Shown: piece after piece, positions 1 to 64,000 of the stretch
Position numbering within the stretch: position 1 is the stretch's first letter
Layout of the letters: each line of letters opens with the position of its first letter
Origin: an uncultured bacterium
GTDB taxonomy: Bacteria > Zixibacteria > MSB-5A5 > GN15 > FEB-12
Assembly (NCBI GenBank): GCA_965372795.1
Contig: CBDVDR010000012.1
Location: 32,001-96,000, forward strand
Reading direction: 5' to 3'
DNA: 64,000 nt
The notes under the pieces: generated by a model
Told to the model about the DNA's origin: nothing
The model's input: only the letters and a program-made list of their open reading frames with translations
Databases searched by the model: none
Made by a program: the position numbers and the translations under genes

Positions 1-718
1 CGCTTTCAGACCCGTATTTTTTTACAATCCGCCCCACTGAACGCACCGTCAATCCCTCACCAACCCGATTCAGGAAAAGATAAAGCGGAGTAGTATTTTT
101 TAAAATTATAAATTCATTTCGTTTTAATAAGTAACGATCAATATCCTCGCGCGTTGTATCCCCCATTGGTACCTGTCTGATTTTATTTCCTTTACCATAG
201 ATAGTAATCATACTATTAGATAAATCAATATCATTTAATTTAATATTAGTTAATTCTTCCCTTCTTATTCCGGTAGCATAAAAAAGAGAGATTATCATAA
301 AATCCCGAATGAATTGATATGAGTTTGATTTAGTGGGTCCAATTTTGTTTTCAAATAGCTTTTCAGCATCTTTTTGAGATAAAAAATCTGGAAGATTCTG
401 GCTATATTTCATTTTAGGAATTTTAAATATAAATTCTTTTGATCTTGTCTTGTTTGCATAATATTTTTGAAAATTTGAAATTGAAGATAGCAAACGAGCT
501 AAAGAACGATTTGACATCCCGGCTTCGGTTTTCTGACGTAAAAACATCCGCAAAAACATCGGATCATTCTTAGGTGAAGATGAATAATCAGTGTGCATTT
601 TATCAAGAAATTCAACCCACCCGGATACATCGCGGCGATAAGCCTCAATCGTCTTGGCCGAATAGCTTTTCTCAGTTGAAATATACTTGATATATTTTTG
701 CAGCTCTTTTTTCAACAT
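1..718 (-). CDS. xerC: Tyrosine recombinase, XerC/XerD family (3' end runs off the window)
   Basis: Not in the ORF track. Hand translation from ATG 718 gives MLKKELQKYIKYISTEKSYSAKTIEAYRRDV...SLFYATGIRREEL...IYGKGNKIRQVPMG, with the catalytic Arg box and the GKG-K-R motif. Adjacent to topA. Confidence 0.85.
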   Translation of the reverse strand, partial: MLKKELQKYIKYISTEKSYSAKTIEAYRRDVSGWVEFLDKMHTDYSSSPKNDPMFLRMFLRQKTEAGMSNRSLARLLSSISNFQKYYANKTRSKEFIFKIPKMKYSQNLPDFLSQKDAEKLFENKIGPTKSNSYQFIRDFMIISLFYATGIRREELTNIKLNDIDLSNSMITIYGKGNKIRQVPMGDTTREDIDRYLLKRNEFIILKNTTPLYLFLNRVGEGLTVRSVGRIVKKYGSES

Positions 719-724
719 GGTGGA

Positions 725-753
725 ATCATATCAAAAAAAACTGCTTGGGTCAA
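725..753 (-). promoter_or_regulatory. Sigma70-type promoter for xerC
   Basis: TTGACC-17 nt-TATGAT; the ATG follows the -10 box after a 6-nt gap. Confidence 0.6.
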
Positions 754-803
754 TTAGTTTGAACCAGGATTTAAAAATAGCTAACTATTATATATTTTAA
801 TAA

Positions 804-3089
804 TCAGGAAATAGTCGCCGTATCAGCCGATTCTTCAACCAATTCATGTTTGCATTGCGGGCATCTGATAAAATCCCCTTTGGCTTTTGATGTTTTTGCC
901 ACCATAAAAGGATTTTTGCAAGCCGGACATTCTTTTTTTATCGGCATATCCCAGGATGCAAAGTCGCATTTTGGATATTTGGTACACCCGTAAAAAGTCC
1001 GTTTTGCCTTGGTCTTTCGTTCGACCAACTCGCCTTCACACCCGTCTTTAGGGCATTTAATCCCCATAGTTAGCGGTTGTGTATTTTTACAATCAGGATA
1101 AGCTGAACAAGCTAAGAATTTACCAAATCTGCCGGTCTTAACAATCATAGGGGATTTGCATTTTTCACAAATCTTATCAGTTTTCATCTGCTCTTCTTCA
1201 CCCGGCAAAGGTTTGGCATTTTTGCAGGCAGGATAATCAGAACAGGACAGAAAACGTCCGTTTCTTCCCCATTTTATGATCATTCCAGAATTACATTTAT
1301 CACACTTGATATCTGTTTTTTCAGTTAATTCTTCTTTAATCTCTTTAATTTTACCTTTTAGAGATTCCATTGTTTCCATGAAAGGATTATAGAATTCTTT
1401 TAAAACTTTCACCCAATCATCATCGCCAACTTCAACTAAATCCAGCTCTTTCTCCATGCCGGCTGTAAATTTGACATTGAACAGATCCGGAAAGCTTGCG
1501 ACTAAAGTTTTATTGACAACTATGCCAAGATCGGTTGGTTTGAGTTTTCTTTCGATCAAATCAACATATTTACGATCTTTTATGGTAGAGATAATAGAGG
1601 CGTAGGTTGACGGACGACCGATTCCATCAGCTTCAAGCTGTTTAATCAGCATGGCTTCAGTGAATCTTGCCGGCGGTTTTGTAAATGATTGAATCGGTTT
1701 TAACTCTTTTAAATTAAGTTTATCACCCTTTTTCAAAACAGGAATTGAAACAGCTTTATCATCATCATTGCCGTTTTCATCTGCATCTTTGGCAACATTG
1801 TAAACTTTAAGAAATCCTTCAAAGTTGATTTTCTGAGAAGTTATTCTGAAGGTAAATTTGTCTGCGCCAATATCAACAGTGTGGACATCAAATTTAGCCG
1901 GATTCATTTGAGAGGCTACAAAACGATTCCAGATGATAGTGTAAAGTTTCAGTTGCTGAGGAGAAAGATGTTTTTTCATTCTTTCCGGAAACAGAGCCAT
2001 ATTGGTCGGGCGGATAGCTTCATGAGCATCCTGTGAAGATTTCTTTTTGCCATATTGATTCGGTTTATCGGGTAAAAATTCTGAACCAAATTCATCATTG
2101 ATATAAGTGCGAACAGCTTCAATAGCTTCAGTAGAAATTCGGGTAGAGTCGGTTCTCATATAAGTGATCAAACCGGTGGCACCCTCTTTACCGATTTCAA
2201 CCCCTTCATATAGTTTCTGGGCCAGTGCCATTGTCCGTTTGGGTGTAAACCCAAAAGCTTTGGCACCTTCCTGCTGTAAAGTTGAAGTTATAAACGGGGC
2301 GGTCGGTTTTCTTGTGGAGGTAGTATTCTTAACTTCAGAAACTGCAAAATCGGCTTCTTTTAGATCTTTAAGATACTCATTAACTTCTTTTTCAGAAGTT
2401 ATAGTAATTTTTTTGGCTCCGGTATCGCCTGCTTTTACAACCGATTTATCTTCTATCTTAAATAGTCTGGCTGTAAATCCTTTTTTACCTTTTAATAAAT
2501 CGGCGGTGATATTCCAGTATTCCTGAGGATTGAACTTGAGAACTTCTACTTCCCGTTCACAGACCAAACGTAAAGCTACCGATTGGACTCGACCGGCGGA
2601 TAAATTTCGTGCGATTGTTTTCCACAGAAATGGTGAAACAGTATAACCTACTATTCGATCAAGGGCTCTTCTTAGTTGCTGGGCGTTTACCAGATTTAAG
2701 TCTACTTCGGTTGGATTTGCAATAGCATTTAAAACTGCTGACTTTGTAATCTCGTTAAAAGTAACTCTGACAATTTTTGCTTTAGTAGATTTCCTGACTG
2801 TATTTTCAACATGCCAGGCAATGGCTTCCCCTTCACGATCCGGATCAGGAGCAAGGTAGATAACATCTGCTTTTTTAGCGGCTTTCTTTAATTCATTAAC
2901 TACTTTTTCTTTACCAGGAATAGTCTCATACTGCAGCTCAAAATTCTTATCAGGACTGACTCCAATTTTGGATTTTGGAAGATCGATTATATGTCCGATT
3001 GTAGCTTTGATTTCAAAATCATCGCCTAAAAAACGGGCAAGAGTTTTCGTTTTTGCGGGTGACTCAACGATAAGAAGATTTTTGGCCAT
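804..3089 (-). CDS. topA: DNA topoisomerase I with C-terminal C4 zinc ribbons
   Basis: LIVESPAK TOPRIM start, DPDREGE, SAGRVQS and GLITYMRTDS (catalytic Tyr) motifs. Start placed at ATG 3089 with GAGG upstream. Confidence 0.97.
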   Translation of the reverse strand: MAKNLLIVESPAKTKTLARFLGDDFEIKATIGHIIDLPKSKIGVSPDKNFELQYETIPGKEKVVNELKKAAKKADVIYLAPDPDREGEAIAWHVENTVRKSTKAKIVRVTFNEITKSAVLNAIANPTEVDLNLVNAQQLRRALDRIVGYTVSPFLWKTIARNLSAGRVQSVALRLVCEREVEVLKFNPQEYWNITADLLKGKKGFTARLFKIEDKSVVKAGDTGAKKITITSEKEVNEYLKDLKEADFAVSEVKNTTSTRKPTAPFITSTLQQEGAKAFGFTPKRTMALAQKLYEGVEIGKEGATGLITYMRTDSTRISTEAIEAVRTYINDEFGSEFLPDKPNQYGKKKSSQDAHEAIRPTNMALFPERMKKHLSPQQLKLYTIIWNRFVASQMNPAKFDVHTVDIGADKFTFRITSQKINFEGFLKVYNVAKDADENGNDDDKAVSIPVLKKGDKLNLKELKPIQSFTKPPARFTEAMLIKQLEADGIGRPSTYASIISTIKDRKYVDLIERKLKPTDLGIVVNKTLVASFPDLFNVKFTAGMEKELDLVEVGDDDWVKVLKEFYNPFMETMESLKGKIKEIKEELTEKTDIKCDKCNSGMIIKWGRNGRFLSCSDYPACKNAKPLPGEEEQMKTDKICEKCKSPMIVKTGRFGKFLACSAYPDCKNTQPLTMGIKCPKDGCEGELVERKTKAKRTFYGCTKYPKCDFASWDMPIKKECPACKNPFMVAKTSKAKGDFIRCPQCKHELVEESADTATIS

Positions 3090-3140
3090 TGATGTCCTCA
3101 ATTATAAATTAAAACTGGAATTTCTATTATCTATCGAACT

Positions 3141-3356
3141 TTATTTCTTATACTTTATCTTACCGTCCAATAGATCTGTCAACGCAACCATAGTAATTTT
3201 TCTGGCATCAAGTTCAATTGTCGGGTCTTCTTCTAATCTCTCCAGTCTTGCAATCCGATCAGTATTTAATCGGCGCGAATGCTGAGAGGCGATAATTACT
3301 GCCTCATAACGATTTAGACTTATTTTAGCTAATCTTTCTGATGATATAACTTTCAT
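3141..3356 (-). CDS. rpoZ: RNA polymerase omega subunit
   Basis: NRYEAVIIASQHSRRLN and K-x-T-xx-AL motifs; conserved gmk-rpoZ context. Confidence 0.85.
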   Translation of the reverse strand: MKVISSERLAKISLNRYEAVIIASQHSRRLNTDRIARLERLEEDPTIELDARKITMVALTDLLDGKIKYKK

Positions 3357-3407
3357 TATTCCTCCTGTTCGAATCTATTAACCGAATATTCTCTTATTTT
3401 GTTCCTG

Positions 3408-3998
3408 TCATAATATATTGCTTCTACAATGAGAGCAATCTATTATACTCAAAACATCTTTAACTGCCTTATTTAACACGTCATTAGTAACGGTATATTC
3501 AAATTTTTTATAAAATTCCATCTCTTTTTTAGCATTTTCAAATCGCACCCGCAATTGCTCTTTTGTTTCCGTTCCACGAGCCTTCAAACGTTTCCGAAGA
3601 GCTGCAATCGACGGAGGACGAATAAAGATAGTAACAGCTTCCGGATAATCTTTTTTGATTTTCCGGCCACCCTTCACATCAATATCAAGCAGTAAAACCC
3701 CACCCTTTTTCAAAGTATCTTCGATTTCTTTCCGTGGTGTGCCATATTGATAAAGATGAACCTTAAAATGTTCAGCAAAAGCGTTTCCGCGGGATAACCG
3801 GTTGAATTCACTATCGGTTACAAAATTATATTCTCTTCCATCTCTCTCTCCGACCCTTTTTTGGCGGGTGGTATAAGAAACCGAAAATTTCCATCCCTGT
3901 TTTTTTCTTGAAGCGGAAAGTAATTTTCTGCAAATAGAAGTTTTTCCTCCTCCGGATGGAGAGGAAATAATTACAATTTTACCCGGTTTAGTTATCAC
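3408..3998 (-). CDS. gmk: Guanylate kinase
   Basis: SPSGGGKTS P-loop, SYTTR, GERDGREYNF, YGTP. Confidence 0.96.
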   Translation of the reverse strand: MITKPGKIVIISSPSGGGKTSICRKLLSASRKKQGWKFSVSYTTRQKRVGERDGREYNFVTDSEFNRLSRGNAFAEHFKVHLYQYGTPRKEIEDTLKKGGVLLLDIDVKGGRKIKKDYPEAVTIFIRPPSIAALRKRLKARGTETKEQLRVRFENAKKEMEFYKKFEYTVTNDVLNKAVKDVLSIIDCSHCRSNIL

Positions 3999-4018
3999 TA
4001 TTTATACTCAACCCAATA

Positions 4019-4894
4019 CTATTCAACGTTTTGAACCAATTCACGAATTTTTTCAATTTCATTTTTCATCGAGATCGACAAAGCTGATATTTCCACATCA
4101 AATGATTTGGAAGCTATCGTATTTACTTCGCGATTCATCTCCTGAAGAATAAAATTGAGTTGTTTTCCAACCGGTTCTTTTTTCTTGAGTGTTTCACCAT
4201 ATTGTTTGAAATGGCTGGAAAGTCTGGTACATTCTTCGGTTATATCAATCCGATCAGCAAAAATGGCTATTTCTTCTTCCAATCGTTCTTTATTGATGTT
4301 AGTAGAATCCATTAAATCGCTAATTTTTTTTGAGAGTCTTTCTCTTCTTTTTTCAATTGAGTTACCGGAAAGTTTCATGGTGCCTTTAAGCATCGTCTCC
4401 AGTTCGCTAAGTCGCTGGGTCATATCCTTTTTCATCTCAATGCCTTCACTTTTACGCATTTTGAGAAGCTGATTAACAGCCTTGGTTACAACCTTTTCCA
4501 TAGGGGGCCAAATCATTTTTTCATCAATACTGTCTTTTGCCGGGTTAGAAATCTCGGGCAACAACAGCAAATCGTTAATTTTGATTTCGCCTTCAAGTTT
4601 GAATTCTTTTTTCAATTTTTCAAGCTGTTTATAATAAGCTTTAAAAGCTGATTCATTAATAAGGAATTTCCCCGGAGAGTCATCTGATTCATCAAAACTA
4701 ATGTAAACCTTAGCCTTACCCCGATTAATTTTTGAGCTGACCAAGTCGCGTACTTTTGATTCTAAGGGAGAAAATTGGCGGGGTAATCTAACTGAAATTT
4801 CAAGAAAACGATTATTGACCGATGAGATTTCCACCTCAAATCTTCCGATTACTGATTTTAGTTCCGACTTTCCAAATCCGGTCATCGAGTTCAT
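4019..4894 (-). CDS. yicC: YicC/YloC family endoribonuclease
   Basis: MNSMTGFG start, SVNNRFLE, DITEE, QEMNREVNTIASK, EKIRELVQNVE. Confidence 0.93.
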   Translation of the reverse strand: MNSMTGFGKSELKSVIGRFEVEISSVNNRFLEISVRLPRQFSPLESKVRDLVSSKINRGKAKVYISFDESDDSPGKFLINESAFKAYYKQLEKLKKEFKLEGEIKINDLLLLPEISNPAKDSIDEKMIWPPMEKVVTKAVNQLLKMRKSEGIEMKKDMTQRLSELETMLKGTMKLSGNSIEKRRERLSKKISDLMDSTNINKERLEEEIAIFADRIDITEECTRLSSHFKQYGETLKKKEPVGKQLNFILQEMNREVNTIASKSFDVEISALSISMKNEIEKIRELVQNVE

Positions 4895-4962
4895 TAGAAC
4901 CTGCCTTTATTAAAATAGGGACAAAGTTAGGGTATATAGCGGTTTTGTCAACTGAAATTATT

Positions 4963-5682
4963 CTAAACGAGTGATTTATCTTTAGATTTAGTATAAATAC
5001 GGGATTTTTTGGGGTCAACCAAAGTTCCGGTTATTGTATCTATTAATGAGGGATGGGAGATATTTGAGAGACGGTTAAGAGACTTTTTAATCCTTTCAGC
5101 CGACTTCCTGATTATCTTCAATTTTTTCGTAACTTCATTATTATCAAATAGTTTACTCTGCAACAACAGCTCCACCGTACCCTGAATCATCATAAGGGGA
5201 TTATTGATTTCATGAGCCAATGTCCCGGCAGCTATATTCATTATATCTTTTTGCTGAGTTTCGCGTAATCTCTCTTCCATTTCCCGATTATTGAGAATCA
5301 AAACCCGCCGCCTGAATACTTCCCCAACAATTCTGGATAAAGATTGATGATAATTCCCTTCTTTTACAATAAAATCAGAGGCACCGGAATTCAGGGCTTC
5401 TGTTGCTGTGTACTCAGACTCCTTTGAAGCGGTAATTATTACCGGAATATCGATATCATTTTGTCGTAAAAGCTGCAAAAGCTGTATACCATCCATATCA
5501 GAAAGACCATATTGAATTATTGCAACGTCATATTCTTTATTAACCGCGGCTTCTAAAACAGCCGAGCCGCTGCTAAAAACATCAACCTGACTTTTTTTAT
5601 AATAATCAGTTAAATTGCGTTCCATCAGAATTGCATGGAATTTATTTTTTTCTACGAGAATGATTTTAAAATCTTTTTTCAT
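4963..5682 (-). CDS. Atypical receiver plus HisKA dimerisation domain protein, no ATPase domain
   Basis: REC-like N-terminus (DMDG, GASDFIVK) followed by AHEINNPL; the ORF ends soon after. Confidence 0.8.
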   Translation of the reverse strand: MKKDFKIILVEKNKFHAILMERNLTDYYKKSQVDVFSSGSAVLEAAVNKEYDVAIIQYGLSDMDGIQLLQLLRQNDIDIPVIITASKESEYTATEALNSGASDFIVKEGNYHQSLSRIVGEVFRRRVLILNNREMEERLRETQQKDIMNIAAGTLAHEINNPLMMIQGTVELLLQSKLFDNNEVTKKLKIIRKSAERIKKSLNRLSNISHPSLIDTITGTLVDPKKSRIYTKSKDKSLV

Positions 5683-5686
5683 CGAT

Positions 5687-7615
5687 TTAATCCGATATCA
5701 ATTCAACCGGTAAGATCAAATCAACTGTTATTGATTTTCCTTTTCTCGAATTGAATTTGATATCTCCTCCAAGTTCTTTTACAAGACAATGCGAGATTGC
5801 AATGCCATTGCCGTAAGATTCTGCATCATTTGAATTATCATGATACTCATCAAAGGAAAAATCATAAACACTCTTAACATTAATTTCTGATAAACCTGAA
5901 ATATTACTCTGGATTTTTATCGTACAATTATCATTTTCAATTTTAGAAGTTATAATTAGATTAACTTTTTGTGAGCGATTGAATTTTATAAAAACAGACA
6001 GGATGTTATTAAGAATTTCGTTTAAAAGCTTTGATGATGTATATAATTTGGGCAGATCCTTGCAGTCGTATGTGACATCAACCCCCGGATAATCCAATTT
6101 AATTTTATAAATCAATTTATTAATAACTATTCCTACATCTACTTTTGTTTTATTTCCGGACTGATTACAAGCTTCATAAAGATCATCCAGACAATTTATA
6201 GTCGTTTCTAATGAGCTGGTATTCTCTAAAAGATTTTCAAGACAGTTATTGCCATCTTTTCCAAGTTTACTGTAAAACTCGTGTCCCAACTTTTCAGAGT
6301 GCCCATTGATTGCTTTTAAAGTTTCTTTAATATGTTTTAAAAATTGATCAAACGGGATAATTGCCCCGCCCTGATTAGGAACAATTTCACTATTTGTTTT
6401 AATGGGAAGAAAAGCAAAACAACTGCTAAGATCACCCGGATCGAGCGAGAATTTGACAATGACTAATTCAGCTGTTTCTTTTGAAGGCAGCTTAACCTCA
6501 AGATGTAAATCTTCGGGGTTATCCTCTTCAAGCGGTTTAGTCATATAACCGTAAATCCGGTCAATAATTTCTTTAGAATTATGCCCTTCAAGCTTTGATA
6601 TGACTTCCTCAAAATTCCCATTTACTTTTTCGTCCTCAACCACTTTTATAAGCGATGGGTTATATCCGGTCAGATCGCCGGTTTCATTAGTGATAAATGA
6701 TGGAATTGAAAGCGAATCAAGAAATCCTATGGTAAATTTTATATCAGGTGCAACATCTTCTGCAGCTACATTTTTTAATGAAAGTTCACTGAATCTTTTA
6801 AAGGCTGCTAAGCCGAGTTTAATCCGTTCAATAGATTCAACTGCTTCAGCCGGATTATCTTTATTTGAATAAATAACTCTGAACAGATATGAGTAAGTAT
6901 CATTAATCTGAACAACTTGAAGATATTCATTTGGTGCTTCCCCAATAATCTCTATCGCTTTTTGAACATCAACCTCTTTTGAAAAATCATAACTGCTTTG
7001 CTCATGGGCGATATAGGCGTGGAGATCATTAGGCGACGGAATTGACTTGAAAGTAAACTCTGCCGAGTCATCGTTGGTAGAACCGGCTCTTGGTTCAAGA
7101 TCATTTTCATTTATAACATATATGGAAACTTGATTGGCTAAGGAGTATTTCCTGAGCAGTCGTGCAAATCCTTTCAAGTTATCAAGACAGTCTATTTTAA
7201 TAATTTCATTCAGGAAAATATTGTGCAAATTATTATTATCTGTTCGTATATTTCCGTTTTCTGAATTTTTATTGGAATTAATAATTAACTGAAAGTTTAC
7301 CGGATTACCGGCGATAAAGTTCAGCGCTACGATTACATTGGCAGAGATATGTTCAGAATCTCGGTTGATGATTACGATATCGGTTGATTCATAAAATGTT
7401 TCGTAATGATTTCTTTTCCCAAGAAGCTGTTCAACTAAATTGATCGAGCCTTCATCAAGGAACTCACTAAGCTGTTTCCCGAATAGTTCTTCTTTAGTGT
7501 ATCCTAAAAGATTCTCGAATTCATCATCAATGTATACAAATCTGCCTTTGAGATCAATTTTACAAACGGCGCATCGCCGAATTCCTGCGTTAGGAGCAAT
7601 TGTTTTTTCAGTCAT
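5687..7615 (-). CDS. PAS-domain histidine-kinase-like protein with degenerate motifs
   Basis: N-terminal PAS (LLGYTKEELFGK); C-terminal HATPase-like region with altered N, G1 and G2 boxes. Confidence 0.75.
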   Translation of the reverse strand: MTEKTIAPNAGIRRCAVCKIDLKGRFVYIDDEFENLLGYTKEELFGKQLSEFLDEGSINLVEQLLGKRNHYETFYESTDIVIINRDSEHISANVIVALNFIAGNPVNFQLIINSNKNSENGNIRTDNNNLHNIFLNEIIKIDCLDNLKGFARLLRKYSLANQVSIYVINENDLEPRAGSTNDDSAEFTFKSIPSPNDLHAYIAHEQSSYDFSKEVDVQKAIEIIGEAPNEYLQVVQINDTYSYLFRVIYSNKDNPAEAVESIERIKLGLAAFKRFSELSLKNVAAEDVAPDIKFTIGFLDSLSIPSFITNETGDLTGYNPSLIKVVEDEKVNGNFEEVISKLEGHNSKEIIDRIYGYMTKPLEEDNPEDLHLEVKLPSKETAELVIVKFSLDPGDLSSCFAFLPIKTNSEIVPNQGGAIIPFDQFLKHIKETLKAINGHSEKLGHEFYSKLGKDGNNCLENLLENTSSLETTINCLDDLYEACNQSGNKTKVDVGIVINKLIYKIKLDYPGVDVTYDCKDLPKLYTSSKLLNEILNNILSVFIKFNRSQKVNLIITSKIENDNCTIKIQSNISGLSEINVKSVYDFSFDEYHDNSNDAESYGNGIAISHCLVKELGGDIKFNSRKGKSITVDLILPVELISD

Positions 7616-7621
7616 AGTTTA

Positions 7622-9613
7622 TCATCTAATCTTCAATACCTTTAAATGCTTCACAGCATTTTTAGTTTTTACCAGCAAAATGTATGGGCCATCGGACAAT
7701 TCCTCCCCTCGAAGATTTGTTCCGTCCCAATGCCATATATCGGCAGACGGGGACGATTCATTGACCTTTTTCCATACTTTTTCACCTGCTATATTGAAGA
7801 CAGTGATTGACACAAGATTACCGGCAGTTGGGTTGAGAGATATATTAATAGATTCTGAAAATGGATTTGGGTAGGCAAAAATTGCTTCAGAATTATCCGC
7901 AGAGACTGTAACCTCAACAAAAGTTGTCTCTGCAAAATATCCGACATCGGCGACCAGTCCAATTGTAGTTTGGATCGACTCACTGCTTACGGCATTATAA
8001 ATTAACAAGCCCCGCCCGTTGGCACTATCAATAATTTCGGCCTCTGCGGGATGGTTAAAGGCAGTTATAACAGGAATATCCGGTGATGATCCGGAAGTTT
8101 CAACATGTAATAACGCCACAGTATTAGGAAGTACTCTCAGACTATATTCACTATTAAACTTTATTATATCGGCAGCTCTGGCAGCATCATATAAACCATA
8201 ACCATACACATTATCAGGATTATCAGCTCTGTCACCTGTGGCTCTGATAAGATTCCTCATCTCCTCGGCGGTTAACAGAGGATTGTGTTCCATTGCCAGA
8301 GCCGAACCGGCAGCAATCATCGGTGTCGAAAATGATACACCCTGAACATTGATATAACCACCAACTGAACGAGTAGACAAAACTCCGGTTGCCAATGACA
8401 CAATATCCGGTTTGATTCTTCCATCAGCAGTTGGACCTATTGATGAAAAAAAGGCGGCTGTGCTATCAGAATTTACACCGCCAACGGTAATTACAGAGTC
8501 CCCGTCAGCTGGAAATGTTATTTTCTCCCAGGATGTTGCCCGTTCATTTCCGGCACCGGTTACTACCAAAATATTTTTTGAAGCAGCAATGTCGGCGGCT
8601 ATTGTAATCAAAGCGGTATTGCCGTCAAGATCATCTATAGTATAGTCTTCTGAATCTGTAATATCTGAAAAAATCGTGTATCCAACCGAACTGCTGATTA
8701 TATCAGCACCCTGAACATCAGCCCATTCAGCGGCTGCAATCCAGTTATCTTCCTCTACCTTGATTTCAGTATTGTCACAGGTTATTTCGGTTTTCGCCAG
8801 TAACAGCGATACATTTGGAGCCAGCCCGACATATTCTCCCGGTACAAATCCAGCTATGACACCCATGACCAGCGTCCCGTGATAGTCTTGTTGCTGTGAC
8901 TCCGAATTATCATCACACCCAGTTTCTGACACCGAGGTATCATTATTTATAAAATCATACTTCCCGGCAATATTGATTGAATCTATAAAAGCCAGATGAT
9001 CGATATTGAAACCACTGTCAAATAATGCAAGCGTAACACCCCGTCCGGTTAATCCGGCTTGATGTAACTTAATGACCTTTGAAAATTCTGCATTTTTTAA
9101 TGAACCCCCATAATCAAAAGCAGTTGTTTTATCCGGTCTGACAAAAGATGTTTCTTTAGACACAATATCTTCAACAGAGGCTGTCAAAGTTTTTACCAGA
9201 TCTATTTTCTTAACAAACTTATGCTTCACAATTTCTTCAGCTTGTTCTGTTGTGGCTTCCACAGATACAGCTTTCAGCCAGCGAGAAACTCGGCGAACTT
9301 TAATTCCGGATTTTTTTATTTCAGAAACATAAATTGGAGCAATTGAATAATCATAATTATCTACAAGAAAATTATTCGGGTCAACTTTCCCCCTACGAAT
9401 TAAGGCTTTTTCAGAAAGAGCAACTATAGTCTTATTAACGGTCGTTGAGTCAAGATACAACCATAACCGATGAGTATCAAAACTGTTCGACTGGCTAAAA
9501 GCAGTTTTCGCCCGGGAAGTAATTTTGGTAGATTTCCCCCAATCACCGCCAAACGTTGTTTGTGAAAGGAGAAAGAGTATAAGAACAATTTTATATTTAA
9601 ATTTCAATATCAA
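7622..9613 (-). CDS. Secreted S8 subtilisin-like peptidase with FlgD-Ig/T9SS-like C-terminal domain
   Basis: Signal peptide; FDSG, HGT and GVSFSTP triad motifs; YPNPF...WDGTN...GPY tail. Confidence 0.9.
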   Translation of the reverse strand: MILKFKYKIVLILFLLSQTTFGGDWGKSTKITSRAKTAFSQSNSFDTHRLWLYLDSTTVNKTIVALSEKALIRRGKVDPNNFLVDNYDYSIAPIYVSEIKKSGIKVRRVSRWLKAVSVEATTEQAEEIVKHKFVKKIDLVKTLTASVEDIVSKETSFVRPDKTTAFDYGGSLKNAEFSKVIKLHQAGLTGRGVTLALFDSGFNIDHLAFIDSINIAGKYDFINNDTSVSETGCDDNSESQQQDYHGTLVMGVIAGFVPGEYVGLAPNVSLLLAKTEITCDNTEIKVEEDNWIAAAEWADVQGADIISSSVGYTIFSDITDSEDYTIDDLDGNTALITIAADIAASKNILVVTGAGNERATSWEKITFPADGDSVITVGGVNSDSTAAFFSSIGPTADGRIKPDIVSLATGVLSTRSVGGYINVQGVSFSTPMIAAGSALAMEHNPLLTAEEMRNLIRATGDRADNPDNVYGYGLYDAARAADIIKFNSEYSLRVLPNTVALLHVETSGSSPDIPVITAFNHPAEAEIIDSANGRGLLIYNAVSSESIQTTIGLVADVGYFAETTFVEVTVSADNSEAIFAYPNPFSESINISLNPTAGNLVSITVFNIAGEKVWKKVNESSPSADIWHWDGTNLRGEELSDGPYILLVKTKNAVKHLKVLKIR

Positions 9614-9681
9614 CTCTGAAAATTATTAATAATTCTATTTTATCTTAAACATATTCTTCGGTAATATAGTTCTCAATTATC

Positions 9682-12507
9682 CTAAAAAAGTCCTTTAAGT
9701 AAATTCTTGGCTTCTTTTTCGATAGACTTACCGGCTTCTTTTGAAATTGCTGAAATATCAATATTCATCTTTGGCTTATCAACCGTCCCCCCGATTAACA
9801 GGGGAAGTTTTATCTGGTCGACGCTTTTATCATTCAAAAACCCAGACAAATCCCCCAGCAACCCACCTTTGGAAAGAAGTTTCTTGGTCCATTCTTTCGA
9901 AAGTAAAAGCGAGCCTTTGTAATCCAATTCACCGGAAAAAGAGTAGTAACCGTCTATCGAGATAACACCAAGTTTCCCGAAACTGGTCTTTAACTGATCT
10001 AATTTGACTTTCCCGTCATTGACCTGAATATTTGTCCACATATTTCGAACCTCCTGCTCTTTATCAAAAGGTTCGCCGACTTGATTGGCCATGCTGTTTA
10101 TGGCGCTGTAGGCAAATCCGGTGGTTACAATTTTTCCCTTTTTCATATCTGCAGTTGAATTCATCGAAAGCGAATTAAGGAATTCTTCCGGCTCCCACCC
10201 AAAGGCATCATAGCTCCCGTTCAGATCAACCTTTCCGAAAATATGTCCGCCAAATTTTGAAAACCGGCTCACAAAATCATCCGCTTCAATTTGACTGGCT
10301 CTGAATTTACCGACATAATGAGGCTTGTTAAAATCGTTTAAATCAATCGTCGTATTTCCACTGACTTTCCCGGTATAAACATCTCCGCTAACATTATAAA
10401 CTTCGATAATACGATCAGCAATTTTCACATTACCTTTGACATTGGCAAGCTCAACCTGCGCATAGATCAGCGTATCAATACTCATCGTTCCCCGCCCGTC
10501 AATATCAGGCAGGATTACAATAGAGATTGAATCTTCAGGAATATTCGCCCGTTCGGTCCCTGCCCCGGGGGTAGCCTCGGGGAATAATTTATCCGTATCA
10601 AAATAATTTGATTTTAATTCAAATAGAAACAGCGGTTTCTTCGCTCGGGAACGGTCTATATTTTCAAGCGGAAGCAAATATGGAAACGGGTTGGCAAGTT
10701 TCCCTGTAAATGAAATATCACTTGAGGTAAACTTGACGGTCATCTTTTTAACTGTAATCGTATCAGGTGCGATACTAAGTGATGATTCAAAAAGTTCTAT
10801 CGGTTCCGGAAGAAGGTTATCGTTATACGATCCATTTTTAATTATTACTTCTCCCTGCGAAATTATCCGTTCCGGCTCTTCCATACTGCCGGCAAGTTTT
10901 AACCTGATGGACATCTCCCCCTTGAGTTGCGGGTCACCCTTGGGAGGAAGATATTTCGTCAGATAGGAAAAATCGAGTTCAGAATTAAAATCACCGTCAA
11001 TTTCAGGATAGATCGGATTTTCTTCAAGGCTGTCAGAAATTAAATAAGGAATCAATTTGGTGATGCGACCATTAAAATTGAAACTACCTGATGACATTTT
11101 TCCGGATAGGTTTTCTATTTTTGCCACTTTCTTATCGATATAGGTATCAATGGTAAATTCCTCCAACGGCTCTGGCAGCAAACCGGAGGAATAATATCCA
11201 TCGGTGATTTTTAATTTACCTGAATAATCCATATCTCTCAGCTTTTTGGTCTTACCCGAAATTTTCAAATCAAAATCAGCTATCCCGGAAATATCACCCC
11301 GGAAATCATCCGGCAAAAACGGGGTTATAAAAGAAAGATTCAACGAGCCGGCCAGGTTGGCATTTATGGTTGGATTCTTAAAATCATCAATTACCAAATG
11401 TCCCCGGAGCGGTTTCCCGTCGAATGTCCCCTTTTCAATATTCAACCTCAGGTTGTCCGGTTTAAAATCAATCAAAGCCCGTTCAAATTTTAACACGCCC
11501 TCAATATCTTTTTGAGTTAAAATAATATTCCCCAGAATAACCGTCCCATTGTACGACAAAACCTGTTCGCCATCAGGAACATATTCATAATCAACATCTA
11601 TCGCCAACCCGCCATCAAATTTATAATCTTTGATGACATCCAATTTCTTAGCAGGTATAAAATTTAACAAATCATCAATCATCACATTGTCTGATTTCAG
11701 ATTCCCTTTGACATAAAAATTATTTTTTGCATGTGAAACATTGGCTTTGATTTTGAGTTTCATACCATTCAAATCAAGGCGCGCCTCACTTAATTCAAGC
11801 AAGCCGACATTCATATCATAATTAGCCAAATATTTTAAATCGACCTTAAATACCGGAAGGTCGGTTTTACTTTTAACAACCAGACTGTCGATAGAAACTT
11901 CACCCTTGGATTCAAATATCCCCGGCTTATTATTGGCAAGGCTTGTGGACAGATTTAATCCCATAATTTGCATCGACAAATCAAGGCTGTCATCCCGATA
12001 ATTGATAGTGCCATTTTCGATTTCAAAATTATCAAACGACAACGCTACCGAGGCGGCTTTGGTTTCCGGAGTAAGTTTTTCGGCTATTCCCGGGGGGGCT
12101 TTTTCTTCAGCTTTTTTAAAAGTATAGTTATTGAACCCGTTCTTATTTTTGTGCATCGAGATAATCGGTTGATTGATTATTAACCGGTCGATTCGGAATT
12201 CCCCTGAGAAAAGCGGCAAAATTTGAAGTTTCAGATCAATATTTTCTGCAGTCAGGAAATTTGTTTCATCAAAATTTTCAGGCGTGCTTATTTGAACCTC
12301 GACCAGTTTCAACCCCAATCCGCCCCAGATCGAGAGATCGAGTTTTTCGATTGAAATTTCCCGTTCGAGTAATTCGCTCCCTTTTTCAATTGCCATTGCC
12401 TTAACTTTTTCTGCCGGGAAGAAAAGTTTGAATCCGACAACCACAACTAACAAAAGTCCTATAAAAACCCCTGCGGTCCAGAGAGATATTTTCAAAAATT
12501 TATTCAT
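9682..12507 (-). CDS. AsmA-family bridge-like envelope protein
   Basis: N-terminal TM anchor, LKLQILPLFSGEFRIDRL AsmA N-terminus, repeated beta segments, LPLLIGGTVDKP C-terminus. Start placed at ATG 12507. Confidence 0.85.
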   Translation of the reverse strand: MNKFLKISLWTAGVFIGLLLVVVVGFKLFFPAEKVKAMAIEKGSELLEREISIEKLDLSIWGGLGLKLVEVQISTPENFDETNFLTAENIDLKLQILPLFSGEFRIDRLIINQPIISMHKNKNGFNNYTFKKAEEKAPPGIAEKLTPETKAASVALSFDNFEIENGTINYRDDSLDLSMQIMGLNLSTSLANNKPGIFESKGEVSIDSLVVKSKTDLPVFKVDLKYLANYDMNVGLLELSEARLDLNGMKLKIKANVSHAKNNFYVKGNLKSDNVMIDDLLNFIPAKKLDVIKDYKFDGGLAIDVDYEYVPDGEQVLSYNGTVILGNIILTQKDIEGVLKFERALIDFKPDNLRLNIEKGTFDGKPLRGHLVIDDFKNPTINANLAGSLNLSFITPFLPDDFRGDISGIADFDLKISGKTKKLRDMDYSGKLKITDGYYSSGLLPEPLEEFTIDTYIDKKVAKIENLSGKMSSGSFNFNGRITKLIPYLISDSLEENPIYPEIDGDFNSELDFSYLTKYLPPKGDPQLKGEMSIRLKLAGSMEEPERIISQGEVIIKNGSYNDNLLPEPIELFESSLSIAPDTITVKKMTVKFTSSDISFTGKLANPFPYLLPLENIDRSRAKKPLFLFELKSNYFDTDKLFPEATPGAGTERANIPEDSISIVILPDIDGRGTMSIDTLIYAQVELANVKGNVKIADRIIEVYNVSGDVYTGKVSGNTTIDLNDFNKPHYVGKFRASQIEADDFVSRFSKFGGHIFGKVDLNGSYDAFGWEPEEFLNSLSMNSTADMKKGKIVTTGFAYSAINSMANQVGEPFDKEQEVRNMWTNIQVNDGKVKLDQLKTSFGKLGVISIDGYYSFSGELDYKGSLLLSKEWTKKLLSKGGLLGDLSGFLNDKSVDQIKLPLLIGGTVDKPKMNIDISAISKEAGKSIEKEAKNLLKGLF

Positions 12508-12575
12508 AATGCTCCACTCCAATTTAACTGTATACAGGCGAGACAAGTATATCTTCCCAACGCATTAATATCAAT

Positions 12576-12606
12576 AAAAAAGGCAGAGCCAAATTGACTC
12601 TGCCTT
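12576..12606 (-). terminator. Rho-independent terminator after the hydrolase gene
   Basis: AAGGCAGAG/CTCTGCCTT stem followed by a T-run on the minus strand. Confidence 0.8.
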
Positions 12607-12626
12607 ATATCATAAAATTTTAATAA

Positions 12627-13307
12627 TTAGCCCAAATCGATCATTTCTCCCGGTTTGAGAATAATTACTTCCGAGCCGGTTACTTTTTCAGCAAATTCTT
12701 CCGGTTTTGTTTCAATAATCGGAAACGTATTGTAATGAAACGGCACTACTTTTTTCGGTTGAATAAGCTCAACCGCTTTCACAGCATCGTCAATACCCAT
12801 CGTAAAATTATCACCAATCGGCAAAAAGGCCAGATCAATATCATACATAGCGCCGATCAGTTTCATATCGTAAAACAAGCCGGTATCTCCGGGATGATAA
12901 ATAGTTTTACCGCCCATTGTCACCAGGAACCCAACCGGAGGACCGGTATATCGGGAAGCATCTTCCCCATAGCCGCCGCCGTGATGCGCGATAGTGAGTT
13001 TAACTTTTCCAAAATCGAAATCATGAGCCCCGCCGATATGCATCGGATGGATTTCAGCGCCTTGACTGGCACACAGATGAGCCAATTCAAAATTCGCTAT
13101 GATCGTGGCTTTGTTACGTTTGGCAATTTCGACCCCATCCCCCACATGATCGCCATGACCATGAGTAATCAACACATGACTGACTATTACATCTTCAGCT
13201 TTGATTGGCGAGAGGGGATTTCCGGTGATGAACGGATCGATTATTACGTTATGATTATCATGCTCAAGCATCACACAGGAATGACCTAAGAAAGTAACTT
13301 TTGGCAT
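12627..13307 (-). CDS. UPF0173 metallo-beta-lactamase-fold metal-dependent hydrolase
   Basis: FLGHS, IDPF, THGHGDH, YHPGDTG, LPIGD and P-x-HY motifs. Confidence 0.93.
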   Translation of the reverse strand: MPKVTFLGHSCVMLEHDNHNVIIDPFITGNPLSPIKAEDVIVSHVLITHGHGDHVGDGVEIAKRNKATIIANFELAHLCASQGAEIHPMHIGGAHDFDFGKVKLTIAHHGGGYGEDASRYTGPPVGFLVTMGGKTIYHPGDTGLFYDMKLIGAMYDIDLAFLPIGDNFTMGIDDAVKAVELIQPKKVVPFHYNTFPIIETKPEEFAEKVTGSEVIILKPGEMIDLG

Positions 13308-13331
13308 TATAAACTCCTTTGATGTTGCTTT

Positions 13332-13392
13332 TTAAATTCAGTTCGATATTAAATTCAGCAACTTTTTAAATTCAGCGACCTTTTAAATTCAG
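13332..13392. repeat. Four direct repeats of TTAAATTCAG at an exact 17-bp period
   Basis: Copies start at 13332, 13349, 13366 and 13383. Confidence 0.9.
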
Positions 13393-13421
13393 TTCCATTG
13401 AATTATCATATATGTAATAAA

Positions 13422-13450
13422 ATATTACAGCCTCAGCCTGATTGTGTCAA
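13422..13450 (-). promoter_or_regulatory. Sigma70-type promoter for the hydrolase
   Basis: TTGACA-17 nt-TAATAT. Confidence 0.6.
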
Positions 13451-13502
13451 TATTTTAAATTTAGGGATATTTTGAATCAACCCTGCCTGATTTGATAATA
13501 AA

Positions 13503-13707
13503 CCACCCGAAGGGTGTTCTGTTGGGTCCTGATTTGCCGAAGGGAAATTGTGACCCTACAGCTTCCAATTGGGGTGGGTTTACTATTCATCCTACAAAGA
13601 GAAAATCACCCAAAGGGTGTCATTGCGAGGAGCGAAGCGACGAAGCAATCTCACACTTCGTGTGTCTATTCGAGGTTTTGCGTGGGCGGCAGACGTCCTC
13701 GTCTGCC
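13503..13707. repeat. Left cluster of REP-like palindromes
   Basis: GTAG-tagged hairpins on the minus strand at 13524-13559 and 13571-13595; GTCA-tagged element at 13618-13664; GGCAGACG/CGTCTGCC hairpin at 13688-13707; short CAC..GAA/AAA..GTG hairpins. Confidence 0.8.
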
Positions 13708-13761
13708 CCATCCTTCGTTCGATATTTTGGCAGCATCACATTGATATAGCCCTACTTGAAC

Positions 13762-14586
13762 TTATAAATTTTCATCAGAATCATTCAAACCTGAATTTTC
13801 TGAAATTTCTTTGTCATTTATATTAGCATTCTTTATAGTTTTTTTTCTTTTAATCATAGAGTTGCTTTTCTTAAGTTTCTTTAATACATTTTTTAATTCA
13901 TCTCCTTCAATCACTTCTCTTTTTAAAACCTCATTTAATAATATTCGATCTATTTCTTCAGTTGAGACTTTAACACCTGAATAAAACTTTCTTAATTCTC
14001 TCTTAATCAAATTTAACACCGGATCGGATTGAATGATTGCGCTTATGGTAAAACGATTAACATTCTTAATATGCTCATGAAACGTCTCAATTGCACCTTT
14101 ATTCAACCCTTCTTTACAGAGCAAGAAAAGGCTTTGATGGTCATCTTTCCTTTTATTGTTTAATTCGAGAAAATTGAATGAACAAATTAAATCTGAACCA
14201 ATAGGACGTTCAAATTTAATCTTGTGAATCTCCCAAAATTCTCCATTTGTTAAAACAACCCATTGAATTCCCTGATTTGAACCATAATTTAATGCTTGTT
14301 GTAAATGATTTTCTTTTAAATTTAAACCTACGGCTTTTACCTCAATTATAAATTTAATATTTCCATTCATTTTTATAGCAAGATCACAAAAGGTTCCTTT
14401 TATAGCTTGTTCACTAGTAACCTCTACATATTTATCATAGCCAAAGACCCTTGATAACATATCTGTGATAATTGTTACAGTATCAGATTCGTTCACATCT
14501 CTGTCTTTTGCACCTAATATGACTTTTTGAAATCCAGGTATTTCTTTAGTTAGCCTACTAATAACATTTTTTGGAATATTAATCAT
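13762..14586 (-). CDS. Stand-alone type I restriction HsdR N-terminal-like PD-(D/E)xK nuclease
   Basis: NESDT, CDLAI...IIEVKA, QALNY and WVVLTNG motifs; no helicase domain and no hsdM/hsdS adjacent. Confidence 0.8.
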   Translation of the reverse strand: MINIPKNVISRLTKEIPGFQKVILGAKDRDVNESDTVTIITDMLSRVFGYDKYVEVTSEQAIKGTFCDLAIKMNGNIKFIIEVKAVGLNLKENHLQQALNYGSNQGIQWVVLTNGEFWEIHKIKFERPIGSDLICSFNFLELNNKRKDDHQSLFLLCKEGLNKGAIETFHEHIKNVNRFTISAIIQSDPVLNLIKRELRKFYSGVKVSTEEIDRILLNEVLKREVIEGDELKNVLKKLKKSNSMIKRKKTIKNANINDKEISENSGLNDSDENL

Positions 14587-14647
14587 ATTACCCTCATAAA
14601 ATAAATATTATTTTCCCACGTAGAAATAATGCATGAATATTATTAAT

Positions 14648-14676
14648 ATTATAACTATTATGTATTATTATGTCAA
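14648..14676 (-). promoter_or_regulatory. Perfect-consensus sigma70 promoter for the nuclease gene
   Basis: TTGACA (14676-14671)-17 nt-TATAAT (14653-14648). Confidence 0.75.
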
Positions 14677-14721
14677 TAAATGAAATTTGACATTGAGTTT
14701 ATAAATCATTATTTTAAATTT

Positions 14722-15477
14722 ATGTTAGACAATATTAAAAACTGGTTTTTCCAAGCTCTTGATAATTCTGAAGAGCAATCAAAGTGGCAAAAGAGTGTAG
14801 GAATATTTATAGTTATCCTCATCACTTTCAATGTTGCAGCAGTTATTCTTGAAACTGTAAAAAGTATCAATGCTCAACTTTCTGAATTTTTCTATTATTT
14901 TGAAATCTTTTCTGTAGTAATATTTTCATTAGAATATGTCATTCGTATTTGGAGTTGTACAACTATCCCTAAGTACAAACACCCAATTTATGGACGCATC
15001 AAGTACGGATCTACTTTTTTAACTCTGGTTGATCTATTTGCAATATTACCTTTCTTTTTGCCAATATTTATTGGGCTTGATTTACGATTTATAAGAATAT
15101 TAAGAATGTTTAGATTCTTTAGAATTCTAAAATTGGGCAGGTATTCAAAATCAATGAAAGTTTTGGGAAATGTTTTTAATGCCAAAAAAAGTGAACTCTT
15201 TGTAAGTGTTTTTATAGTGATGATTTTATTATTGATCTCTTCAAGTTTGATGTATTTTGCAGAACATAAATCACAACCCGATATATTCTCAAGTATTCCC
15301 GCAACTATGTGGTGGGGTATTGCAACCCTTACTACAGTTGGATATGGTGATATGTACCCAATCACTGCTCTTGGAAAATTTCTTGGAGCAATCATTTCAT
15401 TACTTGGTATAGGAATGGTAGCTCTACCTGCCGGTATTTTAGCCTCGGGGTTTAGTAACGAATTGAAGGATAATTGA
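14722..15477 (+). CDS. Voltage-gated K+ channel-like ion transporter (6 TM)
   Basis: S4-like RFIRILRMFRFFRILKLGRY and TTVGYGD selectivity filter. Start moved to ATG 14722 because TTGACA (14687)-17-TATTTT lies downstream of ATG 14680. Confidence 0.9.
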   Translation: MLDNIKNWFFQALDNSEEQSKWQKSVGIFIVILITFNVAAVILETVKSINAQLSEFFYYFEIFSVVIFSLEYVIRIWSCTTIPKYKHPIYGRIKYGSTFLTLVDLFAILPFFLPIFIGLDLRFIRILRMFRFFRILKLGRYSKSMKVLGNVFNAKKSELFVSVFIVMILLLISSSLMYFAEHKSQPDIFSSIPATMWWGIATLTTVGYGDMYPITALGKFLGAIISLLGIGMVALPAGILASGFSNELKDN

Positions 15478-15589
15478 GTTAGAATTACTCCCCCATTTTC
15501 CCCACTAATTCGTTGGTGAATGAGAAACCGTACCCCTATATAAAAGGAGGAACGGTGAGTTATGTCCAAAATTTATGATTAAAAAATTA

Positions 15590-16030
15590 AAAATCACCCA
15601 AAGTGTACGCCAGAGAAAAACACACAAAGTATGCGAAATACACGAAGTGTGCAAACGAACCCATTTTCATTGTACAAGGATTCGTCATAATGATTTACAG
15701 CAATAAAATGAATATTTTCTGGAGTTTACCAAATGACAGAACTGGCAGGATCGCAGGGATCACTGCCCTACTTGTTGTCAAAAATGAGGAAACGAACCCA
15801 AATAGTTGTAATATTAAATCACAGATGAAGTTACAAGGAAATAAAAGAAAGAGTTACAAAGATAAACATGATAAATATAAACCACACAAAGTGTGAGATT
15901 GCTTCGTCGCTTCTCTCCTCGCAAAGACAAAATTGGCAGGATCACAGGGATCACTGCCCTACTTGTTGTCTAAAAGTGAAGAAACGAACCCATTTTCATT
16001 GTACAAGGATTCGTCATAATGAGTTACAGC
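15590..16030. repeat. Right mosaic repeat cluster (REP-like palindromes and AAACGAACCCA modules)
   Basis: 49-bp direct repeat 15653-15701 / 15982-16030 (1 mismatch); GTAG-tagged palindromes 15743-15771 and 15934-15962; inverted copy of the 13618 element at 15883-15929. Confidence 0.88.
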
Positions 16031-16055
16031 GAAAAAGAAATAATTTAGCGTGAAA

Positions 16056-17141
16056 TTATGCGATCAAGCCGCCGGCAAGGAGATAATCACCTTCATAAAA
16101 GACAACCGATTGACCCGGGGTAATCGCTCGTTGGTGATCCTTAAAAGTCACCTGCACCCGATCATCCGGCAAACAGACCAACTCCGCCGGCCCGGGGGTG
16201 TGAAGATAACGAATTTTCACTTCAGCCGAAAATGCCGAAGCGGTCGGTTGCATCCCGACCCAGTTAATCTGTTCCGCAATCAATTCAAATCTAAACAGAG
16301 AATCGTTTTCGCTGACAACAACCCGATTATTGGCCACATCCAGCTCTTTAACATAAAGCGGGGTCGGATGAGTTAAGCCCAGACCTTTGCGTTGCCCGAT
16401 AGTATACAGGGCGGTTCCAAGATGTTGACCGAGGACCTCGCCGTTTTCGTTAACAATTTCGCCCGGTTCGTAATTTCGGTCCTGTTTATGATGATGCTCG
16501 ATTAAAAAGCGGCGGTAATTATCATCGGGAATAAAACATATTTCGCGCGACTCGGCTTTGTCGGCCGTGCGAAGTTTATACTTGCGGGCAATCTCGCGAA
16601 CTTCGCTTTTGAGCAATCCGCCCAAAGGCATCAGAGTTTTCGAGAGTGCTTCCTGCGAGACACCCCAGAGAACATACGACTGGTCGCGGGAACCATCGAT
16701 CCCCTTTTTGATTGTGTATCTTTGATTGGGAAGTTTTTCAATTTTGGCATAATGACCGGTTGCAATATAATCGCATCCAAGTTCGAGAGCTTTTTTTAAA
16801 AAGGTATTCCATTTGACATCGGAGTTACATCGCACACACGGGTTCGGCGTCCGCCCCTGGTCGTATTCGCTGATAAAATCTTTGATAACAGTATCGCGAA
16901 AATGTTCGGACATATTTAAAACATAAAATGGGGCATCAATAGAATCACAAACAATCCGGCAATCGGTGATCGAATCAATCGTGCAGCACCGGCCGTCTTT
17001 GTAAATATCTGCGCCGACATCAACATAGTCCCACAGTTTCATATGAGCGCCGACAACTTCGTACCCCTGCTCTTTCAACAGAAAGGCGGCCACAGATGAA
17101 TCGACACCGCCGGACATAGCTACTAATACTTTTTTACTCAT
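16056..17141 (-). CDS. mnmA: tRNA 2-thiouridylase
   Basis: AMSGGVDSS, TPNPCVRCN, ATGHYA, DQSY, YTIGQRKG and PGQ motifs. Confidence 0.97.
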   Translation of the reverse strand: MSKKVLVAMSGGVDSSVAAFLLKEQGYEVVGAHMKLWDYVDVGADIYKDGRCCTIDSITDCRIVCDSIDAPFYVLNMSEHFRDTVIKDFISEYDQGRTPNPCVRCNSDVKWNTFLKKALELGCDYIATGHYAKIEKLPNQRYTIKKGIDGSRDQSYVLWGVSQEALSKTLMPLGGLLKSEVREIARKYKLRTADKAESREICFIPDDNYRRFLIEHHHKQDRNYEPGEIVNENGEVLGQHLGTALYTIGQRKGLGLTHPTPLYVKELDVANNRVVVSENDSLFRFELIAEQINWVGMQPTASAFSAEVKIRYLHTPGPAELVCLPDDRVQVTFKDHQRAITPGQSVVFYEGDYLLAGGLIA

Positions 17142-17167
17142 AAGATTTCAGATTTTTTGGCAATAGC

Positions 17168-18346
17168 TCAAGTTGCCTGACTTCCTTTTTTATAAACCGG
17201 CGATAAATCGCGCAGTCTTTCAATTATCGGTGCCAATTCGGTGACTACAAAATCGAGTTGTTCTTTCGTGGTTGATCGTCCCAAAGAAAAACGAATCGCA
17301 CCCTGGGCTCTAAGCGGTGGAATATTCATCGCCGTTAAAACATGCGATGGTTCGGTGGCACCCGAAGTACAGGCTGAACCGGATGAGACAGAGATGCCTT
17401 TGAGATCAAGCCCGAGAACAATCGACTCACCTTCGGCACCAACGAATGACAGATTTACAGTTTGCGGAATCCTATTTGCAGCAGGACTGTTAAGATAAGT
17501 ATCAGGAATATCGTTTTTGACTTGTTCAATGAAATAATCCGCCATTTTTGACAGACGTTCATAATCAGTTTCCCGGCATTTTTCGGCAATCTCCAAAGCT
17601 TTGGCAAGTCCAACCGCCCCGGCAACATTTTCAGTCCCCGGTCGGCGTTTTTTTTCGTGCGACCCGCCATAAATTAACGGTGCGATTTTTACACCGGCAC
17701 GAATAAACAAAGCACCGGTTCCCTTGGGTCCGTAAATTTTATGACCCGTCAACGACATCATATCAACGCCGAGTTCTTTGGCGTCGACCTTGACTTTGCC
17801 GATTGACTGGACCGCATCGGTATGAAAAAGGCTTTGCTTCTTTTTGACAACCTCACAGAGAGCTTTGATATCCTGAATTGCGCCGGTTTCGTTATTGCCG
17901 TGCATCACCGAAACAATTGCGGTATTGTCTTTGACTAAACTTTGAAGTTCATCGACTGATGAAAAACCTTCGCTGTTAACTCCGAGCAGATCCAGCTCGA
18001 ACTCTTTGTTATGATGCAGGTATTCGGCCGGTTCTAAAATAGCATGGTGTTCTGCGGCACCGACGATCAGGTGATTTTTTCTGGCTCCATATTGAAATAT
18101 GGTGCCGAAGATCGCCATGTTATCCGATTCGGTTCCGCCGGAGGTGAAGTATAATTCCTGCGGTTCGCAATTTATAATTTCCGCAATAGTTTCTCTTGAG
18201 TTTTCCAAAGCAACTTTTGCATCTCTTCCAAAGTTGTGAACCGAGCTGGCATTGCCGAATTTTTCGGTCAGATAAGGAAGCATCGCTTCGACAACAGCCT
18301 CGTCTACGGGAGTAGTAGCATTATGATCAAGATATATTTGTTTCAT
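17168..18346 (-). CDS. iscS: Cysteine desulfurase, IscS/NifS family
   Basis: YLDHNATT, FTSGGTES, HTDAVQ, GHKIYGPKG and SSGSAC motifs. Confidence 0.95.
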   Translation of the reverse strand: MKQIYLDHNATTPVDEAVVEAMLPYLTEKFGNASSVHNFGRDAKVALENSRETIAEIINCEPQELYFTSGGTESDNMAIFGTIFQYGARKNHLIVGAAEHHAILEPAEYLHHNKEFELDLLGVNSEGFSSVDELQSLVKDNTAIVSVMHGNNETGAIQDIKALCEVVKKKQSLFHTDAVQSIGKVKVDAKELGVDMMSLTGHKIYGPKGTGALFIRAGVKIAPLIYGGSHEKKRRPGTENVAGAVGLAKALEIAEKCRETDYERLSKMADYFIEQVKNDIPDTYLNSPAANRIPQTVNLSFVGAEGESIVLGLDLKGISVSSGSACTSGATEPSHVLTAMNIPPLRAQGAIRFSLGRSTTKEQLDFVVTELAPIIERLRDLSPVYKKGSQAT

Positions 18347-18412
18347 TTATATTCCTTCTTTATTCCAAACTTATACGCCATCAAGTAATTTTTCTCTAAA
18401 GAAAATTGTAAT

Positions 18413-20347
18413 TTAGAAGGCGTACAATATAGTAAAATGCCATCTATCCGCAAAGTCAAAATAATCAGTTTTTATCCGGCGAGCATAATCGACTCTGATA
18501 GGACCTGCCGGCGAAACTAATTGTAACCCGGTTCCATAACTGAGCGCAAGATGATTAAAATGAAATCCTCTATGGTCTGAAAATCCGTTACCAACATCAA
18601 CAAAGACAGACTGCCAGAGGGGAAAAGTTCTAAGAAGATCATTCAAAACCGGTATGACGCTAAAAAGCTGTAATGTTTTCCAGCGAAATTCCTGATTGAA
18701 AACAACCGTAAAATCGGCTCCTAAGGGAAGGTTATCAGACCCAACCGGACCAAGGGTGTTTTCTCTGAAAGCTCTTATGCTATTGGCTCCACCCAAATAG
18801 AGCCGGTCATTTATTGGAACTACCGAAGAGTTTCCAAAAGCTTCAACGGAGCCTAATTTTATTCTTGTAGCCGAGATCCATCCGGGCCAGACAATCATAT
18901 ACCTTGACCAACTAACTTCAAGGTGAGTAAAATTATCATCACCGCTTAAGATCCCGCCATAATATTCACCAATTATTTCAGTTACGGAACCTCTTCTGGG
19001 TAGAAAAATATTGTCCCGGCTATCACGGCGAAAAGTCAGATACAACTTTCTACGAACCGAGAGAAGGTTTTCCGCTTTTATAATTTCTTCCAATTCTGCC
19101 GAAGCCCCGGAAATTTTAATCGATTCATACTCAAGCCCCACTGTTGTTCTTATTTTATGTCCGAATCTTTTTTGGGAGGCAACTGATAATGACCACGATC
19201 TTATTAAATAGTCCTGTACCGGGTCTTTCAAAGTCGGTTCCCATTCTCCGGTAATAGCCAGAGGCATTCTTAGACCGATGAACCATGGTTCTGTAAATCG
19301 TAAACGATAGCGATGAGTAATTAATTCTACTCCGTCACCTAAAGCTAAAGAGTAGTCGGCAAGGATATCATATCTTCTGGAACCCAAAAAATTCCGTTTA
19401 CCAAATCCACTTGAGATGTCCCAGATCAAATCTTTATAGACCGATTGACCGGCACCGGTTTGGAGCGTGAAATATTTTGGCTTACGTTCTCGCACTCGAA
19501 GGACAAAATCGGGTTGGAGACGGTTAAGGTTTTCTTTTTTATGGTTTAATTGTAAAGTGCTAAAATACCCGGATTCAAACAACCGTCTTTGTGAATCCAG
19601 AATTGTTCTTCGGCGGTAGATGTCGTTATTGTTTATTTTAACTTCTCGCCGGGCAGTATATTCGGGGTAACGGTCAATCCCTTCAATTTCAACCTTTCCA
19701 AAATGAGTCAAAGAATCAGAATCGATATAAAATATTAAGGGAGGCAAATCATTTATTTTAGCAGTATCAACAATATGACTTATTCGAGCGTAGGGATAGC
19801 CTTCGTTGGCAAGAATAGTTTTCATCGCAAAGCCAGCCTGTTGAACTTCAAAAAGATTTAATGGTTTTCCTTTTTTCAACCCATCAGCTATTTTATTAAA
19901 TCCATGTTGAAGCTCTTCGGGATAATTCCCTTTAATCTGCTTATCGCCATAAAAATATTGTTTCCCTTCGTTGATACCAACTCTGATCAAGGCTGATGAA
20001 TCTGGTCTCATCTCAAAAAATTCAACAACAGAAATATTAAGAAATCCTTTTGAAAGATAAATGAATTTTATCTCAAGCGAATCCCGTTCGGGAGTTTCCC
20101 TTTGGATTTTCCTGCGCCGATCTCCTTTGATAACTTTCCAAATGGAATTTTCCCGGGAGTACATCCTCTTTTTAATATGACTGTCAGTAAAATATTCATT
20201 ACCTTCAATTACTATAGAATCGATAACAGGTTTGTCTCTCAGCCATCTCAAATGGGCTTTATCAACAGCCTGGCTATCTTCTGAAGAAAAGACAGAAAAC
20301 AAAATCATAAAAAAAAGAACTGATATGAATAAACGAAATCTTATCAC
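18413..20347 (-). CDS. tamA: Omp85-family outer-membrane protein, TamA-like
   Basis: POTRA-like repeats, GGANSIRAF lid motif, C-terminal GPIRVDYA...YAF; directly after a TamB-like gene. Confidence 0.75.
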   Translation of the reverse strand: MIRFRLFISVLFFMILFSVFSSEDSQAVDKAHLRWLRDKPVIDSIVIEGNEYFTDSHIKKRMYSRENSIWKVIKGDRRRKIQRETPERDSLEIKFIYLSKGFLNISVVEFFEMRPDSSALIRVGINEGKQYFYGDKQIKGNYPEELQHGFNKIADGLKKGKPLNLFEVQQAGFAMKTILANEGYPYARISHIVDTAKINDLPPLIFYIDSDSLTHFGKVEIEGIDRYPEYTARREVKINNNDIYRRRTILDSQRRLFESGYFSTLQLNHKKENLNRLQPDFVLRVRERKPKYFTLQTGAGQSVYKDLIWDISSGFGKRNFLGSRRYDILADYSLALGDGVELITHRYRLRFTEPWFIGLRMPLAITGEWEPTLKDPVQDYLIRSWSLSVASQKRFGHKIRTTVGLEYESIKISGASAELEEIIKAENLLSVRRKLYLTFRRDSRDNIFLPRRGSVTEIIGEYYGGILSGDDNFTHLEVSWSRYMIVWPGWISATRIKLGSVEAFGNSSVVPINDRLYLGGANSIRAFRENTLGPVGSDNLPLGADFTVVFNQEFRWKTLQLFSVIPVLNDLLRTFPLWQSVFVDVGNGFSDHRGFHFNHLALSYGTGLQLVSPAGPIRVDYARRIKTDYFDFADRWHFTILYAF

Positions 20348-20349
20348 TA

Positions 20350-23300
20350 TTAAAATTCCAAATGCAGTTTTAAGTTCAAGTGATACAATTCTTCTTCATC
20401 CCGTCTTCCTTCAACTAAGAAGGCTTTGTTAAAGCGATATTCAAAGCCAACCTCCTGTCCGCTCTGACCGGATAGCTGGGACTTACCATACACATATAAT
20501 CCCTGAGTTGTATAAAAACCAACCGTTATTCGAGTACTTAAAGGATTTGCCAGAGTTCCCGAGTAAGGTTCGATTTCAAATGTTTCCACTCCCACCCCGA
20601 GTTCGTTTAATTGCCGGGCTCCGATTTGCGATACCTGCGATGAAAGTATTCCGGTAAAGCGTTCTTCAAACTGTCCGGTTGAGGAAGTTGTGTCGCCGCT
20701 GTAATAGTTTGCTACAATTAATGGAATGATATCTTCTTTTGAAAAGGTTGAGCCATCGACAGGATTTATATCCGCAGTATCAAGCGTTCCGGTCACATGT
20801 ACTCCAAGCTCAATTAAATCTCTGGTTTCATTTTCTTCAAAAGCAGCTTGTGATAAACCCGGTACTCTGGTGTAGCCGATAAAATCCAGTCGGGGATTAA
20901 ATCGTTCTTCGCCTTCAAACAACACCAGACCGCCTTGTTCCAGACGGAAAGTTTTATCAAACAGATAACCGCGTCCCCGTACAATTTCCATCTCTCCAAT
21001 AAAACGATACTGACCATCATCACGAAGAAGTTTTACCAGTCCGGAAAATTCAGCATCAATGTCTTCATTTTTAATCCAGTAATTGGAAAGGATGTCAATA
21101 TTGATATCAAGGTCCCAAGTATTTTCACCTGATAGTGCCATCATTATAGGTGAGCCTTCATCAGGTTCAGCAAAATTCACAAGATACCTCATGGTCAGCA
21201 AGGTAATATCACCGGTGACCAAAGGAGGGGTATCGCCTTCTATATGCAATTCACCTTCAAGTTTCCCGCGAATATCATCGAGTTCGTAAGCGAAAGGGAA
21301 ATCCTTTTTAATTTCCACATCAAGATCATAAAAAAGATTATCGAAAGAGTTTACAACGATATTTCCTTCGAGATTAGCATACCTTTTTTTGCCGCCCCGT
21401 TTTTTATTTTCGGTTGAATACATTTCCATATTTTCAATAATGATCAGATTATCCCTCATTATTGCAGTTGCCGTATCAACAAATATTGGATGTTCCAGAT
21501 CAAAATATTTTAGGCGGCCGTTTATAATGGTAGCCAGACCTTCAAGATGCGGTTCTTGAGAAGTACCGCTCAGCCTTATATTAGAATAAAAATCTCCATC
21601 AAGCTGTTCTACCGAGGGTAAAATCAGACTGACTAAATCAAAGCGATTGTCTTGTGCCGTAACTCGGAAATCCATCGGTTTATCGGGAAGTCTATCAATG
21701 TTAGCAGAAGTAAAAGCAAGATCAATCGGGAAATATCCATTACCGTAATATAGTCCCGGGTCCGAGAAAATCACGACGCTATCGACTGATAGGATATAGT
21801 CAGAATAATTTAAGGAGGCTGTCATATTGCCCAGGATGAGATCACGATACTCAAGCGAATCAATAGTTCCGTCTACTTTGATTTCGGGTTTAAGGAAGTT
21901 TCCTGCGAGTCTACCATCACAAGAAAGTACTCCCCCCAGATCATAAGAGCCTTCAAATAATTTCACCCATGGTGCAATATCAACCTGTTTTATCAAGATC
22001 GCCATATCCATTGATTCATCAAAATTTACTCTGCCCACTGATGAAAGAAGAGCGTCCTCACTTTTAATGACCGCTTGTAAAAAATCAAAACCAAGAGTAT
22101 CGACTAAAAATTCAATTTCATATTCATTACTAAAGGTTCGATCAAAGAGATTTATGTTCAAAGTATCAAGATGTACCTGAAATGGATATTCACCATAATC
22201 CAGGTAGCCCTTACTGGTCATTACTGCTAACTCGTTTCTAATATTCGCAGTATCAATAAATACTAAATTTGAATCAATCGTGATAATTGCTTTAGCGGTA
22301 TCAAATGGGAGCGACCAGGCTTGACCGGAGAAAAAGTCAACTTCCACTTTTCCCTGTTTACCGGTTAAGAACCGATCAATGTCAAAAGTTGAATAAAGGC
22401 TGTCGGAATATAATCCATAGATCCAAATCGAATCAGAGATAAAATATCCGCTCAAATCCGGGAAAGCTGTTTTACCGGTCAGGGTTGCTTCGCCATAGCC
22501 TCTGCCACCCGGTTGATCGATAAACAATTTCCCGCGATAACGATCAAGATTGTCGAGGTTCGCAATTATGGCCAGGTCGATATCATTTCTGTATTCTACC
22601 TTTCCATTAACAAAAAATCTATTTTCAAAATAGTCGATCCTGAAATAATCACTGAACATAATCGAATCAGTTGTGATAGACATCATCCCTTTAGCAGAAT
22701 GTATCGGATATTTATCAAAAGCTGATTCATACAGATCAGCATCGATATCAATTAGCATTCTTTCTTTTTTAAAGGCTCTTCCGCTTAATTCGATATGTCC
22801 GGATAAATCAGATTCAAAAGAATTATTGACCATGTTTTTCAAATTAAAATTTCTTAGATCGGCAGAGACAAGGTATGTTTTTTCAGGTTTCGTAAAATCA
22901 ATCGCACCCGACCCGTCAACTTTACAATTTCCTAAGAAAGTACCATAGATCGTATCAAAGCTTAAATATTTATCGGCATAATTAAAATCTGTGTAAATAT
23001 TTTGGAAGCTAACCGAAAAGAATTTCCCGCCAATATCTACCGAACCATTAAATTTAGCACCCTCAAAAGATATATTACCATTGAGATCAACTTCACCATT
23101 TAGTTTGGCGCCTGTAAATTGAGTAACATCGTTTATGTCAATATTGTCAATTACAAACTCAACATTCCCCTTAAGAATATCCTCAAAGGAAACATTGCCA
23201 TTAAATTTCATTTTAGTTTTATCAGAGCTTAAAGAGACATCCTGAAAGACAAGTGTTTTGTTATGATAGGTAAGTTTTCCTTCGGCTGACTCAAGAAAAT

Positions 23301-23895
23301 ACTTTTCCTGATTAGACTGGAAAGCTAATGATTTTAACTCAAGAGAATAAGTGTTCTCGGTTAATTTTATTCCTGCTCTAAAATTAAAATCATTGACTAA
23401 AAGAGTATCTTTGTTATCGATAAATTTAAAATTCAGGTTATTGATAATTAACTCATCAACAGCCAGCATTGATAGAATAATTCCGGAACTTTCAGTGTCA
23501 GTTTTCTTTGAAAAATCAGGGATCATCATAGCGCCGGTTGAGTCTTTTTTCAGCATGATTTCGGCTGAGTCAATGGTCAGGTAATCGAAAATATATTTTC
23601 TATCCCATAAATTTGAAAAAGAATAGGCTGCCGTAATTTTTGGGAAATAAATAAGCCGGTAACTGCTGGCTGAATCATCATAGAAGATTGAAAGACTTTT
23701 CAGTTCAATACCAGAGAGTATATTCCCATTGATTTCCCCGATAGTAAATTTAATATCTGATTGTTCTTTAAAGCTTTCGGACAATTGTTTTTGAACAATT
23801 TCTTCAAACCCGCCCAGTTCAAATAGAAACAAAAAGGTTCCACTAACTAAAAGAACTATTATTATCAGCGATATGTAGATTATTTTTTTTAACAT
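20350..23895 (-). CDS. tamB: TamB-like translocation/assembly module protein
   Basis: N-terminal TM, long beta-rich body, DUF490-like C-terminus ending LKLHLEF. Confidence 0.8.
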   Translation of the reverse strand: MLKKIIYISLIIIVLLVSGTFLFLFELGGFEEIVQKQLSESFKEQSDIKFTIGEINGNILSGIELKSLSIFYDDSASSYRLIYFPKITAAYSFSNLWDRKYIFDYLTIDSAEIMLKKDSTGAMMIPDFSKKTDTESSGIILSMLAVDELIINNLNFKFIDNKDTLLVNDFNFRAGIKLTENTYSLELKSLAFQSNQEKYFLESAEGKLTYHNKTLVFQDVSLSSDKTKMKFNGNVSFEDILKGNVEFVIDNIDINDVTQFTGAKLNGEVDLNGNISFEGAKFNGSVDIGGKFFSVSFQNIYTDFNYADKYLSFDTIYGTFLGNCKVDGSGAIDFTKPEKTYLVSADLRNFNLKNMVNNSFESDLSGHIELSGRAFKKERMLIDIDADLYESAFDKYPIHSAKGMMSITTDSIMFSDYFRIDYFENRFFVNGKVEYRNDIDLAIIANLDNLDRYRGKLFIDQPGGRGYGEATLTGKTAFPDLSGYFISDSIWIYGLYSDSLYSTFDIDRFLTGKQGKVEVDFFSGQAWSLPFDTAKAIITIDSNLVFIDTANIRNELAVMTSKGYLDYGEYPFQVHLDTLNINLFDRTFSNEYEIEFLVDTLGFDFLQAVIKSEDALLSSVGRVNFDESMDMAILIKQVDIAPWVKLFEGSYDLGGVLSCDGRLAGNFLKPEIKVDGTIDSLEYRDLILGNMTASLNYSDYILSVDSVVIFSDPGLYYGNGYFPIDLAFTSANIDRLPDKPMDFRVTAQDNRFDLVSLILPSVEQLDGDFYSNIRLSGTSQEPHLEGLATIINGRLKYFDLEHPIFVDTATAIMRDNLIIIENMEMYSTENKKRGGKKRYANLEGNIVVNSFDNLFYDLDVEIKKDFPFAYELDDIRGKLEGELHIEGDTPPLVTGDITLLTMRYLVNFAEPDEGSPIMMALSGENTWDLDINIDILSNYWIKNEDIDAEFSGLVKLLRDDGQYRFIGEMEIVRGRGYLFDKTFRLEQGGLVLFEGEERFNPRLDFIGYTRVPGLSQAAFEENETRDLIELGVHVTGTLDTADINPVDGSTFSKEDIIPLIVANYYSGDTTSSTGQFEERFTGILSSQVSQIGARQLNELGVGVETFEIEPYSGTLANPLSTRITVGFYTTQGLYVYGKSQLSGQSGQEVGFEYRFNKAFLVEGRRDEEELYHLNLKLHLEF

Positions 23896-23906
23896 AATTC
23901 AAACAG

Positions 23907-24569
23907 CTAATTAAGCTCATCTATAATTGAGCAGGCACTTTTATATCCATCACCGGCCGAGATACTGATATCTTCAACAACTTGCCGAACCATCGCAAGG
24001 GATGCGCCCACATTTAAAGAACCTTTAATGTGTGAATAAAGTTGCTTATATTTATTCTCCACCGTTAAAATTGCTACAATTGCAAGTTCACGATCAATGA
24101 TCCCTAATTGGTCTCTTGATAAAACCTTTCCATAACCTTCTACAACCATCCAGCGAAAAATCTCCGGTGCTATTTTTTCAACTTTGTTTTTTAAAGAATC
24201 AAATTTATCAGTGTAAACCAGATTACATAAATTCATACCTCGTTTAAACCATGAATTAGCTTCATCCTCGGTAATTGGATTTAGGCTTACCTGTCCGGGA
24301 TTAACCGGATTGTATTTATCGAGGAATTCCGCAGCGATTAACATCCGGGGGAATCCAAGAAAGAGATATGATTGCAGCATGATTTCATATAAATACTCTG
24401 ATGGAACCAATAGTTGTTTAGATTTTCCCAATATAATTTTAGATGATGATTCATCAGCGAAGGCAATTGCAGCAGCATACATTGACAGGGTACGGCTGAG
24501 GATATTTTCATCCGGTGAAAAGTTGTCAAGCCTTCGATGGAATTCGCCAATGTCTGCTGTTAAATTCAT
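23907..24569 (-). CDS. Carboxymuconolactone decarboxylase/AhpD-like protein
   Basis: LFLGFP, EGYGKVLSR, RELAIVA and QLYSHIKGSLNVGA motifs. Confidence 0.75.
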   Translation of the reverse strand: MNLTADIGEFHRRLDNFSPDENILSRTLSMYAAAIAFADESSSKIILGKSKQLLVPSEYLYEIMLQSYLFLGFPRMLIAAEFLDKYNPVNPGQVSLNPITEDEANSWFKRGMNLCNLVYTDKFDSLKNKVEKIAPEIFRWMVVEGYGKVLSRDQLGIIDRELAIVAILTVENKYKQLYSHIKGSLNVGASLAMVRQVVEDISISAGDGYKSACSIIDELN

Positions 24570-24614
24570 ACTGTAAAGAAAGATAATATTATAAAAGATA
24601 GCAATGTCAAATTA

Positions 24615-25799
24615 CTATTTTAAGCGGATCAATTTTTTTTCAAGTTTATACAATGCCGATTTAAGTGAATTTATTTCATTTAGGAGGGATTCTCTAGAAG
24701 ATTTTGATAAAATTCTATTAGCCTGATTATTAACTGATGGCCTTTCGATATTCAAACTTCCACTGCCGATAGTCATTTTTACAAAAAACGGTATATTTTT
24801 ACGAATTAACCCGATCTCAACAATCGTTCCCGGAGTCGTGCGAATAATCTCTTTTTTTAGCCCGGCAGCGGAACTTATGTTTACACCATTATATTTAAAT
24901 AACAGGTCACGTTTCATCAGACCTGCTTTTTTAGCCGGTGAATTTGGATCAATGTCGGTAATCAGAAGTCCTCGACTAATCATCAGACCGCTTCTGTTAC
25001 TGACGTTAATTATCTCACCGGGAAGATTTATGACGATTCCGGGTGAAATTTCAATCTCTGAGGTTGTTATTCCGATAAAACCTGCTAATCGGCTTCCATA
25101 CCTTAAAATATGCTGAACAACAGCCGGAATCAGATGTGCCGGAATAGCAAGTCCTGCACCCGGGCTGTCGGGAGAATTTATACTACCGGATATAATACCA
25201 ACAAGATTACCTGTAAGGTCGAATAAACCTCCACCAATAGTTCCAGATGTTAAAGCACCGGAATATTGGATTAAACCTTCCGGGCGAACTCCAGCGCAAA
25301 AGCCTAAGGTTGGACTTGAGCGAAGCCCATAGGCATTGCCCAAAGCTATAATCAGTTGTCCCCCGCATAAATATTGTTTTGAAATTTGGGCTGGTTGTCC
25401 GATACGTTTATCAATTTCAAGTAGTGCCAAACCGGTTTGGTAATCAATTCCAAGCAATTTTGCCGGAAGGGTATGCTGATTAAAATGAACCGCTATTTTA
25501 TCTGAACCGGCGACACTCTTGGCTGAAGTGATAATATGGCCGAGGCTGTCATAGATAATGCCCGAAGAAATCATGCTATGAACCAGCTCTTCCCCGCTTC
25601 CAAAATAATTTGTATATGAAACAGGTTTGATTACTTCAACAGTGACAACCGAACCAGACAGATTGTAGATTAGATCGTTTATTTCTGATTCAATAGAATA
25701 AAGCGTACTGTCTGACGAGTATGTGGAAGTTGTAAAAAAGACCGTTAGAATAACGCCTGACAGACAAGCTCTAACGGTCCTGTAAAAATTCGTTAGCAT
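24615..25799 (-). CDS. HtrA/DegS-like trypsin-PDZ protein, catalytically degenerate
   Basis: Trypsin-like fold motifs, GFIGI...SPAKKAGL PDZ motif, C-terminal coiled coil; triad residues substituted. Confidence 0.85.
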   Translation of the reverse strand: MLTNFYRTVRACLSGVILTVFFTTSTYSSDSTLYSIESEINDLIYNLSGSVVTVEVIKPVSYTNYFGSGEELVHSMISSGIIYDSLGHIITSAKSVAGSDKIAVHFNQHTLPAKLLGIDYQTGLALLEIDKRIGQPAQISKQYLCGGQLIIALGNAYGLRSSPTLGFCAGVRPEGLIQYSGALTSGTIGGGLFDLTGNLVGIISGSINSPDSPGAGLAIPAHLIPAVVQHILRYGSRLAGFIGITTSEIEISPGIVINLPGEIINVSNRSGLMISRGLLITDIDPNSPAKKAGLMKRDLLFKYNGVNISSAAGLKKEIIRTTPGTIVEIGLIRKNIPFFVKMTIGSGSLNIERPSVNNQANRILSKSSRESLLNEINSLKSALYKLEKKLIRLK

Positions 25800-25800
25800 T

Positions 25801-26511
25801 TTAGTATCCTTGCGGTGCCTCCTTGTTATTCAATGATTTTGGAGACACATAGACTTTGATAATCGGTCTAATTTTAAAATATCCTTTTAGATATGGTAAC
25901 GGAATCTGTTGGAATTCAATCGAACTATGCCGATGAGTGCTTGATCTGTGGAAACCATCATTAGTACTGGAACTGGTAAGAGTATTAGAAAGTCTCATCA
26001 TTCGCTCATTTTTAGCCATCTGCTGGTTGAAAGACCAGTTTTTATCAACATTGGCGACACGAGTAGCATAATTAGGATTGTTAGTCGGCATCGCGGTGAG
26101 ATATGAATCATCAAGATGAGTATGTTCGGCAGCAAGTTGAGTCGGGTTAGAATCCAGATCAATGTTACTAACAGTTAAGTAAGTTGCAACAAAGAGAATA
26201 CAAACGGTTGCAACCGCTGATACAAGTTTGGGCCATGACAACAATGGTGGATTTTTTGGAAGATAAGCTTTGCTTCTTGTTTCAGCAAAGCGTTCATGAG
26301 CAATTCGATCCATCAATTTGTTATTAAAATCCGAAGATACTTTAAATTTAGGTATCTCTCGGCTGTTGTCCAGCATGGAACGGTAGACCGCTTCCTCCTT
26401 GCGACAGTCAGCACACTCGGTTAGGTGCGCACTGATTTCTTCTGCCTTGCGAGGATTCAGCTCATCGCTACAAAAAGCTGACAGGAAGAAGCGTGTTTTT
26501 CGACAACGCAT
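25801..26511 (-). CDS. Zinc-binding (ZAS, zf-HC2) transmembrane anti-sigma factor
   Basis: HLTECADC (HxxxCxxC), one TM segment, overlaps the sigma gene end. Confidence 0.88.
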   Translation of the reverse strand: MRCRKTRFFLSAFCSDELNPRKAEEISAHLTECADCRKEEAVYRSMLDNSREIPKFKVSSDFNNKLMDRIAHERFAETRSKAYLPKNPPLLSWPKLVSAVATVCILFVATYLTVSNIDLDSNPTQLAAEHTHLDDSYLTAMPTNNPNYATRVANVDKNWSFNQQMAKNERMMRLSNTLTSSSTNDGFHRSSTHRHSSIEFQQIPLPYLKGYFKIRPIIKVYVSPKSLNNKEAPQGY

Positions 26512-27070
26512 TATATTCCTCCACTCTGGGTTTTAATTTATCTCGCAACATCAACCTTGCCCGATTAACTCTTGATTTTACAGTTCCAAGAGGCACATCC
26601 AGCACTTTTGCTACTTCGTCGTATGCCATCTCCTGGACATCACGTAACATAAAGGCGGTACGGTATTTTTCGGGTAAGCTTGATATTGCTTCATTAAGGA
26701 CTTCCGGGAGTCTTGTCGGGATTTTCATCTCAACGGCAAACTCCTTTTCGTTCCCTTTCATTTCAGTAATATCGTAATGTTTAAATTTCTTTCTTTTTCG
26801 CAATTCATTGCGACCTAAATTTAACCCGATAGTGTAAATCCAGGTTGACAGACAATGCTGGAAATTGAATGATTGACGATGTTGATAAACACGGATAAAT
26901 GTTTCCTGAACAATATCCTCGGCTTCTTCGGTCGAATTGACCATCCGCCCAATAACATTCATAAGTCGGTCTTTGTATCGGTCGACCAATTCGTTGAAGG
27001 CAACCATATCGCCGTTTTGCACGGCTTTCATCAACCTAAAATCAATATCTTTTTCAGATTCTTTCGCCAT
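26468..27070 (-). CDS. ECF RNA polymerase sigma factor
   Basis: AEDIVQETF and WIYTI region 2; region 4 AYDEVAKVLDVPLGTVKSRVNRAR. Confidence 0.95.
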   Translation of the reverse strand: MAKESEKDIDFRLMKAVQNGDMVAFNELVDRYKDRLMNVIGRMVNSTEEAEDIVQETFIRVYQHRQSFNFQHCLSTWIYTIGLNLGRNELRKRKKFKHYDITEMKGNEKEFAVEMKIPTRLPEVLNEAISSLPEKYRTAFMLRDVQEMAYDEVAKVLDVPLGTVKSRVNRARLMLRDKLKPRVEEYNALSKNTLLPVSFL

Positions 27071-27097
27071 AAATACCTTTCAGTCTGCTTAAATATA

Positions 27098-27123
27098 ATA
27101 CCCACAGACGAATTTAAAGTTCC
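27098..27123 (-). promoter_or_regulatory. Putative ECF autoregulatory promoter
   Basis: GGAAC-N17-GTAT ending about 28 nt upstream of the sigma ATG. Confidence 0.6.
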
Positions 27124-27309
27124 AAAAATAGCCGTGAAAGATAAAAATTTTATCTGGCTGTATTACAGCCACTTACGAGGGCTATTTGGGCCGGTTTTTG
27201 GGTCTTATGCGCCAATTTCTGGAATTAATACAAATTGGAGGTAGATTTCTTCCCAAAAAGTGGGGAAAAGTTGAAGGAGGGACGGATCCGCCGAAGAGGA
27301 TTGCCATAG

Positions 27310-27349
27310 AACAAAGACTGGATCCCCGCGTTCGCGAGGATGACAATAG
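27310..27349. repeat. REP-like palindrome copy 1 (40-bp direct repeat)
   Basis: AACAAAGACTGGATCCCCGCGTTCGCGAGGATGACAATAG, identical to 27793-27832. Confidence 0.95.
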
Positions 27350-27472
27350 GGTCGCAGGTTTTAAACAAATGAATGGTTTATTTAATTGCGAAATTCTTAG
27401 AAACGGCTAATTACAAATTTTTAATTTACAAAATGATTTAATACTATTATTTAAATAACAATTCTCAGATAA

Positions 27473-27501
27473 TGTCATTCCTGTGAAAACAGGAATCCAG
27501 T
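27473..27501 (+). repeat. REP-like palindrome variant in opposite orientation
   Basis: TGTCATTCCTGTGAAAACAGGAATCCAGT; same TGTCAT...ATCCAGT ends, different stem. Confidence 0.85.
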
Positions 27502-27507
27502 GTTAAT

Positions 27508-27792
27508 TTACAGACTATTATATAAGTCTTCCCAATTCGGATTATCTTTTTCAATCAATTCTAATTTCCAAATTCTTTTCCAATTCTTCAATTGTTTCTC
27601 TCTGATGATAGCTTGAGTTATATCTTCATGAATTTCATAATAAACTAATTTATGTACATTATATTTTGCTGTGAACCCCTTAACCAAATTATTTTTATGC
27701 TCGTAAATTCTTTTTATCAGATCATTTGTTACCCCAACATAAAGAGTACCATTTTTTCTACTGGCTAATATGTAGACAAAATACTGTTTCAT
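27508..27792 (-). CDS. Small GIY-YIG nuclease (UPF0213/YhbQ-like)
   Basis: YFVYIL...LYVGVT...R..EH, FTAKY and AIIREKQLKNW motifs. Confidence 0.93.
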   Translation of the reverse strand: MKQYFVYILASRKNGTLYVGVTNDLIKRIYEHKNNLVKGFTAKYNVHKLVYYEIHEDITQAIIREKQLKNWKRIWKLELIEKDNPNWEDLYNSL

Positions 27793-27832
27793 AACAAAGA
27801 CTGGATCCCCGCGTTCGCGAGGATGACAATAG
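27793..27832. repeat. REP-like palindrome copy 2, abutting the GIY-YIG start codon
   Basis: Identical 40-mer to 27310-27349. Confidence 0.95.
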
Positions 27833-27886
27833 AGAGTCTTCCTTTTAAGATTTTATTAACTAAACTCCTCGTTATTATATATAAGC

Positions 27887-27918
27887 AAGACTGGATCCCC
27901 GCGTTCGCGAGGATGACA
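27887..27918. repeat. REP-like palindrome copy 3
   Basis: AAGACTGGATCCCCGCGTTCGCGAGGATGACA, identical 32-bp core. Confidence 0.95.
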
Positions 27919-27936
27919 CCAGCATAGCTGGTCTTA

Positions 27937-29157
27937 CTACCCGGCGAACAAATCGCCCCAGCCGATAAGATATAGAATTATGCCGGCAGTCATTAACAAA
28001 AGTACAAGAGGAATTAGTCGTTTGTAAACTTTCATTAAGTCACTTCCAAAGTATTCGTTAGTCAGTATCAAACAGAGATGGCTTGGAGAAAGCATCACCC
28101 CAACAAAACCTGACAAGTAAGCAATCATCATTAGACCGGGATTTAAACCGTTTTGATATAAAAATCCGGCTAAAATTGTATAGCCCAAGCCGACATAAGC
28201 CGAGACCATGCCGGTCAAAATACCAATGGTAAACGGGACCAGAAAAACAACAAACTCTTTGGGGAAATTGTAGGTGGTGGCTAATTCCGGAATAAAATCA
28301 ACAGCATGAGCTAATTCAATGACCATTTGGAATGAAAGGACCCCACAAACAAGAAAAATAAGATTAGGTGCAAAGGCGCGTTTTAAAGATTTTTTGATAA
28401 TTTCTGTACTTGGGCGAGTTATAACCATTAGTAAAATTGATGAGATTAAAACCGACAAGGAGAGGTCGACCTTCAGGACTCCATAGAGAAAGATTGATAA
28501 TAAAATCGACCAGAGGGGTGTTAGTACCCGATACAAAGAGACAAACAATGATCCGTTTTTTTGCGAGTTGTTTTGAATTTTGCGAATATAAATAAAATAA
28601 CCAATGGTTGCCATCCCAATTGATAATGGAAATTGCATCATTGAAACCTGCAACATCGGTAGCCCGGTAATAGCTTCAGATAGAATCACTCCGGCATACA
28701 GGGGCCAGAAAAATTCAGCCAGATGTCGGAACCAGTAATTCACAACGAGTTTGAATTCAGGCGAATGGTTTTTATTTTTAAGAACATTATCAACTAAAGG
28801 AGCCGACATTAATGATCCGCCCGGCATAGGCATCATCCCAATCAAAGGAGGTAAGGCTGCCACGGCAGTTTTACTTCCGCCCGGTAGACCCTGAACCGCG
28901 ACTGACAACCGCTCAAGAAAGCCGAGTTCTTTTAGTAACGAGCCAAGATAGGTAATGAAAATCACAACCAGCGTCAGCATTATAAACGTTTGTGATTTAA
29001 CGAGATCCAAATAGCCTTGAGTTAAATCTGTAAAGGGGACATCAAAAAGAAGAGCCATCAGCAGCCCGGCAAAAAACAGAGAAATTCCGACCGAGACATT
29101 TTTTTTCAGCGCAATAACTATGACAGCAAATATTAAGAGCAGTTTTAACGTTTCCAT
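27937..29157 (-). CDS. DUF401-family multi-pass membrane protein
   Basis: IGMMPMPGGSLMSAP, NYWFRH and SPSHLCL motifs. Start placed at ATG 29157. Confidence 0.8.
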   Translation of the reverse strand: METLKLLLIFAVIVIALKKNVSVGISLFFAGLLMALLFDVPFTDLTQGYLDLVKSQTFIMLTLVVIFITYLGSLLKELGFLERLSVAVQGLPGGSKTAVAALPPLIGMMPMPGGSLMSAPLVDNVLKNKNHSPEFKLVVNYWFRHLAEFFWPLYAGVILSEAITGLPMLQVSMMQFPLSIGMATIGYFIYIRKIQNNSQKNGSLFVSLYRVLTPLWSILLSIFLYGVLKVDLSLSVLISSILLMVITRPSTEIIKKSLKRAFAPNLIFLVCGVLSFQMVIELAHAVDFIPELATTYNFPKEFVVFLVPFTIGILTGMVSAYVGLGYTILAGFLYQNGLNPGLMMIAYLSGFVGVMLSPSHLCLILTNEYFGSDLMKVYKRLIPLVLLLMTAGIILYLIGWGDLFAG

Positions 29158-29247
29158 AGGTGTGTAATAACGATGAAAGTTTATAAAAGTCAAACTGTCT
29201 AAAAGGAATTACTTGACTTAGAGCCTAACAAATATAGCTTTTCTAAA

Positions 29248-30588
29248 GTGATGAGTAAAATTGCTGAAATAAATAAAAAGATTAACCAAATTAACCTGCT
29301 GGCATCTTTTAAAAAGATAGCCAAAGATTATGGTTCTGTCTGGTTGGATTCTTCTTTGAGTTTTGAGGATCGGGGTCGGTTTTCTATAATTGCCCGTGAC
29401 CCTATCGGGTCGGTATCCCTTTGCAATAATGAAATTGTTTTGAAGCAATTTAATCAGCAACTTGTAATCAAAGCACCCGGTCAGATTTTTGAATATTTGG
29501 AACAATACTGGAAGGACCCCCAGTATATTTCAATCGGGTACTTCTCCTATGAATCATCGCTTAACTTTTTAAAACTTGGACATCTGGCAGCAACAGAGAA
29601 TTTAGTTCCTGAAATTAATTTTTTGATTTATGACTCGGCTTTAATATATGACCATTTACTGGACGAAATAAACGCGACTAATCCTGATCTGGATGATTAT
29701 TCGGATATGCTAACAACTGATATATCTGTTATACATAAGCCAAAAAGTGATACAGCAACAGTATTAGCATCACTAACAAAAGCTGAGTACCTTGAGAAAA
29801 TTAAAAAAATCAAGGGTCATATTAAAGAAGGCGACATTTATCAGGCAAATTTCACAACCCGTTTTGAAGTAGAATCAGCGACCGATCCATTTGAAGTTTA
29901 TAAAAAACTTCGTGAGTTAAATCCGGCGCCATATTCAGCTTATATGAATTTGGGTGACTATAATATTTTGTCGTCATCGCCGGAACGGATGTTTAAAAAG
30001 GATGGTGATTCAATTACAACTGGTCCAATCAAGGGGACGGTTGAACTTGGAAACAGTGAAAAAGAGATAATGGGAAACAAGCAACGCCTGCTTGATTCTG
30101 ATAAAGATAAAGCCGAGCTTTTGATGATTGTTGATCTGGAACGTAACGATTTAGGGAAAATTGCAAAGACCGGATCGGTTGAAGTTGAGACTTTGTTTAA
30201 GCCTGAGATTTATTCTTCTTTAATCCATTTAGTCAGCGATATTAAGGCAAAACTCCCTGATGATATTGAATATACTGATATAATTCAAGCGATGCTTCCC
30301 GGAGGATCCATAACAGGGGCTCCCAAAAAAAGAGCGGTTGAAATCATTCAATCACTTGAGACGGTTCCCCGTTCAATTTACACCGGATCTATCGGATATA
30401 TCTGGGATAATAAAGCTGATTTTAATATAGCGATTAGAACGATCTTGCATAAAGACAAAAAATATTATATACATGCCGGCGGCGGAATTGTTGCTGACAG
30501 TCAGGCTGAGGCAGAGTATAATGAGATGCTGCTGAAGGCAAAAAATCTTTTTAAAGCGGTAGGTGTAGTTAATAAATGCAACTGGTAA
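29248..30588 (+). CDS. pabB: Aminodeoxychorismate synthase component I (chorismate-binding)
   Basis: GDIYQAN, NPAPYSA, SSSPE, PIKGT, IVDLERND and PGGSITGAPK motifs. Confidence 0.88.
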   Translation: MMSKIAEINKKINQINLLASFKKIAKDYGSVWLDSSLSFEDRGRFSIIARDPIGSVSLCNNEIVLKQFNQQLVIKAPGQIFEYLEQYWKDPQYISIGYFSYESSLNFLKLGHLAATENLVPEINFLIYDSALIYDHLLDEINATNPDLDDYSDMLTTDISVIHKPKSDTATVLASLTKAEYLEKIKKIKGHIKEGDIYQANFTTRFEVESATDPFEVYKKLRELNPAPYSAYMNLGDYNILSSSPERMFKKDGDSITTGPIKGTVELGNSEKEIMGNKQRLLDSDKDKAELLMIVDLERNDLGKIAKTGSVEVETLFKPEIYSSLIHLVSDIKAKLPDDIEYTDIIQAMLPGGSITGAPKKRAVEIIQSLETVPRSIYTGSIGYIWDNKADFNIAIRTILHKDKKYYIHAGGGIVADSQAEAEYNEMLLKAKNLFKAVGVVNKCNW

Positions 30589-31415
30589 CTTCGATAAACG
30601 GTAAAATTGTTAAACGCGGACAGGATAAAATTTCTGTTTTTGATAATTCGTTGTTATATGCTGATGGTTTATTTGAAACCTGTCTGGCGATTGACAATGA
30701 GATAATTTTCCTCAAAGAACATATTGATCGTTTATTTAGAGGTGCAAAAGTAACCGGATCAAAAATCCCGATTGATAAAGAAACCTTGAAAAGCTGGATT
30801 CAATCTATATCAAAAAAACATCCTTCTAAGATCCAAAAGATACGCTTAACAGTAACTGCCGGAGAAGCTGCTCGATGGCTTGGGGAACAGGGGCAACCAC
30901 AAGTTATCATTTCGGCGGCACCTCATGTGATGCCGACCAAGCCTTTTAAGCTTCATTTGTCTGATTTCAGAGTGGATCAGGATTCAGTTTTCAGACGGAT
31001 TAAAACCCTTTCTTATGCAATTCATGCGGCAGCCTTACGTCAGGCGTTTTTGAAAAAATGTGATGATTCATTGCTTTTAAATGAGATTGATAATATTGCT
31101 GAAGTGACTTCTGCGAATATATTCTGGGTTAAGAAAAATAAAATCTACACTCCCCCGCTTACCTCAGGTTGTCTTGAAGGGATAACTCGCAAAATTGTCA
31201 TGCATGAAGCTCGTAAGTTAGGACATGAAATTATTGAACGAGATACTAATTTAGTTAAACTTTCAAACGCAGATGAGATTTTTATTTCCAGTTCATTAAA
31301 GCTGATAGTCGGCGTCTCTTTGATTAAAGCTAATCGCATAAATTTAAAATTCTCTGATGGTCCGTTTACAAAATTGTTTCAAAAACATTTTTATTCTTTA
31401 ATCAATCTATCATAA
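30576..31415 (+). CDS. pabC: Class IV PLP enzyme, probable 4-amino-4-deoxychorismate lyase
   Basis: YADGLFET, IKTLSY, EVTSANIF and GCLEGITR motifs; overlaps pabB. Confidence 0.75.
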   Translation: MQLVTSINGKIVKRGQDKISVFDNSLLYADGLFETCLAIDNEIIFLKEHIDRLFRGAKVTGSKIPIDKETLKSWIQSISKKHPSKIQKIRLTVTAGEAARWLGEQGQPQVIISAAPHVMPTKPFKLHLSDFRVDQDSVFRRIKTLSYAIHAAALRQAFLKKCDDSLLLNEIDNIAEVTSANIFWVKKNKIYTPPLTSGCLEGITRKIVMHEARKLGHEIIERDTNLVKLSNADEIFISSSLKLIVGVSLIKANRINLKFSDGPFTKLFQKHFYSLINLS

Positions 31416-31506
31416 TCAAACATAACTACTTTCTGAGATCATGTTTTAATTGACTTGAAAAATTCAATTCATGACATTTGTGATAACATTATAAAGAGGA
31501 TTAAAA

Positions 31507-32295
31507 ATGAAAAAGATAATATTATCATTGATGATGATTGCTATATTTGCAAGGGTTGGCTTTGGTCAGGATTATATGCTTGATGAGTCAAGCACAACCT
31601 TTGAACTCCCTCCCCGTCAATTAGTTGACATGCCTACTGCCGGAACGCTGCCAAGAGCACATTATCAAATCGGTTTCAGATTTTATCCTTCGGGTGGTGC
31701 CATTGGGTTCACAGATATTGCATTGTCGGACCGGTTTATGCTCGGTATCTCTTATGGTGCTGATAATGTTATCAGTAATAAAAGTCCTCACTGGAATCCA
31801 CGAATAGAGTTTAATATTAAATTTCGTTTGATTGATGAAGTGGATTATTTCCCAGCCTTAGCAGTCGGTTTTACTTCTCAAGGATTTGGGGAATGGAATA
31901 TTGATAATGATCGTTATGCTTTTAAATCACGCGGCTTTTATGGTGTAATAAGCCGAAGCTTCTATTTATATAACATGGTGGCTGGCTGGCATGGCGGAAT
32001 AAATTACTCGCTTGAGAACGATATTGATGAAGATAAGGCGGTAAATTTGTTTGTCGGTTTTGATATGACTTTCAAATACAATCTTGCTCTGCTATTTGAA
32101 TACGATGCGGCTTTAAACGATGACAAATCGCTTGAGTACTCCGGTAAAGGTCGCGGTTATTTGAATATGTCGGTAAAATGGATATTCACTGAAAAACTTG
32201 AACTTGAAGCCCTGTTGAAAGATTTTCTTCTCAACCGAAGAGAATCAACAACATTCACCCGAGAGATTAGATTGGCTTATATAAATAAGTTTTAG
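31507..32295 (+). CDS. Secreted YjbH-like outer-membrane protein
   Basis: Signal peptide, LVDMPTAGTL, KFRLIDE...PALAVG, alternating beta strands, terminal Phe. Confidence 0.6.
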   Translation: MKKIILSLMMIAIFARVGFGQDYMLDESSTTFELPPRQLVDMPTAGTLPRAHYQIGFRFYPSGGAIGFTDIALSDRFMLGISYGADNVISNKSPHWNPRIEFNIKFRLIDEVDYFPALAVGFTSQGFGEWNIDNDRYAFKSRGFYGVISRSFYLYNMVAGWHGGINYSLENDIDEDKAVNLFVGFDMTFKYNLALLFEYDAALNDDKSLEYSGKGRGYLNMSVKWIFTEKLELEALLKDFLLNRRESTTFTREIRLAYINKF

Positions 32296-32311
32296 GGAAA
32301 TAGACTAAGTC

Positions 32312-33046
32312 TTATAGCCCGAATTTTTTCCAACGGCTAAGTATCATTTCGGTAAAATCGCCAACTTCATTGATGACTTTTCCACGATATTCTTTGGCCT
32401 GTTTTTCATCAAAATTCGGATAACCTTCACCTTCATTATATAGAAGAATTGAGCCCGGAACCGGGTAGATATCTCCACCGGGGCGATAATAATAAGCCAG
32501 ATCGGGGTCATAAGAACTTTTATCAACAAATTCCGGATCAATCGCCTGAACCATGGCTGTTTCATCGGTGCCGGCATGCCCGCCCGAGTGTCCAAAAAAC
32601 TCTTTGGTCATCTTACCGCAGAGTTCCCACCAGTGAATAACCGCTACGTTGGTTAATCTTTCGCGATGAAAATCTGAGGCAACTTCTTTTAAAGAAGAGT
32701 TGTTGCCGCCATGTCCGTTCATGATAATAATATTATTAAAACCACTATCATTTAAAGAGTCCAGAATTTCCCGAACAATTAACTTATAACTATTAGGATT
32801 GAGAGTAATGCCGCCGTTGTAACGATAAAGTGATTTTGTTATCCCATAGTTTAATATTGGAGCAACCAGAGCATTTAAACGGTCAGCCAAATTTAGCGAG
32901 ATATCTTCTGGAATATAATTATCGGTTCCGATACAGGCAGAGCCATGACCTTCAATAGTTCCAACCGGAAGAATGACAGTATCAATTTTTTCGGGGACAA
33001 GTTCTTGAACTTTTAACCAACTTAGTTTTTGCAATTCACGCTGCAT
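32312..33046 (-). CDS. Creatininase family amidohydrolase
   Basis: LPVGTIEGHG, GTD, NGHGGN and HAGTDET motifs. Confidence 0.92.
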   Translation of the reverse strand: MQRELQKLSWLKVQELVPEKIDTVILPVGTIEGHGSACIGTDNYIPEDISLNLADRLNALVAPILNYGITKSLYRYNGGITLNPNSYKLIVREILDSLNDSGFNNIIIMNGHGGNNSSLKEVASDFHRERLTNVAVIHWWELCGKMTKEFFGHSGGHAGTDETAMVQAIDPEFVDKSSYDPDLAYYYRPGGDIYPVPGSILLYNEGEGYPNFDEKQAKEYRGKVINEVGDFTEMILSRWKKFGL

Positions 33047-33793
33047 CTATGATTCCAGTCTTGAGAGAATTCTTTCCAGTACCAATTCAGTTTCATGCGA
33101 GGTCGCTTCATCACCTTCAAAACGGAACTGGTTGATATCACGAGCCATCATCTCAAGGTCGTCCGATGTTTCAACGGCGTACCAGATTTCAAGTTCCGCC
33201 CAAGCGAGCTCTTTAGAAGTAAAAGCCTGGGAAACTTCCAGATAAATCATCGGAGATTTCCAGTCGAAATCAGAAAGTTTGATATGATCATCACCCGACA
33301 TTCCGATTAAATAATATCTTCCCTCAGGAGTCGGTCCGAAGATAGCATCAGACTCGTTTAAAGCTTTTAAAGCGGTAGAGATTTTTTTTGAAGAAACGGT
33401 AGGAGTTCTACTTCCGATTAAAAGTACGTTCTGATAATTATTATCAAAGCAGTCTCTGTAAATTTTTTCAATTCTAATGCCCCAGCGTTCTTTTTCTAAC
33501 GGTACGGCTTCGAAATTATTTTTCAATCGTTCAGCTTTTACTCCGGTCAATTTCTTTGTCAAATACTCAGTTACAATTTTAACCAGCTTATTCCGTTCAG
33601 CAGAGTCGATGTAGTATAAACGAAAATCTGTGTCATCAACTCCTAAGGCATGACTTATCGTATCAGTTATAAAAGCCTGGTGTAAAAAGCGTACATCATC
33701 ACCTTTGATAACACCAAAGTCCATAGTTGAACCGTCTTCGTAAGGTTCTTGTATACAAATTGCAATGACATCTTTTTTATTCTTAGGCGACAT
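33047..33793 (-). CDS. DUF2064 / TIGR04282-like nucleotidyl/glycosyltransferase-fold protein
   Basis: GIRI, LIGSRTP, FGPTPEGRYYLIGM and W-x-S motifs. Start placed at ATG 33793. Confidence 0.75.
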   Translation of the reverse strand: MSPKNKKDVIAICIQEPYEDGSTMDFGVIKGDDVRFLHQAFITDTISHALGVDDTDFRLYYIDSAERNKLVKIVTEYLTKKLTGVKAERLKNNFEAVPLEKERWGIRIEKIYRDCFDNNYQNVLLIGSRTPTVSSKKISTALKALNESDAIFGPTPEGRYYLIGMSGDDHIKLSDFDWKSPMIYLEVSQAFTSKELAWAELEIWYAVETSDDLEMMARDINQFRFEGDEATSHETELVLERILSRLES

Positions 33794-33907
33794 ATATCCC
33801 CACAGGTATAATAGTTTTGAAACAATATACACGGGTCAAATTTGGTAGTCAAGTATGGGAACTGAAAATATTTAATAAATTTCAAGAAAATTAATTCAAA
33901 AATAATT

Positions 33908-35806
33908 CTATGTTACTTTGTTCAATTCCTGAATAAAATCATCCGGCCCAATCACACCCTGAATCGTTTTTCTAACATTACCCTGAGAATCTAATATCAA
34001 TATCGTAGGCAGTGAATAATGTTTCATATTAAATTTTTTCATAAATATTTTTGTTTGAGGAGAATCCGCGGTTTCGAGTTGAGCTTTGATAGCCACGAAT
34101 CTTTTTGATTCCTGAATAACAGCCAGGTTGCTAAAGGTTTTCTTATCCAACACTTTACAATTTGCACACCAGGTTGCCCAGGTATCTATAATGACCGGCT
34201 TGTTTGTTTTTTTTGCCAGAGCTAAACCGGAATTAAGATCCTTTTCCCATTGAATTTTTTCTTTTTCTACCGCAGTTGTAGTTCCGGCAGGAAGGATTTC
34301 AGAAACAGGCGGAAGGATTAATCCTTCGGTTAAGATAACTCCCGCAATCAGATAAATACCAATCAATAAGGCTAATAGACCTATGAATTTTTTGAGTCTT
34401 AAAAAGAAACCTGCCTCCGGTGTTAAGCGATCAAGCCCACCTCCAAAGACACCAAACGCCAAGAGTAATAATCCGGTCAGTATGGCAACCAAAGTTACTG
34501 ATATAATTGTGCTTAGGAAATAAATAGCCATCAAGAGAAGAATAAATCCGAAGAATTTTTTAACCGTTTCCATCCAACCTCCGGAACCAGGCAATTGGTT
34601 CAAGGTCGAAGAGAATGTACCAATAATGATATATAAAGTACCTAGTCCCATCGCAAAGACAAAGAGTACAATAAATCCTATAAAAGGTGATCCACTGGTT
34701 GCAACATAAAGCAGAATACCGGCAACAAAAGGACCGACACATGGTGAAACAACTAAGGCTGCTATGACACCGAGGATAATTGATCCAAGAATACCTCCAT
34801 CACCTTTGGCTGCTGTGCCAAGTTTCTGCCTAAGTGACATGGGTACATTTAACTCATACACTCCGAACATCGAAAGCGAGAAGATAACAAAAACTATGGC
34901 AATACCAATTACAACGGGCGGGCTTGCCAGCCAGGCTCCGAAGACACCACCTACCAATGCGACAACTAATCCCATTAGACCATAAACTGTTGCCATTGAA
35001 CCAACATAGAATAGCGACAGGAAAAAACCTCGGCCAACCGAACGATTTTGACCTGCAAAGATACTAACTGTTATGGGAATCATTGGGTAGGTGCAGGGTG
35101 AAAAAGATAATACTAATCCGGTTACAAAGGCCAGTCCCAAGGCAATAAAATAGCCCCATATTCCATGTTTATCAATCAGTTGCTGAATTTCGTTATCGGC
35201 TACTGTAGTTGAGGCTACCTGAACCGGTTGATTCTCTTCTGTATTTAAAGAAGCAAATATTTCGGTGTGGGTCGGTACACCTTCCGGGCCGACAATTATT
35301 GCCAAAGAAGCTGTCAGAGATTCAGGGGCACGGCATTCTCTGTCATTACAAGGCTGGAAAGTCAATGTTACCGGAAGTTTATATTCGCCCGGGGTCAGAT
35401 TATTATCGATTGTAACATTAAAACTGAAAACTGCTTCACCGCTATATAATGAAAACTTGTCTTCTCCGACAAAACCATCCTCACCTTTTGGGTATTTCAC
35501 TGAATTGACTTTAATTCCTGAAATAGTAGCAAAATCTAATTTAGCGGCAATTAACCAATCTTCATAAGGAGCAGCAGAATTTATATGCCAGCCTTTAGAA
35601 ATGTCAGCAATCAGGACAGCCTTATAATTCCCACCCGGAGCAGCTTGAGATATTGAGAATAAAGATTTAACCTGAACCAGTTCTTCCTCATTTAAAAATG
35701 AAGAGCCACCAAATTCAAGATCTTGAGATAAGAGGGGTATTGAAATTAAAGAGAATATTAAACTGAATGTAATAGCAATACTGAATATTTTGAAACTTCT
35801 GGTCAT
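33908..35806 (-). CDS. dsbD: Thiol:disulfide interchange protein DsbD
   Basis: N-domain GWHIN...QPCNDREC, TM domain SPCTYPMIP and SPCVGP, C-terminal WATWCANC thioredoxin domain. Confidence 0.93.
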   Translation of the reverse strand: MTRSFKIFSIAITFSLIFSLISIPLLSQDLEFGGSSFLNEEELVQVKSLFSISQAAPGGNYKAVLIADISKGWHINSAAPYEDWLIAAKLDFATISGIKVNSVKYPKGEDGFVGEDKFSLYSGEAVFSFNVTIDNNLTPGEYKLPVTLTFQPCNDRECRAPESLTASLAIIVGPEGVPTHTEIFASLNTEENQPVQVASTTVADNEIQQLIDKHGIWGYFIALGLAFVTGLVLSFSPCTYPMIPITVSIFAGQNRSVGRGFFLSLFYVGSMATVYGLMGLVVALVGGVFGAWLASPPVVIGIAIVFVIFSLSMFGVYELNVPMSLRQKLGTAAKGDGGILGSIILGVIAALVVSPCVGPFVAGILLYVATSGSPFIGFIVLFVFAMGLGTLYIIIGTFSSTLNQLPGSGGWMETVKKFFGFILLLMAIYFLSTIISVTLVAILTGLLLLAFGVFGGGLDRLTPEAGFFLRLKKFIGLLALLIGIYLIAGVILTEGLILPPVSEILPAGTTTAVEKEKIQWEKDLNSGLALAKKTNKPVIIDTWATWCANCKVLDKKTFSNLAVIQESKRFVAIKAQLETADSPQTKIFMKKFNMKHYSLPTILILDSQGNVRKTIQGVIGPDDFIQELNKVT

Positions 35807-35838
35807 AGCTTTTCCTTATAAGGATTTATTATCTCTTA

Positions 35839-35863
35839 AACAAAGGATAAGTAAATTTGTTAC
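35839..35863 (-). promoter_or_regulatory. Putative ECF promoter for dsbD
   Basis: GTAAC-N17-GTT(TAA). Confidence 0.5.
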
Positions 35864-35865
35864 AA

Positions 35866-37083
35866 TTAAAAATTATTTTTTTGAGATTGAGCGATAATTT
35901 CCCGTTTTAATAAAACGAGTAATTTTTCGGTATCAATTTTTGCAGTAATTTTTTCCGCAATTTTTTCAGCTAAGTCTTTGGTGAATTGGCGTGTAAAAAT
36001 GCCCAGCTGGTCAGCAGTCATTTGTTCTAATTTTTCTTCCCAAGCCATTGACTTGTCTTCAACTGAAGGAGTTGTGTCAGTTTCTTTTAATAATATACTT
36101 TCCGGGGACTCAGTATGTATTTTTTCAACTTCCTTTTTAAACTCTTCAATAAAATGTTCGACACCCTCGTGTTTTTGATCTATCTGGGGTTGTTTGATCG
36201 GCGAGTCAGGTGCCGGGGTAACCGGGTCAATAATTTCTGAGTTGGCAGCAATATTCAGTTTTACTGATTTATTGCTAATATTTGAATTATCAGGCGCAGG
36301 ATCATTATTATCACTCTGCATAGAATTTATAAACCATTGATAATCATGATCAGCATCGGCGTCAGCATCATCTAAAGAATTGGATTCTACTAATCCGTAT
36401 TGATCAGAAAGAATATCGAGTTTTCCGGTTATATTTTTTGGATCGATATTCGATTGTTTTGTTCGCTGGACAATATCGGTACTATCTGCAGTGATAACTA
36501 CTGATTCAACTTTACCGCTATCTGAGGAATCGGTGTCTTCTTTTAAAATATGTGACATTCCAACCATTTTGTCGGCTGATTGTCTTTTCTCTAAATTAGG
36601 AAGAACGGTTTTATCCATAACTTCTGAATCGGTTACTTCAATTTGATCCAAACCTAAGGCAGCATCAAGGAATTCATCCTCCAGATCTGCCTCGGATAAA
36701 GGATTATTTTTAGCACTCTTCACTATTTCCTGTTGTGAAGTAATCTGAGTAACAGTTTCTATAAATCTTTTTGGATCCAATGGCAGCTCAATCTCGATTT
36801 CCTTTGGATAGTTAAAGGATATTTCATTTTGAGAGCTGAAAAGTAATTTTGGGATTGAACCGGTTTTAGCTTCCTTACAGAATCTTTCATAAAGGTACTG
36901 ATTTCCGCCGGATTTTATTTCAGAGCCAACAATAATCAAATCAGGATTAGTAAATTCAATGACTTCAAGGGCTTTTTCAGAGGTAGAAACCGAAATCACT
37001 TCATAACCATTTTGTCTTAAAACTGTTTCGGCAACACCACGGGTTGCATCGGATTCTTCAACTAATAAAACTCTTTTATGCAT
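35866..37083 (-). CDS. Atypical receiver-domain protein with long acidic linker and helical C-terminus
   Basis: VLLVEES...PDLIIVG receiver-like N-terminus; D/E/S-rich middle. Confidence 0.75.
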   Translation of the reverse strand: MHKRVLLVEESDATRGVAETVLRQNGYEVISVSTSEKALEVIEFTNPDLIIVGSEIKSGGNQYLYERFCKEAKTGSIPKLLFSSQNEISFNYPKEIEIELPLDPKRFIETVTQITSQQEIVKSAKNNPLSEADLEDEFLDAALGLDQIEVTDSEVMDKTVLPNLEKRQSADKMVGMSHILKEDTDSSDSGKVESVVITADSTDIVQRTKQSNIDPKNITGKLDILSDQYGLVESNSLDDADADADHDYQWFINSMQSDNNDPAPDNSNISNKSVKLNIAANSEIIDPVTPAPDSPIKQPQIDQKHEGVEHFIEEFKKEVEKIHTESPESILLKETDTTPSVEDKSMAWEEKLEQMTADQLGIFTRQFTKDLAEKIAEKITAKIDTEKLLVLLKREIIAQSQKNNF

Positions 37084-37085
37084 TG

Positions 37086-37904
37086 CTATTTATCTTTTTT
37101 TGAAAGTTCAGAAGATGCTTCTTCAAGTATTTTCCGTTCTGCTTTAGTCAATTTCTCAATACCATCTCTATTTATCTTATCGAGAATAGAATCAACTTTC
37201 TTCATCATATCTTCAGCATTTTGCCGGTTTTTTTCAAATTTTTTCTGTTGTTTCTTAAACTTCATACTTTTTAATTTTGAAGACAGAACTCCAAACCTTA
37301 GATCCGCTTTCAAATATAACAAAGCAAATAGAATTCCGCCTAAATGAGCCATATGGGCAATATTTGCTCCTGAGAATAAAAATCCAAGCAGCATCATACC
37401 GGGGACTGCCCATTTTACTTTGACTGGAAAAACAAAGTAAATATAAAGCATCCGATTAGGAAACATCATCCAATATGCGGTTAGGACGCCATAAATAGCA
37501 GCTGAGGCTCCAATTGTAGGGACATTTTGGTTCGTATGGACGATTAATGTAAGAATTGCTCCGGCTAAACCGGCTATAAAATAAAATCGACTAAAAGACT
37601 TACTTCCCCAGGTATGCTCAATTTCAGTTCCAAACATCCATAGAGCAAACATATTAAAGAATATATGTCCAAATCCGCCATGGAGAAACATGTAGGTGAA
37701 TGGTTGATATAAGAGGTTTGGGAAATCCGAAAAAAACAGAGCCGGCACTAAGCCAAGTTGTCTTGATAATCCGCTTATAAAAAACTGTATAACAAAAACC
37801 GCCACGTTTACAATAATCATTGCCTTAATAAATGGCGGTAAGTTTCCGGGTCCAAAACTTGGCCGGCGACTTCCAGAAAAGTTGTTAAAATTATTTTGTC
37901 TCAT
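37086..37904 (-). CDS. Rhomboid intramembrane serine protease
   Basis: FLHGGFGHIFFNM, GASAA and AHMAHLGG motifs; C-terminal VDSILDKI helix. Confidence 0.93.
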   Translation of the reverse strand: MRQNNFNNFSGSRRPSFGPGNLPPFIKAMIIVNVAVFVIQFFISGLSRQLGLVPALFFSDFPNLLYQPFTYMFLHGGFGHIFFNMFALWMFGTEIEHTWGSKSFSRFYFIAGLAGAILTLIVHTNQNVPTIGASAAIYGVLTAYWMMFPNRMLYIYFVFPVKVKWAVPGMMLLGFLFSGANIAHMAHLGGILFALLYLKADLRFGVLSSKLKSMKFKKQQKKFEKNRQNAEDMMKKVDSILDKINRDGIEKLTKAERKILEEASSELSKKDK

Positions 37905-37947
37905 TTAGTTTTACTATCGGCTAAATAAGCTTTCAATTAAAATAAAT

Positions 37948-38109
37948 CTACTCTTTGTCACTATTATCGTCATTTTTTTTATCTTCAGACTGAAGATGGT
38001 TGGGCGGAAGCGCTCAGCCACCGACTCCAAATTTTGGTAGAACCTTTTTTACCAAAAAGATCCAGACGACTATAAAGACTACTAAAAATATGATATCAAT
38101 AAAATCCAT
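37948..38109 (-). CDS. Small membrane protein with in-frame TGA (candidate selenoprotein, 53 aa)
   Basis: AAGGA RBS, ATG 38109, MDFIDIIFLVVFIVVWIFLVKKVLPKFGVGG-TGA(38016-38014)-ALPPNHLQSEDKKNDDNSDKE-TAG; SECIS-like hairpin 16 nt after the TGA. Confidence 0.65.
37981..37997 (-). promoter_or_regulatory. Putative bacterial SECIS element
   Basis: ATCTTC-AGTCT-GAAGAT hairpin with a G in the apex, in the coding frame just 3' of the TGA. Confidence 0.55.
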
Positions 38110-38225
38110 AAATCTTCCTTAAGTTAATCATTATTTTCTTATAATTCTACAAAAATACACTCATCAATAAAATAATTATTGGGAAGCAAATGTTCCAAAA
38201 ATATTGATAATTTCAATAAAAGCAC

Positions 38226-38254
38226 AAAAAAACCGGCTCAAATAATTGAGCCGG
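38226..38254 (-). terminator. Rho-independent terminator after trxA
   Basis: CCGGCTCAA/TTGAGCCGG stem followed by T7. Confidence 0.85.
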
Positions 38255-38275
38255 CTAAATTCAATTACTTCTTAT

Positions 38276-38599
38276 TTAAAGAATACCATCAATTTTTTGA
38301 GTTAATTGAGCTTTTGGAATAGCTCCCACTACCTGCTCCACCACTTCACCGTTCTTAAAGAAAAGCAGCGAAGGGATTGACATAATGTTGTACTTCCCAG
38401 CAGTTGCATTATTCGAGTCAACATCAAGTTTGGTAACTTTCACTTTATCACCATATTCTGAAGCAATTTCTTCAAGAATTGGGGCAATCATTTTACAGGG
38501 TCCACACCATGTAGCCCAGAAATCAACAATAACCGGTTTTTCAGATTGAAGAACTTCCTTTTCAAACGTGTCATCTGTTATGTTAATAGGTTGGCTCAT
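38276..38599 (-). CDS. trxA: Thioredoxin
   Basis: DFWATWCGPCK motif; 107 aa. Confidence 0.98.
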   Translation of the reverse strand: MSQPINITDDTFEKEVLQSEKPVIVDFWATWCGPCKMIAPILEEIASEYGDKVKVTKLDVDSNNATAGKYNIMSIPSLLFFKNGEVVEQVVGAIPKAQLTQKIDGIL

Positions 38600-38642
38600 A
38601 TTTCCTCCAATTTATAAAAATATTTTTCATTTCGAATATTAA

Positions 38643-38668
38643 TAACAATTCAGGGTGAAAACTGTTCC
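38643..38668 (-). promoter_or_regulatory. Putative ECF promoter for trxA
   Basis: GGAAC-N17-GTTA. Confidence 0.55.
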
Positions 38669-38827
38669 CAATTAGATAGAGAAATCACCACAACAATTGA
38701 ATTATAAAATTTAACAAACAGAAATCAACACATTTCCTCAACTATTTAACAGCTTTGCATATTTTTTTTCAATTCCTTGTCTTTTAAAAAGCAGCCTATA
38801 TATTATGCAGTTTAAAAGGATAAACAG

Positions 38828-39271
38828 ATGCGTATTCTATTACAGAGAGTTAAAAATTGTGAGGTTTGGATAGATGATAAGTTGTTTAGCCAAACCGAGT
38901 TTGGTTTGCTTCTTTTCCACGGCACCCATACTGAAGACAAAGAAGAATCCTGTGGAATATTGGCAGATAAAGCCGTAAATTTACGAATATTTGAGGATTC
39001 AGATGAAAAGATGAACCTTTCGGCACTTGATATTGGAGCTGAAATAATGATTGTATCTCAGTTTACTCTTTATGCGGATACACAGAAAGGCCGTCGTCCT
39101 TCTTTTGGAGATGCAATGCATCCGGAGAAGGCTGAAAAATTGTATCACCGTTTTATAGAGCTCGTTAAAGCATCGGAACTTAAGGTTTCGACAGGATCTT
39201 TTGGAGCAAAGATGGATATAAAATTGATAAACCACGGACCAGTGACCATACTGCTTGAACATGGCATTTGA
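38828..39271 (+). CDS. dtd: D-aminoacyl-tRNA deacylase
   Basis: LQRV, LRIFED, SQFTL, GRRPSF and NHGPVT motifs. Confidence 0.96.
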   Translation: MRILLQRVKNCEVWIDDKLFSQTEFGLLLFHGTHTEDKEESCGILADKAVNLRIFEDSDEKMNLSALDIGAEIMIVSQFTLYADTQKGRRPSFGDAMHPEKAEKLYHRFIELVKASELKVSTGSFGAKMDIKLINHGPVTILLEHGI

Positions 39272-39872
39272 AGACTTAAAGGCATTAGCCTCCAAGCATA
39301 AGATAGTCCTCGGTTCAGGTTCTCCTCGACGAGTTAAGTTATTAAACGAGATTGAGATCGAATTTACTCAGATCAAGCCTGAAATTGAAGAAAATCAAAA
39401 TAAAAACGAATTACCTTACGATTTTGCAGAAAGGCTGGCTTGTGAAAAAGCGATTGCTGTTTCTAATTTTCTCTCTGATTCAGAGATAGTTATTGGTTGT
39501 GACACAATTGTAGTGCTTGAAAATCAGGTTTTGGGCAAACCAATTGATGAACAGGAAGCTTTTAAAATTTTGTCGCTTCTTTCCGGGAAAATGCATACGG
39601 TTTGCACCGCAGTCGCTTTGGCGAAAAACGGTAATATTTTAAAAAGCGGTTTTGAGTTAACCGATGTTTATTTTAACCGTGTTTCTGAAAAAGAAATAAA
39701 AAAATATATAGCTTCCGGAGAGCCGTCAGATAAGGCCGGAGCCTACGGAATACAGGGAATGGGCGCCTTTTTAGTTGACAGAATCGATGGTAATTTAGAT
39801 AATGTGATTGGATTACCGCGCATGATTTTGTCGCGGATTGCCTCAGAAATTATAAAAAATTTAAACGAATAG
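39261..39872 (+). CDS. maf: Maf/YhdE nucleoside triphosphate pyrophosphatase
   Basis: LGSGSPRR, GCDTIV, LGKP, DKAGAYGIQG and NVIGLP motifs. Confidence 0.95.
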   Translation: MAFEDLKALASKHKIVLGSGSPRRVKLLNEIEIEFTQIKPEIEENQNKNELPYDFAERLACEKAIAVSNFLSDSEIVIGCDTIVVLENQVLGKPIDEQEAFKILSLLSGKMHTVCTAVALAKNGNILKSGFELTDVYFNRVSEKEIKKYIASGEPSDKAGAYGIQGMGAFLVDRIDGNLDNVIGLPRMILSRIASEIIKNLNE

Positions 39873-39879
39873 CAGGTAC

Positions 39880-40815
39880 ATGAGCGAAACACAAATCAAA
39901 CTTGGTGAGTTAATTCGACTGGAACGGGAACGTCAGGGAATTTCAATAGAGGATTTTTCAACCCAGTTAAAAATAAGCATGAGTAATCTGGAATGTATTG
40001 AATCCGGACGATCTGACACCCTGCCCTCAGAATTATACTTTAATCTTTTTTCAAAATCATGCTGTGAAGCCCTTGGAATTGATTATTCCCGTACTGTAGA
40101 TGCAATTAAATCTGAAATAGAAGAGACAGAGCTGACAAATAATGACGCTCAGTCCTCAAAATCCAATAATAAAAAAAATAAATCAAAAAAATCAGATGAT
40201 GACAACGGAACTGACTCAAAACTATTAAAGAAATTGATATATCTTTTTGCCGGTATAATTGTAGTATTTGCCATTTACCTGACAACGGTTAAGTTATTTT
40301 TTGATAGCGGCACACCAATAACTGATTCTGAGGGAGGCATTTCTTCTGAAAATTCCTCTGATCTTTCAAGTGAAAGCAGCAAAACCGCTAAATATGGTAA
40401 TTATGATTGGAATGTTCCTGAGTATTCTCCACCCGGACCTCTCAAATTAAGATTAGTTGCCCGTGAAGCAAGTTGGGCAACAATAATGGCAGATGGTGAC
40501 ACAGCGATATTTCGCAGTCTAAAACCGGGCAGAATATATGATGTGGAAGCGAAGCATAGACTTCGGATCTCGGTAGGTATCCCCCGAGTGGTTGACATTC
40601 AGCTAAATGGAAAGTATGTTGATCTGGTCAACCCGGAAACGAAAAGAATATCGAGAGTGAAAATTAACCAGATGAATCTAAAATCTTTTCTTGTAGATAA
40701 ACAGGAATCTGCTTCAACTATAACCAAAACTATTGAACAATCTCAAACCGAACCTGAGAGAATTGCCAACCCTGATAGTACAAATGAAAGCGATGAAGTT
40801 GTTCAGGGAGAATAG
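39880..40815 (+). CDS. RodZ-like HTH/TM/DUF4115 protein
   Basis: N-terminal HTH, TM segment, SWATIMADG...LNGK C-domain. Confidence 0.8.
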   Translation: MSETQIKLGELIRLERERQGISIEDFSTQLKISMSNLECIESGRSDTLPSELYFNLFSKSCCEALGIDYSRTVDAIKSEIEETELTNNDAQSSKSNNKKNKSKKSDDDNGTDSKLLKKLIYLFAGIIVVFAIYLTTVKLFFDSGTPITDSEGGISSENSSDLSSESSKTAKYGNYDWNVPEYSPPGPLKLRLVAREASWATIMADGDTAIFRSLKPGRIYDVEAKHRLRISVGIPRVVDIQLNGKYVDLVNPETKRISRVKINQMNLKSFLVDKQESASTITKTIEQSQTEPERIANPDSTNESDEVVQGE

Positions 40816-41367
40816 ATGAAGATAAAAAGTTTAGTTGCAGGGATCAAATTGTCCCGGATGAAGAAACGGATTGATCCGGTTTTATTTGATTTTCCAAAAG
40901 CACTTAATAAACCGAATAATATTCTGGTCTGCCTGCCAAAGGGATTAAGGGAATTAACCGTTGTAAAACAGTTTCTCCCTACTATTACCGAAATGTTCAA
41001 GAATGCCAAGGTCACTTTAATATCGACCCCGGGAATTAAGGTCACAGATATTTATCCCCGGAAAGGATTTAATATCCTCTCCCCTACTTCGGATCAGCTA
41101 ACCTGGTCAGGACTTCCCAAAAAAAGTTATATAAGTAATTTGCAGGATAATAAATTTGATATGGTTATAGATTTAAACTTTGAGGAATCATCATTCGTCT
41201 CCGGCATTCTGCTTGGTTTTCCCAAAGCCTTAAGAGTCGGCAAAGGCAATCACCTTGGCGAACCATATTATAATTTGGAAATAAAGACAAAGTTTTTACG
41301 AGATGAACGTAATATTTATCGTTCGTTATTTGAAACTTTGGGGGCTTTGAAGAATAAAAATAATTGA
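40816..41367 (+). CDS. Hypothetical protein (glycosyltransferase-like Rossmann half-domain)
   Basis: FDMVIDLN and RVG motifs; tightly coupled to its neighbours. Confidence 0.55.
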   Translation: MKIKSLVAGIKLSRMKKRIDPVLFDFPKALNKPNNILVCLPKGLRELTVVKQFLPTITEMFKNAKVTLISTPGIKVTDIYPRKGFNILSPTSDQLTWSGLPKKSYISNLQDNKFDMVIDLNFEESSFVSGILLGFPKALRVGKGNHLGEPYYNLEIKTKFLRDERNIYRSLFETLGALKNKNN

Positions 41368-41408
41368 TACAGTAGTATGCTGACATCTGGGACTAATTTG
41401 GAGGAAAA

Positions 41409-44400
41409 GTGTATTTAAAACGACTTGAGATATTAGGGTTCAAATCCTTTGCAAATAAAACAACCGTTAAATTTTCCAATGGCATAACGGCGATTGTTGG
41501 ACCAAACGGCTGCGGAAAGACAAATATTCTTGATGCGCTTCGCTGGGTTTTAGGCGAACAAAAGGTTTCTCTTTTACGCGGCAGTAAGATGGAAGAAATC
41601 ATTTTTAATGGCACTCGTGACTTAAAACCGCTGGGAATGTCAGAAGTTACTCTTTCTTTGGTTAATGATCGGGGAGTTTTACCAACTGAATATACTGAAG
41701 TACAAATAACCCGTCGCCTTTTCCGCAGTGGTGAATCTGAATACCTACTGAACAAAATCCCCTGCCGACTTAAAGATATTACCGAACTGTTTTTTGATAC
41801 CGGATTAGGACCACATTCTTATTCAGTCATCCAGCAGGATATGATTGATGCGGTCATATCTGACAAAGCTGAAGAACGAAGATTCCTTTTTGAAGAAGCA
41901 GCCGGAATCACCAAATATAAACAGCGCAAAAAAGCAGCGATGCGAAAACTTGAAGCAACCGAACAGGATCTATTGCGCCTTCGGGATATTCATTCGGAAG
42001 TTAAGACTCGGGTCAACTCATTAAACAGGCAATACAAAAAGGCTGAGCGTTATCAGTTAATTAAAGAAGATATAAAAAACTGGGAGATTTATCTCTCCGG
42101 GAAACAAATTCGAACTATCGAACAGGAACGGCGTGAAATTCGTTCTAAGATTGATGAGTTATCTAATATTATCGTTGATCGTGATACCGGCATCAACAGA
42201 CTATCGGCAGAACTTGAGGCAGAACGAAAAAGTCAAATAGATTTAGAACACGAACTTAATGAGATCAGCTCAACGGTTTATTCAATAACTGAACAAGCCC
42301 ATGACATTGAAAAACAAATTTCAATTAATCAGGAAAAATCAGCCAACTCAAAATCACTTATTGAGCGGGACACCAATGATATCGAAGCATTGGTAAATCG
42401 TTCCAAAATTTTGAAAGAGCAAATTACCGAATCTCATACTGAGAATGAAAAGAACCAGCAGGAGTATTCTGGAATAATTACTCAGCTTCGTGATGCTGAA
42501 CTTAAGCAGGATGAAGCTGACAAAAAATTATTGCTTAGTCGAAATCAAAAAGATACAGAAAACCAAAAACTGATTGAACTTGAAGGTAAAATTTCTTCCG
42601 GTATAACTGAAGATGATGGTCTAAAGAAACAAGAAGATGAGTTTAATACTCAAATTGAAAGTCTTAACGTTCAATTAAGTGAAAACACGACTTCCCAATT
42701 AGATTTGAGAAGTAAGCAGGATGAATCGAAACAAAGCCTTAGCAAGAAAAATGCTGTTAAATATAAAGCCGAAGAAACTCGTCAGACTTTAACAGTAGAG
42801 CTTGAATCCTTAGTTGAGCAAAATGAAGAGCTTAATGAAGAAATTTCAAGTTTGAGTGCATCTATTGAAGCTTGTCAGGCTCGTAAAGATCTTCTTGAAG
42901 AGATGATACTTCAATTTGAAGGATACGAATCAGGGCTTGTGGCGGCGATGGAAGTCAAAGAACGCTGGCCCGGTATTGCCGGAACTGTTGCCGATAATTT
43001 TGTGCCGGTTGAAGGTATGGAAGTCGCTTTGGAAGCTGCTCTGGGAGAGATATCCGGCTTTATGATCTGCAAAGAGCGTACAACCGCTGAACAGATAGTC
43101 AGCTATTTAAAAGCCGAGAAAAAAGGCAAGATTGGAATCTTAGTTGAAGATTCAGGAACCCTTAATCCACTGGTAAAACGTCCGGAACTTGATATGCCGG
43201 AATTTATAGGCTGGCTGGATAACTTTGTCTCGACCGAAGAAAATTTAAAACATATGAAGCAGGCTGTCCTTTCCCATATCGCTGTTTTTAAAGAAGGACA
43301 CTCACCGCAGGAAATTTTAACCCATCTCCCCTATGGATTTAAAGCTGTCTCAACATGTGGCGATGTATACAGCCGGAATGTGATTACCGGCGGCTCAGAT
43401 GATAGTCTTCCATTATTTAGAAGAAAAGAAAAAGTTGCTGATGAACAGCAGATGATTGAAGATATCACAGTCAAACTTGAACATTCACGGGAAGAGAAGA
43501 ATCGAGTTAATGCCCGGATTGCCGAAGCACGAGCCGAGTCAGCTGAAGTGGTTCAGAGAATAGAATCTATAACTGAAGAAATCAATGCAAATCAAAAAGA
43601 ACATGACAATATAAGCTACAATTTGCGTACGGCAGAAACTGAATCACAACGTATTCAGAAAGAAATTCAATTCCAAAAAGGGCGTGTTGAAAAAATAAAA
43701 TCACGCCAGTATTCACTGGGGCTTGATTTTGATCAGTTGAAAGATTTAAAAGAAAATCTTCTGAATAACATGACTCAAGCTGGTGAACAGTTAGACAGCC
43801 TTGAAAACAATGCTCATAATTCTTCATCGCTGGTCTCCTCTCTCCAGATTAAAATTGTTGAGACTCAGAGCAAAATTGATCAGATCGAGAATAAGATAAC
43901 TCATCAACAGGAACTTCAAGCTGACATAGCAAACACGATTAGGACAAAACAGGAAGAAATAGAACGGGCTCACACTGAGGCTCGTAGTGCAGTAGAAAAA
44001 AACCATACTCTTGAAATTGAGCTTAAATCGGTTTTCGAAAAGCGAGAAGTATTAACAAACGGCCAGACAGAATTGAAAACCAAACAGTCGGATATTCAAC
44101 AACATGCTTCTGCCAAAGAAGACACATTGAAGCGACTGCGTTCAGAAAAAGATGAATCAAGCAATAAACACCATGAGTTTGACATTCGCTTAAATACAAT
44201 TGAATCTGAAGTAAATGTAACTGCGGAGAAGATACAGGAAGAATATGAACTCGATATTCGATCTCTTGAAACAGCCTGCCCAAATGAAGAGATGTCCGAT
44301 GTGGAAGCCCGTACTCATCTGAATGATCAAAAAGAAAAGCTTAGAAAATTCGGAGCTGTTAATCTGCTTGCCCTGGAAGAATACGATGAAGCCGCCGAAC

Positions 44401-45119
44401 GTGAGAAATTCCTTGATGAACATCTGACCGATTTAACGACCGCAAAGAATGATCTTGAAACAACAATCGGTAAAATCAATATAACTGCCCGTCAATTATT
44501 CATTGAAACATTTGCCAAAGTACAAGAGAACTTTAAAAAGCTTTTCATTGAGCTATTTAGCGGCGGTGAGGCAAGCTTGAAGCTTGAAGACCCCAATAAC
44601 CCGCTGGAATCAAATATTGAAATCATCGCCCGTCCCCGCGGAAAAAAACTATTGTCAATTACTATGCTTTCCGGCGGAGAAAGAGCGTTGACAGCAATTT
44701 CATTGTTATTCTCTCTATATCTTGTAAAACCTTCGCCATATTGTATTCTTGATGAAATAGATGCTCCGCTTGATGATGCTAACTGTCACAGATTCCTGAA
44801 AATGATTGCTTCATTCTCGGGGCAGACACAGTTTATCACGATTACCCATAACAAGATCACGATGGAAGCTGCCAACAATCTTTACGGTGTCACAATGGAA
44901 CAGCCAGGGATATCTAAACTTGTAGGAGTGAAATTTAACGAAGCTCCTGCTGATCAGGATTCAGTAGAAATTGTAATAACTTCTGATAGATCAGATGATG
45001 AGAACGAGTCAATGAAAATCAGTTCAACTCCCGATGAAATCGAACTTCCGGATGCTGTTGTCAGCAGAATTTCTTCCAACATCAATACCGGCGATGATGA
45101 ACTTCCAGAGCAGAACTGA
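41409..45119 (+). CDS. smc: Chromosome segregation protein SMC
   Basis: GFKSF, GPNGCGKTN, coiled coils with hinge, LSGGE and LDEIDAPLD motifs. Confidence 0.97.
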   Translation: MYLKRLEILGFKSFANKTTVKFSNGITAIVGPNGCGKTNILDALRWVLGEQKVSLLRGSKMEEIIFNGTRDLKPLGMSEVTLSLVNDRGVLPTEYTEVQITRRLFRSGESEYLLNKIPCRLKDITELFFDTGLGPHSYSVIQQDMIDAVISDKAEERRFLFEEAAGITKYKQRKKAAMRKLEATEQDLLRLRDIHSEVKTRVNSLNRQYKKAERYQLIKEDIKNWEIYLSGKQIRTIEQERREIRSKIDELSNIIVDRDTGINRLSAELEAERKSQIDLEHELNEISSTVYSITEQAHDIEKQISINQEKSANSKSLIERDTNDIEALVNRSKILKEQITESHTENEKNQQEYSGIITQLRDAELKQDEADKKLLLSRNQKDTENQKLIELEGKISSGITEDDGLKKQEDEFNTQIESLNVQLSENTTSQLDLRSKQDESKQSLSKKNAVKYKAEETRQTLTVELESLVEQNEELNEEISSLSASIEACQARKDLLEEMILQFEGYESGLVAAMEVKERWPGIAGTVADNFVPVEGMEVALEAALGEISGFMICKERTTAEQIVSYLKAEKKGKIGILVEDSGTLNPLVKRPELDMPEFIGWLDNFVSTEENLKHMKQAVLSHIAVFKEGHSPQEILTHLPYGFKAVSTCGDVYSRNVITGGSDDSLPLFRRKEKVADEQQMIEDITVKLEHSREEKNRVNARIAEARAESAEVVQRIESITEEINANQKEHDNISYNLRTAETESQRIQKEIQFQKGRVEKIKSRQYSLGLDFDQLKDLKENLLNNMTQAGEQLDSLENNAHNSSSLVSSLQIKIVETQSKIDQIENKITHQQELQADIANTIRTKQEEIERAHTEARSAVEKNHTLEIELKSVFEKREVLTNGQTELKTKQSDIQQHASAKEDTLKRLRSEKDESSNKHHEFDIRLNTIESEVNVTAEKIQEEYELDIRSLETACPNEEMSDVEARTHLNDQKEKLRKFGAVNLLALEEYDEAAEREKFLDEHLTDLTTAKNDLETTIGKINITARQLFIETFAKVQENFKKLFIELFSGGEASLKLEDPNNPLESNIEIIARPRGKKLLSITMLSGGERALTAISLLFSLYLVKPSPYCILDEIDAPLDDANCHRFLKMIASFSGQTQFITITHNKITMEAANNLYGVTMEQPGISKLVGVKFNEAPADQDSVEIVITSDRSDDENESMKISSTPDEIELPDAVVSRISSNINTGDDELPEQN

Positions 45120-45124
45120 CGCTG

Positions 45125-46036
45125 ATGTTTGGAGCATTTGAAAAACTTAAGAATTCTCTTTCAAAAACTAAAGAGAATATACTCGGCAAAGTCAGCAAAT
45201 TAGTTTTACGCCGTAAGCTTGATGACGACCTTCTTGAAGAAATAGAAGAAATTCTGATTGAAGCTGATATCGGTGTAAAAGCAACAATGCGAATCATTGA
45301 AAGTCTTTCCATAAGAGCTCGTGAAGAAAAAAAGACCGAAGGCGAAGAAGTTCTTGTGCTATTAAAAGATGAAATTTCTAAAATTCTAATTAATAAAGAA
45401 GTCAAGCATCACGAGAACGAAAACAACAAACCGGAAATTTGGCTAATTGTCGGTGTTAATGGAGTTGGTAAGACAACAACCATTGGCAAACTTGCCATGC
45501 ACCTTTCAGCTCAAGGTAAAAAAGTTGTTATCGCCGCTTGTGATACGTTTCGTGCGGCTGCAATTGATCAGATTTCGATTTGGGCTGAGCGAAGTAATGT
45601 TGATATAATTAAATCACAGGAGGGTTCTGACCCCTCGGCAGTTGCCTTTGATGCTTCCAAGGCGGCGGTTGCTCGCGGCATTGATATTTTGCTGATTGAC
45701 ACAGCCGGCCGATTGCATACAAAATCTAATTTGATGGAAGAATTAAAAAAAATTAAGCGGGTTGTTCAAAAAGCCGCCCCTGACTCCCCGGTTTACAGCA
45801 AATTGATTATAGACGGCTCTACCGGACAAAATGCTCTTAATCAGGTTAAAGTATTTACAGATGCGGTTGGATGCGAAGGTTTGATTATCACCAAGTTGGA
45901 TGGTACAGCCAAAGGCGGAGTTCTACTGGCTATCTCTGAAGAACTTGATGTGCCGGTTGATTTTATTGGCATCGGAGAAGGTGTCAACGATTTACAAAAA
46001 TTTGATCCAAAACAGTTTGCGGATGCTTTATTTTAG
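45125..46036 (+). CDS. ftsY: SRP receptor FtsY
   Basis: GVNGVGKTTT, DTFRAAA, DTAGR and TKLDGTAKGG motifs. Confidence 0.97.
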   Translation: MFGAFEKLKNSLSKTKENILGKVSKLVLRRKLDDDLLEEIEEILIEADIGVKATMRIIESLSIRAREEKKTEGEEVLVLLKDEISKILINKEVKHHENENNKPEIWLIVGVNGVGKTTTIGKLAMHLSAQGKKVVIAACDTFRAAAIDQISIWAERSNVDIIKSQEGSDPSAVAFDASKAAVARGIDILLIDTAGRLHTKSNLMEELKKIKRVVQKAAPDSPVYSKLIIDGSTGQNALNQVKVFTDAVGCEGLIITKLDGTAKGGVLLAISEELDVPVDFIGIGEGVNDLQKFDPKQFADALF

Positions 46037-46039
46037 AAA

Positions 46040-46438
46040 ATGAATACAATTGAAGTTGCAACTCACAAACGTGAAGAACTGATTGACATAACGTCCCGAA
46101 TCCAAAATATTATAAGTAAAAGCAATTGTGATTCCGGGCAGGTGTTCTGTTTTGTCCCTCATACCACGGCAGCAATAACAATCAATGAAAACGCCGACCC
46201 TGATGTTCAGCGTGATATTATTTATAAACTGAATAAAGAGATTCCTCAAAGCGATGGCTACCATCATGGTGAAGGTAATTCCGATGCCCATATCAAAGCA
46301 TCATTATTCGGTTTTTCAGAACAAATTTTATTTGAAAATAAAAGGCTCATTTTAGGTACTTGGCAGGGAATTTATTTTTGTGAGTTTGACGGACCTAGAA
46401 ATAGAAAATTGATCGTAAAGGTTATCCCTTTTGCTTAA
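46040..46438 (+). CDS. yjbQ: YjbQ/UPF0047 family protein
   Basis: HTTAAITINENADPDV, NSDAHIK and LGTWQGIYFCEFDGPR motifs. Confidence 0.92.
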   Translation: MNTIEVATHKREELIDITSRIQNIISKSNCDSGQVFCFVPHTTAAITINENADPDVQRDIIYKLNKEIPQSDGYHHGEGNSDAHIKASLFGFSEQILFENKRLILGTWQGIYFCEFDGPRNRKLIVKVIPFA

Positions 46439-46901
46439 GATTCAAATAATATCAATCGGGAAACACAAGGATCAATGGGTTAAAGACAGTTGTGATCATT
46501 TTATAAAGCTTTTAAAAAAATATTCTCAAGTAGAACTAACTACTATAAATGCAAATAACATTGCCGCTACCCTTTCTGTATCGGAAAAAAAGGTACGCGA
46601 GAAGCATTTACTTAATAAAGAAATTAAATCCGGGTTATTGGTAGCTCTTACCGATAGAGGGCAACAATATGACAGCATTTCATTTTCCAAACAGTTAGAA
46701 AAATGGCAATCAATCAGTCATGGAAAAATTAATTTCATCATTGGGGGACCGTATGGACTTGCTGATGAGCTTTTAAAAACTTCCGATTTTCAATTATCGT
46801 TATCGCCCCTTACTTTCTCCCACCAACTGATCAGACCGGTCTTATTAGAACAGTTGTTTCGCGCTTTTTCAATTATTCAGGGAACTGATTACCACAAATA
46901 A
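46431..46901 (+). CDS. rlmH: 23S rRNA m3Psi1915 methyltransferase
   Basis: FIIGGPYG, SLSPLTFSHQL, LEQLFRA and YHK end. Confidence 0.95.
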   Translation: MLKIQIISIGKHKDQWVKDSCDHFIKLLKKYSQVELTTINANNIAATLSVSEKKVREKHLLNKEIKSGLLVALTDRGQQYDSISFSKQLEKWQSISHGKINFIIGGPYGLADELLKTSDFQLSLSPLTFSHQLIRPVLLEQLFRAFSIIQGTDYHK

Positions 46902-46961
46902 CGAAGCGTCTCATATAATTAATAGGAAACGCTTCAGAGGATAGATAAGGGAGGGATCTTT

Positions 46962-49900
46962 TTATTTAAGTAATAGCATCTTCTTGGTTTTACTAAAGTT
47001 GTCTGTTTTCAAACGATAGAGATAGACACCGGAAGCAACCTGTGAGCCGGTACTGTTGGTACCATCCCACTGGATCGAGACGACACCGGCATCAGCAGAC
47101 CCATCAAATTTTCTTACCAAGGCACCATTGATATTGTAAACTGTAATTGACCAGTCAGATGGTTTTGGAAGAGCAAAATCAATATTAGTAATCGGATTAA
47201 ACGGGTTAGGGTAGTTCTGATGCAATTCAAAAGCCGTCGGCAATGAGGTTCCTTTGAATACGGCATCAAATGGACGACCCTGATAATCAACGATTTCGAC
47301 TTCTACAAATTCTATTGAGCCTGATCCATTGAACGGAATTTCAAAAATGTCATTTTTACCGGCATCAATCCGGTTATTACCAATATCAAATAAAATCACC
47401 AGTAACTGATCATCTACCACATTATGCAACAACTGCATCCCTTCGGCACCTTCGGCAACCCGTGGCTGTTGAATATCTACATCGCCAATCAGGTCAAACT
47501 TAAAGAGAGCACCGCCAATACTTGAAGCAGCATCAGTCGTAACTGTTTTAACACCTTTTTCAACAACATCTGTTATAGCCAGATTCTCTTCATTCGGAAT
47601 AACTTTAGGAATCGGAAGAGCATCACCGACGATGATTCTAATAAGTAGAACCAGATCAGCAATTGTCAGAGTCAATCCATCAGCGTTTACATCTGTAGCA
47701 GCGACCTGCCCAACCGGATCAACTACAAAGACAGCCAGACCTCGAATAAAGTAGTTTGAAAATACAACAGCATCAGCAATTTCGTATGGAACTCTATTTA
47801 AGTTTACATCTCCCCTTGAGCTATACTCTTCAAGAGGTAAAATACAGATACCGCCATTATAATATTCTATACACCGTTCAGGGTTAGGTAGAGTTGAATT
47901 ATTCAAACAACCATTTGAACCACCCATACCAAAAGGACGACTCAATTCAGGGAAGTTTATGTCATCTTCCTCATCCCAAATCAAAATTCCTTCGGCATTA
48001 TAAATCTTATTATTAAAATATGTCACATCACCATTAAGGGATGTAAAGGTATTATTATTACAAGCATACGTGAAGAATTTGATTGGTAGGAATTGGTTGC
48101 TTAGATTTTGATCATTGGCTATTCTAAATGAAATATCAATCAATACATCTTGAGGTTTCAGAGATACATTTGGCGGGATAATTTCTCCGTCACCAAGACC
48201 AGCTATTCCTAAAAACTGAACTAAGCCAGACGGGCAAGCATTTCCACAACTTTCTTCGCCAAGTCGGAAAGAGAAATATTCCCATCCAGCGATATCACTA
48301 TTTGTAGTATCCGCTGACTGGAAAGACATGACTGTTTTATCATATTCAATCATTATATTAAAACTGGTTATATAGTCGTTGGATTCAATCTTTAAAGATA
48401 CATTATGAGCAACACCGACCCCATCGCACTCTCCGCCATCAATGGTCAAGCGGACACAAACATCACAGTCGCCTTTATCAACAACATTGACAAAGAAAGA
48501 TTTGGATATTGTTTTACAACCATCGGTTGATTCAAAACAGAACTCATAGTTACCAACTGTGTCCGGGCGGAAACAGACCTGACCAGTATCAGCATCTGTT
48601 AACTCCAGAGTCCCATCTCCGCAAGTCATTGTAATAAATGATTGTGATCTTGTATCAGTACTGAAAATGCCGTCAAAACATTTAAGAGTGGTATCCTGAG
48701 GACACCAGATAATGGTTGTATCGGCAGGCAGAGAAAGAATCGGGGCTTGATCATCAATAACATTCACGACCACATAACAGGTATCAGCACCGCATTGATT
48801 ATCAGCGATAATTTGAATTTCATAGAATCCGGCGGTGTCGACCGGGAAACAAATTTCATTGCCGTTATATACACCAAGGGGGCTAATTGAAATATCTAAA
48901 TCGGTTCCGGTGATAGTAATCGGTACGCAAATGGTTCCCAAAGTATCAATACAAACTAATGTATCAATCGGCGGGGCACATACAACCAGAGGTTTCACGG
49001 GAATATGAATATCAAGATCAAAGCTGCAGGTGTCCGTCTGACATTGTGTCAGAGCAACAACCTCAACCGAACGTAAGCCTTCTTCTATAATATAAAGTGC
49101 TAAAGTCTGACTGGCAGCGTCGTAAACACCATTATCAACCGTTACAATAGCATAATCAGGTTCTACAACAAAATTTTCAATATAGACAGTATCCGGTCCG
49201 CAGATGGTATCATAAACAATAGTTTGCGGGCAATTTATTGCGGCAAACCCACCAAGTTTATAATCTATTATAAGAGTATCAGAATATATTTCATTACAGG
49301 CATCAGTGACTGTTAGAATAATCGTATGCAGACCATAATCGTCCGGGGTAAAGAAATATTGGGTGCCTACTATAGAATCAACATTGGGCGAGGCAACTAC
49401 CGAAGTAATATTATTATCATTGTCATAAAGATTAAATGAGAATGATTTCTGAATCAAACCACATTCAGAGATAGAAATATCATCTCCCATAGATATGAAT
49501 GGCGATGAATTAAAATCAGTCATAATATTGAATGAACATTGTTCAATTCCACAAACACTATAAGCAGTCATGGAAATTTCCATGCTTCCTTGTGCCAGAA
49601 CGGGTACGTAAACTTTGCCATCCATCAGATAAGCAGGTTCGGTAACTTTGACCGAATCAACCAGCATTGAAGTTTGATAGTCAAAAGCTAAAGTATCAGG
49701 ACCGCATAAGAACAACGGACCAACATCTCCGGGACAAACAATTCTATCATCAATTGTTACAACAACAGTTGCATTAACGGTGACAGAATTACATTCGGCA
49801 TTAGCTGTTATTTCAATATTATAAGTACCGGCGGTATCAGCATCAAAGCAGACTTCCCCGTTACTATATGTACCATAGTTTATAATCAACTCATCGTAAA

Positions 49901-52112
49901 TACCGGTAAGATTTAGCGGAAGACAGATAATATCCGGCTGGCATAAATTCACTACCGAATCAGAAACTTGGGCAGTAATAGAATTACCTTCAGTAACAGT
50001 TACAAAAACCGTGTCACGGTCAACTTCCATACAAGCATCATAGACCGAAACAATTATCTCATGAATACCATAACTATCAGGTGTAAAGCAGATCACGTCA
50101 TTATTTATAAGACCATGAGTTGAAACTATCGAGTCGATATTGTTATCCGGGTCACTATAAGAAATCGGATCCAGACATATTTCTGCAAGATCACATTGGC
50201 GAACTTCAAAATCAGCACCGGCTGTAATTATCGGGGAGCTGTTAAATTCAGTACTGACATCAAAAGAACAAACGTCCTCTCCACAGACAGAAAAGGCTGT
50301 CATTGTAATAGTTTGAACACCGGGAGATAAAACAGGCACCATTACCTGATTACCTACAAGATATGCCGGAGAAGAAACTTTGACCGAATCAACTAACGGC
50401 GAGATTTGATAATCAAAGACTAAGGTGTCAGCCTCGCATAATAATAGTAAATCAGTGCTTGGCGGACAGGTAATCCGATCATCCATATGGACATCAACGG
50501 TGGCAGTGCTTACCGAAGTATTACATTCTGCTACAGCTGTAATTTCGATTGTGTATAGACCGGCAGTATCAGCCGGGAAACAAATAAATCCGTTGTCGTA
50601 GGTTCCAAAATTTGTATTTATGGTCTGATAGATTCCTGTAATAGAAACCGGCAGACATATATTATCAGGACCACAAAGATGAGCAAGAGAATCAGAAACA
50701 TTTACAGTAACATAATCACCTTGTTCAACAGTTAACTCAATCAACACCTGATCGGTTTCGCCACACTCATCTTCGGCAACGACAATGATTGAATAATCAC
50801 CAGCGGTATCAGGTGTAAAACAGTATTGACCGGAGACATAATTGTAATAACCAACGGTTCCGGTAACAGAAACAAGATTATTATCAATGTCGCTAACATC
50901 AACCGGCAAACAGATTTCTTCAAACACACACTGGCGGAAATAAGTTGTCGAAGGAGTATAGCTAAGAACCGGCGCCGTATTAGCAAAGATTGTTACATCA
51001 ACAAAATCAGTGCTGATTTCGCCACACTCATCTATTACAGAAACCTGTACGGTATAAGTACCGAGAGTGTCAACGGTGAAACATATATAGTTAAATTTTG
51101 GATTATAAACAAATCCGTTGGCTAAATCCGTTTGGACATCAACAATATTGTTATCATAATCAGAGATGCCAACCGGAACACAAACCTGTCCACCAATACA
51201 GGCGGCTAATGAATAATTTGCCGGGAGCGCAACCAGTGGAGGCTGGTTACAAAGGATTGTAACCGTAAAATTTTTCTCGTAAGTACCACAGGGTGTTGCG
51301 ACAGTGATAGAGATCGGATTGGTAATACCACAGGATGAAGAGAATGCAATCGCCTTAAGATCTGGATCATACCAGGTATTGATACCGGTAATAGTTGTAT
51401 CAGAACCGGGAGGAACATTTTCAAGAGTAATCGGGAAATAATAGGTTCCGGTTTCACAAACAAAAACAGTAGTATCGTTCGGAACCTCAAAATCGATCTG
51501 GAAATCGGTTTGGATATAAATATTAGCCGTATCAGCTGAAACTTCACCACATTCATCAGTGGCAGTAATTATAACTTCATAATAACCGGTGTCATAAGAA
51601 ACAAACTGTAAAGTACTGGTCGTTAAATTCAGATAACCAAGATTGTTGGTAATACCTACAATGTTAGAATCGGGATCTGAAATAGTTACCGGTACATAGA
51701 TCCAACCCGGGGCACATTGATAGTAGAGACTATCATTCATGCCGCTTACTACCGGCGGACGATTATCAGAAAGCTGATCAGTCATGTATGCCTGAACTAA
51801 GTTAGTGCCATCGGAAACCGAGACATGGAATAAATAAGTTCCGGCAGAACCGGGCGTGTAAGTAATTAATCCGGTAGAAGAATTGATACTTCCCGGACCA
51901 GATATTAATTCATATGTTAATGGATCATTTTCAGGATCAGTTGCAACAACTTGAATTGTTCTATCCTGAACATTCCCGCAATAGCCGCCGAAGAAACCCT
52001 GGTCCTGAAATACAGGAGAGGCTCCTATTACATTACCGGCAGTAAACCCGGAAATTATTAATAATAGAAAAAGTATTCTAGATTTTGAATAGTTTCTAAA
52101 AATCCCTATCAA
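46962..52112 (-). CDS. Large secreted Cys-rich Ig-like repeat protein with cohesin-like, dockerin-like and FlgD-Ig/T9SS-like C-terminal domains
   Basis: TTG start after GGAGG; signal peptide; repeated N-x-P...D-x-D...C-F-x-P-D-T-A-G-x-Y...D-x-C units; GDVN...DVNADG dockerin-like pair; LHQNYPNPFNP...KKMLLLK tail. Confidence 0.85.
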   Translation of the reverse strand: MIGIFRNYSKSRILFLLLIISGFTAGNVIGASPVFQDQGFFGGYCGNVQDRTIQVVATDPENDPLTYELISGPGSINSSTGLITYTPGSAGTYLFHVSVSDGTNLVQAYMTDQLSDNRPPVVSGMNDSLYYQCAPGWIYVPVTISDPDSNIVGITNNLGYLNLTTSTLQFVSYDTGYYEVIITATDECGEVSADTANIYIQTDFQIDFEVPNDTTVFVCETGTYYFPITLENVPPGSDTTITGINTWYDPDLKAIAFSSSCGITNPISITVATPCGTYEKNFTVTILCNQPPLVALPANYSLAACIGGQVCVPVGISDYDNNIVDVQTDLANGFVYNPKFNYICFTVDTLGTYTVQVSVIDECGEISTDFVDVTIFANTAPVLSYTPSTTYFRQCVFEEICLPVDVSDIDNNLVSVTGTVGYYNYVSGQYCFTPDTAGDYSIIVVAEDECGETDQVLIELTVEQGDYVTVNVSDSLAHLCGPDNICLPVSITGIYQTINTNFGTYDNGFICFPADTAGLYTIEITAVAECNTSVSTATVDVHMDDRITCPPSTDLLLLCEADTLVFDYQISPLVDSVKVSSPAYLVGNQVMVPVLSPGVQTITMTAFSVCGEDVCSFDVSTEFNSSPIITAGADFEVRQCDLAEICLDPISYSDPDNNIDSIVSTHGLINNDVICFTPDSYGIHEIIVSVYDACMEVDRDTVFVTVTEGNSITAQVSDSVVNLCQPDIICLPLNLTGIYDELIINYGTYSNGEVCFDADTAGTYNIEITANAECNSVTVNATVVVTIDDRIVCPGDVGPLFLCGPDTLAFDYQTSMLVDSVKVTEPAYLMDGKVYVPVLAQGSMEISMTAYSVCGIEQCSFNIMTDFNSSPFISMGDDISISECGLIQKSFSFNLYDNDNNITSVVASPNVDSIVGTQYFFTPDDYGLHTIILTVTDACNEIYSDTLIIDYKLGGFAAINCPQTIVYDTICGPDTVYIENFVVEPDYAIVTVDNGVYDAASQTLALYIIEEGLRSVEVVALTQCQTDTCSFDLDIHIPVKPLVVCAPPIDTLVCIDTLGTICVPITITGTDLDISISPLGVYNGNEICFPVDTAGFYEIQIIADNQCGADTCYVVVNVIDDQAPILSLPADTTIIWCPQDTTLKCFDGIFSTDTRSQSFITMTCGDGTLELTDADTGQVCFRPDTVGNYEFCFESTDGCKTISKSFFVNVVDKGDCDVCVRLTIDGGECDGVGVAHNVSLKIESNDYITSFNIMIEYDKTVMSFQSADTTNSDIAGWEYFSFRLGEESCGNACPSGLVQFLGIAGLGDGEIIPPNVSLKPQDVLIDISFRIANDQNLSNQFLPIKFFTYACNNNTFTSLNGDVTYFNNKIYNAEGILIWDEEDDINFPELSRPFGMGGSNGCLNNSTLPNPERCIEYYNGGICILPLEEYSSRGDVNLNRVPYEIADAVVFSNYFIRGLAVFVVDPVGQVAATDVNADGLTLTIADLVLLIRIIVGDALPIPKVIPNEENLAITDVVEKGVKTVTTDAASSIGGALFKFDLIGDVDIQQPRVAEGAEGMQLLHNVVDDQLLVILFDIGNNRIDAGKNDIFEIPFNGSGSIEFVEVEIVDYQGRPFDAVFKGTSLPTAFELHQNYPNPFNPITNIDFALPKPSDWSITVYNINGALVRKFDGSADAGVVSIQWDGTNSTGSQVASGVYLYRLKTDNFSKTKKMLLLK

Positions 52113-52324
52113 CGTTATCTTCCTCCAAAGAGCTATAAGCCCTTGTTCACAAACTAAGAATATATTGGTATCCCAATAACCAATTCCTCAGCGACGTACC
52201 TATCCTCTTCAGTCAAATACTGGCAATTCCCTCTATAACATTTCATCTTCCAATTAAAGGCTACCCTGTAGAAATTAAAACGGTAGTAAAATACGGTAAG
52301 TATGTTAATTTTGTCAGCGTCCAC

Positions 52325-52352
52325 AATATACCTTTATTGCCTGAAAAGTCAA
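52325..52352 (-). promoter_or_regulatory. Sigma70-type promoter for the large surface protein
   Basis: TTGACT-16 nt-TATATT. Confidence 0.5.
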
Positions 52353-52378
52353 GACATTATGACTTCTGAGAGCTGTAA

Positions 52379-52394
52379 TGCAAGAATCCTGCCA
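52379..52394 (-). promoter_or_regulatory. Sigma54 (-24/-12) promoter
   Basis: TGGCAGGATTCTTGCA matches TGGCACG-N4-TTGCW with correct GG-N10-GC spacing. Confidence 0.65.
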
Positions 52395-52714
52395 AGTTTC
52401 TAAGTTGTTAAAATCGTTCATGTTAATGACTTTAGAATGGTTTCTGAAAAGGTCCATTCGCTAATTGTGAAAGCTGTTGCAGATTATTTGCGCAAAATAA
52501 TACATTATTGAAATAGGCAGCAGGTACAGCAATTTTCTGAATAATGAGCAAAACAAAAAGGTGCCTTTTAACGCAAACACTGCGCTGTTCAGGACGTTAT
52601 AAATTGATAACTCTGAAAATAAATCTAAATGGCTCAAATTCGTAAAATTGCTGGTTGACTTAAAGGACTATTTTAGTAGATATTATATTATTATCAAAAT
52701 AATTGGGAGTAACT

Positions 52715-54679
52715 ATGGCAAAAAAAATATCCTCCAAAAAAACAACTGTCCAAACAATTGACACTTTGTTAACTGAAAAACGGAAATTTAAACCATCAGC
52801 GTCTTTTGTAAAACAATCGAATATATCTAAAAAGACAATTTATGCTCAGGCAAAGGCTAATCCGGTTAAATTTTGGGAAAAAATGGCTTCCGAATTAGTC
52901 TGGAAAAAGAAGTGGACTAAAGGATTATCATGGAATCCACCGGATGCAAAATGGTTTGTAGGCGGCAAGCTTAATATCACCGAGTCCTGCCTTGATCAGC
53001 ATATTCATAATGGACGTCGCAATAAAGCAGCTCTGATTTGGGAAGGTGAGCCGGGAGATAAACAGACCTATACTTATTTTGATTTATACCGTCAGGTTAA
53101 TAAATTTGCTAATGTTTTAAAAAATCTCGGAATAAAAAAGGGCGACAGGGTAGCTATCTATTTGCCTATGATCCCAGAACTGGCCGTGGCTATGCTTGGA
53201 TGCGCAAGAATAGGTGCAATTCATTCGGTTGTTTTTGGAGGCTTCTCCCCCGAATCTCTCCGTGACAGGATTCAGGATTTAGAGGCTAAACTATTGATAA
53301 CCGCCGATGGCGGATACCGACGCGGACAGATTATACCTTTGAAACATGATGCCGATGTTGCCATTGCAGACTGTCCTTCTATAGAGCATGTCATAATTGT
53401 CAAACGTGGAGATTTCCTTCTTCGAATTAAAGAAGGTCGGGATCACTGGTATCATCGACAGATGCAGGAAGCTGATAATTATTGCCCGCCGGTATATGTT
53501 GATGCTGAACACCCTCTCTTTATCTTATATACCTCAGGTACCACCGGAAAACCAAAAGGGATAATGCACACCTGCGGGGGTTACTTAACCGGAGTTTATG
53601 CAACTACCAAATTTGTGTTTGATGTTAAAGATGATGATGTTTACTGGTGTACGGCAGATATCGGATGGATTACCGGACATTCATATATAGTCTATGGACC
53701 AATGGCAAATGGTGTTACTCAAGTTATGTATGAAGGGGCTCCTAACTGGCCTGATCAAGATCGGTTCTGGCAAATTGTCGAGGATTACGGGGTGACAATA
53801 TTTTATACCGCTCCAACGGCAATCAGATCATTTATGAACTGGGGTCGAAAATGGCCGGACAATCATGATTTGAGTTCGTTACGCCTTTTGGGTACGGTTG
53901 GTGAACCGATAAATCCGGAAGCCTGGATGTGGTATCATGAGGTAATCGGTCATAAAAAATGCCCGATTGTTGATACCTGGTGGCAAACTGAAACCGGCCA
54001 TATAATGATAACTCCTCTTCCGGGTATTACAACCACCAAACCCGGATCAGCGACTCATACATTCCCCGGAATTTCGGCTGTCATTCTTGATGAAGATGGC
54101 AAAGAAGTTAAAAAAGGTGGCGGATATTTGGCGATCAATAAACCATGGCCCGGGATGCTTCGCGGTATTTGGGGTGACCGTGAAAGATTCGTTGAAACAT
54201 ACTGGACAAAATGGAAAGATATTTATTTCCCCGGCGATGGAGCCAAAATCGATGAAGAAAAATATTTATGGATTCTTGGACGAGTTGATGATGTTATCAA
54301 TATCTCCGGACACAGACTTTCAACTATGGAGGTTGAGTCAGCCCTGGTTGAACATCAAAATGTAACAGAAGCTGCCGTGGTTGGGATACCCCATAAGATA
54401 AAAGGTGAATGTCTGGTGGCATTTGTTACTCTTGAACAAGGGCTTGAATTTACCGAAAGGCAAAACGCTCAACTAAGAGATTTTGTAGCCCGAAAAATCG
54501 GTGCCATTGCTAAACCAGAAAAAATAATATTTACATCCGATTTGCCCAAAACCAGATCAGGGAAAATTATGCGGCGGCTCCTAAGGGATATTGCAACCGG
54601 TAAAATTATGGGTGACACGACAACTTTGGCCGATCCTGATGTTCTGAATAAAATTAAAGCGAGATATGAAGAAGATTAA
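52715..54679 (+). CDS. acs: Acetyl-CoA synthetase
   Basis: [26 protein letters not shown] and [11 protein letters not shown] motifs. Confidence 0.97.
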
Positions 54680-54740
54680 AAAATAGCTGATGAAATCAGC
54701 TTTATATTGACCGGAACGTAATTCTACAGTAATCTTTAGA

Positions 54741-55445
54741 ATGATTTATAAAACCGGCCTGGAAATTATTGAACCTGATAACTGGGTAAACTTCGTTTTT
54801 GATCTTCCGGGCTGCTTTTCTCAAGCCCGTACAAAAAAAGATGCTATTGATAACAGTACCGAATCCATCAAAGAATATCTAAACTGGCGTGAAGGGTATA
54901 ATTACTCAGAATCAAATCAAACGGAACCGATTCAATTTGAAATTGTAGAAAAATTTGATAAACTAATTTATGAAGGTAATTATATAATCAATGCTTTTTT
55001 TGAAGCTGACAAACAAATTTTCTTACCTGAAGAAATTTATCAAATAGAATGGTTATTGGATTGCAGCAGAAATGACCTTGCTAATATCCTCAAAACTTTA
55101 ACAACGGATCAACTTGACCAAACTATTAAAGGAGAAGTACAGAAAAATATCAGAGGCGTTCTAAGACATATCGCAACAGCAGAAGTCTGGTTATTAGAAA
55201 GTATTAATCTTGCTTTTGACCGTTCAGAGATTCCTGTTGAAACATTTGAAGCTCTTAGTAAAACAAGAAATTATACTGTCAGTATTTTAGAAAAATTTAT
55301 TAACAATGATACAATTGCGATTCGAAAATCCGAGCAGTGGTCACCCCGAAAAGTTATAAGGCGGATGCTCTGGCACGAACGCATTCATACTCAGCAAATT
55401 AGAAAATATTTAAAATTATTAAATTCGGGTATTGTCAATGAATAG
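54741..55445 (+). CDS. HicB-like N-domain / DinB-like C-domain protein
   Basis: DLPGCFSQART..DA N-terminus; LRHIATAE...WSPRKVIRRMLWHERIH DinB-type His motifs. Confidence 0.65.
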   Translation: MIYKTGLEIIEPDNWVNFVFDLPGCFSQARTKKDAIDNSTESIKEYLNWREGYNYSESNQTEPIQFEIVEKFDKLIYEGNYIINAFFEADKQIFLPEEIYQIEWLLDCSRNDLANILKTLTTDQLDQTIKGEVQKNIRGVLRHIATAEVWLLESINLAFDRSEIPVETFEALSKTRNYTVSILEKFINNDTIAIRKSEQWSPRKVIRRMLWHERIHTQQIRKYLKLLNSGIVNE

Positions 55446-56604
55446 AAAAATTATCATCCCTCTCATGCTAATAATGTTGGTAGTTAGCATAAATATTAAT
55501 GCTGAAATTGTTGATTCGTTTCAACAGGCAAAAACAGCCGCCTCCAATTCTGGGAATGTTATCCTGGTTGAATTGTATGATACACAATGTAAGAGTTGCA
55601 GAGTAATTGAAGATGCTAAAGATTCAGATAAGTCAATTAGCGTATTATTTTCAAAATTCATCCTTTTTTCTGCAAATGTAACTGAGAAAGAGGGAAAATC
55701 TCTTGCAAGACAATATAAAGCCGGTCAAAATTTTCCGGTTTTTTTATTACTGGATAAAGAAGGCAAAGTTTTAAACAAATGGATTAGCTACCGGAGTATT
55801 ACTTTTTTTCTCAGAACTTTAAGAAAAAATCTAATTGGAACAATGACTGTTGATGAAAAAGTATCATTTTACCATGAAAGCCCTACCGACGAACTCGCCT
55901 TTCTTCTGGCCAAAGATTTTGCCAGTCATAATAAATATTCTGAAGCGATAAAATATTTTAAAGAAGCAAGAAAATTAAAAGGAAATAATAAAAAAGATTT
56001 CAGCTATGCTATTTTCAATAATAGCGCCAAGGCTGTCTTAAACAACGACATACCATTTGAGCAACTTCTTCTGGCTGCAGATGAAATGGTTGAGTTCACT
56101 ACCAACAAAAAAAATATTATTAAATCTATCATTACCCTTACCGGAGTTGCTAAAGAAAAAAACAAGACCAGTATGCTTGGCAAGTATTTAGAAGCGGGTA
56201 TAAATGCTTCAAACAACAGTCAAACACCCAAGGATAAAGGATTTGCTGCTGATTTTGAAGCTGACTTAGCCCTCTATATTGATTTAGATATTGAAAAAGC
56301 AATAGCGATCAAGAAAAAATATATGGGACTCGGATGGCGGATGGATCCAAAATTATATTTCCCTTTTGCAAATTGGTGCCTGGATCGAAAGATAAATCTT
56401 AAAGCAGCAGAGAAATATGCACGAGAGGCATCAGTAGATGCTACCGGAGGTCAATTCAGAGGATTCGTTTTTAATGTGATTGCTGAATTATGTTATGAGC
56501 AAGGGAAAATTGACGAAGCAACTGCAAATATCAGAAAAGCTTTAAATGAGGACCCTAATAATAAAGATTTTAAGGCGAATCTAAAAAAATATACCAAGAG
56601 ATAG
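55432..56604 (+). CDS. Secreted thioredoxin-like (CKSC) plus TPR protein
   Basis: Signal peptide, CxxC, FP cis-Pro loop, C-terminal TPR-like helices. Confidence 0.7.
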   Translation: MSMNRKIIIPLMLIMLVVSININAEIVDSFQQAKTAASNSGNVILVELYDTQCKSCRVIEDAKDSDKSISVLFSKFILFSANVTEKEGKSLARQYKAGQNFPVFLLLDKEGKVLNKWISYRSITFFLRTLRKNLIGTMTVDEKVSFYHESPTDELAFLLAKDFASHNKYSEAIKYFKEARKLKGNNKKDFSYAIFNNSAKAVLNNDIPFEQLLLAADEMVEFTTNKKNIIKSIITLTGVAKEKNKTSMLGKYLEAGINASNNSQTPKDKGFAADFEADLALYIDLDIEKAIAIKKKYMGLGWRMDPKLYFPFANWCLDRKINLKAAEKYAREASVDATGGQFRGFVFNVIAELCYEQGKIDEATANIRKALNEDPNNKDFKANLKKYTKR

Positions 56605-56642
56605 AATAAAATGTCAGTTAATGTGCTTAAATAGCATAAAAT

Positions 56643-56682
56643 AAAAGGCTGGTTTCTGTAAAAGAGACCAGCCTGTTTTTTT
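56643..56682. terminator. Probably bidirectional terminator between convergent genes
   Basis: AGGCTGGT/ACCAGCCT stem flanked by an A-run and a T-run. Confidence 0.75.
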
Positions 56683-56705
56683 AATTTCTTTTGTGACTAT
56701 GTCAC

Positions 56706-57518
56706 TTACTTGCCAGTATCACCGCTAAGAATAATTGGTAAAGAACCGGCGTCATTACCGATAACAATGATCTTGGAATTAGGAGATTCAGCAATTTTCA
56801 AAGTAGCTTCAATACCTTTCCATTTCAACAGTGAGTTAGTAATTCCCGCACTCACGATTTTTTGGAAGTCAGCAATACCTTGAGCTTCAATTCTTTTTCT
56901 ATCAGCTTCAAGTCTCTCTTTTTCAATGGTAAAGACCATCTTCTGAGATTCTTGTTCAGCGGTAAGTTTAAAATTAATAGCTTCAGAAATTTTTTGTGGA
57001 ATTTGTACATCACGGATGATTACATTTTCGATCTCTACATATTTGTCAGCAATTACTGATTTTAGATCGGCTCTGATTTTATTTGTAACTTCTTCCCTTT
57101 TTGTTGAGTAAATCTCTTCCGGAGTAAAGTTACCGGCAACCGAACGGGCAATACCCCGAACCTGCGGAGCAACCGCTACCTGATAATAATTTTGTCCGAT
57201 TTGTACTTGCAATGAATCAAGTTTAGTCATAATCGGACGAAACATAATTGACATTTCCATTCTAATCGTAGCACCATCTGATGATAATACTGTTACAACT
57301 TCTTTGCTTTCCTGAAGCTGAACTTTGTAGACAAAAATATTATTCCAAGGCAAATGCCAGGAGAAACCTTCAGTGTAGATTTTTCCAAATTCTGTACCAG
57401 CACCGAATTTTGCATAAAAAACGCCTTTGTGTCCGGATGGAATCTGGGTGCCACAGCCGATTGCGCCTAATGCTAAAATTACAATCATTAGCATTGGTAG
57501 TAATTTTAATCGCTTCAT
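56706..57518 (-). CDS. SPFH/prohibitin (band 7) family protein, possibly lipidated
   Basis: AIGC lipobox-like motif, EEIYSTKRE, IIRDV and EADRKRIEAQG motifs. Confidence 0.88.
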   Translation of the reverse strand: MKRLKLLPMLMIVILALGAIGCGTQIPSGHKGVFYAKFGAGTEFGKIYTEGFSWHLPWNNIFVYKVQLQESKEVVTVLSSDGATIRMEMSIMFRPIMTKLDSLQVQIGQNYYQVAVAPQVRGIARSVAGNFTPEEIYSTKREEVTNKIRADLKSVIADKYVEIENVIIRDVQIPQKISEAINFKLTAEQESQKMVFTIEKERLEADRKRIEAQGIADFQKIVSAGITNSLLKWKGIEATLKIAESPNSKIIVIGNDAGSLPIILSGDTGK

Positions 57519-57707
57519 AAACTTATTACCTCCGTGTTATTTGTTTCGATTTTATACTGAGTTGACTAATCTAAATGATATACTGTCAATATAAAAGCAT
57601 ATTCACAAGTAAAGCCTATTTTAATATTAAAATAATAGGAATATTCAAAAAGGGACAAAAATAAGCAGGTTTATTCATTATTTTAATTTGAAATCAAAAT
57701 ATATAAG

Positions 57708-58571
57708 CTATTGCAAGTTAACCCTATATGGAATACACCAGGTCCGGATATGCTGACCTGCGGGCAAAGTTCCGTCAAATGATTGAATCGTAATAATATT
57801 CCAAAGCCGGTTATTATTTGAAGGAGTTGAGACAGTATCAATTGAGTTTGTACCATTAATATATTTCATAGGGTATGTTAGAAATCCTTTATCTGATTCT
57901 GCAGAAATAATATGATATTCAGCAGTAGGAGCAGTTCTTTCGGCTTTAATTTCAAGTTTCATTCCCTTTTCAATTAAAGGAAAATCCTCGAGTTTAATAT
58001 ATGGGAGATTAAAGCCTACGGTCCGGTTGCGATATGAGCGAGAATCCCCATCAAATTGGACAGAGTTATCTGTAGATTTACCTTCGATAGTAACCGGAGC
58101 CGGGATCAAACCGAGGCTGTTGAAACCATACATTTTCCATCCCAGAAAAGCTCGGCTGTCATCGCCAAGTTTTAAAAAATAAGCATACCGAATTATTGAA
58201 CGAGTTGATTCGCCGGAAGTAGTATCATTACCGGTGTACCTGAATGTTTTGACAGTATAAAAATCTTCAACAATGGCTATTGCTTCTCTTACAAATCCGA
58301 TATTCTCAATCTCAGAGACATCTCCAATAGTAATATTTACATTTCTTCTGTTAGACTGGAACACGTCCTTGTAAAGGGCATTATCAAACGGCACACTATA
58401 CAAGGTTTCATCAAATAATGAATCAATCCGAAACAGCTCGACACCTTCTTCGGTATTTTCAAGATAACTTAATAACTGATCTTCGTCTGAAATGACAGGA
58501 ATTTCGATTTCTTCACATCCAATAATGAATAGTAAAGCAATTGCTGAGAAAATAAGAATCTTCTTTGTCAT
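57708..58571 (-). CDS. Hypothetical lipoprotein
   Basis: MTKK plus hydrophobic stretch and IIGC lipobox; no family recognised. Confidence 0.65.
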   Translation of the reverse strand: MTKKILIFSAIALLFIIGCEEIEIPVISDEDQLLSYLENTEEGVELFRIDSLFDETLYSVPFDNALYKDVFQSNRRNVNITIGDVSEIENIGFVREAIAIVEDFYTVKTFRYTGNDTTSGESTRSIIRYAYFLKLGDDSRAFLGWKMYGFNSLGLIPAPVTIEGKSTDNSVQFDGDSRSYRNRTVGFNLPYIKLEDFPLIEKGMKLEIKAERTAPTAEYHIISAESDKGFLTYPMKYINGTNSIDTVSTPSNNNRLWNIITIQSFDGTLPAGQHIRTWCIPYRVNLQ

Positions 58572-58629
58572 AATACTTTCTGCTAAAATTTAATTAACTT
58601 TATAACGAATTTATACTCGTATAACGAAT

Positions 58630-60666
58630 TTATACCCGTTTTGTTTTTTTCTTTTTCATTTTATTTTTCAATTCATCAATCTCATCCCGAATAAGGGTAG
58701 CTGTTTCAAAATCAAGATTTTCCGCTGCTTTTTTCATTGTTTTCATCAAAAACTGAACCTGATCTTCACGCCCCATGGCTTCAAATCCGGTTGGTTTTAC
58801 AAATTTGGCTTCTTCTTCGGTTTTACTGTCAGCGAAGCTTGTTGAACGAAGAATTTCTTCACGGGTTTTGAAAACTGTTTCGGGATTGATATTATTTTCT
58901 AAGTTATAAGCTGCCTGTTTATCCCTACGCCGGTTGGTTTCATCAAGTGCTATTTGCATAGAATTAGTAATTTTATCCGCATAAAATATAACTTCACCAT
59001 CTTTATTCCGCGCGGCTCGTCCGGCAGTTTGAATAAGCGCCCTCGCTGATCTCAAGAAGCCTTCTTTGTCAGCATCCAAAATGGCAATTAGAGAAACTTC
59101 GGGCAGATCAAGTCCTTCTCTTAGGAGATTAACGCCCACTAAAACATCAAATTCAGCCAGCCTTAGATCACGAATAATCCCGGTGCGTTCAATAGCTGCA
59201 ATTTCACTATGTACATATCTGGCACGAATTCCATTTTTATTTAAATAATCGGTAAGGTCTTCAGACATTCTTTTTGTTAAGGTAGTGACTAAAACCCGAT
59301 CTCCTTTTTCTTTCCTGATTCGGGTTTGTTCAAGGAGGTCGTCAACCTGGGTAGCCAATGGTTTAACTATAATTTTTGGGTCAAGCAGACCGGTTGGTCG
59401 GATAATCTGGTCGACAATCACCCCTTCGCTTTTTTCAAGCTCATAATCAGCCGGGGTCGCCGAGACATAGATTACTTTATTCATCATATTTTCAAATTCC
59501 TCAAAAAACAGAGGTCTGTTGTCCAATGCTGAGGGAAGTCTGAAACCATGTTCGACAAGGGTGGTTTTCCGGCTGCGATCACCGGCAAACATCCCTCGAA
59601 CCTGTGGAATAGATTGATGGGATTCATCAATAATTGTAATAAAATCGTCCGGGAAAAAATCTATTAAAGTAAATGGACGTTCACCTTCTTTTCTTCCGGA
59701 TAGATGGCGGGAATAATTCTCAACTCCCGAACAATAACCAATCTCTTTCAGCATTTCCAGATCGTACTTGGTTCGGCTATCAAGACGTTGAGCCTCAAGG
59801 AGTTTGTCTTGTGATCTGAAAAATTCTAACCTTTGGGCAAGCTCGCTTTCAATTAATTTGATGGCACCTTTTAACTGTTCGGGTGAGGTTATAAAATGTT
59901 TAGCAGGATAGATAGACACTCGTTCCCGTTCTGAAATAACTTCCCCCGTGAGTGGATTAATTTCAGAAATTCGCTCTATTTCATCACCATAAAACTCAAT
60001 TCTAAATGCATGTTCATGGTAAGCCGGAATCAGTTCAATGGTATCACCCCTAACCCGAAACTTTCCCCGTGAAAAATCTATTTCATTTCGAACATAGTGG
60101 ATTTTTATCAAATCCCGGATCATTTCATCGCGGTCAATGATACTGTTTTTGTTTATCACCAAAAGTTGATTTTTATATTCTTCAGGAGAACCAAGTCCAT
60201 AAATACAAGAGACCGAGGCGACAATGATGACATCACTCCGGTCCAGAAGTGATGCGGTGGCACGCAATCTTAACCGGTCAATATCCTCATTTATGGCTGT
60301 GTCTTTCTCGATATAAACATCTGTGGTCGGCACATAAGCTTCCGGCTGGTAATAGTCATAATAGCTTATGAAGAATTCAACCGCATTATTTGGGAAAAAA
60401 GCCTTTAGTTCTCCATAAAGCTGAGCTGCAAGAGTTTTATTATGAGACATAACGAGAGCCGGTTTGCCATATTGGGCGATAGTATTAGCAATTGTAAAAG
60501 TTTTACCGGATCCGGTTACTCCTAAAAGAGTTTGATGCTTTAAGTTAGAGTTCAGCCCGTCTAATAATTCTTTAATCGCCTGTGGCTGGTCCCCTTTTGG
60601 AGTAAAATTTGACTTCAATTCGAAATCAATTTTTTCAGGCATTATGTATATTTTATCATTTTTCAT
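58630..60666 (-). CDS. uvrB: Excinuclease ABC subunit B
   Basis: [29 protein letters not shown] and GRAARN motifs. Confidence 0.98.
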
Positions 60667-60743
60667 AATTTAGCAAATTTCAGTTTAATTTGTAGTATAG
60701 CTTAAGTTGTCTGATTGGACAATCACAAATCAGATGTTAAATT

Positions 60744-60771
60744 GGAACTTCTTGTAATCAATATAGTTTAA
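60744..60771 (+). promoter_or_regulatory. Putative ECF promoter upstream of rplU-bamA-skp
   Basis: GGAAC-N17-GTTTAA. Confidence 0.55.
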
Positions 60772-60901
60772 AATTCAGATTTAAGATGCTTTAACAAGCT
60801 TAAAGAGTATATTTTTGCCTTGACTTATGTGTGTAAATTGTTAGTTTTGTAGGCTTAACTCATTATAAGTTAGTAAATTCTATTTTGGAGGTTGATATAT
60901 A

Positions 60902-61222
60902 ATGTATGCAGTTTTTGAAGTTTCCGGTTTCCAATTCAATGTTGAAGAAGGCGCTGTCTTAAGAGTTCCTCTTCAGGATGCTGAAAAAGGCAGTAAAATT
61001 GATCTTGATCAGATATTGATGATTAAAAATAATGATAATGTTCTGGTTGGCACTCCTCTGGTTGAAGGTGCTAAAATTGAGGCAGAAGTTCTTAGTCACG
61101 GTAAAGATGATAAAGTACTGATATATAAGTACAAACGTCGTACCAAATATCGCAGAACTCAAGGGCATCGCCAGGGTTTCAGCGAAATTAAGATCAATAA
61201 GATAATTGCACCGGCAAATTAA
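60902..61222 (+). CDS. rplU: 50S ribosomal protein L21
   Basis: MYAVF...GFQFNV and KYKRRTKYRRTQGHRQ motifs. Confidence 0.96.
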   Translation: MYAVFEVSGFQFNVEEGAVLRVPLQDAEKGSKIDLDQILMIKNNDNVLVGTPLVEGAKIEAEVLSHGKDDKVLIYKYKRRTKYRRTQGHRQGFSEIKINKIIAPAN

Positions 61223-61230
61223 ACAGTAAA

Positions 61231-63735
61231 GTGATGAGTCTACGTAGAGCATGGATAGCTCTCATATTTATATTCAGCATTAGTCTGTTTGCCGGGTCGC
61301 TATCCGCCCAAGGAAATTATACTATTGTCGGTATTGAAGTAGAAGGCAATAGAAAAGCCAGTCGTTCTTTAATCTTAGGTGTATCCTCATTAGATATCGG
61401 ATCGGCTATCTCCCCTACAGATATCACTGCTACTATCCAGCGTTTATATGGTCTTGGTATTTTTTCAGATGTTATTATCGAAGCCGAAGAAGTCCCCGGC
61501 GGATTAAAAGTTTACATCGTTTTAAAGGAATTGCCTAAACTTATCGGATTAAATTTTGAAGGTAATGACAAAATAAAAGATAAAGATCTGAAGGATAAAC
61601 TTGGACTTGGCGTTGGGGGGTATATTTCTCCGCATTTAATAAGTGAAAAAAAGAATAAGATTAAATCTATCTATGCTGATAAAGGATATTTCCAGGCTGA
61701 GATAACCTCCGAATTAATACATAATACTGATTCAACCGAAGCATCTTTATTATTTAACATTAAAGAACATGACAAGATTAAAGTTAAAGAAGTAATTGTA
61801 ACTGGTAACAGCCGTGTTTCTACATCAAGTCTTATCAAAAAAATGCGCAACCGCAAACGCGGATTTCTGAAAAGCTCTGACTTCGCTCAGGAAAAGTACG
61901 TTGAAGATTTACAGAAGGTCATTGAGACTTATCATAACAAAGGTTTTATCGATGCCTTTATGATTTCAGATTCAATTCGTATTGATAGCCTCGATAATAA
62001 AATGATTGTCTATCTTGAAGTTTTTGAAGGTCCCATGTATTACTTTGGTAATACCGAGTTTGTTGACAATAAAAAACTAAATACTCACTACCTGACCAGA
62101 AAACTGAAGCATAAAGAAGGTCAACCGTTTAAGCAGGAAAATTATGACGAGTCGATCTATGAACTTTATTCAGCCTATCAGGATATTGGCCATCTTCATG
62201 TTCAGATAACAGATGATCGGGTAACCAGATCTGATTCTATTATAGATATTTCTTATAGCTTTTCCGAAAATCTCCCCTCAAAAATAAATGAAGTTCGGAT
62301 TCTTGGTAATACTAAGACAAAAGATTATGTTATCAGACGTGAGATTTCGACCCTTCCGGGGCAAACATTTAACCGCTCCCTTCTTATTCGTTCAGTTCGT
62401 GATGCGATGGCTTTGAACTATTTTACCAATGTTATGCCGATCCCTATAAATCTTCCAAATGGCGATGTTGATGTTGAGTTTCAGGTTGAAGAAAAACAGA
62501 CCGGACAAATTTCTGCCGGTGCCGGATATAATAGTCAGGATAAACTGGTCGGTACTCTGGGAATGGCAATTCCAAATTTCAGAGGCAATGGGCAGAATGT
62601 TTCATTCAATGTTGATTTTGGCAGTCGAAGAAACTCATTTATGCTTTCTTTTACTGAACCATGGTTAATGGGCAGACCTACTTTGTTAGGATCGGATGCT
62701 TACACTACTAACCGTCGATGGTTTGATGATTATATTGAAGGCCGTCAGGGTGGCTCAATAAAACTTGGACGTCGTTTACGCTGGCCCGATAATTATTTCA
62801 GAGTGTTTACTTCTTATCGTTTAGAAAGAAATAGATTTTATGATTTTGATGATGCTTATTTATTAGAGAATTCTCAGAAGCATTATAATCAATATACTTT
62901 TGATAGAGTAATTATTGATGACGAGACAGGTCTTGAGGAAACAATTACCGTTGACACAACTATCATAGTTGCAAGAGATCCTTTCCCCGGATCGATTATT
63001 GAATATAAAGAAGAATGGCTGACCTCTTCCCGGTTTTCTATATCTCTGACCCGAGATTCTCGTAATTTACCTGAATTTGCAACCAGTGGCTCACTGTTTC
63101 AATATACTTTTGAAAATACCGGTGGAATCTTAAGTGGATTTTGGGAATATCAAAAACACTCAATCTCTTTTGCGAAGTTTTTCCCGATTTACAAAAATAT
63201 TGCATTTGCGGCCAAGGCTCAATATACTTTCACAACTTCCCCAAAGGGTGATGATCGCGTGTTGATTTCTGATCGATTTACTCCCGGTGGCACAGCTTAT
63301 GACGGAATTGTTCGCGGTTATGAAGATGGTTCATTAACACCTGACTCAGTAATTTCTTTTGCTGACACTTCTAATTTCTATACTGGTGAGCCTGGTGGAA
63401 GTGTAACTTTAGATAGCACTCTTGAACGAAGCTCAAGCTCATTTACAACTCGAGTTCGCGGTAAATATATGTTAATTACAAACCTCGAACTTCAAGTTCC
63501 AATTGTACAAAATCAAATATATGGTTTAGCTTTTTTTGATGCTGGAGATACCTGGTTGATGAAAGAAGATATCAAACCATTTTATATGCATCGTTCTTTA
63601 GGTTTTGGGTTCCGAGTAGTCGTTCCGGGAATTGGAACGATTGGTTTTGACTTTGCCAAACGACTCGACAGTTCAACATCGGGCGAAAAAGGCGGTTGGA
63701 AACCACATTTCCAAATGGGTACCACATTTAGGTAA
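61231..63735 (+). CDS. bamA: Outer-membrane protein assembly factor BamA
   Basis: POTRA repeats, GNTKTKDYVIRRE, VRGY lid motif, C-terminal beta strands. Confidence 0.93.
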   Translation: MMSLRRAWIALIFIFSISLFAGSLSAQGNYTIVGIEVEGNRKASRSLILGVSSLDIGSAISPTDITATIQRLYGLGIFSDVIIEAEEVPGGLKVYIVLKELPKLIGLNFEGNDKIKDKDLKDKLGLGVGGYISPHLISEKKNKIKSIYADKGYFQAEITSELIHNTDSTEASLLFNIKEHDKIKVKEVIVTGNSRVSTSSLIKKMRNRKRGFLKSSDFAQEKYVEDLQKVIETYHNKGFIDAFMISDSIRIDSLDNKMIVYLEVFEGPMYYFGNTEFVDNKKLNTHYLTRKLKHKEGQPFKQENYDESIYELYSAYQDIGHLHVQITDDRVTRSDSIIDISYSFSENLPSKINEVRILGNTKTKDYVIRREISTLPGQTFNRSLLIRSVRDAMALNYFTNVMPIPINLPNGDVDVEFQVEEKQTGQISAGAGYNSQDKLVGTLGMAIPNFRGNGQNVSFNVDFGSRRNSFMLSFTEPWLMGRPTLLGSDAYTTNRRWFDDYIEGRQGGSIKLGRRLRWPDNYFRVFTSYRLERNRFYDFDDAYLLENSQKHYNQYTFDRVIIDDETGLEETITVDTTIIVARDPFPGSIIEYKEEWLTSSRFSISLTRDSRNLPEFATSGSLFQYTFENTGGILSGFWEYQKHSISFAKFFPIYKNIAFAAKAQYTFTTSPKGDDRVLISDRFTPGGTAYDGIVRGYEDGSLTPDSVISFADTSNFYTGEPGGSVTLDSTLERSSSSFTTRVRGKYMLITNLELQVPIVQNQIYGLAFFDAGDTWLMKEDIKPFYMHRSLGFGFRVVVPGIGTIGFDFAKRLDSSTSGEKGGWKPHFQMGTTFR

Positions 63736-63767
63736 AAATAATTTTCATATGATAGGGAGTTTTATTA

Positions 63768-64000
63768 ATGCGTCTTTTTAAAAACTATTTAATTGCCACT
63801 CTAATTTTAACCGTCGTCTGTTTTTCTGCAATAGGATCAGTTTCAGCACAAGGTTTGAAAATGGGTTTCGTAAATGACGAACGGATTAAAGTAGAGTATA
63901 AAGCCTGGCAAAAGGCTCAGGATGATTGGGAATTAGAAGCCAAAGCCTGGGAAGATGAAGCTGTTCAGATGCAGCAGGATCTACAGGATTTAGTTGATGA
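63768..64000 (+). CDS. skp: OmpH/Skp periplasmic chaperone (partial)
   Basis: Hand translation MRLFKNYLIATLIL...AQGLKMGFVNDERI...; follows bamA; GGGAG RBS. Confidence 0.8.
   Translation, partial: MRLFKNYLIATLILTVVCFSAIGSVSAQGLKMGFVNDERIKVEYKAWQKAQDDWELEAKAWEDEAVQMQQDLQDLVD

Follow-up and report, generated by a model that had tools for sequence, protein, structure and literature searches.

The window analysed here is a stretch of 64,000 nucleotides from the genome of an uncultured Zixibacteria bacterium. On its reverse strand, between trxA and a gene for a rhomboid-family protease, lies an open reading frame (mini-ORF) of only 53 codons with an in-frame UGA at codon 32, which an earlier note on this DNA had put forward as the gene for a membrane-anchored selenoprotein. 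The features of the locus, ordered from 5' to 3' on the reverse strand, are listed below.

38276..38599, reverse strand: trxA, 107 aa (Pfam Thioredoxin, 123.4 bits), directly upstream of the mini-ORF and the likely reductant of its product
38231..38256, reverse strand: terminator-like hairpin after trxA, with an 11-bp stem (6 G-C pairs) and a T-run; a pattern match only
38150..38157, reverse strand: TATTTTTG, 41 nt 5' of the mini-ORF ATG, which we take to resemble the Bacteroidota -7 promoter element TAnnTTTG
38116..38120, reverse strand: Shine-Dalgarno-like AAGGA with a 6-nt spacer before the ATG; a resemblance to the consensus only
37948..38109, reverse strand: mini-ORF, probably selenocysteine (Sec) encoding, of 53 codons plus TAG, with its start ATG at 38109-38107 and the candidate UGA-Sec at codon 32
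38044..38097, reverse strand: hydrophobic, predicted transmembrane helix (codons 5-22) that contains the invariant Trp16 and has charges fitting an N-out/C-in orientation
38014..38016, reverse strand: UGA, probably read as Sec (residue 32), which ends a conserved LP-x-x-G-x-x-[TSG] loop and aligns to the invariant first Cys of the Cys-containing form of the family
37981..37997, reverse strand: SECIS-type hairpin ATCTTC-AGTCT-GAAGAT, which starts 16 nt past the UGA and overlaps codons 38-43
37086..37904, reverse strand: rhomboid-family protease gene, 272 aa (Pfam Rhomboid, 104.5 bits), starting 43 nt past the mini-ORF stop
35869..37083, reverse strand: 405-aa ORF between the rhomboid gene and dsbD, with a possible N-terminal response-regulator receiver domain (24.5 bits, below the cut-off of 30.2)
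33908..35806, reverse strand: gene for a DsbD-type membrane thiol:disulfide electron transporter (Pfam DsbD_TM, 190.5 bits, plus thioredoxin-like domains)

Sequence and translation both agree with the original description of the mini-ORF as a frame with an AAGGA motif, an ATG at 38109, a transmembrane helix, a TGA at codon 32 and 21 further codons, which end at a TAG (37950-37948). With the UGA read as Sec (U), the translation is MDFIDIIFLVVFIVVWIFLVKKVLPKFGVGGUALPPNHLQSEDKKNDDNSDKE. The gene is unannotated because gene callers halt at the UGA, leaving a stub of 31 aa. Acidic residues prevail among the first 6 of the protein (1.48 D/E to 0.25 K/R per sequence) and basic ones among the 12 from the helix to U (1.73 K/R to 0.01 D/E). 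Under the positive-inside rule, this distribution of charges would put the Sec on the cytoplasmic face, about 10 residues off the membrane, in a protein predicted to be single-pass with its N terminus out and its C terminus in. The tail past the Sec is probably acidic and disordered.

A profile search found carriers of the mini-ORF in 158 of 285 genomes of the phylum, distributed over six families and several orders, and 149 of the 150 phylum matches listed have the in-frame TGA. A search of 60 relatives with the peptide as query yielded 30 loci, every one of which had TGA at the aligned codon and a frame that stayed open beyond it. We inspected 80 loci residue by residue. After the removal of 11 duplicates, of one locus with the Sec position unresolved (L052) and of one without the TGA (L156), a set of 67 distinct orthologues remained, and the aligned codon was TGA in all 67. 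Homologues ending at this codon with TAA or TAG, which had been named beforehand as grounds for rejecting the selenoprotein proposal, were absent from this set. The excluded locus L156 (G033:C32:6277-7008, reverse strand), which is also the one listed phylum match that has no TGA, is a diverged second copy in which, by eye, Trp (TGG) occupies the Sec position and the later Cys and an L-P-G-E-D segment are retained; it may be a decaying paralogue.

Trp16, Pro25, Gly28 and the Sec column are invariant in the Sec-form alignment. A Cys follows the Sec in 49 of the 67 sequences, at U+5 in 44 (U-x4-C) and at U+6 in 5. Another 16 have no Cys within 8 residues past U, and these include the gene studied here, whose clade has lost the resolving Cys (U-A-L-P-P-N). 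Past the TGA, all 67 sequences keep the frame open for 17 codons or more, with a median of 25; frame +1, which is shut immediately in some sequences, has an even longer median (31 codons), and the open-frame test is therefore a weak one. The Sec form is also encoded in a genome titled Gemmatimonadota, where selA is present and the gene has U-x4-C and a hairpin with a GUC loop.

Homologues with Cys at the position of the Sec were recovered from a HMMER search of 1.84 billion representative proteins, which gave 278 matches. Among the best 150 of these, the residue at the Sec column is Cys in 79, W in 18 and S, G or R in 6; the other 47 are stubs that stop short of the TGA. The W-reading proteins presumably come from callers that translate TGA as Trp. 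The 79 proteins are the Cys-aligned homologues that the earlier note had proposed to look for, though the alignment of Sec with Cys is partly by construction, since the profile that recruited them carried Cys at that column. The Cys form has the motif W-x8-LP-x-x-G-[VI]-x-T-C-M-S-G-x-C, in which both Cys residues are invariant (alignment A3). When its profile was compared with that of the Sec form (alignment A1) by hhalign, the two matched with 99.5% probability (E = 3e-23), the Sec pairing with the first Cys and the Cys at U+5 with the second Cys of C-x4-C.

The inverted repeat ATCTTC-AGTCT-GAAGAT is present 16 nt past the TGA as described, and it is folded by RNAfold into a 7-bp stem with a GUC triloop; the corresponding loops in relatives of the mini-ORF are GGA, GGC or GGU. 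It had been argued that the hairpin is not a terminator, and this conclusion holds, as an A-run rather than a T-run follows the stem and the terminator scan left it unflagged. Significance in the single genome is another matter. By a loose criterion (a stem of at least 6 bp, a loop of 3-5 with G in its first two positions and a start 15-23 nt after the T of the TGA), a hairpin follows 5274 of the 154,602 TGA triplets in this genome (3.4%). The hairpin therefore exists, but against this background it is not significant alone in one genome. The stem-loop test used this criterion in place of the distance window of the published bSECIS model.

Evidence for the hairpin from one genome is thus weak, whereas the cross-genome comparison exceeds chance by far. 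We examined a rigid helix of 7 pairs in the 48 nt from the TGA in the 67 aligned sequences, with 500 shuffles and slid positions as controls. Pairing was found in 77.4% of the cells, compared with 62.3% in the shuffles, and 73 cells had changed on both sides of the pair, compared with 28.1 +/- 4.3 after shuffling, a value matched by 0 of the 500 shuffles. The covariation score was 0.387, against 0.170 for the shuffles and 0.08-0.22 for the slid controls. Stem variants among the relatives include CTTCC/GGAAG changed to CTCCC/GGGAG, CGTCC/GGACG and CACTC/GAGTG, among others. Where a Leu codon in the stem goes from CTT to CTC, the partner side goes from GAA to GGA, a Glu-to-Gly change, so the pairing is preserved at the expense of the amino acid. 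The sequence past the TGA and the hairpin within it, whose conservation the earlier note had proposed to check, are both conserved.

The decisive control for SECIS behaviour is the contrast between TGA genes and Cys genes. Of the 67 Sec genes, 45 have a positioned hairpin of at least 6 bp, compared with a single one of the 66 Cys-form genes; at a minimum of 5 bp the counts are 57/67 and 6/66, and at a minimum of 7 bp they are 29/67 and 0/66. Within these comparison sets, the Cys-form genes are more G+C-rich than the Sec genes. No relevant Rfam match covers the hairpin of the mini-ORF, the only row returned being Plastid-rpl20 (20.3 bits against 53, E = 1.4).

The source genome (98.65% complete, 69 contigs) encodes the complete Sec machinery. 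The four genes selA, selB, selC and selD had been named as a first check on the selenoprotein proposal, and all were found above their curated cut-offs: selA at 514 bits, selB at 324 bits, selD at 389 bits with an in-frame TGA of its own, and the tRNA-Sec gene selC at 68.9 bits against a gathering score of 47. The selD hairpin, with an 8-bp stem and a GGU loop, has the same architecture as that of the mini-ORF. In-frame TGA codons at redox-Cys positions were also found in genes for a thioredoxin-like protein (W-U-x-x-C), an AhpC/TSA peroxiredoxin (T-P-G-U), a DUF3179 protein (W-U-P-L-C) and a CMD/AhpD-like protein (C-x-x-U), and a weak Fe-S_biosyn candidate has one in the context G-Y-G-U. The hairpins of selD and of the thioredoxin-like, AhpC/TSA, DUF3179 and CMD genes have GGN or GUN loops at a distance like that in the mini-ORF; the hairpin starts 12 nt past the UGA in selD and 15-22 nt past the TGA in the other in-frame TGA genes. 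These in-frame TGA loci (L270-L274 and L001) are placed as follows.

G000 C1:118270-119163
G000 C2:208136-208633
G000 C16:37366-38457
G000 C31:672-1217
G000 C27:1247-1579
G000 C4:204093-205193

With at least five additional genes having an in-frame TGA at a redox-Cys position, the organism is selenoprotein-rich. Across the phylum, selA was matched at E <= 1e-50 in 264 of 285 genomes, including those of families without the mini-ORF, and it was above cut-off in 57 of 61 relatives; being nearly everywhere, it cannot discriminate as a test of co-occurrence. The selA match of one relative (G155:C64:9741-11075, forward strand) itself has an in-frame TGA.

The earlier proposal of a 53-aa membrane-anchored Sec protein is thus supported by the Sec machinery of the genome, the conserved TGA, the covarying hairpin and the Cys homologues. 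From these sequence comparisons, we are fairly confident that the mini-ORF is a true Sec-encoding gene for a membrane mini-protein.

The neighbourhood of the mini-ORF is one of thiol-redox genes, and Pfam matches confirm the trxA and dsbD that had been recognized there. A third gene offered as selenium-linked context, resembling TIGR04282 (33155-33538), scored 66.6 bits against a cut-off of 134 and adds nothing. The linkage to trxA is strong in the order to which this genome belongs, where the gene is directly upstream on the same strand at 46 of 48 loci, one of the two exceptions having an upstream flank of only 277 nt. It is found upstream at 6 of 14 loci from other orders and directly upstream at 18 of 80 Cys-form loci from metagenomes, although the short length of many of these prevents a judgement. 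The mini-protein is also fused to thioredoxin in two single ORFs with a full thioredoxin domain, L250:940-1425 (forward strand, 110.9 bits) and the protein P0047, and in both of these the fusion partner is the Cys form.

A rhomboid gene is directly downstream at 48 of 48 loci of the order, and an adjacent one was found at 0 of 14 loci from other orders and at 0 of 80 Cys-form loci. Because the terminator-like site immediately follows trxA, the mini-ORF may be transcribed together with the rhomboid gene and not in an operon with trxA. The nearest relatives of the rhomboid protein come from Candidatus Zixiibacteriota or Zixibacteria MAGs. It ends in a C-terminal DUF6576 domain (residues 233-265), which nearly all relatives listed also possess, and since Ser134 and His187 are invariant it looks catalytically active. 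Prediction of a complex between the rhomboid protein and the 31-aa N-terminal part of the mini-protein gave a score of 0.00, which speaks neither for nor against binding.

Elsewhere, the surroundings differ. In another Zixibacteria family (L176, L178-L180, L184 and L189) the order of genes is trxA, CoA_binding_2, a short ORF, the mini-selenoprotein and an OsmC-like gene, a gene content that speaks of peroxide defence and not of a link to rhomboid; in a further family an acyl-CoA dehydrogenase gene adjoins the Sec form. Around the Cys form, neighbours at 24 loci include YgaP-like membrane domains (7), Pyr_redox_2 proteins (5, one of them fused to rhodanese), DUF302 (3) and RND, HlyD or OEP efflux parts (4), and at 1 of the 24 a metallo-beta-lactamase/rhodanese protein occurs with a TauE sulfite exporter and a thioredoxin. 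Cytochrome bd-like proteins and anti-sigma factors are also found there. As the neighbours vary between lineages, they indicate no single partner or substrate. The Cys form accordingly resembles the Sec form in its architecture and motif, in having trxA 5' of it at part of its loci and in its thioredoxin fusions, and it differs in having Cys for Sec, other neighbours, a positioned hairpin in 1 of 66 genes and a rhomboid gene at none of 80 loci.

Two readings of the locus dispense with a functional selenoprotein, and both appear very improbable to us. Translation might simply end at UGA-32 to give a 31-aa membrane peptide, with the hairpin serving as an RNA stability or regulatory element and all conservation past the UGA acting at the RNA level. 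The 31-aa form is certainly what databases contain: in one search of public collections 9 of 12 matches stop just 5' of the TGA, as do the 47 stubs among the best 150 of 278 matches described above. It is also the case that the best-conserved codons past the UGA (L-P-x-x-D/E) overlap the hairpin. A genuine stop, however, would drift among TAA, TAG and TGA, where we find TGA in 67 of 67. The second Cys of C-x4-C, encoded past the UGA but before the hairpin loop, is retained by 49 of the 67 Sec forms and is invariant in Cys forms. Homology spans the UGA, and the hairpin goes with TGA genes and not with Cys genes (45/67 against 1/66). The other reading makes the mini-ORF a selenium-sensing leader, in which decoding of UGA-32 and melting of the hairpin would set the expression of the rhomboid gene and the peptide itself would be of minor importance. 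Its position directly 5' of that gene on the same strand at 48 of 48 loci of the order would suit such a role, as would the terminator-like site between trxA and the mini-ORF and the lack of one between the mini-ORF and the rhomboid gene. We give this idea equally little credence in view of the conservation of the peptide as a protein, with its transmembrane helix and invariant W16, P25 and G28, of the Cys-form homologues elsewhere that have neither UGA nor hairpin, and of the Sec forms in other Zixibacteria orders and in the Gemmatimonadota-titled genome that have no adjacent rhomboid gene by tblastn.

If the mini-ORF encodes a selenoprotein, as we favour, translation would start at the ATG at 38109, and the hairpin (37997-37981) would recruit SelB with Sec-tRNA(Sec) at UGA-32. 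Selenocysteine would be inserted there and decoding would run on to the TAG at 37948. The product would have a short acidic N terminus outside, one helix, and its LP-x-x-G-x-x-[TSG]-U loop on the cytoplasmic face. This topology, the linkage to trxA and the thioredoxin fusions together suggest a membrane-tethered selenol/thiol redox peptide recycled by thioredoxin, and we judge the chances of such a thioredoxin-coupled role to be about even. The tethered selenol would meet an oxidant, sulfur or metal species at the inner membrane surface, after which the thioredoxin encoded upstream would re-reduce it. Relatives outside the lineage have Cys for Sec and an invariant C-x4-C, and for this reason the ancestral chemistry is likely to have been a dithiol/disulfide couple, which would have become a selenol/selenenylsulfide couple in Sec forms. 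A selenenylsulfide cannot be the general mechanism, as 16 of the 67 Sec forms lack a Cys within 8 residues of U. In the clade without the resolving Cys, the Sec might be resolved directly by thioredoxin or by a second copy of the peptide.

A different function for the same selenoprotein, somewhat unlikely in our estimation, is that the Sec, with or without a Cys, acts as a ligand or carrier and not as an oxidoreductase recycled by thioredoxin. In this equally tentative scheme, it would bind or hand over its cargo at the membrane, be it sulfane sulfur, a persulfide, selenium itself, a soft metal or a metalloid. The 16 of 67 forms in which no resolving Cys accompanies the Sec would be at home in such a role, and the YgaP-like, Pyr_redox_2/rhodanese, TauE, DUF302 and efflux neighbours at the 24 Cys-form loci point in the same direction. 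Those contexts, however, come from Cys forms of other lineages and are heterogeneous and not de-duplicated, while the neighbours in Zixibacteria are trxA, rhomboid, DsbD and OsmC genes. The mini-protein itself matches no metal-binding or rhodanese family, and the fusions observed join it to thioredoxin. We therefore retain the thioredoxin-coupled redox peptide as the preferred account.

The textbook case of SelB/SECIS-dependent recoding of UGA in bacteria is fdhF of Escherichia coli. The mini-ORF resembles such cases in having a UGA with a short stem-loop 3' of it inside the coding sequence, a G-containing apical loop and a genome with selA to selD. It differs from them in that the whole frame is only 53 codons long, so that the SECIS-type element fills about one-third of the codons past the UGA, and in that its hairpin has no match to any Rfam model.

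A likeness in overall form may be found among eukaryotic proteins. According to the accessible text of one article (PMC13524514), SELENOS is a single-pass membrane protein with Sec in a disordered C-terminal segment, where it forms a selenylsulfide with a resolving Cys; it can be reduced in vitro by thioredoxin reductase 1, and derlin-1, of the rhomboid superfamily, is a well-established partner. The bacterial protein has a single predicted helix and, in the family, a U-x4-C tail, and its gene lies between those for thioredoxin (upstream) and a rhomboid (downstream), a likeness that is one of analogy only. Unlike that of SELENOS or SELENOK, the Sec of the mini-protein lies near the membrane and not at the extreme C terminus, and, unlike derlin, the bacterial rhomboid keeps its Ser and His and is linked to the mini-ORF in one order alone. 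Pfam scans (E up to 10 and up to 1) listed no SELENOS, SELENOK or other selenoprotein family. By this analogy, the mini-selenoprotein, the rhomboid and TrxA as reductant might form a bacterial counterpart of the SELENOS/SELENOK-derlin pairing, but we consider this improbable. If it were true, the selenol would be a redox-gated partner, adaptor or substrate of the rhomboid in membrane-protein quality control, and a protein of 53 residues would be among the smallest functional selenoproteins; the parallel, speculative as it is, would be relevant to the question of why selenium is used in membrane quality control.

Other short selenoprotein families provide a comparison within prokaryotes. In its accessible part, a 2026 review of the prokaryotic selenoproteome (PMC13188914) tabulates the CYCXC family and a dual CXXC motif small protein, which, as described there, are like the mini-protein in being short, in having Sec in place of a redox Cys and in having Cys homologues. 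The mini-protein differs from these families, as they appear in that part, in having U-x4-C in place of U-x2-C and in its predicted membrane anchor. It matched none of the NCBIfam or Pfam models named in the accessible text of PMC13188914, and the terms Zixibacteria, UxxxxC and transmembrane are absent from the same text. The portions available of the deep-Sep and BSepDB papers mention neither Zixibacteria nor membrane; the family Table S2 of BSepDB may bear on novelty, and the part of its supplement that was available shows that the genomes analysed there included some from Zixibacteria. The motifs CMSGAC and TCMSG were absent from the full-text literature searched. Against Pfam-A and NCBIfam release 20, the Sec form gave chance-level rows only (two queries, P0001 and the L033 protein), and the Cys form gave no match above cut-off (11 stand-alone queries). 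The lack of a match in Pfam-A or NCBIfam and the absence from the selenoprotein literature searched lead us to regard this as a new family of a well-known kind.

Bacterial selenoproteins have mostly been found by homology, and short ORFs cut by a UGA escape both gene calling and screens of that sort. The result here would be an unrecognised family that is present in over half of the sampled genomes of a candidate phylum and that public collections contain only as 31-aa stubs or mis-translated forms. A membrane-anchored U-x4-C mini-protein would join a catalogue dominated by soluble thioredoxin-fold enzymes. The same searches bring to light a widespread, unnamed Cys-form family tied to thioredoxin, which would offer a tractable entry in culturable organisms. 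For the Cys form, a weak lead (Atlas score 0.82) comes from a cluster that is commonest in Planctomycetota. Residues other than Cys or W at the Sec column of family members, which may be genuine variants, errors of sequencing or artefacts of gene calling, are R in P0003, P0107 and P0152, S in P0056 and P0069 and G in P0059 and P0089; Arg, Ser and Gly each have a codon one base from TGA.
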